64,000 nucleotides of DNA. Origin: Octopus vulgaris (lineage: Eukaryota). The number at the start of each line of letters is the position of its first letter. Position 1 is the first letter of the stretch. The stretch is taken from positions 53,878,001 to 53,942,000 of the forward strand of contig OX597825.1 of assembly GCA_951406725.2 (NCBI GenBank). The letters run 5' to 3'. The notes beneath the pieces are model-generated. The model saw only the letters and a list, made by a program, of their open reading frames with translations, had not been told where the DNA came from and made no database searches. The position numbers and the translations under genes were made by a program. This document shows, in pieces, positions 1-64,000 of this stretch.

Positions 1-3000
1 TTACAGATATATGTCGTTAAAGACGAAGAAAATTTTCAATGCGCCGCACATCAATTAGCGAAATGCTTTAAGGACATATTTACTAATATTGACTTCCTCA
101 CACGAGGAAGACAATATCGTTCTATGGAAGTGAGATTTTACACAAAGAAACTGGTTCTAAAATATTCAATGACACAGTCTAAACATGAGGCTCTTCTCCT
201 CCTTCCCACTTACCTTGGTCGATGGGTGGCGAAGATTAACATTTCAGATGTGCCACCTGAAGTAGATATTTGGTGGTTGGTCGCTTGCGTAGTGGTCGAA
301 GGACCGGATTCACTTCTAGATATTGAAAAAGTATCGCAAGAACAGGTAAAACCGAAATCTTTGGACAAGACTCTCGACCTAATTGAAATTCCCAGTTCCA
401 GGTCGTGGAGGAATACAAGAAGCCGAAACGCCTCATTGGTCTAACACATATTTGTAAGCGCTCTACTCACAACAAAATGGAGGTAGAGAGATTACCCTTC
501 TTTTACCACCAACATAAGAAAACCAAACGCTACAAAACTCACTGTAGCAATAACAATCAAAGCAGAATCGTATCACAATAACGACACTAAGCTGTGCCCA
601 ACCATTCCTACAGACTGGCGACACAGAAACGGGTTTTACTGTTGACACTGGCGATTCGGAAGCTTTATCGTGTGATGAGGAGCAATTGAAACCATTAAGA
701 AGGAAACATGTCGGGGAAAGGCGAAAAAATAGTTTATAAAGGCTGTCCTAAGTTGAAAGCGAAAAGACAGGGTGAGCATTCATTTCGATGGCTATGAGAT
801 ATTCTCATAAAGTTCTCTGTCAGAAGCGGACGGTAGGTTAGCGGTGCTATTCCAAAAATCCTTAGATCTCGAAATAAGGGCAATATTCTTGGACCCGAGC
901 GGCAAGTTGGTGGTCCAAGGCGAAGGTTGTGCCTTTAGACTAGTGGCCGTTTATGCCTCGATAGGCTTCCTATCTGGCTTCGTATATGTTGCAGCTGCCG
1001 GCAGCGGATGCGATGTCCTGGAAAAAGCCGATAAAGGCGGCTTAAATACGGGAGTCGATGAGTGATTTCATAAGTCGCAAATTGCCTGCTTTGGATGGTC
1101 TGCACGATGAATTGCATGAATTCATGCCAGATTCTTTTTGGCGACCTCTTGTCAAATGTCTACCACAACTAGCCGTAGAACTGGCGAAATCCTAGTGCTG
1201 TTAGCCGGGGTCTGATGACGCTACTGAAAAAGAACGCCGATACTGAGGAGTTGCAAGGCAAATTTAGGCCCATAATTCTGATAAACACAGAGTTTAAGAT
1301 TTTCGCCAATGTGTTTGCGAAAGGTGTGACACTTGTTCCCAGTAGTCTGGTCGGTAAAGACTTCAGACCCGTTTTCAAGGACCCATTCACGGCAATGTAC
1401 AGCAGTACCTGCTCGGTAGTCAAAGTGAAAGGCAACCTATCGGAAGCGCTTCGATTCGCAGACTCAGTCTGCCGGGGCTGCCCGCTGTCGCCTCTTCTGT
1501 TAGTGATTGCTCTCGAGCCGCTGCAGTGGAAGCTAAAACTGGTAAGGGCATCTTTCTCGAACTGGAACAAAAGAGGGCAGTGTCGGCATATTTAAACATC
1601 ACAGTTATACAGTCGGACGCTATCGATGTGAGGATTGTTGGCACCATTCTTCAGGAATAAAGGTCGGTTGCAGGTGCCAAAATCAAGGGCGACAAGTCAG
1701 TGGAATTGCAGCTGGATAACTGGAGAGGTAGACTAATGCCGTCGGGTGGCGTCGTGGGACTTTGGACTGACAGACCGGTTAAACTTCTTAGGTCAGGTTC
1801 GGTCCCCACTTCTAGGTAGATAAGAACTGGAACGAGTTGACTGGCAGGGTAACCAGCCTTACCCAGAAACGGGCTGAGAGAAAACTGTGTCTGAAGGTCG
1901 GGCACAGATGGCGATTGCCTCCACAGCCTTCTTTATCAGCTATCGCCTGACTCTCACACTCTACTCCCGTTAATGCTTGACCAGGTTGGAGCTTTTCTTA
2001 TTTAGATTCTTGTGGAAGGGAGGTTTCCAATGGTTAGGCGGTTAGCCTGCTGCCAACACCCTGTGTGTGGTGGCTTCTGATGTAAAAGCACGCACTTAGG
2101 TTGCACCACTTGTGTGGGCACCGTTTGCGAGACATGTCTTCCCGTAGTTCGTTTCCTTGGCGGAGCTGTTGTTCTAGATCAAGCAAAGACCGAGATTGGA
2201 CGCCTGGCACCTAAAAAGGCGTCAGGCTCTCACAGCCCTCTACCAGTGGAGCAATGGTATCAATGGAAGTTCTATTTTAGTAATATATAGACAATCAATG
2301 TCGGGGAGGTTGCGACAACGTTCCCGGAGAGCCTCTGGGCGTCGACGAAAGCAAACTGGTTAGCCTGTTTCGGAGGACTTTCTGGTCAAGGACGACCATG
2401 GGTAATTTCTTGATGTCTTTGGCATGAGTGTCACTGAGGGGCGCTTTCAGTTCAAGATAAACTCTATAGATACGGATGCCCTCGCAGAAGGGTTTGTCAG
2501 AGGTGGACGCAGAGCGATGAAACCGTTATGCACGCACTCGTTCAGTGTCCGGGCACTGTCGCGTCTAGGATGGATCCATCTATAGGCCGAGGCCATAGTG
2601 AAGATTGTCCCACGGAGTAATTTTTTAATCTGGCAGATTATGTAGATTTTCTTTGCCTAGTGACGCTGTCGAAAGAGTTTGTCTGGTGGATGAGGCTGAA
2701 CGTCATAAGGACAGACTTTCCTCTTCAGTAGAGCTCTCACCGACCTCTTGAAGTTTTGTTTAAAAAGAAGGTAATGATGGAAAGCTAGGTGATGTTTTCA
2801 AGTGAATCTATTGAAAGTTGCGAAAATGACAAGGGTGAAGGGTGCCGCTCACAGAAGAGATCTGTGAATCATAGAACAAGAATTGAAGGGTGCATCTTCC
2901 ATTGGTGTTCTGAGAGTTATTGGTCAGTGGGTTTCCTCGGTTATCCCTAGAAGTCCTCCAGTGTTAAGAGGAGCATATCACTATCATCATACCTTCCTTT

Positions 3001-3155
3001 TATTTTATTTTATTTTAACTATTGTTTACTATCTTATTGTATAGTGTATATATTTTCTATACATTTTATTCATTCATTTTATGTAAACCACGACACTGGA
3101 TATCTGTCTTTGTATTATCCCACTAATCCCCCGTCCTAGTGGTGAATAAAGAGAA
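1..3155 (+). mobile_element. Decayed Tx1/L1-clade non-LTR retrotransposon (ORF1 remnant, EN, RT, C-terminal CCHC, 3' tail); 5' end lies outside the window
   Basis: ORF1 motif FLTRGRQYRSMEVRF...LLPTYLGRWVAKI (about 90-300). RT motifs FRPIILINTEFKIFANVFAK and SVCRGCPLSPLLLVIALEPL (ORF 1215-1595). Zinc-finger relic C..DETVMHALVQCP near 2495-2550. Ends in AATAAAGAGAAA at about 3145-3156, followed by (TTA)n. Many stops and frameshifts. Confidence 0.85.
1215..1595 (+). pseudogene. Internally deleted reverse transcriptase fragment of the Tx1/L1 element
   Basis: RPIxLxNxxxKIxA and GCPLSPLL motifs typical of L1/Tx1 RT; part of the intervening region appears deleted. Confidence 0.85.
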
Positions 3156-5060
<1,905 letters not shown>

Positions 5061-5782
5061 TGTTTACATATATATATTCTTTGCAAATGAAATGTATTTA
5101 CAAATATACACTATCTGAAGCAGCACGCGTGTAGGTTAGCGAATAATATTGTTTTTCGTATCATATCATTTTCGATTGTTTATTTTTGTGAAATTCTTCC
5201 CAGGCAATCCTGATATTGAATCCAATTTAATTTGTTCCCATCACAAATGATAATAGTTAATGCATAAAATATATCATAGAAAGAAAGGAAGACAAAAAAC
5301 ATAAATGAAATTAAATAAAAATTAAAGAAAAATATAGCATATTTGCTTCGGTGATTGGAGATTATTTCTGTTGTTTGAAAAATGCGTGTTCAAAGCGTAC
5401 AAGATTGTCATAGGTCCGCCATTTGTTTTATATTTCTCTTCTATATTCTTTCATATTGTATCTACTACGAATGAATTAATTTACCACACTTGAATTCATA
5501 TCACGATCACTGCATCCACAAGATCACGTGTTCGTTTTCTGAAACATATAGAGTCGTTATTGTTGATACTGTTGCTACTGCTGCTGCTAATGTTGTTATT
5601 GTTATCGTTGCATGTTTGTCTTTCATCGTTTTATTATTGGAGACTGAGTCATTGTAAACATCAGAGATATACAGTGTATCTGTAGCTTAGTTATTGTTTA
5701 CAATTATACGTATTTCACACATATATTTACACACGTTTATGTATATATATATACATATATGTCTATGTTTGTGAATTAGTTT

Positions 5783-5824
<42 letters not shown>

Positions 5825-5964
5825 ATGTATGTGTAGGTATATGTATGTTTAGAGGCAAATGAATATTCATGCAGAACAATATATACATGTATACATTTGT
5901 ATGTTACTGCATATTTCCACGCACTTTCTTGTTATATGTGCGTATGTCATTATTCCGTTTTATT

Positions 5965-7920
5965 CCAAGATTTCTTACCGATAGTGAAAGAGCCGGTTTC
6001 TAACCTAGGTCCAAGAGGCTCCGTCGTAGGAATTTCATCCTCAACAACAGGGTATGTATGTATGCATGTATGTATGAATGTATGTATGTATATATTTGTG
6101 CAGATTTGTATATTTTGTTTTATGTATGTATTCTCATGCATATAGTTGCACATCTAGACATGCTTATATATATTTAAATGTTCTCCTTTTTTATTATGAG
6201 TAGCTCTGGATTTTTCCATACTATGGGTTCCTATTTCTTTGTCGTTAGATATATCCTTCTGACGTATTTCATGATAGAGTGTCCTAGCTACATCATATCT
6301 CATCCGTAGATAATACCGAGGTGAAATTTTCAGATAATTGCTTATGATGTGGGTGTTAACTCACGAAGTTTTATGATGTAGGTGTTAACTCTACAAATTC
6401 TGCATCATTTGTCACATTTTACTGGTTTTCTTGAGACTCTATCCCCTTTGTGCATCAGGTGTTTGGTTGATACTTCTTGCTGTTGGATTGCAAACGCATA
6501 CCCTTCAATGTAGTAATCCGGCTATTGGTCCATGATAGGCTGCTTTGATGATCAATGTTACTATCATCCTGGAGCGTTGCAGTAGAGTCGTGCGAGTTCT
6601 TTGGGCATATATTTTAGGTTATCAGCTAAGGAATGTTGCTCAAGGAGCTGCCTTCCAAGTCATATGATGTTATCAGCTTCATGTATGCAAACTTGGTCAA
6701 GGGACGCACTTCGAGACCTGGTGCTTAAAAGATTTTGCCGAAAGGATATGCTAAGCCTCTGCCGTTTTGTTTTCGTTTTAGGTTGAGACGATCTACGTTA
6801 CTGTTTATGTGGAAATTATGTGTGCTCGTTAGTATTTTTCGGGTTTTCTCATCAATGACTCGGATCTCATCCGAGTCCAATCAAACAGTCCAAATGAGTA
6901 CTGGCACTGTAAATACACTGTGGGCAACTATTTTATTGAATGCAGAGAGTTTTGAGGTTCATTTTTTTTTTTATTTGGCTGTAGTATTCTTTAGTGACAC
7001 GTGTTTTGTTACAGGTGCCATTGTAAGATGTTTTCATCCACCGCTAGATACATGTAACATTCTTCGTCAGATATAGGCAAAACAGTTGAATCATTGATGG
7101 AAATGTTTCTCGTCTGATTTAGAATTTTTCCTTCTTTTCACAACCATACAACAATATTTATCGTGATCAAAATCCTACCCGGCATCCTTTGAAATTGTTG
7201 TAACTAGGTCAAGGCTCTTTTTCATCTGGTGCATATTCTTTGCATAATGTTTCAAGTCGTCCACAAAGAAACAGTGTGTAATTTTTGTATTTCTGTTTGC
7301 TAGTGAATCAGCGAGATATCCTTCAGACTTCCTTAACATGAATTACAAGGGTTTACAGAAAGTATAAACATCACAGAAAGGCTGTCCCCTTGAAATATAT
7401 CTTTGCGATACTGTATTCTACCAGTAAGGTATTCTACAGTCATTCTTTGTATTTAATTTCAAGATGGTGGCCCACGACGATGTCAGGCTAACTATGACTT
7501 TGACTATGTTCACTGGAACTTTAGCAAGCTGAAGGGCTTCTAGCATCCATGGAAGGGAAACAGAGTTAAAATCTTTGTTGCAGTCTAACCACGTTGATTA
7601 ACGTTGCTCGACATATCCCCAGACTCCGTTCTTCCCAGCTGCTTGACCCGTTGGTTCCAGAATGATCTTGAAGTAAGACATTTATGCATGGTGTATATAT
7701 TTAAACATTAAGTTCTGGCATGCTATTGGCCGGTAGTTTTTACCTTGTGGGTGGTCCTGCATTTGGGGATCAATTTTGTCTCTGCCAGAACTAACCAGTG
7801 TGTTATGCTACTGTTCCCATTGAGCGCTTGCTAGTACAGATTGGTATGGTCGGTAGAAGGTTAGGTTCTTAAATCAGCATCCAATAATCAAGTCGTTTCC
7901 AGACGCTTTACCATCCTGGA
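5965..7920 (-). mobile_element. Decayed R4/Dong-like (RLE-type) non-LTR retrotransposon
   Basis: Minus-strand translations: KNYRPIACQNL (about 7710-7742), WLDCNKDFNSV (about 7560-7592), IFQGDS (about 7382-7400), ITHCFFVDDLK (about 7252-7284), CRIC zinc finger (about 6390-6405) and an RHD-like RYDVARTLY (about 6273-6300). The 3' boundary is approximate. Confidence 0.8.
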
Positions 7921-7923
7921 GTT

Positions 7924-8001
<78 letters not shown>

Positions 8002-8006
8002 TAGAC

Positions 8007-8060
<54 letters not shown>
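7924..8060. repeat. (TC)n(TA)n(GA)n palindrome followed by (GATA)n
   Basis: Directly visible. Confidence 0.95.
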
Positions 8061-8061
<1 letters not shown>

Positions 8062-8908
8062 ACTATACTTTTGCTTTAAGTATATAATATTCTATTGTAA
8101 GTTACTAAATTGTAATTATGTTTCCAGTTCCATTACTTATTCTAACATATCAGGCATTACTCCGAGTTTCCCTATTTGTGCTATGTTGGACTCCATATGA
8201 AAACGTGTAAGAATTGTGCTAAATTGTCGTATACGTGCACTGATGTGAATCGATGTTTTTTCTTTCGATTTTTGCATAATTGAGAGGAAGAGGAAGGTGC
8301 CGCTGAAATGTATTTTCTTTTGAAAACACCGAGAACAGTCAGACATGTGTTTAGAATAAGACAGAATGTGTGTATGTCTGCAGTAAATAAATTTTATAAG
8401 ATATACAATACACTTCTGGATTTGTTTTTTTTTTTTTTTGATAAATATTAAGACACAAAGAGGGAGACAGAGAGAGATGGGGGAAATAGAGGGAAAAATA
8501 CGTCGTGTGTAACTGTCTAGAATGAGTTTTCTGCTTCCTAGTTCAAAGGAACATAATCCATTATAGTAATATAAGAATAAAGAAACGAAAGAGCAGTTTT
8601 GTGAATCAACGGTTGTAAAATGATGGTAAGTAAATATTACCCTTTTTGCGCGAGGGCCTTCTTCCCCATGCGTTCACAGTTATTAATGTTTAACAACAAC
8701 AGCTTATCAGTTCTCCAACGTTGTACTAGAGAACGGAAATATATTCCACCGAAGAACAGAGGTTTATTATATAATGGGCTAACAATATTTGCTTAAAGCA
8801 ATTTTCGCAGGGCGGTTTTGAAGTTTCTTTATTAAGTGTTGTTCATGTTGCTGACAGTGGGATTCGAGAAGCTTCGTTTGATGTTGTGGAATTGTTGTTG
8901 GTCTATGC

Positions 8909-9265
8909 CAGTTGTTCTCAGCCACGTTCCATATGGTTCTTGCGGGGTCCATATAAAATTTTACTGTTAAAATTGATGAGCGATAAATTCATGTTACTTC
9001 CAGAATACATAATTTAATTCTTAATACAATTACTGATAACATTCAATTATAAAAATACAGTACCATTTTCTTTTTTTTAACATACATTGAATGGCTATGG
9101 AGGTACAATAGAGTAAAATCGGAATTCTTTATACAATTTCTGATAATATTCAATTAAAAAATACAATAATAATTTTGTTTAATATACAGTGAATAGCTAT
9201 GGAGGTACACTAGAATAAAATTGGAATGAAAGGAATCCATAGTTTAAAATGGTTGAGAACCGCTT
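8909..9265. mobile_element. hAT (Charlie/Buster-type) MITE with an internal tandem duplication of about 105 bp
   Basis: TIRs CAGTTGTTCTCAGCC (8909) and GGTTGAGAACCGCTT (9251-9265) resemble CAGTGGTTCTCAACC. Degenerate 8-bp flanks GTCTATGC / CTCTGTGA. Duplicated units at about 9021-9126 and 9127-9228. Confidence 0.7.
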
Positions 9266-9802
9266 CTCTGTGATATTAAAAAAAGAATTGTTCGTCATGT
9301 ACCTTATAAAATATGATTTCAGTGTCTGCGTTTACAGTGAAGTGGTGCGAGGATCATGTTACCAATATATGGTGATTCTGTGCGGAAAGTTAAGGTGGAA
9401 TCGTAAAGTATCTTTAAAATTGTCAAATGCCACTTGCCACTGTTATGCAATACAGAAGAGCAAGCTTTCGGTAATCTGACTCTAGTGCGATAAGTCGAGT
9501 TGTTCTTTTGAATCGGAATTTAAAGATAATGGACATGATTCGAAAAGGGTCAATCTTAGAGCTTCTCTTTGTAAGTCACCAGAACCATCTGCTTACATAC
9601 GTGCCAATTCATCTTCCAATTTGTTTTATCGTTTATTATATTTCATGATCTCAATATACATATTCTTGTCAACAATACCAATGGAAAATTAGTTCTTGTT
9701 CTCATCACCTAGTAAACTCTGCATCACCTGTCTGATCTCATTCGAAATATTTACCTATATATATATGTGTGTGCGTGTGTGTATATGTGTGTATGTGTGT
9801 GT

Positions 9803-10221
9803 GAGTGTGGCAAGAAGCTCGCTTCTCCATCACATGGTTCTAAGTTCAGTTCCACATGCATCGCACATTGAGTGAGTATCTTCTGCTATACCGGCCAATG
9901 CCTTGTGAGTGAATTTGGTAGACGGAAATTGAAAGAAGCTCGTCGTATATATATATGAATGTATGCATGTGTTTGTGTGTGTCTGTCTGTTCGTGTCTGT
10001 GTCTATCTGACTGTCTGATTTTACCCCCCACCACCGCTTGACAACCAGTGTTGGTGTGTTTACATCTCCGTAACGTAGCGGTTCGACAAAAGATCTCAAT
10101 AATATAAGAGTCAGCTTTAAAAACACAAGAGCGGGGCTCAATTTATTCGACTGAAAGTTCCTCAAGGTGGTGCCACAGAACGGCCACAGTCTAAAGACTG
10201 AAACAAGTCAACGATAAAAGA
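9803..10221 (+). mobile_element. tRNA-derived SINE with internal microsatellite (family repeated several times in the window)
   Basis: Degenerate head, body GCCTTGTGAGTGAATTTGGTAGACGGAAATTGAAAGAAGC and 3' part CGCTTGACAACC...GGTGTGTTTAC...GACTGAAACAAG are shared with copies at 19.3, 28.1 and 30.2 kb. Confidence 0.75.
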
Positions 10222-12973
10222 TATATGTGTGCGAGCGTGTGTGCGTATGCGTATGTGTGTGTGTATGCGTGTGTGTATGTGTGTGTGTGTGTGCACGCGT
10301 ATGTTTGCGTGCGTGTGTGTGTTGTTAACGATGTAAACTTAATTAATTCAGAATATCACTATATATATCTAATTTACGTGCATATAAGGTAAGAAAACGA
10401 CAAAGCTACGGTATTTGTCTTGAGGAACCAACATGCATAGACATATAATGCTGAAAAGCATATATCAGTGGCACAGAAAAAGTCGTCCAGCAGCGGCGGT
10501 GAAACTGCTTGAACTGGGATTTCTTCGTATTTGTGCCTTATTAGTGGCAAGTGCCCACTATAATCTACAAGCTTAGTCAAATTTCGCTTCAGCCGATATG
10601 GTGTCACAAGTGGACGCGAAGCTGGTTAAAAATTCGGTTTTCGAGAGCGTGTTGCATTTTATTCTCTGCTCTACATGTCGTGAAACCCTCTGAATGTGTG
10701 TTCACAATTCTGCTGAATGCTATATGTATGCAACAGTCAATAAAACAAAGTAATTTATTATATGTACATATGTATTATAAAATATATATTAATGAATGAC
10801 ACATCTCCCATGTTCTACTTTAAAGTAAGATTTAATGTCAAATTTTTTATTTCAAGTGAAAAATAGGGGAAAAAAAGAATGTAGCGATTGCGAAAGATGA
10901 AGAAGGGAAAAAAGATTTTAATATAACTAGTAATCTCGGAGGTGTACTTGCCAGGCAAATAATTTGTGTAAAACATACAAAGACTTTTAACTTCACTTAA
11001 ACAATTATTATTTATTATTTGGTGTCAAAATCTTTCGAGGCGTGAACTGCGCCAGGGTTGTTTGTGTTTTTTTTTTCTTTTGTTTGTTTTATGTTTTGAT
11101 GTATATAGGTCAGTCGTTTTGGTTGCGTGCTCATGACTGGTCAATTGTCTATAATATTTGGTTGTGTTTTGCGTATTCTTTCTTCTCCTTTTCTTCCTCT
11201 ATTCTTTTGACTGCGTATGCAGTGATTCACAGTATCAAAGATGTGAGGAAAGGATTATCGCAGAAGGGCATGTAAAAGTAGTACTGGTTGTAACAACACA
11301 GCATCCGCAGCGGTCGCAGCAGCAGCAGCAGCCGTTCAAGAATTTGGACCTGGAGATCTCCATTTCCAGCGACTTCGAGGGCCACCCCCCAGTGGTGTCG
11401 GGTGTCAACGAAGAGCGCTCGACTACAAGACGACCAAAGTTTCTTTTTTTCCCCAGATCTGGGGTCTCCTGCCCCTAAGCCCTAGACCATCACCTAATCA
11501 CCCTTACCCGCCTTGTTGCTTAACAACAACAGCAACAGCAACAGCAGTACTACTAGTAGTAAATTGGTGTCGGTGGTAACATTGGACGACAGTTAATACT
11601 AGCTTGTTTAACTCTCATTATATGCTGCCATGTTATTCTCCCCAGGAATATTGTATTAATTTTGGTTATAGTGTTGGCATTTCAAGGACCATATCCTTTA
11701 GGAGTATGTTATTCACGTGCAGCGATATTCTCACTTAAACTTATAGGTTAAATTTTGTTTCGCTACAATTAATAAATGACACTCTTAATATAGAGACACA
11801 TGCAAAGCCTCTAAATTACTTCGAAAGTTTTCATGAATTTAATTTCTTACTAGATTATAATTAGTGTCTAAGTATCTTGCAGTTTATTTTTTATCAAATC
11901 GGTGTATGTTTGGGGACAAATAAGTGATGATCATTAAATGGAAGACGTCATACAATGAAATGAATTGATTGTCTGTCAGATAATATATCTCTCAGTGTGA
12001 AATAAGGATATAAATAAATAATATTATAGATGTATGTGTGTGTATGTATGCATTATATCCTAGAAGTTCTTTTGTTTAAAAGCCGTCAGCTATTTGTAAG
12101 TTTAAGATTGGATAATGTAAATTTGATATTAGACATTGCAACGGGGTTAAAGAAGAAAAATGAATTATTTATGCTGAAACAAAATGAGTTGTGAATTATA
12201 TATAAGAAGCTAACTTTGAAACAATAACTGTGAGAACTAAAAACAACAAAAAGCACAATAATAATGTAAACACTAAGAAAATGTGTCACTTCTCATTGCT
12301 CGTCAGATAACGCAGCAGTAAGCTCGAGTGAGTAGACAGTCTGTATTCAGCTGCATTTGTGGAGAGAGGTTGATAAATAGATAGAACTAGAGGTACAAGG
12401 AAGATATACTAGTTGTATATTAAATATATGAGTTGTGGAAGTAACGGATAATGTATGGGTGAATTATGAGTGAACGTTCATAAGTTGTATTTGTATGATG
12501 AATAGATATGGCCAAGTCAAGAAAATCATGAACTCATTTCGAAATTCAGTCTTTACGGTTCATAATAATGAAATAGTCCATGGATTCGAGTCAACAATTT
12601 CAGTCAACCACTTCGATGTAGTTAAAGAAGATTCCGAAGATGCCCTTGCTCTATTCCTGAAGGGTGGCCATAATATCTTAATTGGACTCTCAAAAGAAGA
12701 GTGTTTGTTGAAGTACGGTACACGATTAACGACCTCCGTTTCTGGGACCTTACACCAAAGATGTTGCGACACTTTGTGTAGGCATTTCAGAAATAATTTA
12801 TTGAATTCATGAACTACAGATTTACGGAATAACGAGTTCAAATATTGTTTGGTCTTGCTATGATATTTTTGCATGGAACTCTACATTTTATGTTGTCTGG
12901 AAGAATATGTTGTCGTAAATTATTAGATTATTACAATCGATCACATGGAACATTTAAAAAGGAACGTCACCTA

Positions 12974-13015
<42 letters not shown>

Positions 13016-14754
13016 CACACCACAAATGATCGACTTTATTGATGTCTACACTATCATCACACACTATAAATTTCGCACCTTTAACCACTCTATTGTGATA
13101 CACATGGTCCAAATATTTCACCGTTCCTCAACAAGCAAATTCACACATTTAAAACGATGACACCTTAAAGTAATAATGTACCTGACAATTTGACCACAAA
13201 TATACAAACATGTAGGATGGTGACGGCCTGAACGCCTTTTATCTTAAAACTGCTGAGTGACGAGTAATCTGTTATTCATCAGCAAACACAAGTATTACAG
13301 TGTGTGAACAGAACTTACAATTGCAAGGGAATTGTTCTCAGTGTAAATACTGTCTCATCGCGATTTCAACCTTGTAATGTGTCATTAGCATATATGATAT
13401 TAATGATATTTACCACTATCCATGCTGCGTCAATGTTGTATAGGTACATCTTGCTGAAACTGGTGCCACGAAATTCCTTTAGATTTATTATTTTGCATAG
13501 TGCAAAGTTCGTATAAATGATGGGGATCGTTCATTATCTAAGTGTTCTGCATCTTCTTTCGGAGACTTTTGTTATGTGCATAATTTAACCATAATTCGAG
13601 AATCTGCTTTTTGAATGTTAAGATAAAAATTTTTCTAAGAACTCTACACCTTGTACATAAGCTTTACTATATAATATATTATTTATGCAATCACTAAAAT
13701 ACTTTAATTGGGCTTACTGCTTATATACAGGTTTATGTAGGTGGCAGATTTACACGTATGAATCAATGGTAACTTGAAATTCGGGTCGATTACAAACTAG
13801 AAATTCGATCCTTTATTGGGTTAAATATTGGTGGAAATTTTCAATTTTTTAATTAAATGTTTAATGATTTGAAATTACATTTTTAGTAATAGACTTGCGC
13901 ATATATTTCAATGTGTTGCTGACGAAAATTAATATAACAGAACAGAATTTGAACTTATAACAATTAAAGAAGCTAGGTACTTTAATTCATTTAGTTGTCT
14001 TATGACAAACGTCCAATACATTCCACCTTTTTTTATATTTATTTTCTGGCATATATTTCTCAGAAGTCACCTATATTTCTAATATTCACTAAGACGAGAA
14101 AAGCATGAACGTCGCTCAATCTTGGTATAGCTTCTCCATTAAAACTTCGCCATTTTGTTACTCACACATATATCATTAATCATTAATCAGCAATTTATTA
14201 TACAATAACCAATATATTATAATGTTTGCTTAACCAAAATTTGTTTTATATTTATAGTTTTTTAAAATACCTTTTCGTTTCTTTTTTTCTCACTATCTAT
14301 AAGTTTCCAAAACTTATCTGTCAGTGTATAAGCAATAAGAAGCAATAAGAGCAAAAGTTAATATATACAAAATGCTGCATCCTATTATGAGAAGCAAAGA
14401 AATAATGCAAATAAAACAACAGCAACAACAACAACCTCAACAATCACAACAACAACAACAACTAAGGGAAATAAACAAACAAACTGAACATAGTCTAAAC
14501 AAAGTCCCAAAAGCAAAACTAAAGAAAACAGTGACGAATCAGTGAAGCATATAAAATGGAAGCATCAGCAGTATTTAGTGGAAACGATTCATGATTGGGT
14601 GCACAGCTAACAGAAAATACCTAGCAGCTTTAGCTAATTGTGGATGAAGACGCAGTTAAGCATGAAATCACTTCACGAAATGGCTTTGTGTGCTACCAAC
14701 AAAACAGCTTATTGTTGTTGATGCTGTGACGGTTTTTGTTCATTTATATTACCA

Positions 14755-14774
14755 ACTATTATTATTATTATTCT

Positions 14775-14834
<60 letters not shown>

Positions 14835-15359
14835 CACTACTACTGCTGCTACCACTACTGCTGCTGCTGATACTACTACTACTACTGCTGCTACTACTAC
14901 TACTAAAACTAAAACTACTTATATTACAACGACTACTAGAATTACTACTATTACTGCTATTACTACTGCTACTACTTCTTCTACTACTACTACTACTACT
15001 ATCGGCAGTAGTTGTATCAGTAGCAGTAGCAGTAGCAATAGCAGTAATAGTAATTCTAGCAATTGTAGCAATATAAGTAGTTTTAGTAGTAACAGTAGTA
15101 GTTGGAGCAGCAGCAGCAGTAGTAGTAGTAGTAATTGCAGTAGTAGCAGTAGTAGCAATAGTAGTAGTAGCAGCAGTACCAGGCGTTGTATTTTTATGTG
15201 AATATTGATACGTTGCAGCAATAGTAGTACTATCAAACCTTTAAAATCGTGACCACCACCACCACCATAATCATCATAATCATCATCCTCATCATCATTG
15301 TCATCGTCATCATCATCATCATCATCATCGTCGTCATCATCGTTGTTGTTTTCATCGAT

Positions 15360-15406
<47 letters not shown>

Positions 15407-15408
15407 TG

Positions 15409-15443
<35 letters not shown>

Positions 15444-15480
15444 TTCAACAACAACAGCAGCAATAACAACAACAGCGGCT
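14755..15480. repeat. Compound trinucleotide microsatellite (CTA/CTG)n-(GTA/GCA)n-(CAT)n
   Basis: Directly visible. Confidence 0.95.
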
Positions 15481-17789
15481 ACATTAAATATATCATTTCA
15501 CGGGTTGACCACACATTTAAAAAGAAATGATTTGAAAAATAGGGTACGCAAGTGTAGGTATTTTGAATTTGAATATCGGTGTCATGTGAGAGATAAGTTA
15601 TTTCCTCTTCTCCTGTATAAGGAAAATCTAATGGAGGCAATTTTACTGAAAACCTCACAACACACCCAGAGAAAAGAGTATAGTGCAATTATATTTTAGT
15701 TTCAATTGTTTTAACAGTTTTACTTTTCCTATGTCTTGCTTTTTAATTCGATATTTTACTCATACCCACACATTCTATCGATCTTGTATTAGTAGTAAAG
15801 TTATTATTATTTATGTTGCAGTGATTATTATTGTTCTTCTGATTCTTATTTCTCTTCATTTTCTGTCATTATTTTATTGTATTTATTTATTTGTCGCATA
15901 AAACGTCCACTGATCTGTCTCAGTGGAATTTAACAATAGACGACGATGATGATAATTTTCGTCAACTCTGCAAAGCAGCCCTCGTTTCGTCTCTCACTCG
16001 TAGCCTTTTACAGTTGTTTTGATTTTCTTCCCCTGTCCTTATGGCAGAAAATAAAATTGCAACCTCAGAGCAACATAGTGATGTAAAGTGATGCCATTCA
16101 CTAACAAGTCTCAAAATTTCCTCAGTTCACTGATCGACACCACATACTTATCAATAATTCATATTTCTTCTATCATTTTGAAAATCAAAATAGATCATCG
16201 TTACTACTTAGTATTTATAACGATCGTATCACATATTCACGCTTCTATTAACATGGTCAGTTGGCACTGATAACAATCTCTTATATCAGTTAAAATGGAG
16301 TCTCTAAGTAGTCGCTACCTCTTCGGGGAATAGGAACCAAATTGTCCTCAAACCAAACCCTTCAATTAAAGTATAAAAGGGAAAACATAATTTGTACTGT
16401 AGTGGTAATCTCAAACAGACGGAATTGTGATAAGATGAAAGATCTTGACACGTTTTCGTCAATCAAGAATGATATGGGATTATACAATAGCATTAAGAAT
16501 TTAAGCAGAATCTTGGTGCCATTCCACCTAATTTTAAGCCACAACTTTTATCTTCTTAGTGTAATTGTGTCTATATGTATATTTCCTCTGTTCTATCTCA
16601 TTTTATTCTCGTCACACCGCAACTATTCCTATTATTACTATCGCTTTGGAATCTAACTGCTTTTACTGTAACGACTGTTCTCATTCACTCAGTTCGTGTT
16701 ATTTTAATCAGGCCGTTTACTTACATCATGAATCTGCCATTCAGCCCTTCAAATTTGCCTTCTTTTTCTAAAAAAAATAAGAAGCATCTTCAATTATACA
16801 TCTTTTCCTTATACTGTTTTTAAGCTAGGAGTAACTACTGGGATGTTGTTTGTTTCGTGTTTTGTGTGAATGAAAAAGTATTTCTCTTCTATCCTATGTA
16901 TTAAACATAAATATAAAGAATACAGAATAGATTCAATTCTGGTTAGAGTTAATTACTTTGTATTGGTATGAGCTTTGTTTTTTCAACATGAAGTCAAGCT
17001 GGTTATATTTCTATTTAAACCAAAGAAACCTAAATAATCCTAAGCAGAACTGAATCAGATAAGCCACCAGCGAAACCTTCGATTTTGACGCTTGACGATT
17101 TTGAAGACTTCACCATGTTTCCTCACATCAAATTTCGTTTAAATAGGATCCAACAGCATGCGTAGAATACATTTTAATGCATGCAAAACCAAAATCTCCT
17201 TATTTGAATGAAGGTCTACGGTGCAAAGCATTTGCTATTACATTTTTGGCAACTAGATATTTTGTTCTGACCCATTATTCTGACTCTCCTCTTCACCGTT
17301 TCCACTATGGAGTTGTATTTCGAGATAATTATATACTTTTTGAGTGTTACCCGGTAGTTATATACAAACACTTGTCGACAGTAACTGCTACGCGCACATG
17401 AATAATTATATTGCCTCACGAAAATTAAGACACATTCGTAGCCAACGTATGAGCATGTATTTTTCGCCAGACTTTGTATCCTTAGAGCTTATGTTTAGCA
17501 TTAATGGTCCGGGTACAGTTTATTAAAAAAATAATCAACCCTGTCCTCACTTGATTATCGCATTTAACAATATACATACATCTTAAAAATCATGTTATGG
17601 TTGGCACAGTTCGTATGCCATCACGCACCAGCCAGAAATTCCTTTAACTTTTATATAGAAACCATCAAAGTTTCATAAGAGATTACACAAACTTCCTTTA
17701 TGCCAATTTCTGGATAAAGTCCTTAAGTAATGAATCTCATCCTTTACCCAAAGTTGTTTGATATCACTTTAACATTTTCACCTAAGAAG

Positions 17790-17880
17790 CGCGGGCATGT
17801 GGCAGGAACGTTTGCACGCCCAACAAAATGCTTCGCGCCATTTCTTCCGACTTAACGTTCGGATTTCAAATTTTTCCGGT
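17790..17880 (+). mobile_element. 5' fragment of the Nin-domain SINE family
   Basis: GGCAGGAACGTTTGCACGCCCAACAAAATGCTTCGCGCCATTTC...ACGTTCGGATTTCAAATT matches the head of the 28.5 kb SINE. Confidence 0.55.
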
Positions 17881-19289
17881 TTTGTGCCAAATCAATATTT
17901 TACTCTCAATGCTAAGAAAGAGTGACGTGCTATAATCGTTTGTGATTTCTTTGTCATTTCAGTTTGCATGTTTACATGTCAAATTCTTACGCCGTCTTTG
18001 ACTGTCACGTTTCTCTTTGTATATGCATTTAATTTTTTTTTCCGCGTCTTATTTAAATTTTCAAAAATCTTGGAGTCCCATTCGATGTTGTCACATGTAG
18101 GTCCAGCTACTGTCTATGTAAATAGAAAGGTTCCCATTTAAGACACTACTAAACGATCATTGCTTATACTTTGACCCGGAGAGAAAGAGTGATTTTTAAA
18201 ATGTTTCGAAACCCTTTGTTGTTACAAATACGAAAATAAATATTTTTCGATAAAGTAGTCCGGTGAGAAAACACTTAATAACCAGAGCTCTGAGAAGCAT
18301 AACAATTGAAATAATTTTTTTTTAAAATTATCATCACCGTGATCGTCATCACCATCATCATCATAGTTAATATCGTTGTCCTTGCACGGTTTTGCAATTG
18401 TTGTTTTGTGTGTAGCATTTACTACTTACAGTAAACACACTCAACACACGCAGACACACACAACACACAAACAAACACACACAAACACATATACATTTAT
18501 GTATGAATATATGTATGTAAATGTGTATGTGTGAAATGTGTGTAATTTTATCTGCCTTTCTTTTACTGTACCCTGTTTCACCCGCCTGGGAATTGCATGT
18601 ATGTCTGTATTGTAGAACTGTTCATGTATTCACAATTGAGCGTATGCATAGAAATGCAGAAAGCTGTAACTATGCATTCATGTATAACTATGTGAAATTG
18701 AAATATATAAGTACGAAAATTAATTTTATTCTGTCTGTCCATACAAACACGCACACACACATGTATATATATACATATATGGACGTACAATGCATGAATA
18801 TATATATATATATATGTGTGTGTGTGTTCTTTTACACACACACGCACATGCGTAAGTATGTATATCATCTGTATGTCTGTATGCCTACCTCAGGGCAAGT
18901 ATTTCCGCCATTTCCTGGGTTGAGTAAAGAAACTTTTATTTATTTATTTTGCAATCGATTTTTTATTACTTCCGGCCAGTCTATAATACTCAGTACAAAT
19001 GCTGCGATGTTACTACCACTTTATATGTGGTTACTATATGTGTAAACTATATATTAATTGATTGTGTGTTACTGTTTGTAGTTTGTGTTGTTTTCCTTCA
19101 GGTCTCTTTGTTTTGTCTCTCCTATGATGGCGAATTTCCGACGATATGTGCATGTGTCTATATTTGTCATGTCTAAAGTAACTCTTGATTCAATAACACA
19201 ATTTGTTGGTTGTTTTGTTGATTCCTGCAGGTCGTTTTGATATCACTAATAAAGAAATCTTGCTTTCTTATAATATTTTCTCTCGTTCA

Positions 19290-19680
19290 GTTATTTCATT
19301 TTTCAGTTTTATTTGTTGCAGTCATTAGAGTACGGCCATGCTGGGGTACGGCCTCTAGAAATTAATTCAGACAAAATTACTACCATCAATTATTATAAGT
19401 CTGGTAATTATTCTGAACGTTTATTTTTCTGACTAACATTTCGGTGTCGTAAAAAATGCATATCAGATTGCGGAGGTACAATTTCATATACGAAGGCACT
19501 CACGCATGTGTAAGACGGACTTCCACACAGATTCCTTCCACCAATTCGAATAAGAGATTAATGGTATAATTGAGGCTATTGTAGAAGACACTTAGCAAAT
19601 CTACAGTACAGAGTAATGGACACCAAAATCAGGTGATTGAGAAATGAACTTCTTAACCACACAGTTGTGCATGCTCCTCG
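19290..19680 (-). mobile_element. Degenerate SINE (same family as 9803-10221)
   Basis: GTCATTAGAGTACGGCCATGCTGGGG, GAGGCTATTGTAGAAGACACTT and CTTCTTAACCACACAG match the reverse complement of the family. Confidence 0.6.
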
Positions 19681-20104
19681 GTGTCATTTATCAAGTACGG
19701 CTGTGCTAGCGCTGTTGGAGCAAAATCACATATGTTCTGATTAAAGTACAGCTATTTTGAATGTAATCATTGTGGTGAGCGATCACCAAGTGAAATAATT
19801 TTTTCGTTTTTAAACATTATATATATATTGTCTAGAAATCTATATTCTGAGGCTGGCAGATTTGTAAAATGTTAGTTTCGCCGTCACGTTGTCATGGGTT
19901 CCATCTCAACACGACCTGCTTTAGTCAAAATAACAATGTTATGGATTCTTGTAGACACATATTTTGCAAAAGAGATTGGACTGCCGTAGGACTACGTCGG
20001 ATGGCTTGTACCTGTAATTACAACCCTGTCACACACTATTGCTGCTGCTCTTATTATATTAGAGTAGTAATAGTAGTAGTAGTAGCAGCAGTAGCAGCAG
20101 CAGC

Positions 20105-20320
20105 AGCAGCTGTCAGAAGCGTTAGAATATTGGATGACATGATTTCTGTTATTTCTTTTGGAGCTTTACGTCCTAAGTTCAAATCACGTAGAGGTCAATA
20201 TTGAATTCAATCACTTCAGAATAAATGATGTACAATGACATTAAAATACAGGGGTCGATGCAACCGATTTATCCTTCAGCCACAAAATTGTTGGCCTTCA
20301 ACCAAAATTTGAAAGCATTG
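20105..20320 (+). mobile_element. Degenerate Nin-domain SINE
   Basis: Head GCTGTCAGAAGCGTTAG...TTTACGTCCTAAGTTCAAATC...GAGGTCAA, core GGGGTCGATGCAACCGATT and tail CAAAATTTGAAA. Confidence 0.55.
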
Positions 20321-20478
20321 TTGTCATTTCCCGTTCGTGCTGATAATTTTTTGCAATAATTTAAAAAGAAACGTCGGTAAATTCCCTCTTTGTGTCGTTC
20401 TACAAGTCCCAAATTATATTCTCTTGCCCCTTCCACGACAACATTTCTGTGTGTATTCTATTATATTATTAAAATATA

Positions 20479-20578
20479 TATATTCTATAATACTAGAATA
20501 TATTCTATATTGCTGAAATATATTCTACATTGCTGAAATATATTCTGTGACGCTGGTAAATATTCTAATGTGGCAAAT
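20479..20578. repeat. Minisatellite with a 20-bp unit, about 5 diverged copies (TATATTCTAYATTGCTGAAA)
   Basis: Directly visible periodicity. Confidence 0.8.
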
Positions 20579-21219
20579 CTCTTATTATACTCATTTGGGT
20601 GATGCCAGAAATAATGTGAATAATTCATACTTCATTTTCTCATCTTTTTCCTCGTCATCATATGCTAAATCACCCTTTTCAGGAAAAGATTTTTGTAGTT
20701 TGCGAATGTGGTGGTGGCGTTGATGGGTCTTCGTTTATGTGCCGTAATCAAAACCCCTTCAGATATTTACGCTTTCCGATTGGCTTGCAAGTTTTTTTTT
20801 GTTCATGATTGTTAGTTATTTTATACTAATATTTATTGATTTCCTTTCATTCTTTCCTCGAAGCTGCTGTAGTTCGATTACGCATGTTTTTAATATATGT
20901 GGAGAGGACATATACATTTCTGAATGTGCGTGTCTACACTCGTTCTGTGTAGACTTTTGGGTCTTATATAATAATCATTGTCGCTATTTTCACTGGGTTT
21001 CTATTTAGGATTGCTACATATAACACGCTCATACACACACTCAAACATACATACATGATATTTTTTCACTATCTCACTCATACACTCTCACACACACATA
21101 TATGAATATATATATGTATATTTTTTCCTTGAATCATAACAAGCTTCGGGCCTTTCATCAACGGATACCTTCACCTAGGCGATTCACAAAGTGTAAATCA
21201 ATCCATACGTGCGTATGTA

Positions 21220-21280
<61 letters not shown>

Positions 21281-21283
21281 ATA

Positions 21284-21950
21284 AGAGGTCTGATCAATAA
21301 GTATCTGGAGTGTTGCCATAGCAACGAAGCTAAATAACGGAGAGTGACACTGCTTTACAGAGATTGAACTTGAACACTGTTGTTCTGTTGTGCATACCCA
21401 CACCGTATTTACGTTCTAGCTTACATCTGCTGTTTACAGCAATACTTCGAATGAATGTGTGCATCGCGTGATGTCTGAATCACCCTCATTGAGTCATCAG
21501 ATGATGTTCAATTTTCTCATGATTCAGTTCAGTCCATTATCACTAAAGATTTGGGCATGAGACGCGTGTCTGCTACGTTTGTGCCAAAACTGATTTCAGC
21601 AGACTAAAAAGACGCTCGGGTTTCAATTGTACAATATCTCCTTGATTGTGCCGAGAACAATGAAAATTTTGCGTGTGCCTGTGAAAAGGTATTGCTAAGC
21701 TGTTGGCAAATTTCATGCAGAATCTCTGCTCAACTTTCTCTGTCATTGTCAATGAGGTGATCGCACACTACACACCTTCCTTCCAAGCAATGATATAAAC
21801 AGCGGAAGTGAGTTCGAACATTTAAACTTTGTGCGCATGCACAACATCGTTATGTTCAATTAAAGGTCAATCTGTGCTGAGCGGCTTTACTCTTCATGCT
21901 TCAACTTCGTTAATATGGCAACTGTCCGAATACTTACTGAGTAGACCACG
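21284..21950 (+). mobile_element. Mariner-derived non-autonomous element with long inverted ends
   Basis: Left TIR AGAGGTCTGATCAATAAGTATCTGGA follows a TA; right TIR TCCGAATACTTACTGAGTAGACCACG. Internal transposase relic DLGMRRVSATFVPKLISAD (about 21548-21605) is the mariner WVPxxL linker region. Confidence 0.8.
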
Positions 21951-21954
21951 TGTT

Positions 21955-22015
<61 letters not shown>

Positions 22016-22807
22016 CGGATCAATGAAGTTGGACCTATGAGTATCATATCTATTTGTTCCTATCCCTGCGTAATAGTGATGGGTGTCATGTCAATTGTTA
22101 AACCACAACTAACGGATGAACGGTTAGGGGATGATATACATATAGAAATATCGTTAACTTTCTCTCTATAGGTTAGTATATATTGGCTAATTATATCTCC
22201 ATATACAAGGCATAGGGCGTGTTAGAGAAATGTCCTATGAGAAAACGGTACCTAGTGCAAATAAAATCTAAGCGTTGAAAACAATACTTGGTATTTTACT
22301 TAAGAATCATAAAAAGATAGTAAAAGTTTAGCGTAAAAAACTTAGGCTTGTAAAACTTATAATAGAAAGTTTATGTAGTCAGTGATGAAAAATATAGGGT
22401 GAGAAAAAGGAATTTGAAAGAATGAACTGGAAGAATATTAAGGACTCTTGTTTACTCAAAAGCCGTATTTGTGGCCACATGAATAATGATAAAGGAGAAA
22501 ATGAGGAAAGATATGAATACGATTGCAATTAAGAAGATTAAGGTTGTATTATACTTACGAAGTGTACTGTTAAGAAAAGGAAGAAAAAATAATTTCAGAG
22601 ATGTAGTAAGAAAAATAAATAGAAGAGATGAAGTAATGAATTAGAGAGGGCGAAAAGGAAAGGAAATTAGACTAGTGTAGGGGAGACATCTAAGAAGTAT
22701 TTAGTATTTTGGGGAGGTTGGAGGAAAGGGAATATTGAAAAAATAAAAGTAAAAGAGAGGGTAATGGGAAATGTATTAAATGTATATAGATAATGTTATA
22801 GATAAGA

Positions 22808-23453
<646 letters not shown>

Positions 23454-23464
23454 TATTATTATTA

Positions 23465-23556
<92 letters not shown>

Positions 23557-23559
<3 letters not shown>

Positions 23560-25406
23560 GTTTGACTTTTGCTTTATATTTGTACAAGTTAGCTCCAAGT
23601 CTCACCCGGAGACCTCAAGAGACAACAGGTTGGAAGTTCACGTTGTTGTTATGCCTAGTGTGCCATATACTTGGTTGTTTTTTGTGTTGTACTGGTGGAT
23701 ATCTAAAAAAAAAAGGAAAAATGTTTGTTTTAAACCTTGAGATTACATAGAAAGTATTTTACGTAGGATATGAGCAGTTCCCATGAGCACTATCTTTTGA
23801 ATTTCTGCCATTTTTGGGTTTCCTGGTATCTGAGTTAGGTAGCTATCAGTCCCTTTTGCTATCATTCCCAGGGCACCTATGACAACAGGTATTGTTTTAG
23901 TCTTCAGGTTCCACATTTTGCTGATTTCTATTTCAAGATCTTTATATTTGCTCAGTTTTTGGTAGTTCTTGACAGATACGTTTATATCGATTGGGACAGT
24001 CATATCAATGAGGAGGCATGTTCTTTGTTTGAAGTCTTTCAATATGATGTCTGGCCTATTTGCATCTATCTTTCTGTCAGTTTGAATGGTGAAGTTCCAG
24101 AGGTGTGAGATGTGGTCATTTTCAAGCACTGGGGGTGGTTTGTGTTCCGACCAGTTTTTTTCATGGGGCAAATCCAGGTTTTTGCAGATTACCCAGTGAA
24201 TATATTGTGCAGCTCTATCGTGCCTGTTGAGATACTCTGTAGGCGCTAGAAGACTGCACTTGGAGACCACATGATCAATGGTTTCATTTTGTTGCTGGCA
24301 TACACGACACGTTGGACTGCTTCTGATTTTTAATATGTTGGCCTGGTAGTTTCTTGTTGGTAGGCATTGATCTTGAGCTGCTATGATAAACCCCTCTGTT
24401 TCAGATTTTAAGCCAGAGGCCTTTAGCCATTGATGGGTCAGGGCTTTGTCAACATCTGCATTATTCGTTCTCTTTGGGTATTTGCCATAGGGAGGTTTTT
24501 CTTGCCATTTATCATTCAGAATATCTAAAGCTGCAGATTTAGCACGGGTTTTCATGCGCTTAGCTTTTTCTGTGCCTGTTTCTTGTATGTCTATCTCTAA
24601 TTCCGAAATTTGTTGTATTCAGAATTCACTTAGATATTCCTTTGCCTGTTTTGTTACTGAGTATGATGCTTTCTTGTTTTCATGTTTTGAGACAAGTTTT
24701 AACATCCAGTCCTCAGACTTTTTCAGGTAGGTGTCTAGGCCAATTGTAGTATTCTTCATTGTTATTGCCAGTTGTAAAAGACCACGGCCTCCCTCTTTTC
24801 TTGGCAGATAAAGTCGTTCTGTATCTGCCTTAGGATGGTCCATTCTATGCATTGTCAACAGTTTTCGTATTTTTCTGTCAAGCTGACATATTTCAGTAAT
24901 TGACCAGTTAACGATATTGAAACTGTAAGTCACGACTGGTATGGCTAATGCATTGATCGCTTCGATCCTGTCTCTCGCATTCAGCTCTGTCTTGAGTATT
25001 GCTCTTACTCTGCGATAACATTCTCTCCTGATCCTTTCCTTCTTCTCTGAATGCCTTATTCCGTCTCCTTCAATTACCCCTAGATACTTGTAGTCTTCTG
25101 CTGGGTCTAATTCTTTTATGGCATTCTGCTGGTCAAGGTTAACGTTAGATGTTTCTGTCATTTTTCCTTTGATAAAGGTAGCTTTTGCACACTTATCGAG
25201 GCCAAATTGCATTCTGATGTCATCACTGAATTGTTTGACAATCGCTAGTAAGCCCTTGAGTTGTTGGTCATTTTTTGCAAAGAGCTTTAAATCATCCATG
25301 TAAATGAGATGATTTATATTTTTATCAAACATTTTATATCCGTACTGCGCGTCATTGAGCAGTTTTGAGAGAGGTATTAAGGCTAAACAGAAGAGGAGTG
25401 GTGATA

Positions 25407-25407
<1 letters not shown>
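23557..25407 (-). mobile_element. 5'-truncated R4/Dong-like LINE inserted in (TAA)n
   Basis: Begins at LSPLLFCLAL, then YMDDLKLFA, CRVCQQQNETIDHVVSKC, RHD, RPDIILKD...IDMTVP...KLSKYKDL. 3' UTR at about 23557-23742. (TTA)n on both flanks. Confidence 0.93.
23743..25407 (-). pseudogene. RT-thumb-CCHC-REL endonuclease ORF with a single in-frame stop at 24619-24621
   Basis: Track ORFs 24619-25332 and 23743-24555 are in the same frame; the 63 nt between them are open apart from the single TGA. Confidence 0.9.
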
Positions 25408-25499
<92 letters not shown>

Positions 25500-26742
25500 A
25501 TTATTATATATAAATTTATGTCATATGTATTTTTCCTTGCTCGGTATTTTACGAGTAAGAGAGGGTGTGACTACATATAGATATAAAATTTATGATCTTG
25601 CACATGAAAACCATACAGTAATAATTTACAGTAACTATTTGTGTATATATAAATATAGAGAGAATATATAGACAATAATGGACATAGATATTATCATACA
25701 GCGAAAATACGATAATACAAATGTGTACCTCAAATATGAAAGTACTAATGAAGTACTATTATATACAGAGAACCTATATTGTTGTACGCACACTTCCATA
25801 ATAGTTTTAAAAGATATTCATGGAAATTGTATTGGTGTTTTTGATATAAATGTAAGTTATTATGTTAAAAACCCAAAAAAGTACATAGTTTTAAAAATAT
25901 ATAAAGATAATAATTTATATTATGTGAATGATAAGTAGGAATATTATATAAGATTAATTCTGTGTAATAATTATAGTTTGGACTATTCATGTACATATGT
26001 GAGAAATATTTGGCTATATAAGAAGAATATGATCGTAATGAATAATAATACACGTTATATAGGTTTAGTGCATGCATATATTATAATTATTAAAATTCTT
26101 GGGTAAATAGATATATGTAAGGCTACATATATAAGTTACAATATTATAGAATAAGTGAATATCATATATACACAGTAGAGTATATGTATATACAATCATA
26201 TACGCATATATAGGCACACATACACATACACATATAAGCATATAGATACACAAATATATGTACATATAAATATATACTACATACACACACATATATATAT
26301 ACACGTGCATATACACATGTAAATAAATCTACTTACATACACACACACTTATACAAACAAATATAAATATACACACTTACACATACAAGCATATACATAT
26401 AAAAAACATACATTGAAGCGCACAGATGCAAAACCGCTCTAGAAAATACATGTGCATATATACAGGTATTAAAAATATACTCAATTGTTATACGGAATAA
26501 CTAATAACATATATAAATATTTGGTGATAGAGATTTGCTAGGAGGATGGGAAGATAAAAATGAGAGTAAATAGACATAGGTATACAAGGGAATACATATT
26601 AATAGGAATATATATGTATACACATATACTAAAAGTCTACATGCTGATGATGGTATATCTTACATATACACATATGAATGTGCACACAGGACCCATATGT
26701 ACCTGCATATATATATATGTATGTGTGCGTGTGCATCTCTCG

Positions 26743-26798
<56 letters not shown>

Positions 26799-27114
26799 CT
26801 ATGGAAAATTTGTTGTTCGAAATGCACTTAAAGTTGAGAAGCTTGTAATTTTTCGTAAATAAATTTATTTACATACAAAATTAGTTTCAACAGTATTTTT
26901 TGTTATAAAGTTATAGACAATTTTCCGTAATATAAGATATGATTTAAATGTTCATAGCATTCAATAATATAAAGAAATGTGGATCATCTTGTTTAAATGC
27001 AAAATTTCATAGTCTTAGAGGTGATCGATAAGAAATGTGGAGCGCCAAATGTTTGGTCATACTGAGTTAAGAGGGAGAAATGAAGATATTTTAAATAGGA
27101 CTTTGTTTACAGTT

Positions 27115-27465
27115 TCTGTTATTCTTTTTCTGTCGTGTGTACGGACTTTTCCTATCTTTTCCTGCGAGGAAATGCATCTCCTCTTTTGTTAAATATATAC
27201 ACACATACACACACACATTTTAATTGATTTTCTTTTCCCAGGAAGGAAAGTTTCTTGTCGAAGATACGTCTCGCTTTTATCCTTCGAAACGTACAGTAGA
27301 TGAAACCATAGCGACTGAAGAAGGGGTTTTTCCTTGTGTTAATTGTCCTGTACTCTATTTTTTTTCCTGTTTTTAAAAAAATGTCCAGTTCCTTTGGTTT
27401 GTGTCTATGTTTTCGTTTCTCATTGTGTTCGACGTCCTTTTGGTGTCCTGTACTCATATATGCGG
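27115..27465 (+). repeat. Dispersed repeat, family unassigned (second copy at 28790-29140 on the minus strand)
   Basis: Both copies share CGAAAY-N5-GTAGA...CTGWWGAAGGGG and end in GACGTCC/GTCCTGTA next to (TA)n. Confidence 0.5.
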
Positions 27466-27534
27466 GTATATGTACATGTAGAGGTAGGTACATACATATA
27501 TGTTTATATATATGCATCTGTTTTATTTTATTTA

Positions 27535-27588
<54 letters not shown>

Positions 27589-28015
27589 TATATAGATACT
27601 GTAGTTATATATTTATATTCAGCAGCACTCGCTTTTATGTGTGTGCCAGAATGAAGTTGACTTATTCTTAGTTAATTGTTTGTGTATTAACTTAGTATTT
27701 ACTTACTGAACAGCAAACAGCGTGAATAATTTGAAAAATATGAGTTATACGCGTGACATTCTACTTGTTTTTGTATGTGCCAAAATTACCCTCGCAAATA
27801 TCATAAACGGTATATGATTTCAGTAACTAGTTCAATAAATGCTAACGCACTAAACTCGCGTCACTTGAGACATTCTGTTATGATGGTTGCGGATGGATTT
27901 TGATTTTTTCGTATCGTCTATCTGGATGCTTTGTTGCCTCCTTTTGTATCACACAGTTGTCCGAATGTTTTGAGTTCTTGTCCCATTTTGTATTTGATTA
28001 TATATATATATATAT

Positions 28016-28075
<60 letters not shown>

Positions 28076-28077
<2 letters not shown>

Positions 28078-28460
28078 TTTTATTCGTTTATTCTTTTTAC
28101 TTTTTCAATCATTTGACTGCGGCCTTTACTCGAGCAAATTGACTGAATCTCTAGGTTATGGGGACCTGAACATATCAGTTTGGTTGTCAAGGGATGTGGT
28201 GGGGACAGACACAGACACACAAACATATACATATGCATACATATATACATATATATTGATAGATACATATATATATACATATATATATATATCCATATAT
28301 ACATGTAAATACGACGGGCTTCTTTCAATTTCCGTCTAGCAGATCTACTCACAAGGCTTTGGTCTGCCCAAGGCCATAGTTGAAGACACTCAAGGTGCCA
28401 CTGAACGTGGAACCATGTGGATGGTAAGCAAGCTACTTAGCGCACAGACACTCCTACGCC
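28076..28460 (-). mobile_element. SINE (same family as 9803-10221), internally deleted
   Basis: ACGACGGGCTTCTTTCAATTTCCGTCTA...ACTCACAAGGC...GAAGACACT...GGAACCATGTG is the reverse complement of the family head and body. Confidence 0.75.
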
Positions 28461-28543
28461 TACATATGTGTGTGTGTGTGTGTGTATGTATGTATATATA
28501 ATAAACAAGATATAATAAATACATGTATATATATGTATATATA

Positions 28544-28772
28544 TTTCTTTACTACCCACAAGGGGCTAAACATAGAGGGGACAAACAAGGTCAGACGAAC
28601 GGATGAAATCGATTACATCGATCCCAGTGCGTAACTGGTACTTAATTTATCGACCCCGAAAGGATGAAAGGCAAAGTCAACCTTGGCGGAATTTGAACTC
28701 GGAACGTAACGACAGACGAAATACGGCTGCGCATTTCGCCCGGCCTGCTAACGTTTCTGCCAGCTCGCCACC
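28544..28772 (-). mobile_element. Full-length tRNA-derived SINE with a Nin-like core and a Tx1-like 3' tail
   Basis: Minus strand: A box TGGCAGAAACG, B box GAGTTCAAATTCC, core GCCTTTCATCCTTTCGGGGTCGATAAATTAAGTACCAG, tail ...GTGGGTAGTAAAGAAA. Confidence 0.85.
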
Positions 28773-28789
28773 CTATATATATATGTATA

Positions 28790-29140
28790 TATGTTTACAG
28801 GACGTCACCAATGGTGCAAGTAACATGAAGTACGTAAACAAACGAGTTAAATACGTAGGTAACGAGAAAAACACAAAGAAAGGCCCCTTCAACAGTTGTC
28901 GGCTGCCTGTCTACTCCTTATTTCGTGCATTTAACTCAATATGATTCTCCAAAGAGAGTTGGTCCCATAAATTCTAATATAAGACTTATGGAATGTCAAA
29001 GTTTGGAACAAAAACATGACAGTGGAGATATGCAAGGAAACCTAGCGAAAACAAACATGAACGTGTGAGCAACGAGAGACAAAAGGAGAAAATATAATAG
29101 TATGTGAAACATACACGGAGAGAAAACCACAACGTGGATT
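28790..29140 (-). repeat. Second copy of the 27.1 kb dispersed repeat
   Basis: Same motif order and spacing on the reverse strand. Confidence 0.45.
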
Positions 29141-29189
29141 TCTTACATACTAAAATTATTTAATAACTTTTACCCTTGTATTTATAAAG

Positions 29190-29224
<35 letters not shown>

Positions 29225-30115
29225 TGATGAAATAAATCAAGTAATAAGATAATTAATTGATTAATTAATCATCCGTAGCTGGTCAGTATGGTCACGGTAA
29301 GCTGTATATATATGAGTCTACAATACGTGCCAAAAAGACAAAGTAAACACGTGGGCATTCAGTTCCATGTTTATACATCAAGAATTCAAATCGAATGTCT
29401 TCAAGCAACGTGCTAAGCCAGAGTAGTATAGCAATGACTATATATATATGAGGATAATATTGTTTATAATATCAGTGGCTTAGCATGTGTAAAAGAATTC
29501 ATAACTGTAAAAAATCTGTAATTAATAATTAAGGGTACTGACAAGTGGCACCAGCATGGTAAAGTCTTACTGAACCTGGTGTCAGTAAGACGCGCTGAAG
29601 ATGTACGGCACTGCCCCTTAATATAGCAAACATTCCTTAGCTACACACAAAACAAAATGCCAGAAAGACAGGTGAGTTATTCCTTTACAATTTTTTGTAA
29701 ATTCTTAAATATATCTCCTTCTGAATATATATATATATATACTACGAAACAAACATGATTTTTATTGAACTAATAGTACGTTCTGGAGTCCCGTTCTGAT
29801 TACTTTCTTAAATACTTACTTGTAAACTGTTTTTAACATTTTCTTATTATTATCGAAGACTGTATATCCGCGTTTTAATAGTTTTGTGATAAACAGTACT
29901 TAACACAACAAGGCTCATACAAAGGTTTACATTTTACTTTTGACAATCTTTTTCTAAATAAGTGAAACCAGTCAAGTGAATAAATATCTTTAAAATTGCA
30001 TTTTCAAGCCTTTTCTCATATATATTTCCACTCATGCGGTACTTTACAACTTTACAAAGTAAAGTTGCATGGTAACACACGAATGGATCTGGTATACAGT
30101 AACTGATAGATCTTA

Positions 30116-30170
<55 letters not shown>

Positions 30171-30224
30171 CATACATATATACATATATACATACATATA
30201 TATATATTATACATTTATGTGTGT

Positions 30225-30395
30225 ATGTCGCTCCCACAAAAGCGCTTGACAACCGATGTTGGTGTGTTTACGTTCCTGTAACTTAATGATAGAATATGCA
30301 CTAGGCTTACAAAGAATAAATCCAGAGGTCGATTTCTTTGACTAAAAATGCGGTGCTCCAGCATGGCCACAGTCTGAGACAATTTAAAAGAGTAA
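30225..30395 (+). mobile_element. 3' half of SINE (same family as 9803-10221)
   Basis: CGCTTGACAACCGATGTTGGTGTGTTTACG...GCGGTGCTCCAGCATGGCCACAGTC. Confidence 0.7.
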
Positions 30396-31263
30396 ACAAA
30401 CACACACAGATACACACACACACACATATATATATTTGTGTATTTAAGTATGTATGTATTTATGACTAGCTTCATTCAAGCGATTTGTTTATGATAGCTG
30501 AACTTTTTGTTTATGAGATTCCTGTCGCGATTTTGGATATACCTCTCCCAGATCAGAAGACCCATATAAATCATCAAATACCATATATAGTACATCTTTA
30601 CACGCATACTACACGTATTATCTCTAGCAATATCAGTTTGTCCTTTAATAGACAAATCTGTTTAAAGGTCCATGTTTTTGGAGGCACTGGAAATTGTCAT
30701 TGGTGGTAATCTTCCACTTACGATAAAAGTATTCAAATAAAGTTAGGCTTAGAAAGAATTAATTGCACATATACAGATCAATGACAGAATTATCGCTGAA
30801 TTATCTGATTCCGCTACGTTCAGTGTACCTAAATAATCGTCGTACATATTTTCTATGTTACACTTTGCAAGATAATCACTATCACAACTTAAAGCTAGCT
30901 AACTCTCTTTAGACAACATGTAATCCATCAATTATTTCCTGCTTCTGAAAATCCAGCAGCTGGATAATATAAATATTCCAATCATATATTCTGCTAGTGA
31001 TGCTAAATGTGCAGCTGTTGATGCAGCTGCTGCTTGCAGCTGTGCATCATACTATCATTTGATATCTATTTAAAACGATATGATCTTGGATGCTGTAGTC
31101 AAATACGTTCTCGCTTCGATTTTGATACAGTTTCAAGTAACAACTGGAAACGAACCTATACCTCATTGATAGTTGTTCTGGTAACTAATTCAAGTAGAAA
31201 TCCTGATCTTCGTATAATTCGATTGCCTGATTTTTATATAGATATATATATATCTATACGGTA

Positions 31264-31565
31264 GAGGCACATGGCCTAGTGGTTAGAGCAGCGGACTCGC
31301 GGTCGAGGGATCGCGGGTTCGAATCTCAGACCGGGTGATGTGTGTGTTTATGAGCGAAAATACCAAAGCTCCACGCGGCTCCGGCAGAAGGTAATGGCGA
31401 ACTTCTGCTGACTCTTTCGCCACAACTTTCTCTCAGTCTTGCCTCCTGCATCTTGCAGCTCACCTGCGACGGACCGGAGTCCCGTCCAGGTGGGGAACCT
31501 ATACGCCAAGAAACCGGGAAACCGGCCCTTATGAGCCAGGTATGGCTCGAGAAGGAACAGCAACA
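31264..31565 (+). mobile_element. Well-preserved tRNA-derived SINE with a MetaSINE-like 3' domain
   Basis: A box TGGCCTAGTGG, B box GGTTCGAATC. CCTGCGACGGACCGGAGTCCCGTCCAGG...GAAACCGGG resembles the Meta domain as I recall it. Ends in a CAA-like tail. Confidence 0.8.
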
Positions 31566-31607
31566 TATGTATATGTCATGTGTGGGTTCGTATATATCTA
31601 TATAAAG

Positions 31608-31675
<68 letters not shown>

Positions 31676-34579
31676 TACATGTGTGCATATGTGTGCGTGC
31701 CCACGCGTGCCCCTGTGTAAAGGTTGTATCATTGATTCTGTGTCTTTATACATCCTGTTTTTTGACGCCGCAAATCGAAAACGACATTCTTTTCACCAGT
31801 CATCTCTCATCTCCTTTTTCTCCTCTTAGTTAAATATATTTTGTTAGCTGACACGGTTTTCTTAGTTTCTTGTTAGTTACTTCATTTATATCTTATTGTG
31901 TTTTATATCTCATTAATTGGCTTTATAGTTAACATGACAGTAAAAGATATTAGTATAATACATAGCCAATTTAACAATATCTATGCATTCTTATTTCTCA
32001 CTCGCTTTCCTTCAAATTGTATGTTTGCCAGAAATAGACCACTGATTAAATGTGTAAATGTATGAACTGTGATAACCACAATGCTGTTGGTTATCCTATT
32101 ATTTACATCCTTTTGTGAATATCTCATCAGAAAATACAGATTGAATATCGTGGATCACATTTTCTATATTTTCGTACTGGCTTAGTGTTTGAGAATGTCT
32201 GTTATCTGTCGCACGATACAACATTCAATTCACAATTCCATACATGATATACAGAGAACAATTGTAATTTTCATTCAGGAGAAAACGCGTGATAGACTTA
32301 TTGAAATCACGATAGATTTCAGAGATTGGCGAAACGAAATCACATTTGAAATGAGCGCATGATTGACAGTTATATATTTCACCGTCGTTGCGGCTTAAAT
32401 GTCACGTATCGACCAATATGAAGCATACTGAGCCAGTGTATAATGTCCAAACTGGATCGCAAAGACGCTATATAAGCAGAATAAAATTCAAATTATTCAA
32501 TAGAAGCTGCTCTATAGTAAATTTTTTATCAATATGATTTACTTAATGTATGAGTGTAGTTGAAATGCCAGTTCCTGCAATTTTCGCTCGGAGAAAATCC
32601 TTTTATAGATGTAATAGACATATCCTTGGTCATATAGAAACTGAATATTACTGTTTGTGCTTAATATATGGGGTTAAGCTTAGATCTACAATCAAATAAT
32701 ATTTTATTCTAATTACATGCATTACATATGTGCCCTTTGCTTATACAATATTCTTTGGTCTATATATTCAAATAGGAAGGAATATAATTATTGCTTCCTT
32801 TCATAATTTTAGACCTTTATCGCAACACCTACATTTGATCAATTTGTATGATACGTCTCAGAATCATCCATATACTAAGAAAATACAAGAGCGCTATGTG
32901 ATATCAGATATGTAAAATCGTACATCTTATTTCCTTAGATTTCAATTTAAAACAGAGGTACTAAACCAAGGATATATGACTAGATACTGTTGAATACCCT
33001 GATCACTAATAGAATTTCTACAGAAGCTTCAAAGCTGCTGGCGTGCTATGGAGCACATAAGAAAGGATGTTTGTTATTGTTATAGGACAACCATACTACA
33101 ATGGACCTCTGTATTAATACGTGACTGGCCACTAAGATCAACTATATAGCAAATATCACTATAGTTCTAGTTTCCTTGTTTAGATGTTCCCAAGAATATC
33201 TCTTTTAAAAAAGTATTTATGTCAGGCTTGATATCGTGAAACAGTTTGTAAGAATAATAGTTAACAATTCAAGGATACACAGTACATTTCTGCCACGAGA
33301 ATGCAGAAATTGTAAATGCAATAAAGTTAAAAGAGGAAGCATTGTACGGTTTAAAACAAGAGAGATTTCAAAAGATATTTCATTTTCAAAAACAAAAAAA
33401 CAACAACTTAAGTATCTCTAATAGAAAGAAATTAGAAGCTTGGCAGCTTTATAAATGGTTTTGTTGAATAAAAATTCCCCTATATATAAAATCATATAAG
33501 GAAAGATCTCTTATATGATTTTAAAGAAATAGATTGTTCGATAGTAGGTGTCATCACAACTGCATTTCCAATCTTCTGATCTAGATCTTATACTAGAAAC
33601 ACTTGGTTCAGTATGCTATGAGCACGGTGAACAATACTATCAAGATGTTTATACTATTGAATCAAGCAACTCAAGATAGATTCGTAGATCCCAGTATCAA
33701 GGAAAACTATATCGCAACAGCCCAGATTGCGTTTAGGTTTATAAGACAGAATCATATTCACGGTGACTTTAACGTGTATAATGCACATTATTCACATGCA
33801 TGTATATCGTATCGAATCTAAGATATAGAAAACTAATTCTATGTGAATTAATCCCTTTTATTCACGAATTTACAAAAAAATTGTTTCATTTTTAAAGCAC
33901 GTTAAGTATTGAAAATATTGAGAAAATAATAAGTATCATATGTGAAAATCCAGATGTGCTCGAGAAAATGTAGACTGGAGAGGTATTTAGAATCAGAGTA
34001 GAAAAAGTATTTAGAAGAAAGTAATTTAATCTCAGATGTAAAGAAAGTTTATCTTGTCGATGAAAAGACAGTTTATTTTGTGTTATTACAACATGACCAC
34101 CGTGATATATACTCTTTTGTGTTTATTTGATAGTATCAGGTGTGAAAATTTTAAGCAGAAATTTTATAAATATATTTATACGACAAATATATCTTTGCTT
34201 TGTTTTCTCTTTGATATATTTCCGCTGCATAGGTGAAACGTTCCTAATAACTCTTGCCAATTAATTCTTCTACCATACAGGATTATGATCTAAAATATCA
34301 ATATTAACAATAGTATTCAGAATAGAAGTAATTTAATGTCTAATTCTGCTGCCATACAGAATACATTAGCATTTCTTTGGCAGATGTTCTCTGAGGCCAT
34401 ATCTTCATTTCTTATTGTTCGAAACTCTCATTTATCTGCAGCCTATAATCTGTCTAAAAGTGTGTCTAGTTCTGCATTTATTTGATAGCTCCAGAACAGT
34501 TGATTAGAAACAGTGCCTGAAATCTGAATTTGAGGCCAACGAGGTGATTGGCATTTTCACCCAGTCTTCGAAACAACTG

Positions 34580-34776
<197 letters not shown>

Positions 34777-35816
34777 TGGAAGTGAGTAACAGACAACAAG
34801 AGATTGAAGGGAGAGATAACTAGGAAGGGCTACTGACATCTGTACAATGTTCAGCCACAATATAATTCTATTATTGTAACTATTGTCAATAGACAAATAA
34901 ACTTTCGAATATTAATTGCTCGAACACAACACTTGATCATTGTATACGATGACAGTACTTTTCAAATATTTGGCATACTCACAGAATGTGGAAATCACCA
35001 TCAGTTTGTAATGTAATGTAATGGTTTGCCTTGAACTAGATGTCATAATTCCCACGTAGCCTTGTAACAGCGAAACTTCATTAAGGTGGTTTGCTGTATT
35101 TGTGTCTGTTGAATACGAATGAGCCTAAACAGATTGTTCAGCGTGTCAAAAATATGTGGAAATTATTGGACAGCAAGAAATATATCTGTGACATTTCAGT
35201 CACTATAAATTAAAACATTTTCGTAAGAAATATGATTTGCTATTCTGTACAGCTCTTGTTTTTGGCGATGATATATTCGTTTGCAAATAAATAGTTTACA
35301 CGAGAGAAACTGTTACTGCAAATAACTCGATATTTTCAGTTCCATTTATACGTGCTTCTACAAATGACAGGATTGACAACTGTCATTTGCAATGGAGCCT
35401 TCATATTCTAAAGTAAATAATCTTCTGGCAAACAAGCCAAAGAAATGAGGATATACGTTGCCAATACGACTGCAAAAAGTAATATTACTATATCCTTTCA
35501 ATAAAATCCTTAGTGCCGCTACGATAGGAGCGTCGAGATCAGTCGTGCCTTTATAGTATACTTAGAGTTGGCAGAATTGTTCGAGCGTCGGAAAAATTCC
35601 ACATTGATAAGACAGGTGTACGAATATCTACAGAGAAAAAATGACATACACCAGAAAGATTGAGACATGGAGGAAGGAGCAAGGAAAACCGAACTCTGTG
35701 TATGCGTGTGTTTGTGTGCATGTATATGTGTGTGTTTATGTGTATGTATATGTGTATGTATGTATGTATGTATGTATGTATGTATGTATGTATGTATGTA
35801 TGTATGTATGTATTCT

Positions 35817-36900
35817 TGTGGTGAGAGTACAAGACCTTCAGACGAGAATATACGGGACATATAAATAGTAGCAGTTTGACGTAGTCGGCAGTTCGTGGTT
35901 TGGTCTTCGAAGTTCAGATACTCTTCTAGTTTGTGTGCTGGTAATATTGTTTGTTGGCTCGTAAAAGATTGTTGATTCGTTGTGTGTTTGTTGCTGCCGC
36001 TGTTTCTATTTTTTTAATTGTTATAACACTGTGACAGAGCATTCGTTATCTATCATCAACAATATCAAGCATGCTACGTAAGTCATCTGGCAATTTGTGC
36101 GCTATATAAATTGTTAATAGCTGTGGTATTACTGCTTCAAGAGAAGCAACAGGAACAACTACAGGTGATGCAGAAGCAAATATTACAAGAAGAACAACAG
36201 TTAATTGAGTTACAGTCAATTTGGTATGTTCGTGTATGCCAGACAGCGTGGCGAACTCGATTTCTGAATTCACTTAAAATCCGAAGGAAGGTATTACCTT
36301 TCCAGCGTACGATAGAATGTAAACGGAAAATTTTAACAAAGATTGCAAGTCATATTCCGATGAGGAAAAAGTGAGGCTATTATTACGCAAGGTAGCTCCG
36401 GCCGAGCATGAGCGTTACTGTAACTTTATATTGCCCCAAAGTCGAGTGAGATTTGTTTCCAGGAAACTAATGCATTTACTATCAAAGTTCTTCTGTGACA
36501 AAAGGTTGTTATTTAACATCCGAATGGAATGCTGGAACCTAACAAAAAAAATTGACTTTATTACATACGCCGGCGTAGTTAACCGTATGTGTGAAAACTT
36601 TAAACTTCAAGAATTCATTCAGGATATACTTAAATCCTTTATCTTCGTACAAGGCCTTATGGCAACCGAACATAGAAAAATTTAAGAAATAATTCTCACA
36701 AAAATGGAGAAAGCGAACCAAGACTTAACCATAGAGAACATTGCAGAAGAAGGGTTTTCACAATGTGAAAACTTTCAAGGGAAAGATTCCGCAAAAATAG
36801 AGATTCGTTGACCAGGAAAGTAAAACCAAAAAAGAGTGGCAGGCTCCAATAAGTTATTGCCAGAGAAAAAAAAAAAGATGTAAAGAAAATACGAAACACG
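35817..36900 (+). mobile_element. Mag-like Ty3/Gypsy remnant: 5' LTR (about 35817-36028), degenerate PBS, gag
   Basis: TG...CA segment containing TATAAATA. PBS-like CTGTGACAGAGCATTCG parallels TGGCGACGAGCATTCG of the 59 kb element. Gag relic SVANSISEF...EEKVRLLLRKVAPAEHERYCNFILP...FITYAGVVNRMCENFKL. Confidence 0.75.
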
Positions 36901-37904
36901 CAACGAATATAGAGGGAAATAAGACAATGAAAGTAGAAATAAAATATAAAATTAGTTTCAGTTCCATTATTCGCGTAAAGTGGTGTATAGAAGTGGTATG
37001 TAAGTTCCAATGGTAGTTCATGTTGTGTCATTTCAAAATATGGAGTCGTGGATTCTGTGCTCCTCATTCGAAAGGGTTTTGTAGTGCAAATGAAAATTTA
37101 AGAATGTATTGGTAGTATATGTGGATAGATGGGAGCGGGGTGGATAGATTAGAATGTGTATGATTAGAATGAGGGGATAGGTCAAAATGAAAACAGGAAG
37201 AGAAAATCAGAGGAAAAAAAGAGAGAAAGAAAAGTGAAAAAGAACAAAAAATAAGGCAGAGAAAAAAGTGGAAAGACTGTGAAAGAAATGAGAAAAGGAG
37301 TGTTAGTTGATGGTCGAGATAATGTGAGTGAATGATAGGAGAGGAGTAGTGGAGGAAGGATAAGAAGAGATGAGAAGTGAATAAGTGTGAGATGTGTGAG
37401 TAGGGGTAATATGATAGGGCTGCATTAAGGGACGGGGAGAAAATAAGTATGGGTGGGGTGATAACAAAGTGAGTAGTAGTTTTAGTAGTAAAATTTAAAG
37501 TGGACGGAAGAATACAAGAATGTCAATTTTCTATGAATAGATGTATGTGATAGGTAAGTGTGATAGATAGGAATCAGAGAGGAGGAAAAAAGGTATAATG
37601 ACATACGTACGTGCGCACACACATACATATACAAGTATGCATATGCATATATATGTATATATATATATATATACATGCATACTCACGCGCATCTGCAAAT
37701 GTATTCATACACGCATATATGTGCGCATACATATACACATACATGCATACGCACATACATACGCGCAAGCGGTCAGGTGCTTACACACTGTTACACGTCC
37801 CCACGCATACAGATACTTAGGTATACGTCTACACATATACCCACATATACATACATACGTACATAAAAATACTCGCACACACACTTGTATCCGCTTGTAT
37901 GTCC

Positions 37905-38250
37905 ATATATATAGTATTAAATGCTGGAGATCCTTAAAGTAAGATAAGGGAGTAAAATAAAATCGACGGCACCGCATAGTACCAGAAGATCTCGTGTTCT
38001 CCATCTCGAATAAGGACCTAGTACTGCAAGTGCTTGGGTTTCAAGGGCCCACAGCTATTCACATTATGCCAAGCAACCTCAGAGATCTAAGAGGAGTAGG
38101 TGTGAAGGTCTTGACAGAGCGCTTGAAGACATTTGTACATGAGATACCAAATGAGCCCACATCGCAGCAGAAGTCCATCACTCTACTTCATAAAAAACAG
38201 TACAGAAAAGAAACCCAAACACATTGAAAGGCGGTGATCCAGCATGCTTC
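37905..38250 (+). mobile_element. 3' end fragment of a CR1/L2-group LINE
   Basis: Frameshifted LGFQGP(QLF)..MPSNLRDL..LKTFVHEIPNEP matches the GPRLFNxLP...LDxxLxxIPDEP C-terminus. Confidence 0.6.
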
Positions 38251-38376
38251 AGTAAAATATTATTTATTATGTTTTCAAATTTCTTCAATAATGAAATGTT
38301 GGTGTCTTGGAGACCTATATGAAATGAGATGATTCACAAAGCATTTCGACTTTAAAAGGTATTAAACATATCTGTG

Positions 38377-38462
<86 letters not shown>

Positions 38463-38464
<2 letters not shown>

Positions 38465-41400
38465 ACTCTAAGTACCCCGAGTTGCCTGAAAGTTTAAATA
38501 ATATTAAAGGATATAAATATATTTCTTCTGATAATTTATATATTTTGAGTAAAATTCTATCCGATAACGTGAGTATAAACAAAGTTATTAAAAATAAACC
38601 CTGAAATCAATCACAGTTTAATTTTGTAGAATTTCTAAATATACAATATTTTTCTTGTGTCCTTTATTTGGGGTGCTAATAAAAAGACTTTTGGGACTTC
38701 TAACACGCGAACATCCTGTATATAATTGCCCATGAGAGAAGCAAGGGGAAGCAAGGTTAAGTCCAACAATCTTGAGAGATAGTCCTTGAGATTTGTTTAT
38801 TGACATAACAAAACTTAGTTTCACTGGGAACTGGAACCGTTTAAGTTCAAAGGGGGGATCCGATCGGATTAACGGAATCCAAGGAATGAAGAAATTGTCT
38901 CCCTTATATTTCCCAGTGATAAATACTGTCTCTAGGACATAGGGTTGCATCGCTTTCACCACTAGTCTATTGCCATTACACAGGCGAGGTAAATCCAGAT
39001 TATTGAGCAGCATGATTGGGGCCTCCTTTTAAGTGTTTAGTTGTGAGGTGGTATCCCAGATGGCTGTAGAGAGTTCAGGAATTGAATTGGAAAAACTACA
39101 GCTTGGTCCTGATCTATGACAGTTTCGATGGATTTGAAAGACTGTTCTTGTCCTGCCAACAGCAACAAAAGATCCCAATTGATATTGTCGACAATATCAT
39201 TACGTAGAGCTGAAATGGCTCGCTCACATAGCCATTGACTGTTACTAAAGTTTTATGCAATGTTTGGAAACATGCATTTTAGGATTATTGTCATTTGGAG
39301 CCATTTCACCACAGAGTAGCTTGTGTTGCTGCATTTGGTGGAATAAAGTAGTTTCCCATTCTCCATGTTCAAAAGCTGGCGTGAAAATAGCTCGGCAGTT
39401 TGGTCACTAAATAATTGGGCCCTCATGTTAAGTGTCAGGTGAAGTTTAGTCACTTGCCTCTACAGACAGGATTGCTTGAGACATGCCTTTAGTTCATCTG
39501 CTTTTGTGCCTTTGTGGGTCACAGGAAATGTTTGTCTTACATCTCCAACCAAAACTACAGTGACACCACCCATGAGAATGTCCTTTCCTCTCAAATTTCT
39601 TAGACTACGGTCGAATGTTTCAAGTGCTCCACAATGAGACATGGTGCATTAATCCCGGACAATAAAGCACGTCTGCTGCAAGACCTTGGCCTTTGCTAAT
39701 GTCTTAGGGATGATACAAATTGGAGTCTCTGTCCGAAGTAAATTCAAAGGAAGCCTGCAAGTAGAATGAACTGTTAGACCGCCTGTCAAGAGAGTTGCTG
39801 TGATTCCAGAAGACTCTACCGCCAATGCGATGTACCCATCTAGACGGACTTTTGCTAACAGAATGTTGATCAAAAACGTCTTGCCAGTGGCCACTGGAGC
39901 ATCGAAAAAGAACAGGCCACTCTTTTGCTCTTGAGTCATTCGAATGATGAAATTGTAATCTGTCCGTTGTTCAGTCAAAAGCTTTGGCTCATTCTCTGTC
40001 ACATACTCATTATGATTGCTGATATTATAGGATGTCTACCTTAACATTTCCTGCTCTGTTCTGTGCTGCTCTCTTATTGGATCTGGCAAGCCATGCTCCT
40101 GCAAACGTTTTCCTCCAAGCTGAAGGGCCTTGTCTTCAAGAAGAAGTAGAGATTCATTCTTTATTTCCTCAGTCGACTCCTTGATTTTACCTCTGCAATC
40201 TGTGAACAATGTTACCACAGAAGGACTCCTGGTGCTTATCCAACAGCTGGCGAGGGCTAGAGATATCGCAAGCTTGAAGCATAACGATGAAGAGATTTAA
40301 CAACTGAAATGCAGAACATGAAACAACTGCCGCATCCAGTGTCGCACTCCAGTGACTGTCATCTTCAAGTAGGTCATGGAAATGACAAGCCTCTCTGTAA
40401 GATTCACAGACATAGGCATTAAAAGTCTTCAGATCTAGAAAACTCTTTGGACCACAGACTGTGTTGAAAAGGAGCCTTAAGAAATAACACGCAAAATTGT
40501 TAGGAAGCACAGTGTAGACCTGTCCCAATTCTGAATCTCTATTCCTGGATACCCTGCAACAGTCTGACCAATGGCACATCTCTTCCATTATTTAGTGGTC
40601 TGTTGTCATGAGTAAAAATTAGGGATTCTTGGTACAAAAGAGTGGAAGCAAATGGATCTGTGCTAGAAAGTTCATAAAACGGAGTCAATGTTGTTGAACC
40701 TGGAGCATCAAATTGCTGCTGGAGACGTTGTGGATTGTCCCGAGTAAAGTAGTCACGATGGCTATTCTGTAGATGTACAGCTAGATAGATAACATTTGGA
40801 AGCCGTCCTTACAATGGAAAGTTAAACAGTCTCCAGGCTGCTTCATTGCTGCTAATGAAGCGTGGCATCTGGGACCATGTCAACTCATCATTCTTGTTTG
40901 ACTCCTGACGGCCAAAAACAGCCATGTCTGACCCCATGTTCACATACTTACACACATAATTGATGGATTTAACTGAGTTACAAAACCCAACATTAATATG
41001 TGCTTCGAAGATCTTTGACAGAAGGGCGCAATACGGCACAATCCACCTATTGTAGACTTCAATTTCTGCTCCCCTCCTTTGCCAGCTAGTATGTAATGTT
41101 AGTTATAAGCATACAATGTTTTTTACTCTCTATTCAAGTATAATTACTCACATCTGATTTAAAATAAAAATAGCCAGTGTTAATAAGACCAGTTGTTCCA
41201 AAAATATCCCAAATATGTATTGGAAGTTTATAACATTTTCTAATCCCTATCCAAGTCGAAATAGTTACATCGGATTTAAATATGAAATATCAGTGTACTC
41301 TAGCTAATTTTATTAAGTCCATTCCACGAACAATTATTTGAATAACTCATGTCCATATCTCTAACTTACGTCACGAGAATATTGAACTTTAAAATTTATA

Positions 41401-43037
41401 AAGTTTATCGTATAATTTGAAAGATATCCTATAGTGTATATGCCTAAAGTACCGAATGAATGAATGAGTTAAATCAGTGTAAGATGAGTTTTCACCGAGC
41501 CTGCGTCCGTATGAAAACCTTTCGTTATTTAGAAACCTTACTGTTTCCACATCTTTTGAAAATTACATAAGTTGCGTGTAAGACCGAATTTTAAGTTTTA
41601 CACTATAACAATTCCAGTTCTTCGTGGAGGCTCCCTACGGCCACAGGGGTTGCAGGGGCTCAGCGCCGGACCTGCTGTAAACAAATTTATGGTTTAGGGT
41701 AGCAGTTAGGGTTAATATTTAGGGAGTATTGTGTTATTGTAAATATTTACGAAATGTTTATCCAGTCACTAGTAAGTATATCTGTAACCAACTTTGGTGT
41801 AAAAGTGTCAGTGAATGCGCATGTGACAAGACGGTACACAGAAATTTTGTTTCAGAAAACTACTTACGTAACTTGCTGTCAATTAATTTGGATTAATCCC
41901 AACAAAATACGACAGATTTAGTCACTGCATCATCACCTATGTTTGTGTTCTAAATTCCAAAATAACAAAAACTTTAATATACTTCCAAAATGCAACTTCG
42001 TCTATCTGTATCTGCGTGCGTATATGTGCAGGTGTCTGGGGGAGGTTACTGCGCAAGAAAACATTTATGGGAATGTACTCATAAAAATTCTATTAAAATA
42101 AGTTTACAATTTTCCATATCAATGATAGTGAAGTGTGTATCAAATGAAATTAAAATCCTGATTCAATGACAGAGTGATCAAATATTTAAAGTTTTAACGT
42201 TTTTTGTAACTACATATTCTCTCCTCTAATTATATACTGGAAAAGAAAGAAAATGCTACCTTCTCTTTTGCAAGAGAAATTAATTTTGGCGGTAAGGACG
42301 GAACCACTTGTTTCATTATCACATTCTAAAAACGCTTATCTCTACATTGAAAAACAAAGAGTTGGGATTGTAGCCTTATAATGGAGAATTATTCAGATTC
42401 ATGTTTGCTACTATCAGAATCTTTTACCTTTAAAGCGACAAAACAAAATCGACGTATACGACAGGTTTGTAAAACATATTTCTCTTCACTTTCTCCGTTC
42501 ATTCGTTTAAGCTGTAGAATTCGTTGCGCGCGTGCACACACAAACACAGAAAATTTCCAAAATTTAGCTGCTCATTTTAGCAGATCATTTTCAGTTTTAG
42601 ACAATGGGATGGGGTGGAGAGGGGTGTGTGGAATTTGGAGTTCTTCAAAGAAAATTTGAAATTAAAATTCCTTTTTGTTTCCATATTCTTTATGTCCGTA
42701 TTTATCCCACGTAGATTGAAAAAAATTGGTAAAAAGCTAAAAATTTGTAATTTGGAGGAAGGGAAAATTTAAAACTTTGAAAACATGTTTTTTTGCATAT
42801 GTTTCATCTCCGTCATCGAAAACATAGGAATCTACTGAAAAAAAAATTGGAAGGGTCGTATGGAGGGCGGCTACAGCCTCCTATATGGGCAAAAGCCAAA
42901 GTTTTACACCCCACTAGAATCTTCCCTGAGTAATGAAAAACTTTCATGCCAAATTTAGTACAGATTGATCTATCGGTTTGGTCGAGCATAGAGGACACAC
43001 ACGCGCGAACAAACAGTGAATTTTATAGATATAGAGA
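38463..43037 (-). mobile_element. Helitron deletion derivative with both termini
   Basis: 5' A|TCTCTATATCTATAAAA at 43037. 3' degenerate hairpin CAGGCAACTCGGGG then GTAG|T at 38463 (CTAG variant). Rep and PIF1 helicase relics inside. Confidence 0.8.
38618..41075 (-). pseudogene. Helitron RepHel pseudogene (end of Rep plus PIF1-type helicase)
   Basis: NRWIVPYCALLS...SINYVCKYV (Rep YxxKY), DAPVATGKTFLIN (Walker A), GDVRQTFPV, LCNGNRL, QFPVKLSFVMSINKSQG, FSHGQLYTGCSRV; multiple stops and frameshifts. Confidence 0.95.
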
Positions 43038-43338
43038 TGCAATTTTAGTTTTTGTTTGGGGAGGAACATTTTTCTCCAGTTTGTGTGGTTTTCAGGGCAT
43101 TTTATATTCTAACCCTTATCACATCCTTGTTTCATTCGTGGGACTTCATCCATACAGGGGCACCGACTTTAGTAAAGAAAATCGTCACTTGTAGTTATTT
43201 TTTTAAAATCTCGTACTTATTCCATCGATTCTCCTTCTCGAAAATCTATGTTAAGGTTTGTTAACAAACCAATACTGTTTGTCAAACGGCGTGGGGACAA
43301 TCACATGCATAGAGACACAGACACACACAAGTAGATAC

Positions 43339-43408
<70 letters not shown>

Positions 43409-43869
43409 ATCTGGGGAGAGTCATTTTCTTTTTGTGCCTTATAATTTAACACACCCACCGGTAAAATTTCCACTTCTTTTCCTAAAATTTTTGTTGCGTC
43501 TTGCAACGTTTTCAATAGTCTTGACTCTGTCCGTTATTTACTCTGCGTTCCTTTTTTGTTTGTGCGCATGGGTGTGGGTCAATGTGTGCGTGTGCCTATG
43601 CAAACATGCAAGAATGTATGTATGTATGTATGTATGTATGTATGTATGTATGTATGTATGCATGTGTGGGTGTATATATGGTCATGTGTTTCAATCTACG
43701 TTTGCGTATGTGAGCTTGTCTGTGCATATAACCTATGTACCTATCCGTGTGTATATGTCCATATCCATATGCTTACATACATGTGCATATACACATACAT
43801 ACACACACATATATACATACATACATCTACATAACAGTCCACTAACTATTCTACTCTACCTGTATAAAC

Positions 43870-45404
43870 CGTGGCTATGTGGGTATGATGTCTACTATAT
43901 ATATTTCCTATTTAGTATTGTGGAAGTTTCATTTATAAAGACGTACAGTCTTAATGTTGAGTTTGGTCTCCTTCAGAGCATTTCTAAATCTACGGGCCAG
44001 TTCTCTATGGGCTGTGGCCTCCCCAAACATAACTCCTTGATATCTGTCGGTTTTATACCACATGTTCGCCCTGTTTGTTTTGTCACAAGTTCTTTGTATC
44101 CTATTCCGTTCTTTGTTTCCATATCAAAAGCAGGTACCACTAGTATCATTATGCATAATGTTATCTAATTTCTCTCTAGCGCCCTGTATACTCGAACCCT
44201 ATCTTTCTGATCATACCCGCATGCAGTTCTGTTTATGTTTTTACCTTTCAAAGGGTTCGCATAGTGGGAACACGCTGTTCATTATCCTAACTATATCTGC
44301 TATCAGGATGTTAATTTTTATGTTGTGTGCAAAGCTGAGTTCTTGTGAACAACAGATTTTGAAGTTATGGGTTTCATGTAATAAGAGTGGAGGATTTGCA
44401 CTCTATTGTTCACAGTCTCTAACCGAAGTTCAGTATCAAGTACAGGGAGTCTGTTGTTGGGGTGCTTAGTGGGGTAATCTATAGTTACCTTGATACTTTG
44501 GTGGATGGCGTTTGCTATTTGCTGGATGCTCTCCATTATGTTCCTCTCAGATTCTACACTACCGTCACTAGAGTCGGTCCTAACTATGATTTTAATGTCA
44601 TCTACATATCTACTATAGAGTAGGAGAGTTGTGGACTGTTCTGCCAACATTTGTTTAAGTCTTCTGTCCCATCAGGTCATGAAGAGGCAGGCCACATCTC
44701 CAGCTACACCGACCCCAGTGGCTGCATCTTTAACCTGCATGTATAGTATTTTGTTAAACTTTACTATGTGATTCTTCAAGGTGATTTTTACATTGGCCCC
44801 TATTGATTGTGCAATAATTTCTTTCCCCTGATTGTTGTTCTCAGGGTTTTCGGTGGGTGCGGTTCAGTCACTCCAGCGCTCTGTGGTGTTTTTCTTCACA
44901 GCTGAAGTGATGGTGGGTGGTCTTCCCCTCTGTAACCTGGTGGGGAAGAATCTACTGAGGTCATGGTCATCCCATTAGTTACTGTTGTAGCTTAGTCGGA
45001 AGAGGAGGACCAGTTTCCTCGTATTAACCTTACGGAACTCCACTTCACTCACACATAATACATGAAGGCATTACTCCACGGCAAAGTCTATGTCTATAGA
45101 TGGGTCGTGTGAAATCACATCCATACTACCCACTACACAACCTGTGAGATCGTTAGAGTGGTTGAAAGTATTGATTTTACTGAGCTCCTCTTTGCTCACA
45201 CAGACATCTGGAGATATCTCTATGAGAGGTCGTAATACCTGTGAGAGGAAGTAGGACAGTTTATAGTTGCTGTAGGTATTCGCTGCGCAAACCGGCCTGG
45301 TTGGGGGCCTTATGACAGGGTTTATGTAGGGTTTGTAGTCTTTGCGTAACCCGTATGGTGTAGGAACATCATTGTGGGATGCTTGGAAATTGTGTGCTGT
45401 CATT
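43870..45404 (-). mobile_element. Penelope-like element RT relic
   Basis: YGLRKDYK...TRPVC, GSMDVISHDPSI (SxDVxSLYPSI), YSRYVDDI, LPVLD and YYMKPITS are Penelope-type RT motifs. Confidence 0.8.
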
Positions 45405-46849
45405 CATGGAACTAACTGCACACGCCGTGAGTAATTTATTCACATGTCACAACTTTACTTTCGTCTTCTTCCTTCCTTTTTCTTGTGGGCGGGGGTCTAA
45501 AACACTTCTTCCTTCCACAAATGAAGATATAGATGAAATGGTTTAAGTTTATATTTGGAGGTAGCGTAGGAACCTGTGAATTGTGAGTTATCGTGATGAA
45601 GATAATGACGACGTCGTTGATGACGACGCTGATGATTTAACATAATGCCAACCATTTTCACGGTAGGCGTGTAATCGATAATGTCAACTCCACTCTTTAA
45701 CTGAGACCTCTTTTCTTCCAAAGGCATTAAAACTTACCACTTCGGGATTTGAACTCAGAATATAAACAGCAGGAACAAATGCCACAACTCATTTGTTACC
45801 GATAATTTTAATGGCTCTGTCATTCGAAGTTGGTGAAATTTAACTCGGTTAGTAAAACAGTATAAGTAAATAATCTGTTTCAATATATGCCATGGGCAAT
45901 CAGTTTTATCGTTTTGAGGGGAATATTGTTGCACTTTAACATAAGGAAATTATCATTGAGTTTGGTGGATGGGGATTGAACCGTTTAGTAAAACGAAGAA
46001 AATACTGTTGCGTTATTTTGTAGGCATTTTAAACAGAGACTACATTCGAACTCACAATGGAATAAATATTGTACGGCAAGTTTGTGTCATCTTACCAATC
46101 GGCTACAATAGATTCTAATACCAGTAATATCAATATGTAGCTCCTGTTTCTCAGTGTTGTTCATGTATCTGTAAATATAGGCGCAGGCCAGGCCAGGCCA
46201 AATTATCTTGCAGCAACGAGTAGTTACGTATGTTTAAATGTTGTCACACCTTTCATGTCATTGATGTTTATCTTTTTGGAGCGTATTGTTCGATGTAGCT
46301 TAGAATTAGCATCAACGAACGCAACGAGCAAAGCCTGATATCGCAAAGCTTCTCTGTTGATCCTGGAATATTTCTCTCTATTCTCTCGCTGGATTGGTCC
46401 ATTTTTATCGACACCTAAATGGTGAAGGACGATATCGACCTGAATGGGATTTGAAATCAGATTGTAGAGTTTTGTAGGAAATAACGCAAAACCTTCTATC
46501 CAACAGTGAAATATTATGCCAATTTCCGCCAAGTTAATGAAAATGATTTGTATTATATCAGTTCTGTTAATGAGGTAATAAGAAGAATGATCATATATAG
46601 ATCGGATTTAAAAAGTAGACATATATTCGACTACAATAAGAATGTACGTATGGGATTCAATGTACAGAAAGCATTAAACTCACATTTCGTACAACTCTTA
46701 TGACATAGATGAGTTTTATTATTTTCTCTCTACATCTGTTCTCTTAAAACTAAAAGGTCAATGTTTCCTAAGCAAAATAGGTATTACCAGCATAGAATAA
46801 ATTATTTGAAGACTAAGGTAAAACAAAAATATAGACAATATATCCTACA

Positions 46850-47360
46850 TACAAGAGCTAGTACGATTCTCTAGATGAATTCTACTAATCCTTTCAGGAA
46901 AATTAAGAAGATTACAGCCCGTATCATCAGTAAACATGGCACAAACAATGAAGAAGTGCACATGCAATATATGGAATCCTTATAAATAAGAATATCAGCT
47001 TACAAACTTATATACAAAGGTATAGAATTAGGTAAAAACGTTTCTTTCAAAACTACGTTTTAAGCCAAAATCCTCACAAATGCTGCTGCAGAAGGAAACG
47101 TGAAAACAACGGTGAAAATAGATAAAATGCTTATTGAAGAAAATTTCGATATATTTTAGAAAAGCGATCTGTGAATAAGAATATAAGTACAGAAACAAAT
47201 TATTACTAGATGTAAAACCAAGCAGGAACCATTTATTTTTCAAAAGAAAAACAAAAATATAATCTTTTTGAAACCTTATAGTATGGGAATTAAGAGTGGT
47301 TCTGAATAGTTTTGGCAAAGGGAAAATGCTTAGTTTAGATAAAAAGTAACATTATAAATG
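46850..47360 (+). mobile_element. Possible very old LINE linker-region relic
   Basis: PYSMG/IVWELRVVLNSFGKGKMLSLD near 47275-47340 resembles the ExxxALxxxKxGKAPGxD motif; otherwise too decayed to assign. Confidence 0.3.
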
Positions 47361-48989
47361 CCTGTGGTTAAATATACTTCAATCAGAGCTTCGATGTATT
47401 TATAAATAATCTAAAACAAGTACGAAGCATGAGAGCAAAATCAATGATGCTTGGTAAAGATTGACAGATGATTCATCTAATCAGCTACCTTTCATTTGTT
47501 GTCCATAGGAAATATTTTTTCTCTAAAATGTATATAATAGTATGGCGTATTTCTTTTATGGAATGAGTCTGAAGAAAGGGCAGTTCCCATGACTTCCACC
47601 GTGATATTGATACTATTCACATCTACCTCGTTAGTTTGTTAATTCCCACGGAAAAGTTAGACGTACTTCTAAATGTTTTATTACCCGAGAAGAAATGACT
47701 GCATGGTTAGTACAGGACCAAGGGGGTTCGGCAAGAAATAACAATAGTACGAGAAAAGGTGAGTGGGAAATGAATTCTTGATTGGCGATGGCATGATCAC
47801 TGAGGAGCAGTGACTATAATCACATTCATAGAAGTATAGAGTACTGAGGCAGCGCACGTGATGGTGAGGGGTTGGCACATGCATGTGAATAAGAGTCGGT
47901 TGGTTAGCATGTCAGAGTCTACAGCGGTAATTGTGCCAATGATGTGTATGAAAAATTCCATTATAAGCTTCAATTGAACTGTGAAGCGTATAAAATTTGT
48001 TGAGCGCGATGTACCTTCTGCTTTTGAAGAGATGTTTCTGGGTTGCAGTCTAAACTAACTTAGTAATGAGATTTAGATACTATGCCTTGGCTATTTTAAG
48101 TAATAATGTATAAACTACCATGCTCTACTATAATTAAAGTAGTGTTTTGTAAACGTTAAATATTTACAGAAGAACTATATAATTATCGATGGGTTTCATA
48201 CCTCACTCATCAAAGGTGCGTAGTTTTAATGGTGCTAATATCTTCCCCATAGAATCTCAAAACATCTTCAGAACCTAATTACCTATTATGGTAAGCGATG
48301 TAATAACTTGATCCAACAACACTCTCCAAAGTTTGGAATTTATTTCTAAAAGCTACACATCAAAGGATAAGAACATTGTAATGACACATATGGCTCCGGT
48401 GATAAAAACGCTCAGAAGATAGGATCTATATGTCAAAGATATCTGTTCACTGAATAACTTTCCAACATAGCAAGAGAGAAGAAACAGCATTAGTCTTGGA
48501 AGAACGTGATAATAAATGTTAATATGCAGAAACTAATTTATGCAATTACTTTATTATTTTTTGCAAATACTGCCCCTGGGATATATTCTATGTAAACAAA
48601 ATTAGCAAACCATTAATTAAATCGTACTATGGAGATTCAAGCAGATCAAAATAATTGCCTCTGTTAACGAATAAGACCGATTTTAATAAACGAAACTCAA
48701 AACAAAAAAAAACAAACATAATCATATAATTAATTCAAAATATGGTTAAAAAAAGTATATGATAACGTTATACTTTATTCTTGTAAACATATAGTTATTC
48801 ACTAAAAAATATAAATAAATAGAATTTTTCTGTTGACAACAGAATTTTCTCCGTTGGAACAAAAAGTCACGAACATCCATTGAAAGACAAAATTAATAAA
48901 TGAGCGTTTTATATAAACGTATCCAACACATTTCTACTCTGGAACTCTTGCCAACTAAGTTACCAAAAGTAGAGTGGATAGTTTCGGCA

Positions 48990-50320
48990 CTTCATAGTCA
49001 GCATCTGTAGGTCTCGAGAGGCCCGAAGGAATCGTGTCAGCTGCAGAGGCCCACACGGGAGTGGAAGTCATGCATAAAGTGGTTGCATTTGAAGGAGCTC
49101 TCTGTCGGAGCTACAAGGTTTTCCTTCCGTTGAGTGCATTTTTCTTAGGTAGCAACTTCTTATCATTTTTCCCATCGCTGGACGTACAGGTCAAGTGACT
49201 TCATATCTCTCTTGCAAACGTCCTTTATACGAAGGTAAGTTCATTCTCGTGCTGTTATGCCGGTGGCCAATTCCCAATACAAAAGGTCTTTTGGAATCCT
49301 CCTCTCTGGCATGTGCTGTACATGACCGAGCCAGTGCAGACAACGCAGCTGGAGCAGGGTGAGAATACAGGGTATCTTGGTGAGGTTAAGGATTTCGGTG
49401 TTGTTGATGTGGTTGATCCATTTATTACCCAAAATGCACCTGAAATTACGAAGGTTGAACAGGTTGAGACACTGCTCTTGTCTGCAGTAAAGGCACCACG
49501 TCTCATTGCTGTAAAATAGCGTACTAAGGACGCACGCCTTATAGACAGCAATCTTTGTGCTTGCAGCCTGTTTTCTGTTTTTCCAGACTCCCTTTGTGAG
49601 CTTGGTAAATATGGAGTATACTTGTCCAATTCGCCTGTCATCAGTAACGGTAGATCCGAGGTAAGAGAATTCATGAGCAACTTCCAGCTTATAGTAGTTG
49701 GTGGTGCTAGGTACGTTGGCCCTATACTTTGTTCTTCTTCACGCTGAATGTCAGGTTGAATTCGTACTAGAACTTTGAGGCTTCCTTGATGTGGTGTTCA
49801 TTTGCTTCTCAGAGTGCGCTGTCAATAATGCGGTGTCTGCGAATAGCATTTCTCTGGCGAGTACCTGGCGCAACTATGATTTTGCTTTCAGCCTGGAGCA
49901 AGCATAGAGCCCTGCTTCATGCCGCTACGTATGTTGAATGCCTCCAAAGAAGAGCATGAAATTGAATACCCCGAGATGTACCGAGAGCAGAGGTAACAAC
50001 GCTTCATCGCCTTTATTGACCTCACAAAGGCTTTTGACGTATGCAGTGTTTCATATCCTGCAGGACTGTTCCCTCCTCCCACTACTGACACCGTAGTTTC
50101 AGCAAGTGGCTAAGTAGAACTCTCCTTGCACATCTGATGATCTCTAGCGAGATGCTGTCCAAACTCGGTGGCAAGCTAGCGGGCAAGCCAATGGCTCTAC
50201 TCAGTTCTTCAGCAGTTGGCAGTGTGTCCAGCAGTTCCATGACGGTGTCCAGTGCGCTGTGTGAGATGTTTTCCTCGGCGTAGAGTTCGCTTTCCTGGAG
50301 GACTTCTCTCACTTATTAGA
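48990..50320 (-). mobile_element. Decayed RTE-clade LINE
   Basis: IRSGMKQGSMLAP, LFADTAL, KIAVYKACVLSTLFYSNETW, LHWLGHVQHMPERRIPKDLLY, KDVCKRDMK and a terminal HSRVGLCS finger-like motif. Confidence 0.88.
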
Positions 50321-50339
50321 AAGCGAGAGAAGGCCTTAT

Positions 50340-50790
50340 TAGAAAAGCGAAACGATCCACATTACACGACGTAAATAGTGAAGTTTGGGGTAAGTGTCTA
50401 ATACTTTGAGGATACATAAAATGTGTTGTTTCAAGAGAGTTGGTTAAAATTGATGTCAAATAAATCCAGTTGCTGAAGGACAATTTGATATCAGACTTGG
50501 ATGAAGGTGAGAGTTTTCAATATGACGGAGTCTGGCTGATGAAAATGTTACCGTATTGAAAGATAGGCCAGTGCAGAGGCCTGATTAAATAAAATCGAGC
50601 AAATGGGAACAGAACTAAAGAGAAAATTTCGTCAGAAGAATCCATGCTATCTTTCAAGTGTTGTGGGAACTCATTCACAGAAAATGCCATCTCATACCTC
50701 TGAAGATGGTGAAAGATTTGTACGCATCTATTACCACACGAAACATTGACAATGTACAGTAACTTCTTGAAATGAACATTATGTAATAAA
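50340..50790 (+). mobile_element. Tc1-type transposase C-terminal relic
   Basis: Frameshifted FQYDG...WLADENVTVLKDRPVQRPD..KIEQMGTELKRK...LWELI...IPLKMVKDLYASI resembles FQQDNA...WPxQSPDLNPIENLW...IxxLYxSM. Confidence 0.65.
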
Positions 50791-51099
50791 TTTTCGTTAT
50801 ATACATTTTTCTGTTTTAAAAACTATATTTTGATTGGTTTATGTGAGGTGACCGAAAATATTGCATGGTCATTCTTGGTGGTCGCCTCGCATCTTCCTCT
50901 CTTATTCAGAACTCCTACTGAACAATATAATGATTAGTTATGGAAATTATTTAAACAGGGCCAATGTTTGATCTGTAAAAAACGCAATGCGAAACAACTA
51001 CATATAAGTTGGCAATTAGTAGAAATTTACAATAGTTCAAAGTGGCCGAAGACTTTTGCACAGAACTGATTTTATGTGTGAGTGTGTGTGGGAAGGTGA

Positions 51100-51280
51100 A
51101 GGTGCTGGGCTGAGTGTTTAAGATACTCTAGGTCCTGAGTTCGACTTGTGCCCTTGAGGAACACAACATATTTTGTGTCACTCTAGACCACTCAGGTGGC
51201 AAAATTTAGTTCTACCTGGAATTCAAAGGGCCAGTCTTACCACAATTTGTATCACACTGAATCTCCCTGAGAACTACGTT
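51100..51280 (+). mobile_element. Degenerate tRNA-derived SINE
   Basis: A-box-like GGGCTGAGTG, B-box-like GAGTTCGAC, followed by GTGCCCTTGAG. Confidence 0.5.
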
Positions 51281-52311
51281 ATATATATATATATATATAT
51301 ATATGCAGAGAGAGAGGGAAGGAAAGGAAGAGAGTGGGAGACAGAGAGAGAGATGAGTGGATTTATAGACAGATTGATGTGCACACTTAGAATATATGTG
51401 CGCGTGTGTGTGTACTTGTACCTGAGTGTACATTTGTATTTTATACTGTTCTGCATTTATGCAAGTATGACTGAAATGAGTACGCAGCTTGAAATATATC
51501 ACATTGAGATATCTTTATGCTATTAACGCAGGCAGCCACTCTCAACGGTAGTTTTTAACTACCTCATCATAACGAATTTAGGTTTATGCTTAATGATTTA
51601 ATGATCTTCAATACCTACTTGTACACACATACAACATACGTAGGCATTTCTCGTACTCCTTAATATTACGTTCTCTCAATAATCGAAGTAGTCATTTTTC
51701 TTTTGTGTTTTGGCTTTTATAGTAGAATATTAAAAACTATTAACCATTATGGCAGATGTAGACTTCTGGAAGACAGGGAACTTTCGTGTGTAAAAATATT
51801 AAATGAAAAATGTACGCTAAAAAACATAATCGACTGTAAAGCGATCCTAGCAAGTAAGAAGTAAAACAAAAAAAAACTGTAGGTAAAGAACTACTCTTTC
51901 TTACCATATTTCTAATCAGGCTATTGAGTGTTCATTAGGCTTTTATTCATGTAAGTTAGGTCGTGTTAATGAGATGTCCTGTGCTGGGTTCCACAGAGAA
52001 TTCTATTGTTCCAGAAATTGTGTCTTTTATCAAGTGAAAGATATGCAGCGATATTTTTTCTTCCGCACTTTTATATATATATATCTATCTATATCTATAT
52101 ATATATATATATATATATATTTGAATGTATGTATATATGCATGTATGTATGTGTATATATCTACATACATTCATTAATATATGAAAATGTAGATTTTTTT
52201 GTATTTCTCCAGATCATATTTTCATTTGAGAAATATGTGTCTTTTTATCTTTCTTTGAAGAGGAACACACTTGCATCTGAACACAAATGCGTTCTTAAAA
52301 AAAACATATCC

Positions 52312-52361
<50 letters not shown>

Positions 52362-52604
52362 CATTCGACAAATAGTTTAAATCTGCCATCACCGTCACAT
52401 CTTTTTGCGTCTATTGTAGTTAGCAGGAATAAAATTTCGTATGTCAAATATAACTGGTAGTTAATCGTTGCAACTTATCATCTCATACTACTAAACATTT
52501 AACATTTTGGCGCCCAGATTACAAGGATAAATTTTCAAATTTTCATTGCTCTCCAAGTCTTTCGCTTACGTTTGGCGGGCAACCAGAGAAGCTATAGATA
52601 TACA

Positions 52605-52744
52605 TATTGTATTGCACGTTCGACGTACGATATAACGGGATAATAAATAAGTCCTCACAAATTGCTCTACTCAAGGTACACAATACTTGTAATTAAATTC
52701 GACAATACGCAACCCTTGGATTTACACAACTCACCGACTCCCAA
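52605..52744 (-). repeat. Gypsy LTR R/U5 segment, copy 1
   Basis: About 80% identical by manual alignment to 59009-59149. Confidence 0.85.
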
Positions 52745-52877
52745 TTTCTTTATTTGGCACCCATAACTTAACAACACAAGGGGACAAGGACAAACAGAAT
52801 ACCACAGTTGGGACAATAAACATAAAACGAATGGAAGATGAAAAAGAAATGTATAATGAAATCGATGATGAGGAAAT
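52745..52877 (-). mobile_element. 3' tail A of a Tx1-related element; resumes at 54751-54787
   Basis: TTTCTTTATTTGGC...ACAAGGACAAAC...ACCACAGT...ATGAAATCGATGATGA, homologous to tails at 54788, 56314 and 59150. Confidence 0.75.
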
Positions 52878-54750
52878 TATTTCTTTATTCTAGGGACAAA
52901 GCCCAAACTGAGGGGACATACACAGACATGCGGGGACAAAAAGACACATGAAAGGATGAATGCAAAATGAAATTAATCCCAATGAAAATGAGATGGCCAT
53001 CTCGGCCCCGCTCCGAGAGGAAACCATGATTTCCTTTTCGTTTAAACCTTACATTTTAGCGAACATGTTTTTTACCAATGTCCATTCGACCGAGATGGTT
53101 ACAAGATTTACTTTTTTTAAACAAAAAGTTTAACCAAAAGGTTTTTACGAGACTTACCACTTTATCTTCTCTTTTATATCAACGTAATCCACCACCGAGG
53201 TTCGAGGTTCAATATTCACCTCTGGCTCCAGTAAATTTATGTCCGAAGGAAAGGCTTCCTTCAAAGCGCTATACTTTGTATCATCCATTACGACAAACCT
53301 CTTACTCTTGTCATAACCTTATTCACTCTTACAATGTCTTTTAATTTTGAAATTCTTCTGTCTAACTTTGAGTTGTCCTATATTTCACCAGAAAAAACAT
53401 ATTTCTGTGTGTGTCTTGTATGTCTGTGTTTTGTGACTCTGACTCTGTGTTTTTCGGTTTCTGTAATTCTACGCTATCCTGTGATTGTCTCCCTATGCTT
53501 CTCCATGACGGTATGTCTGTGTGTTTGTGTGTCTCTGTGACTGTAAACCTGCATGTATCGTCTGTATAGCTGTGTTTTTAGATTTCTGTGATACTAAGTT
53601 ATCTTGTATCTGTTTGTCTATATGTCTGTGTGTTTGCATGTCGGTGTGTTTGTGTGTCTGTGTGTCTGAATGTTTATGTACTTGCAAGTCCTTGCATTTG
53701 CTCGGTAATAAATACATATCTGTAGCTTTTTTCACTGGTGATCCTACTGGCGGACTATTCCTGCTTTTCGTTGTAGGTTGGATTACTTCTTCCATGGATT
53801 TGTATATTTTCTGTTCCATTATTGTTGGTGACCTCCTCTCTCTTTTTCTTGACTTTACCTCCACAAAATCACCATGTTTTTCTTTTATCTACTTCTGTTG
53901 TTTCTCCACTATTATGTTCTCCTGAGTACTCTCCTCTACGATTCCCACTGCTGCCCTAAGGCATCTCTTTCTCAAGTGCCCTCTTTCACCACACTCGTAA
54001 GAGTTTGGGGGCCTTTCCTCCAACAATATCTCCAGCTTTCCCTCATTTAGTAGCTCTAAATTTTCAGGTATTTAATCATAATACTTCTGGCTCACTGCAC
54101 AAATTACCTCTATTTTGCAGCCACAAAACTTCGCTTGTTGGGTCTGGCTTATCATGCCAATCCTAATATCTTCGCTGTTTCCCTCCTTATCTCCGAAAAA
54201 AAATCGCCGTTATTATCCAATCTGGTTCTATCCACAGTGGGATTATTCCTACCCTAAATCTGACAATTCGTTTAACCAACCAGTTTGGCAACACTGTCCT
54301 TTTCTCACCCTGTATCATCCTCTTAGAGGGTTTTTTTCCGCCTCCTCTTCTGATACAAAGGTTACCACTATAGACGCATATTTCTTTCCTCCTGTAAAGA
54401 ACGCTATGCTGACTCCTATATGTCTTTCCAAAATTTCTTTTCTCTTCCTGTGGTGCGTTTTCAGTTCTGCTTTTATTTGAAAATGTTTTGAATATTACCG
54501 TCTTTTCCATTTTCACTTCTTCCTCCTCTGGTAGGGTCAGTTTTATATTTTAATCCTCCTTCTCTACCATATTAACATATTGCACTGCAACATCTCCTGT
54601 TTCAATACACTCGGGTCAACGGGTACTCGATTTCCACTTCCAGTACCTTCTGTATAACTTCTCATTCTTTACAATTATTCACTACCACCAAACAATTTCA
54701 CACAAAAAAAAGCCGCTACAAAGTAAACGCACAACCGCTCACACCGATAA
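52878..54750 (-). mobile_element. ORF1-only Tx1-related element B (about 1.87 kb) with a 13-bp TSD
   Basis: TSD ATGATGAGGAAAT (52865-52877) / ATGATGATGAAAT (54751-54763). ORF1 motif FFTGGKKYASIVVTF. Zinc knuckle (S)YECGERGHLRKRC at 53961-54002. No EN or RT motifs seen. Confidence 0.75.
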
Positions 54751-54787
54751 ATGATGATGAAATGGCTACTTTGAGACCCATTCTCCT

Positions 54788-56308
54788 TTTCTTTATTTGG
54801 AAGCCAGGCATTAACATAAAGGGGATACACAAGGACAGACAGAACACCACAGTGTGGTCAAAATAAAAACTAAAAAGAATGAAAATGAAAAAAATTTATA
54901 ATGAAATCGATGATGATGAGATGGCTGCATTGAGCCCCACTCACAAGCAGTACCATTCAACTGTTCCTTTATACAATTTTCGCCAGTTTTCGTTTTTCTT
55001 TCTGCATCTTTTTTCCCATTTTTTAAAACGTCTATTTTCTTATTTTTTTCCTTCTATATTCTTTTCTCTTTTGTTTTTTCGTTTTTAAAAAGGACTCCTC
55101 TATTATCATTCATTAAAGATATTAACTCGTACTTAACTACTTTTAGTAGTTCCTCAAATTCAATTTCTTCCCCCAAAGGGTTCACATCATCTTCAAACAG
55201 TTCTTTGAACCATTTATAACTTTGCTTGTGAATCACCACTCCCTTGATATGCTCCGGGTAAGGATTTTTATGGCGCCTTTAAATTTCGTTATTTTCAGCT
55301 CTATGGCGGTGTTTTTCCTAAACAGTAAATGTTTCCTCTTTGTTTTCCTTTATTTCCAGCCCCTCCCCTTCGGCGGGTGGTTCTTCGCGTTGTTGTTCAT
55401 CCACTTTACATTCGTGCTGGGGTCACCATGCTCTCATGTGCACTTTTCGTTTACATCGAAAACATGTTCGAGGTTTTTTGGTAGAAGAATCTTTCTCCAA
55501 TTCAGTGTAGGTCTTTTAGCACAACTTGAATCGCTATCTCTAGGCCGTAGCCCCTCAATTAACTTTTATCGCTATAGTTACTATAAGGATCTTTGCATCT
55601 TCCTCCGTTTCGTGCATGACAACTGCCACCAGCCATGCCTCTTCGATCTCGGGAATACTCTACCGATTTTCACTCTGGCAACACGTTTGCCATACTGCGT
55701 CGGCAGCAGTACCCACACTTGTGTCCTTACCGGCTCAGTGGAGTGGTTAATAGCGTCCTCCTCGTTGGAGAACGCAACCTCCACTGTGCCGTATTTCCTT
55801 CCACGTGTATAAAGGTGGTGAGTCCTTTCACGTCTCCAAAACATTCCTCTATTTCCTCTATTGGGGCAATCTCTATATTTTCGGTAGCGCTTGACAACGT
55901 CCTGTACACAACAGTTTTGCCTGCTGCATTCTTCGTCATGTCTTCTGGTGGAGTCAGCTTTAAGCTGGTCCCTTCCCTTTCTAACAATTTGTTTCCTTCT
56001 TTCCATTTTTTCTCTATTTTTATCACGCGAATTTCAAGGATGTTGGTTGTAATACCTTGTGTAGTTGGAGGTGCATAACTTGCTCCACGCTCCATTCTCC
56101 TCTTTTCACCACTTCACCCAGAACTGCAGGAGAAACAACGTCCGAAACAGGCCAAAATCAACGACAGAAATCCAACAATTTAACAATATAAGGAAATTTG
56201 TTTCACCCGCGAGGGGAAACCTACAACAAATATATAAATAACAAGGTGTAACAATTTAACTCACGTTTAAAGATACCAAAGTCAATAGCCAAAAAGAGTG
56301 GGGCGACT
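54788..56308 (-). mobile_element. ORF1-only Tx1-related element C (about 1.5 kb)
   Basis: ATG at 56095. VVYRTLS...IEECF, then YTRGRKYGTVEVAF...LLPTQYGKRVARVKIG after a frameshift. C-terminal VVIHKQSYKWFKELFEDDV. Shared tail. Confidence 0.78.
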
Positions 56309-56313
56309 TTCTC

Positions 56314-57613
56314 TGTCTTTGTTTTGGCACTGCGGCCATTTACACAGAGAGGACACCAGAAGGACAGACAGAAAACCACAGTGGCGACAAAAAACATAAA
56401 ACGAACGAAAAATGTTTAAAATGTATAATGAAATCGATGATGATGAAATGGCTGCATTGAGCAACAATCACAAACATTACCGTTTAACAGTTAATTTATA
56501 CAATTTTTTTAAAGTTTTCTGTTGCCATTTTGGAATTTTTTTTTCCTCTTTATTTCTATATTTTTACTGTTTTTTAGAAAGTTTATTTCTTCTATATTTT
56601 ATTTTTAAAGGACTTCTCTATTACCATTCATTAAGGGTATTAACTCTTCGTATTTAACTAATTCTGGTAGTTTCTCAAATTCAATCTGTTCGCCCCAATG
56701 TTTCACATCATCTTCAAATAATAGTTTCAACCTTTTGTACTTTTCCTTGTCAATCACCACTCCCTTGATGTGTTCCAGGTAACATTTTGCTGGCAATTTA
56801 ATCATTATGGCACCTTTGGACTTCGTTATTTTCCGTTCTATGGCGGTGATTTTCACATATATGACCATATACCACCTTTTATTACTCGCATTTACTTGCT
56901 TATGCTCCGGACCTGGGCCATCCAGGCTAGTCGCTTCCTTTGGTTCCCCCATCTGTACATAAAAATAATCGTCCGTGATTATATCTTCCACCCAAATGTT
57001 TTGATACCTCTGCTGGTATGTCTAACCAGTTCCTTGGTACCTCCTCTATGTTATCGTCTACTTTCTTCATTCGTTTTTGGCTCTCTGGCGGAGAATTGCC
57101 CGCTCTTTCCACTTTCGCCTATTTACGACTGTAAACGTCACCTCGTTGTTTTCCTTTATTTCCGGCTCCTCCTCTTCGGCGGGCTGTCCTTCGTGTTTTT
57201 GTTCTCCCACATTATTTTGGGGGCACCTTCCTCTCATGTGCCCTTTTTTTTACATAGAAAACATGATGGAGGTCTTCCCTCCACTTAACGTAATATCTTC
57301 TGGTAGAAGAATCTCCTCTACAATTCCGTGTAGGTACTTTTATCCAACTTGAATCACCATCGCTAGGCCGTAGCCCCAAGAATTAACTTTTTTCGCTATA
57401 GTTACTATAAGGATCCTTGCATCTTTCTCCATTCCATGCATGACTGCTACCACCAGCCATACCTCTTCGATGTCGGAGGGCTCTCTGCCGACTCTCACTC
57501 TAGCAACACGTTTGCCACACTACGTCGGTAGCGGCACATACTCTTGTGAAACGATCGGCTTAGTGGAGTGATTAATAGCATCCTCTTCATTGGAGAACCT
57601 ATCCTCCACTGCG
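56314..57613 (-). mobile_element. 5'-truncated ORF1-only element E, close relative of C
   Basis: 57300-57612 aligns with 55480-55790. ORF 56605-56991 carries the shared C-terminal domain. Shared tail. Confidence 0.78.
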
Positions 57614-59008
57614 CTAAGTCCGGTTTTCGTCTGTTTTCATTGATTGCCTGTCCCAAGTACTTTAAGTTTGTTTTTAAAAAATCGCATTTCTTTTCACTTA
57701 CCTTAAATTTATAGTCGCTTATTCTTTTAAAAACATTTTTAACATGTACAGAATTCAGGTCCTCGATTCACTTTTGATCAATATGTCATCCAAGTATGGG
57801 ACCGCAAAATGACAGTCTGCGTGCATAGTGTCCATGACTTGCTGAAATATTGCTAGTGCGAACTTAACCTCAAATGGCTGTCTTTGAAGCGGTACAGACC
57901 TTTATGAGTATTAGTTGTTAATATTTTAGCAGATTGTTTAGTAATTGGAGGTAGGCCTCTGACAAATATAGCTTGTAATTTTTTAAACAATCATTAAGAC
58001 GAGTTGCGAAGTTCGCACGTACTCTTATTTTGTTGTTTTTCTTTTTTATATATCCAGTAGAAGCCACCCATTGTGAGTAGTCTACTTTTTTGATTACCTC
58101 CATGTCTTCCAATCTTTTCAGTTCCTTCTCAGCTTGATTTAACTCCGTAAAAGGCACATTCCTTTTCGGTTTGAACACCGGTACTGCATTTTCTTTCAAA
58201 TTAAACTTTACTTTGATTCTTTTACACGTTCCGAGTTCCTTCAAGGATACATCAGTGTACATCTTCTTTAATTTTAATTTCAATTTTTCCGATGTATTAT
58301 CTGACATGGACATATGGACACATTCACCTTATTACATAATGTATTCAATGGTAGGTCGAATTCTTCCATTAAATCTGTACCGAACAGATTCATTGTATTT
58401 TTAGATACCATTATTTTTAGATACCATTATTTCTCAAGCCCTTTATCAAATATTAGGCACTTGAACATATCTGACATTAATTCTCCAAGCTTAAACCTTT
58501 CACAAGCCGTATTAATAATACCGCTATTAAGCATTCTCACCGAATGTTAAACAGCGAATATTTTCGCTAAAAATACTAGTCAAAATTTTTATCGTTTCAT
58601 CAAAACACAATTCCGCGGGCTTTCTCGGTAAAATAAAGTTAGAAAAACTCTCGTGTTCCAGAGCCTTACCTTCCGTTCACACGACCATCCCTTACGTTCC
58701 TATCTGAATATGTCCTCGTATTGTCTGTAATACCTGGTAAAGGTAGTTCATTCATCGGGAAAGTACTGGAATACTTCGATAGAGTTTGCAACATCATTGC
58801 AAAGTGATTCTGTCGTATTTCTCGACTGCAGTAACAACTCTGTTACCTTCACTAGTTGCTGCTACTCTTGTTGTTTTACGACTGCTTTCAGTAGATCTCC
58901 CATTTCGGTACTACTTTTAGTTTCAATCTTGTTCGAATCCTCGGTACTGTTCGAAACCTCGCGCTACTGTTGTATCAGTGGAGATATTAACCGAATGCTC
59001 GTCGCCAC
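57614..59008 (-). mobile_element. Mag-like Ty3/Gypsy internal region: PBS, gag relic, RT relic
   Basis: PBS TGGCGACGAG (59007-58998) is complementary to the tRNA-Ser(GCU) 3' end. Gag VANSIEVFQYFPDE...YRQYEDIF. Pol PVFKPKRNVPF...ELKRLEDMEVIKKVDYSQW and AVPYLDDILI. Confidence 0.9.
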
Positions 59009-60322
59009 TGTTGTATCGTACGTTCGACGTACGATATAACGGAATTACAAATTACTTCCTCGTAAATCGTTTTACTCAAGATACACAATACTTGTAATTA
59101 CACTCGAACATACGCCGCCCTCGGCTTTATACAGCGCACCGACTCTCAATTTCTTTATTGGCCACTGTGGGCCCAATGCACAGAGGACAGCACAAGGACA
59201 GACAATTCAGGGGTGGGGCATAAAACATGAACGAATTAAGGAAATGAATTATATAATCAATGAGGGTAGAATGGCTACTCCGATCCCCACTCTCGAGCAG
59301 TGCCATTTAACTATTTTTTCCTTCAATGTTCATCGATTTTATATCAAATTTAAACTTACATTATCGGATCATTTATTGTTTCAAGTTCTCGTATTCTATC
59401 ACAGGAGATAGAGAGTTGTATCTCACCTCTGGTACCAGTGGGTCTATGTCATTACCGAAAGTTTCTTTTAGGTTTTTCTTTTTACCTGTCCATTTCTACA
59501 CTTTATGTCTGTTGGGTAGTACCCAACAGGCATTTTAACTCTTATTGCCGATTTAATTTTTAAAAGCTTTCTCTCGATGGCCGTGCTCATCACAATGGTC
59601 ATCAAATATGCCTTATTTTTGTGATTGGCCTGAGAGGTTTGTGTGTCTAATTGTGTATATTTATAGGTTTCTGTTTGAGTTTGTCTATCTGGAGAATCTG
59701 GGCAGTTTGGAATGTTTGGCGGTTTCCTTGGGTGATTTAACAAGGAAAACGACACTGTTCTTTAGAAGCTTACCGACTATCTTTTTCCTTTTAGTGGCCA
59801 CTGTGGGCCCAGTTTAACTGCTTTGTCCTGCCTACCTACAGTATTGCTGCAAGCAACTACATCTCTTTAATCTCAGGGGTAACCCTGTCAATCCTCTCTC
59901 TCGCCTCTCATTTCTCGAGAAAAGTTGGCAGGAGTGCCCATTCATTCCTTTTCAATGTTAAAGTGGAGTACTTTACTGCCCCTTCCACAGTAGGAGAGTG
60001 CACGTCCACGGTGCCAAACTTTCTTCCTCTGCAGAAAAATTCAATGCCACTCCTTATATCTTCCAACCACTCTTCTATATCTTCCTCGCCAGCTATTTCC
60101 ATTTTCTTGCTTGTCAGTTATAGATTGTATAAACCACCATTTTCCCTCTTTGCCTCTTGTTTATATCTTGCAGCTGTGTCAATTTCAGTCTAGACCCCTC
60201 TCGTTGGATTAATTCATTACTGCTTTTTAATATTTCAAAATATGCAGGTACTTCTTTCAAAATCTACAGGTACTTCTCACGACCTGCTACCGGTGCGTAG
60301 ATTTCGACACGTGTTTGCAACA
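59009..60322 (-). mobile_element. Gypsy 5' LTR split by element D: R/U5 at 59009-59149, putative U3 at about 60200-60322
   Basis: Termini TGTTGTA (59009) and TGCAACA (60322) form an inverted pair. Adjacent PBS. A 22-bp tandem repeat (60233-60276) and TATA-like TATTAAAA (minus strand, 60225-60232) lie in the putative U3. Confidence 0.65.
59150..60200 (-). mobile_element. ORF1-only Tx1-related element D (about 1.05 kb, internally deleted)
   Basis: IEFFCRGRKFGTVDV...WALLPTFL (59908-60102), AIERKLLKIKSAIRVKMP (59468-59755) and the shared tail. Confidence 0.75.
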
Positions 60323-61349
60323 TCCGCAGCGATAATTTGCTTATTGGGACCATGCAGCGACTATGCGGCATCGTTTAAATGATTTACAAACTGCTTAAAA
60401 CATTGAAATGTCATTTTAAAATTGTGAAATATGTGTGTTTGCGGGGAAGACAGATAGGAATTTTCCAAATTAGCAACCATCTTACTTTCTCAATTTCAAG
60501 TTACAACTCTCTGTAATCGCAGCTTTTGTGTATAGATCACTTTCGTTTGTTTCATTAGATTTCTCTTGTTCAATAACCACGGGGATTGAGCAACAAACGT
60601 TTACAAGGACTGATTTGTTAGTCACCTCTTGCAAAAGGAAATTTATTTACAAAACCAGTTATGTAATGTTATGATATATACGAGATGTGAAATTTTCTTT
60701 CTAAAGGCGATATGAAAATATTTCTTACGTACATATATCACAACATTGTCCAATACCCTTATATGGATAGATCTGAGTGAGAATTGCTTTCAGTGTCTAG
60801 CATAGCGATAAGCGATAGCACCACGAACCTTCATAGCAAGCAAAACACTTGGTTAAAAATGTTAATACTGTATTTTTATAAGTCTTAAATATATTTCTGA
60901 ATACCTGGTTTCTTAAGCTCGATATTGCTACTCTTTAAATATATTATAACAGATTGTATTGTCAGGGACTTTATAGAGGCAATACGTTTGTTGTAATATT
61001 TTTAACTCTCTGAAGTATCTGTTGAAATCCACTTGTGTTATTAAGATCAACTTCCAGCCGCAGTCCCAGGTACATGTATTTTCTGTACAATATCTTCAAT
61101 ATTTTCATAGCATGACATGGTTGTCATGATTGACAACGCAGAATTTATTGCAAGGAGTATTTTTAGCTTAGTAAGTATAAGGTTGCATACCAGTCGATTT
61201 TTGTAACATTTCTGGAAATGTTTTTCCTGTACTTTTGCAGTATAATTGCACCTTATAACTTATCAACTCTTTACCTGATGAAAAGTCAAGTCTAGATTCA
61301 TATCTAGAAAATATTCCTTAAGGGTGTAATACATGAAGGGCAATTTACA

Positions 61350-62312
61350 GATTGTTCATAACTGAAAAACCAACAACCATGAAATTGTAGAAGCTAGGAA
61401 TTAAATTTGAAGGAAGGAAGTTTCAGTCAGTATTTTTCAAAGACAAAAATCTCTAAAAGAAAATTAGATGAGAAGGGCCGCTGAAACCAAGAAGTACTGA
61501 AGTACACCGATGAATAATTTCGCCAACTCAGGAAAATGTACTAAGGCTAAATTAGATCAAAAGCGCCATTAGATAAGCCTAGACTATTGAGCTAGAATAT
61601 AGGAGTATTCTCCAGCTCAATTTTATACGTGTATATGCCTGCAAATTGCTTGAACTGATAAAATGGAGGCTGCACTGCACTAGAAATTTTCGCAGGAAAT
61701 TTGGTTTGACTCCACGGAAAAGAGCAATTAATATTTTGTGAGAAAAGAAATGTAAATCATCAAAATGGTTTTTCTTATGCAAACCGAAAAAGGAATAAAA
61801 CGCGTAAGACCGTATATTGTAGTTTTCGACAAGAAGAAACTGTGAAATGTAAATGACGTTGTATGCGTATATAACACCAGAGTAAAACAAAAAGAGAAAG
61901 AATGAATAGAACAATATTACGAGGTGAAGTATGAAATACTCAGGAGCTGGAACAGAGAAGTCAAGAAGATCATTATACTGTTGATTATTATTGGTGTTTG
62001 GAACAGTGAGAAAAAAATCTGAGGAAAAAGCAGGAAAAAAGAAAATAAAATTTAAAAACTTCATGAAAGGGAAATGTATGCAGAAAACACGTTTCCTGGT
62101 TTCAGCAAGAATATTTGAAATATTCTCAATATAAAGTAAAAGTACAATGGAAGGGCACGAAAAAAAAAATTCTCACCAGATGGTACAAAATATTTCTGAT
62201 CCTAGTCCACGTGTTGTCGTCGGTGTAATGAGATGAGGGGTGCATAATTAAGCCGGACACACTCCAAACTAGTGAAACGGGAAACAACAACAGTATTAAC
62301 ACCAACAAAAAG
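61350..62312 (+). mobile_element. Ancient R4/Dong-like LINE 3' region ending at (TAA)n
   Basis: Plus-strand QTEKGIKRVRPYIVVFDKKK...TRVKQKEKE*IEQYYEVKYEILRSW...IIIGV...MQKTRFLVSARI is a decayed REL domain; (TAA)n starts at about 62314. Confidence 0.65.
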
Positions 62313-62370
<58 letters not shown>

Positions 62371-62518
62371 CGATGATGATGATGATGATAGCGATTATAA
62401 TAACAACAAAGCAGTAACAACTTTAATCATAATCACAATAATATTCATGATGGTAGAAATAAAACTTTTTGTTGTTATTGTTGTTGTTGTTATTATTATT
62501 ATTATTATTATTATAACA

Positions 62519-62557
<39 letters not shown>

Positions 62558-62628
62558 GTTGTTATTATTATTATTATTATCATTATTGTTGTTGTTGTTG
62601 TTGTTGTTGTTATTATTATTATTATTAA
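62313..62628. repeat. (TAA)n/(GAT)n followed by (TTA/TTG)n microsatellites
   Basis: Directly visible. Confidence 0.95.
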
Positions 62629-63463
62629 GTGAAAACAAACGTTACAATGAAAAATAAGAAGCAAAACAAAGAAACATAAACATCCGTATTAGAAATTTTT
62701 GATCGATTTTTTTTTTATTTTTCATTCAATATCTTTGTTTTAATGTGTCTTTTTCTTCTTTTTTCATGTTTCCTTTTATTGAAACATGATGGTGATGCTG
62801 ATGACGATTTCCTGTTACATTTTGTTTCTTTTCCTATTTTCCTTTTTATTTCCTTCTTTCTTTGTCTTTTTGCGTGGTTTTGCTAGTTCGAAGTAGAAAT
62901 GTGTTTATGGAATAAAATATTTAATGTATAAAAATGTGTGTGTTCTGAGGCAGGCTGGCGTAATAATAGGAAATGAGTTGAAATACAGATGAAGAAAAAT
63001 ATATCGTAAGCATATATAAATTTAAATAAAAAGCATTAAAAGCCACAGAAACAAAAATGAGATCGTATTAAATCAAAGAAAACTCTTAGGAACCTAGTTT
63101 GAACAACAAGAGCAAACATAAGAGGAAATAAAAATAAGATGATCGGAATATATTTTTATATAATTTTTTTTCTCAAAAACACAAAATGAATTTCATGCAT
63201 GAAGTGAGAAATATTGGAATTGTGTTTACGCAAGTAGAAAATATCGCATTGATATATAAGGAATTTCCTTGAATGTTCTAGATTATATTGTTCTGCGTTC
63301 TGTATGCTTTGTTTTACTTTACTGTGTGTGGCTTTGTTCCTTGATATTTATATCCATTTTTTTTAAAGTTAGGCTTTAAGTTCAAAGTTTCATCGCTCAA
63401 TCAATGTAGTTTAATATTTAGTAAATCAAATTCGCTATTCGATTAATATTAAGATACGCACAC

Positions 63464-63518
<55 letters not shown>

Positions 63519-63551
63519 CTTCTGTATAGATATAGGAATATATATTCACAC

Positions 63552-63587
<36 letters not shown>

Positions 63588-63898
63588 GTGTGTCTATGTT
63601 TCTGTGCTTATGAATTCATATATAATTAATTACATACAGACGCACACAGACATACACTCAGACGAACATGCATATATACGATGAATATCGTAGACATAAT
63701 CATCATCATCATCACTATTATGTTCATGAATTTGATCAAGATTATTACGATAGTGTTTTGAGTTACGTCCAGCACTCGATGTGTTGACAATGTTTATTTT
63801 TAGATACCGATAAACATGGTTGTATGTATGTATGTATGTATGAATGTATGAATGCATGTATGCATATGTTTGTATATACATACATACATACATACATG

Positions 63899-63929
<31 letters not shown>

Positions 63930-64000
63930 CCTGTTGCTTATGAAACTAGACAATCGTTGGGCTATTTTGGCTGTGATATGCTACTGAATGTGTGTGGTGT

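What the first reader, a model, noticed from the sequence alone, without database searches (positions are those of the whole stretch)
52735..59160. Retroelement 3' ends land exactly 5 nt from CGACT, including the same nucleotide of two Gypsy LTRs: a candidate site-specific element targeting other transposons
Seen: CGACT-cccaa-TTTCTTTATT (52735), CGACT-ttctc-TGTCTTTGTT (56304) and CGACT-ctcaa-TTTCTTTATT (59140). A fourth junction reads CCATT-ctcct-TTTCTTTATT (54778), where sister tails have CCACT. Two sites are the homologous position of two LTR copies that are about 80% identical, yet the inserted tails A and D look like different subfamilies (A carries ACCACAGT and TGTATAATGAAATCGATGATGA; D does not). 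Known: many Tx1-clade LINEs are sequence-specific, usually for snRNA, tRNA, microsatellites or another transposon. Inference: independent insertions just upstream of a minus-strand AGTCG motif. Element B is an exception.
Basis: partly seen in the sequence, partly recalled or inferred. Interest (0 to 1): 0.75.

Follow-up and report, generated by a model that had tools for sequence, protein, structure and literature searches.

The report
Half-LINEs landing at LTR start sites
Small jumping genes that encode only an RNA-binding protein have landed again and again at one spot in the end repeats of another jumping gene, about 30 bases behind a TATA box, which is likely where transcription starts, so they probably seek out and borrow promoters rather than read the short DNA word first proposed.

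Summary
The junctions are real, but the 'CGACT at 5 nt' rule is not general. It holds for 1 of 89 tails sampled genome-wide. The window's CGACT sites are all one sequence: the spot about 33 nt behind the TATA box of one LTR family.

Independent insertion is supported. 14 of 39 LTR copies are filled, by at least three tail subfamilies, and insert and LTR similarity are unrelated.

The inserts are 1.7-1.9 kb ORF1-only elements (two predicted RRMs plus a zinc knuckle). They share their 3' end with intact 5.3 kb L1/Tx1-type LINEs.

Across unrelated targets with duplications, a TATA-like word sits 27-34 nt upstream in 24 of 41 (4.8 expected). A small held-out set gave 2 of 6 (0.2 expected).

Best reading: insertion at Pol II start sites, in sense orientation, with likely promoter borrowing. 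No start site was mapped.

The scan noted start-site targeting and ORF1-only partners earlier on other DNA of this genome. My paper searches found it in print only for Pol III-targeting elements.

The parts
52606..52744 (-). LTR copy 1, R-U5 part (3' LTR of the host LTR element); insertion site at its right edge, GGGAGTCGG on the minus strand
   Evidence: empty relatives have TATAAA 33 nt upstream of GAGTCG
52745..52877 (-). Element A, last 133 nt of the tail, ending AATAAAGAAA
52880..54749 (-). Element B, ~1.87 kb decayed ORF1-only element of a different subfamily, inserted into tail A; 13-nt duplication at 52865-52877 and 54751-54763
54750..54787 (-). Element A, first 38 nt (5'-truncated end); its start GAG matches the LTR site, likely a microhomology join
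   Evidence: other ~166-nt truncated copies L128, L131
54788..56313 (-). Element C, near full-length decayed ORF1-only element; its head GAGAAAGTCGCC holds the 56304 CGACT
   Evidence: 80% identical to L179 over 805 nt
56314..57614 (-). Element E, 5'-incomplete ORF1-only element stacked at the head of C
57618..59008 (-). Decayed internal remnant of the host LTR element, with primer-binding-site-like TGGCGACGAG at 58998-59007
   Evidence: no Pfam hit over cut-off or PDB hit for the 57921-58328 frame
59009..59149 (-). LTR copy 2, R-U5 part (5' LTR); insertion site GAGAGTCGG at its right edge
59150..59766 (-). Element D1, 5'-truncated, second tail subfamily; probable 15-nt duplication at 59133-59147 and 59767-59781
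59784..60322 (-). Element D2, internally deleted copy (ORF1 5' half joined to the last ~28 nt of the tail) stacked at the 5' duplication of D1

Best explanation
These are ORF1-only retroelements that inserted independently, facing the same way as the LTR, about 30 bases behind the LTR's TATA box, at its likely transcription start, probably using the enzymes of full-length L1/Tx1-type LINEs in the same genome. Shown: the ORF1-only anatomy, the 3' end shared with intact LINEs, 11-25 nt target duplications, the fixed TATA distance across unrelated targets, different inserts in the two LTRs of one host element, and stacking at the 5' copy of the site. Inferred: (1) the site is the Pol II start; (2) the LINE machinery is positioned by the promoter complex or by the opened or bent start-site DNA, with a loose subfamily-specific preference such as AGT or GAG at the first nick; (3) because the duplication leaves TATA, start site and 11-25 nt of target in front of the element, the element is transcribed from the host promoter and the site is rebuilt for the next insertion. 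ORF1p as the tether to TBP is only an analogy to TRE5-A and is untested.
For: Empty LTRs have TATAAA 33 nt upstream of GAGTCG in the commonest form (range about 19-37). In 8 filled copies with both junctions the insert splits the LTR between TATA box and R part; by my count from the printout it starts about 25-33 nt after TATA in 6, and about 37 and 45 nt in 2. Of 12 LTRs picked by their TATA side, 5 carry an element head there. Among 42 independent targets with duplications, TATAWA starts at -34..-27 in 9 (0.61 expected) and TATAWAWR with one mismatch in 16 (2.5 expected). TATAWA with one mismatch: 12 of 19 for autonomous and 12 of 22 for short elements (1.9 and 2.9 expected). Of 14 eight-base windows scanned, -34 has 20 hits and the next best 8. 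Held-out set, rule fixed in note 103: exact TATAWA 2 of 6 (0.2 expected, p 0.011), or 3 of 7 (p 0.0002) with one 30-nt duplication that my script had dropped. Young autonomous copies sit in unrelated flanks with no shared word. One sits at the first bases of a U1 gene. One short element at an unrelated TATA site begins with 23 nt of this LTR's R part, starting at GAGTCGG. No ORF2 match in 12 full-length short elements or in B, C, E, D. ORF1 is 29-38% identical to autonomous ORF1s.
Against: No start site was mapped; only assembled contigs were available. 17 of 41 targets have no TATAWA-like word in the window. The -34..-27 window was chosen after seeing the data. The held-out set is tiny and not significant with the one-mismatch motif (2 of 6, p 0.25; 3 of 7, p 0.056). 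Head capture was seen clearly in only 1 of 35 full-length copies (2 of 35 at 13 nt or more, against 21 of 140 in the null). One subfamily keeps to the word GAGCTG at both about 29 and about 37 nt from TATA (L302, L293), which points to sequence reading. Subfamilies favour particular repeats. Only 33 of 89 short and 40 of 62 autonomous copies had a scorable duplication. The window's own LTRs lack their TATA part.
Confidence: 0.65

Rival explanations
1. Each subfamily's endonuclease reads a short DNA word (AGT, GAG, GAGCTG) or the shape of naked DNA. The TATA distance is a by-product because such words are common at start sites.
For: AGT starts 2-3 nt from the tail in 39 of 89 short-element tails. 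Subfamily-specific targets exist. The L293-type subfamily keeps GAGCTG at two TATA distances. PMC4494074 states that target choice is mainly set by the endonuclease (passage).
Against: A 3-nt word cannot give 14 of 39 occupancy of one LTR site in a 2.8 Gb genome. Young autonomous copies share no word, yet 12 of 19 have TATA-like words at the fixed distance. No position of the duplication is conserved across 42 targets.
Confidence: 0.18
2. One or a few ancestral insertions were copied along with the LTR element, or insertion is loose and only promoter-landed copies survive to be seen.
For: Four L293-type inserts are 81-90% alike, as alike as their LTRs. L049 and L054 are near-identical duplicates. 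Elements that need a host promoter multiply only from promoter sites.
Against: Both host elements with two filled LTRs carry different subfamilies in the two LTRs (window A and D, 66%; L294 and L298, 66%). Insert and LTR identities are unrelated (Spearman -0.06, Mantel p 0.67, 12 copies, low power). 5'-truncated copies, which cannot have profited from a promoter, also sit behind TATA boxes (L232, L236, L080, L130, L173).
Confidence: 0.07
3. Targeting is RNA-guided: the element's RNA begins with target sequence captured in the duplication, and that head pairs with matching targets, so lineages stay on the promoter they came from.
For: Heads of C-type elements begin with the LTR site and these elements recur in the same LTR family. 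Families stay on one repeat (7 of the L217-type copies share one target).
Against: L179 carries this LTR's head but landed at an unrelated promoter. 5'-truncated and full-length copies use the same sites. Three unrelated subfamilies use the same LTR site.
Confidence: 0.1

Closest known systems
Transposon-targeting Tx1 families: Xenopus Tx1 in Tx1D; crocodilian Tx1-Mar with SINEU in Mariner-N4_AMi; Tx1-8_Crp and Tx1-4_AMi in LTR retrotransposons (PMC4494074; passages and part 3 of 5 read)
   Same: L1/Tx1-type machinery, preference for other transposons including LTR elements, tandem stacking, a non-autonomous partner sharing the target, and a suggestion of transcription from the flank.
   Different: In the parts read, targets are given as particular repeats, not as a position relative to a TATA box. 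Here many unrelated targets share only the TATA distance, and the partner is ORF1-only rather than a SINE. The supplementary figures S3-S6, which map positions, were not seen and may bear on this.
TRE5-A.1 and TRE5-A.2 of Dictyostelium (PMC3159450, PMC5006619, PMC5911963; passages)
   Same: Non-LTR element positioned by a TBP-containing transcription complex, with an ORF1-retaining, ORF2-deleted partner mobilised in trans. ORF1p binds TFIIIB subunits in vitro.
   Different: TRE5-A targets Pol III genes about 50 bp upstream, in opposite orientation, and has its own promoter. Here the insertion is at the inferred start of TATA-type promoters, in sense orientation. No protein contact is shown here.
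Ty3 and Tj1 LTR retrotransposons (PMC5911963; passages)
   Same: Integration within a few bases of a transcription start, by position rather than by sequence.
   Different: They are integrase-based and target Pol III genes. This element is a target-primed LINE derivative at likely Pol II starts.
HAL1 (half-L1) (PMC5753468; passage)
   Same: Non-autonomous LINE derivative that encodes only ORF1p.
   Different: HAL1 derives from mammalian L1. No target specificity is mentioned in the passage read. The HAL1 paper itself was not held.

Membership tests
ORF1-only non-autonomous LINE (HAL1-like) | Encodes ORF1p only, with no ORF2 remnant, in copies bounded by target duplications | tested here: met
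   No tblastn match of five ORF2s to 12 full-length short elements or to B, C, E, D. 2 of 89 tails have RT-region matches within 1.5 kb, none to the ORF2 C-terminus. Lengths mostly 1.7-1.9 kb.
ORF1-only non-autonomous LINE (HAL1-like) | ORF1p homologous to that of an autonomous LINE, with a shared 3' end | tested here: met
   29-38% identity, E to 1e-41. AATAAAGAAA end in both. The 8 short-element ORF1s form one branch, support 100/99.
HAL1 proper | Derived from mammalian L1 | tested here: not met
   The only database homologs of ORF1 are three octopus proteins. The fold is tandem RRM plus CCHC.
L1/Tx1-type LINE (autonomous partner) | ORF2 with APE endonuclease, RT and C-terminal zinc domain, behind an ORF1 | tested here: met
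   Pfam Exo_endo_phos, RVT_1 and zf-RVT over cut-off in 2 of 2 tested. Best solved relative is human L1 ORF2p, E 4e-66.
Tx1 clade | RT phylogeny groups with Tx1, Keno, Kibi rather than with L1 proper | not testable with these tools
   No named Tx1 reference came back. PMC13282606 lists 13 recently active L1-Tx1 families in O. vulgaris (table passage), which is only consistent.
Sequence-specific LINE with an N5-AGTCG target | Fixed motif at a fixed distance from the 3' end genome-wide | tested here: not met
   1 of 89; 41 matches against 38 control, N5 in 6 of 41.
Start-site-targeted element (works like Ty3 or TRE5-A) | Insertion at a fixed distance from a core promoter element across unrelated targets | tested here: met
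   held-out (small, significant only for the exact motif).
Start-site-targeted element (works like Ty3 or TRE5-A) | The site is a mapped transcription start | not testable with these tools
   Only contigs were offered.
Start-site-targeted element (works like Ty3 or TRE5-A) | An element protein contacts the transcription factor complex | not tested
Gypsy (Ty3) host element | TG...CA LTRs, primer-binding site, pol order PR-RT-RH-IN | tested here: inconclusive
LTR ends and a PBS-like site are present. DUF7083 was found in one relative's frame.

The most novel reading that the evidence does not exclude
A whole LINE lineage, together with an old ORF1-only sister lineage, is guided by the Pol II pre-initiation complex to nick DNA at the transcription start. 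It lives without a promoter of its own by taking over TATA promoters of LTR elements, other transposons and snRNA genes, rebuilds the site at every insertion, and disables the LTR elements it parasitises. ORF1p would be the targeting factor, which would explain why ORF1-only elements persist.
Probability: 0.4. Interest if true: 0.82.

Novelty: new variant of a known kind. Interest (0 to 1): 0.62.

Why it matters
Target-specific LINEs are usually explained by an endonuclease that reads a sequence. A lineage that finds many unrelated targets by their distance from a TATA box would be a Pol II counterpart of Ty3 and TRE5-A targeting. It would explain how Tx1-type families switch targets so easily, and it could be tested on the published positions of Tx1-Mar and LTR-targeting families. 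Old insertions would mark germ-line start sites in a genome without CAGE data. About a third of the sampled copies of one LTR family are split between TATA box and transcribed part, so these elements may have curbed an LTR family. Intact 1130-1148 aa ORF2 copies exist, so the mechanism can be assayed.

Tried and rejected
1. N5-AGTCG motif: rejected. The 10 N1 matches examined belong to an unrelated repeat.
2. Single ancestral insertion: rejected as the general explanation.
3. Reading the 54778 site as a CCACT-like target inside tails: replaced by a 5'-truncation join at the rebuilt LTR site. This is inference.
4. Systematic head capture: not shown, one clear case in 35.
5. RNA evidence: no RNA holder listed, contigs only; laying four runs gave no start information.
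6. ORF1p-TBP complex prediction: tool not available, no verdict.
7. Rfam found no hammerhead at B-type targets; its hits were sub-threshold miRNA models on microsatellites.
8. A 10-nt match between C's 3' flank and C's own start-codon region (L020) is within the null range and was not taken as a duplication.
9. In one search the count '0 of 89 with ORF1' was a failed search; repeated it is 36 of 89.
10. The idea that B landed 34 nt behind C's AATAAAG because this mimics a TATA box was not tested further.
Rows dropped before the TATA counts: one search dropped 6 named loci (tandem self-matches, microsatellites) and 5 tandem copies, and merged 60 into 42 clusters. One search dropped L136. One search dropped 12 loci without a tail, 5 by filters and 8 with targets seen before.
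Full report
OBSERVATION. The four junctions are in the sequence as written. The two LTR pieces are 81.9% identical over 155 nt and carry tails A and D at the same base. The window lies in a 2.8 Gb animal genome. The only protein homologs of the insert's ORF1 are octopus proteins, so I take the host to be an octopus.

ANATOMY (minus strand). LTR copy 2 (59009-59149) is followed by a primer-binding-site-like TGGCGACGAG and an internal remnant. LTR copy 1 (52606-52744) is followed by unrelated flank. They are most likely the 5' and 3' LTR of one old element: three other LTR pairs are 84-88% identical, this pair 81%. Each LTR is cut at the same base by a pile of inserts. The TATA-bearing part of both LTRs is missing from the window.

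WHAT THE INSERTS ARE. Full-length relatives are mostly 1.7-1.9 kb with duplications of 11-21 nt. They encode one protein with a CCHC knuckle and two predicted RRM domains (pLDDT 83.8; best fold matches are tandem RRMs, E 7e-6). No ORF2 remnant was found in 12 full-length copies or in B, C, E, D. A zf-RVT search found many LINEs with open ORF2 frames of 1130-1148 aa. These have APE, RT and zinc domains, human L1 ORF2p as best solved relative, ORF1s 29-38% identical to the short elements' ORF1, and the same AATAAAGAAA end. In an ORF1 tree of 28 rows, the 8 short-element rows form one branch (100/99) apart from the 15 rows labelled as ORF2-bearing. So this is an old ORF1-only lineage, not a set of recent deletions. 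Placement in Tx1 rather than L1 proper was not testable.

THE PROPOSED MOTIF FAILS. A tail pattern chosen without regard to the flank has 108 genome matches against 3 for the control; I examined 89 of them, dropping none. AGTCG at 5 nt occurs in 1 and AGTNG in 3. AGT lies within the first 10 nt in 48 (control 12.8), mostly starting at 2 or 3 nt. CGACT-N1..9-tail has 41 matches against 38 for the reversed control: N1 16, N2 4, N3 9, N5 6, N6-9 6. The six N5 matches include the two window sites and a near-identical pair. The flanks fall into many unrelated repeat families, including other LTRs and heads of the elements themselves.

INDEPENDENT INSERTION HOLDS. Of 39 distinct copies of this LTR, 14 are filled (the window's two included). 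At least three tail subfamilies are involved. Among 12 filled copies, tail identity (63-90%) does not follow LTR identity (73-88%): Spearman -0.06, Mantel p 0.67, low power. In both host elements with two filled LTRs the two inserts are 66% alike. Four inserts of one subfamily are alike enough that shared descent cannot be excluded for them.

WHAT THE TARGETS SHARE. Empty LTRs show TATAAA 33 nt before GAGTCG in the commonest form. In 8 filled copies with both junctions the insert separates the TATA part from the R part. Of 12 copies picked by their TATA side, 5 have an element head there (one identified only by resemblance). I then called duplications in 89 short and 62 autonomous copies: 33 and 40 scored 11 or more. 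The null rate was 3 of 178 for short copies and 28 of 124 for autonomous ones, the latter inflated by tandem arrays. After the drops listed under Tried and rejected, 42 independent targets remained. TATAWA starts 27-34 nt before the duplication in 9 (0.61 expected from the same flanks), TATAWAWR with one mismatch in 16 (2.5 expected). With TATAWA and one mismatch: 24 of 41 (4.8 expected), 12 of 19 autonomous and 12 of 22 short. The window was chosen after looking. I therefore fixed the rule (note) and tested 58 further loci, which yielded only 6 new independent targets: exact TATAWA in 2 (0.2 expected, p 0.011), one-mismatch in 2 (p 0.25). With one 30-nt duplication that my script had removed by a filter not in the rule: 3 of 7 (p 0.0002 and 0.056). 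One autonomous copy abuts the first bases of a U1 gene. The TATA consensus, the initiator-like reading of (T)CAGT and the ~30-nt TATA-to-start distance are recalled textbook knowledge and come from no call.

MECHANISM. Inferred: the first nick falls at about the start site and the second 11-25 nt further on. The duplication then leaves TATA box, start and a few target bases in front of a sense-oriented element, which would let the element use the host promoter and would rebuild the site at its 5' side. This accounts for the piles in the window, and for the 56304 CGACT, which is the head of C and has the form of heads seen inside this LTR elsewhere. One copy at an unrelated TATA site begins with 23 nt of this LTR's R part (L179), as expected of a daughter transcribed from an LTR promoter; it is the only clear case among 35 heads. 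Against a pure distance rule: 17 of 41 targets lack the word, one subfamily keeps GAGCTG at two distances, and subfamilies favour particular repeats. B's relatives mostly sit elsewhere: by my reading 21 of 29 are at one of two repeats that look like hammerhead ribozymes by eye (recalled core motif; Rfam gave no such hit). B is therefore an off-target copy of another subfamily. No transcription start could be mapped.

KNOWN CONTEXT. Kojima 2015 (PMC4494074; passages and part 3 of 5) reports Tx1 families that prefer transposons, two of them LTR retrotransposons, so 'a LINE that targets LTRs' is known. TRE5-A.2 is an ORF1-retaining partner of a LINE positioned by TFIIIB, and Ty3 and Tj1 insert at Pol III starts (PMC3159450, PMC5006619, PMC5911963; passages). 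HAL1 is the mammalian ORF1-only case (PMC5753468; passage). I also saw passages of PMC13282606, PMC3747384 and PMC12988792; none describes such targeting in the passages shown. Searches for a LINE or Tx1 inserting at TATA-type start sites returned 3, 2, 0 and 1 papers, none on this subject by title or abstract start; some searches were broader and I saw listings only, apart from the papers named. Subscription papers and Repbase reports are not covered, and no supplements were read.

EARLIER SCAN NOTES. I wrote down the start-site idea, before the first look-up. Several earlier notes describe the same habit, and ORF1-only partners, on other DNA of this genome. They are unchecked AI notes and are not counted as support. 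This window adds LTR promoters as a heavily used target class, the test of the CGACT rule, and counts for the ORF1-only lineage.

VERDICT. A real feature and a new variant of a known kind. Position relative to a TATA box is shown statistically; the start site, the promoter use and the tether are inferred. Interest 0.62.

Noticed in passing
window 40-3156, + strand: Decayed autonomous L1/Tx1-type copy: ORF1 match at 40-294, ORF2 matches at 784-2833, an AATAAAGAGA end followed by an (ATT)n tract.
   Followed up: partly
   Followed up: yes
L312-L340: B-type subfamily: 21 of 29 other copies sit at one of two repeats that look like hammerhead ribozymes by eye; no Rfam hammerhead hit.
   Followed up: partly
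G000:C2:73.04-73.07 Mb; L216-L222, L247, L252: Near-identical intact LINEs in a tandem array at about 5.4 kb spacing, all at one 17-nt site of one repeat, 28 nt behind TAAATAAAA.
   Followed up: partly
L405:5728-5891: An autonomous copy ends directly at the 5' end of a U1 snRNA gene.
   Followed up: partly
L402, L421, L422 (ATT)n; L271, L277, L286, L412 (CT)n: Sister LINE families with similar 3' ends sit in ATT or CT microsatellites, the classic Tx1 target type, beside the promoter-associated families.
   Followed up: no
L128, L131, L024 and window element A: Several copies are 5'-truncated at nearly the same point, about 165-170 nt from the 3' end, at a GAGTGGGG-like word that resembles the target; possibly a microhomology hotspot.
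   Followed up: no
window 54763 and 54797: B's duplication starts 34 nt behind C's AATAAAG end, one mismatch from TATAAAG; a tail end might act as a decoy TATA box. One case only.
   Followed up: no
L348, L351, L353, L360, L361 and others: An unrelated repeat carries CCAATAAAGAAAGAGTCGG internally and accounts for the N1 class.
   Followed up: no
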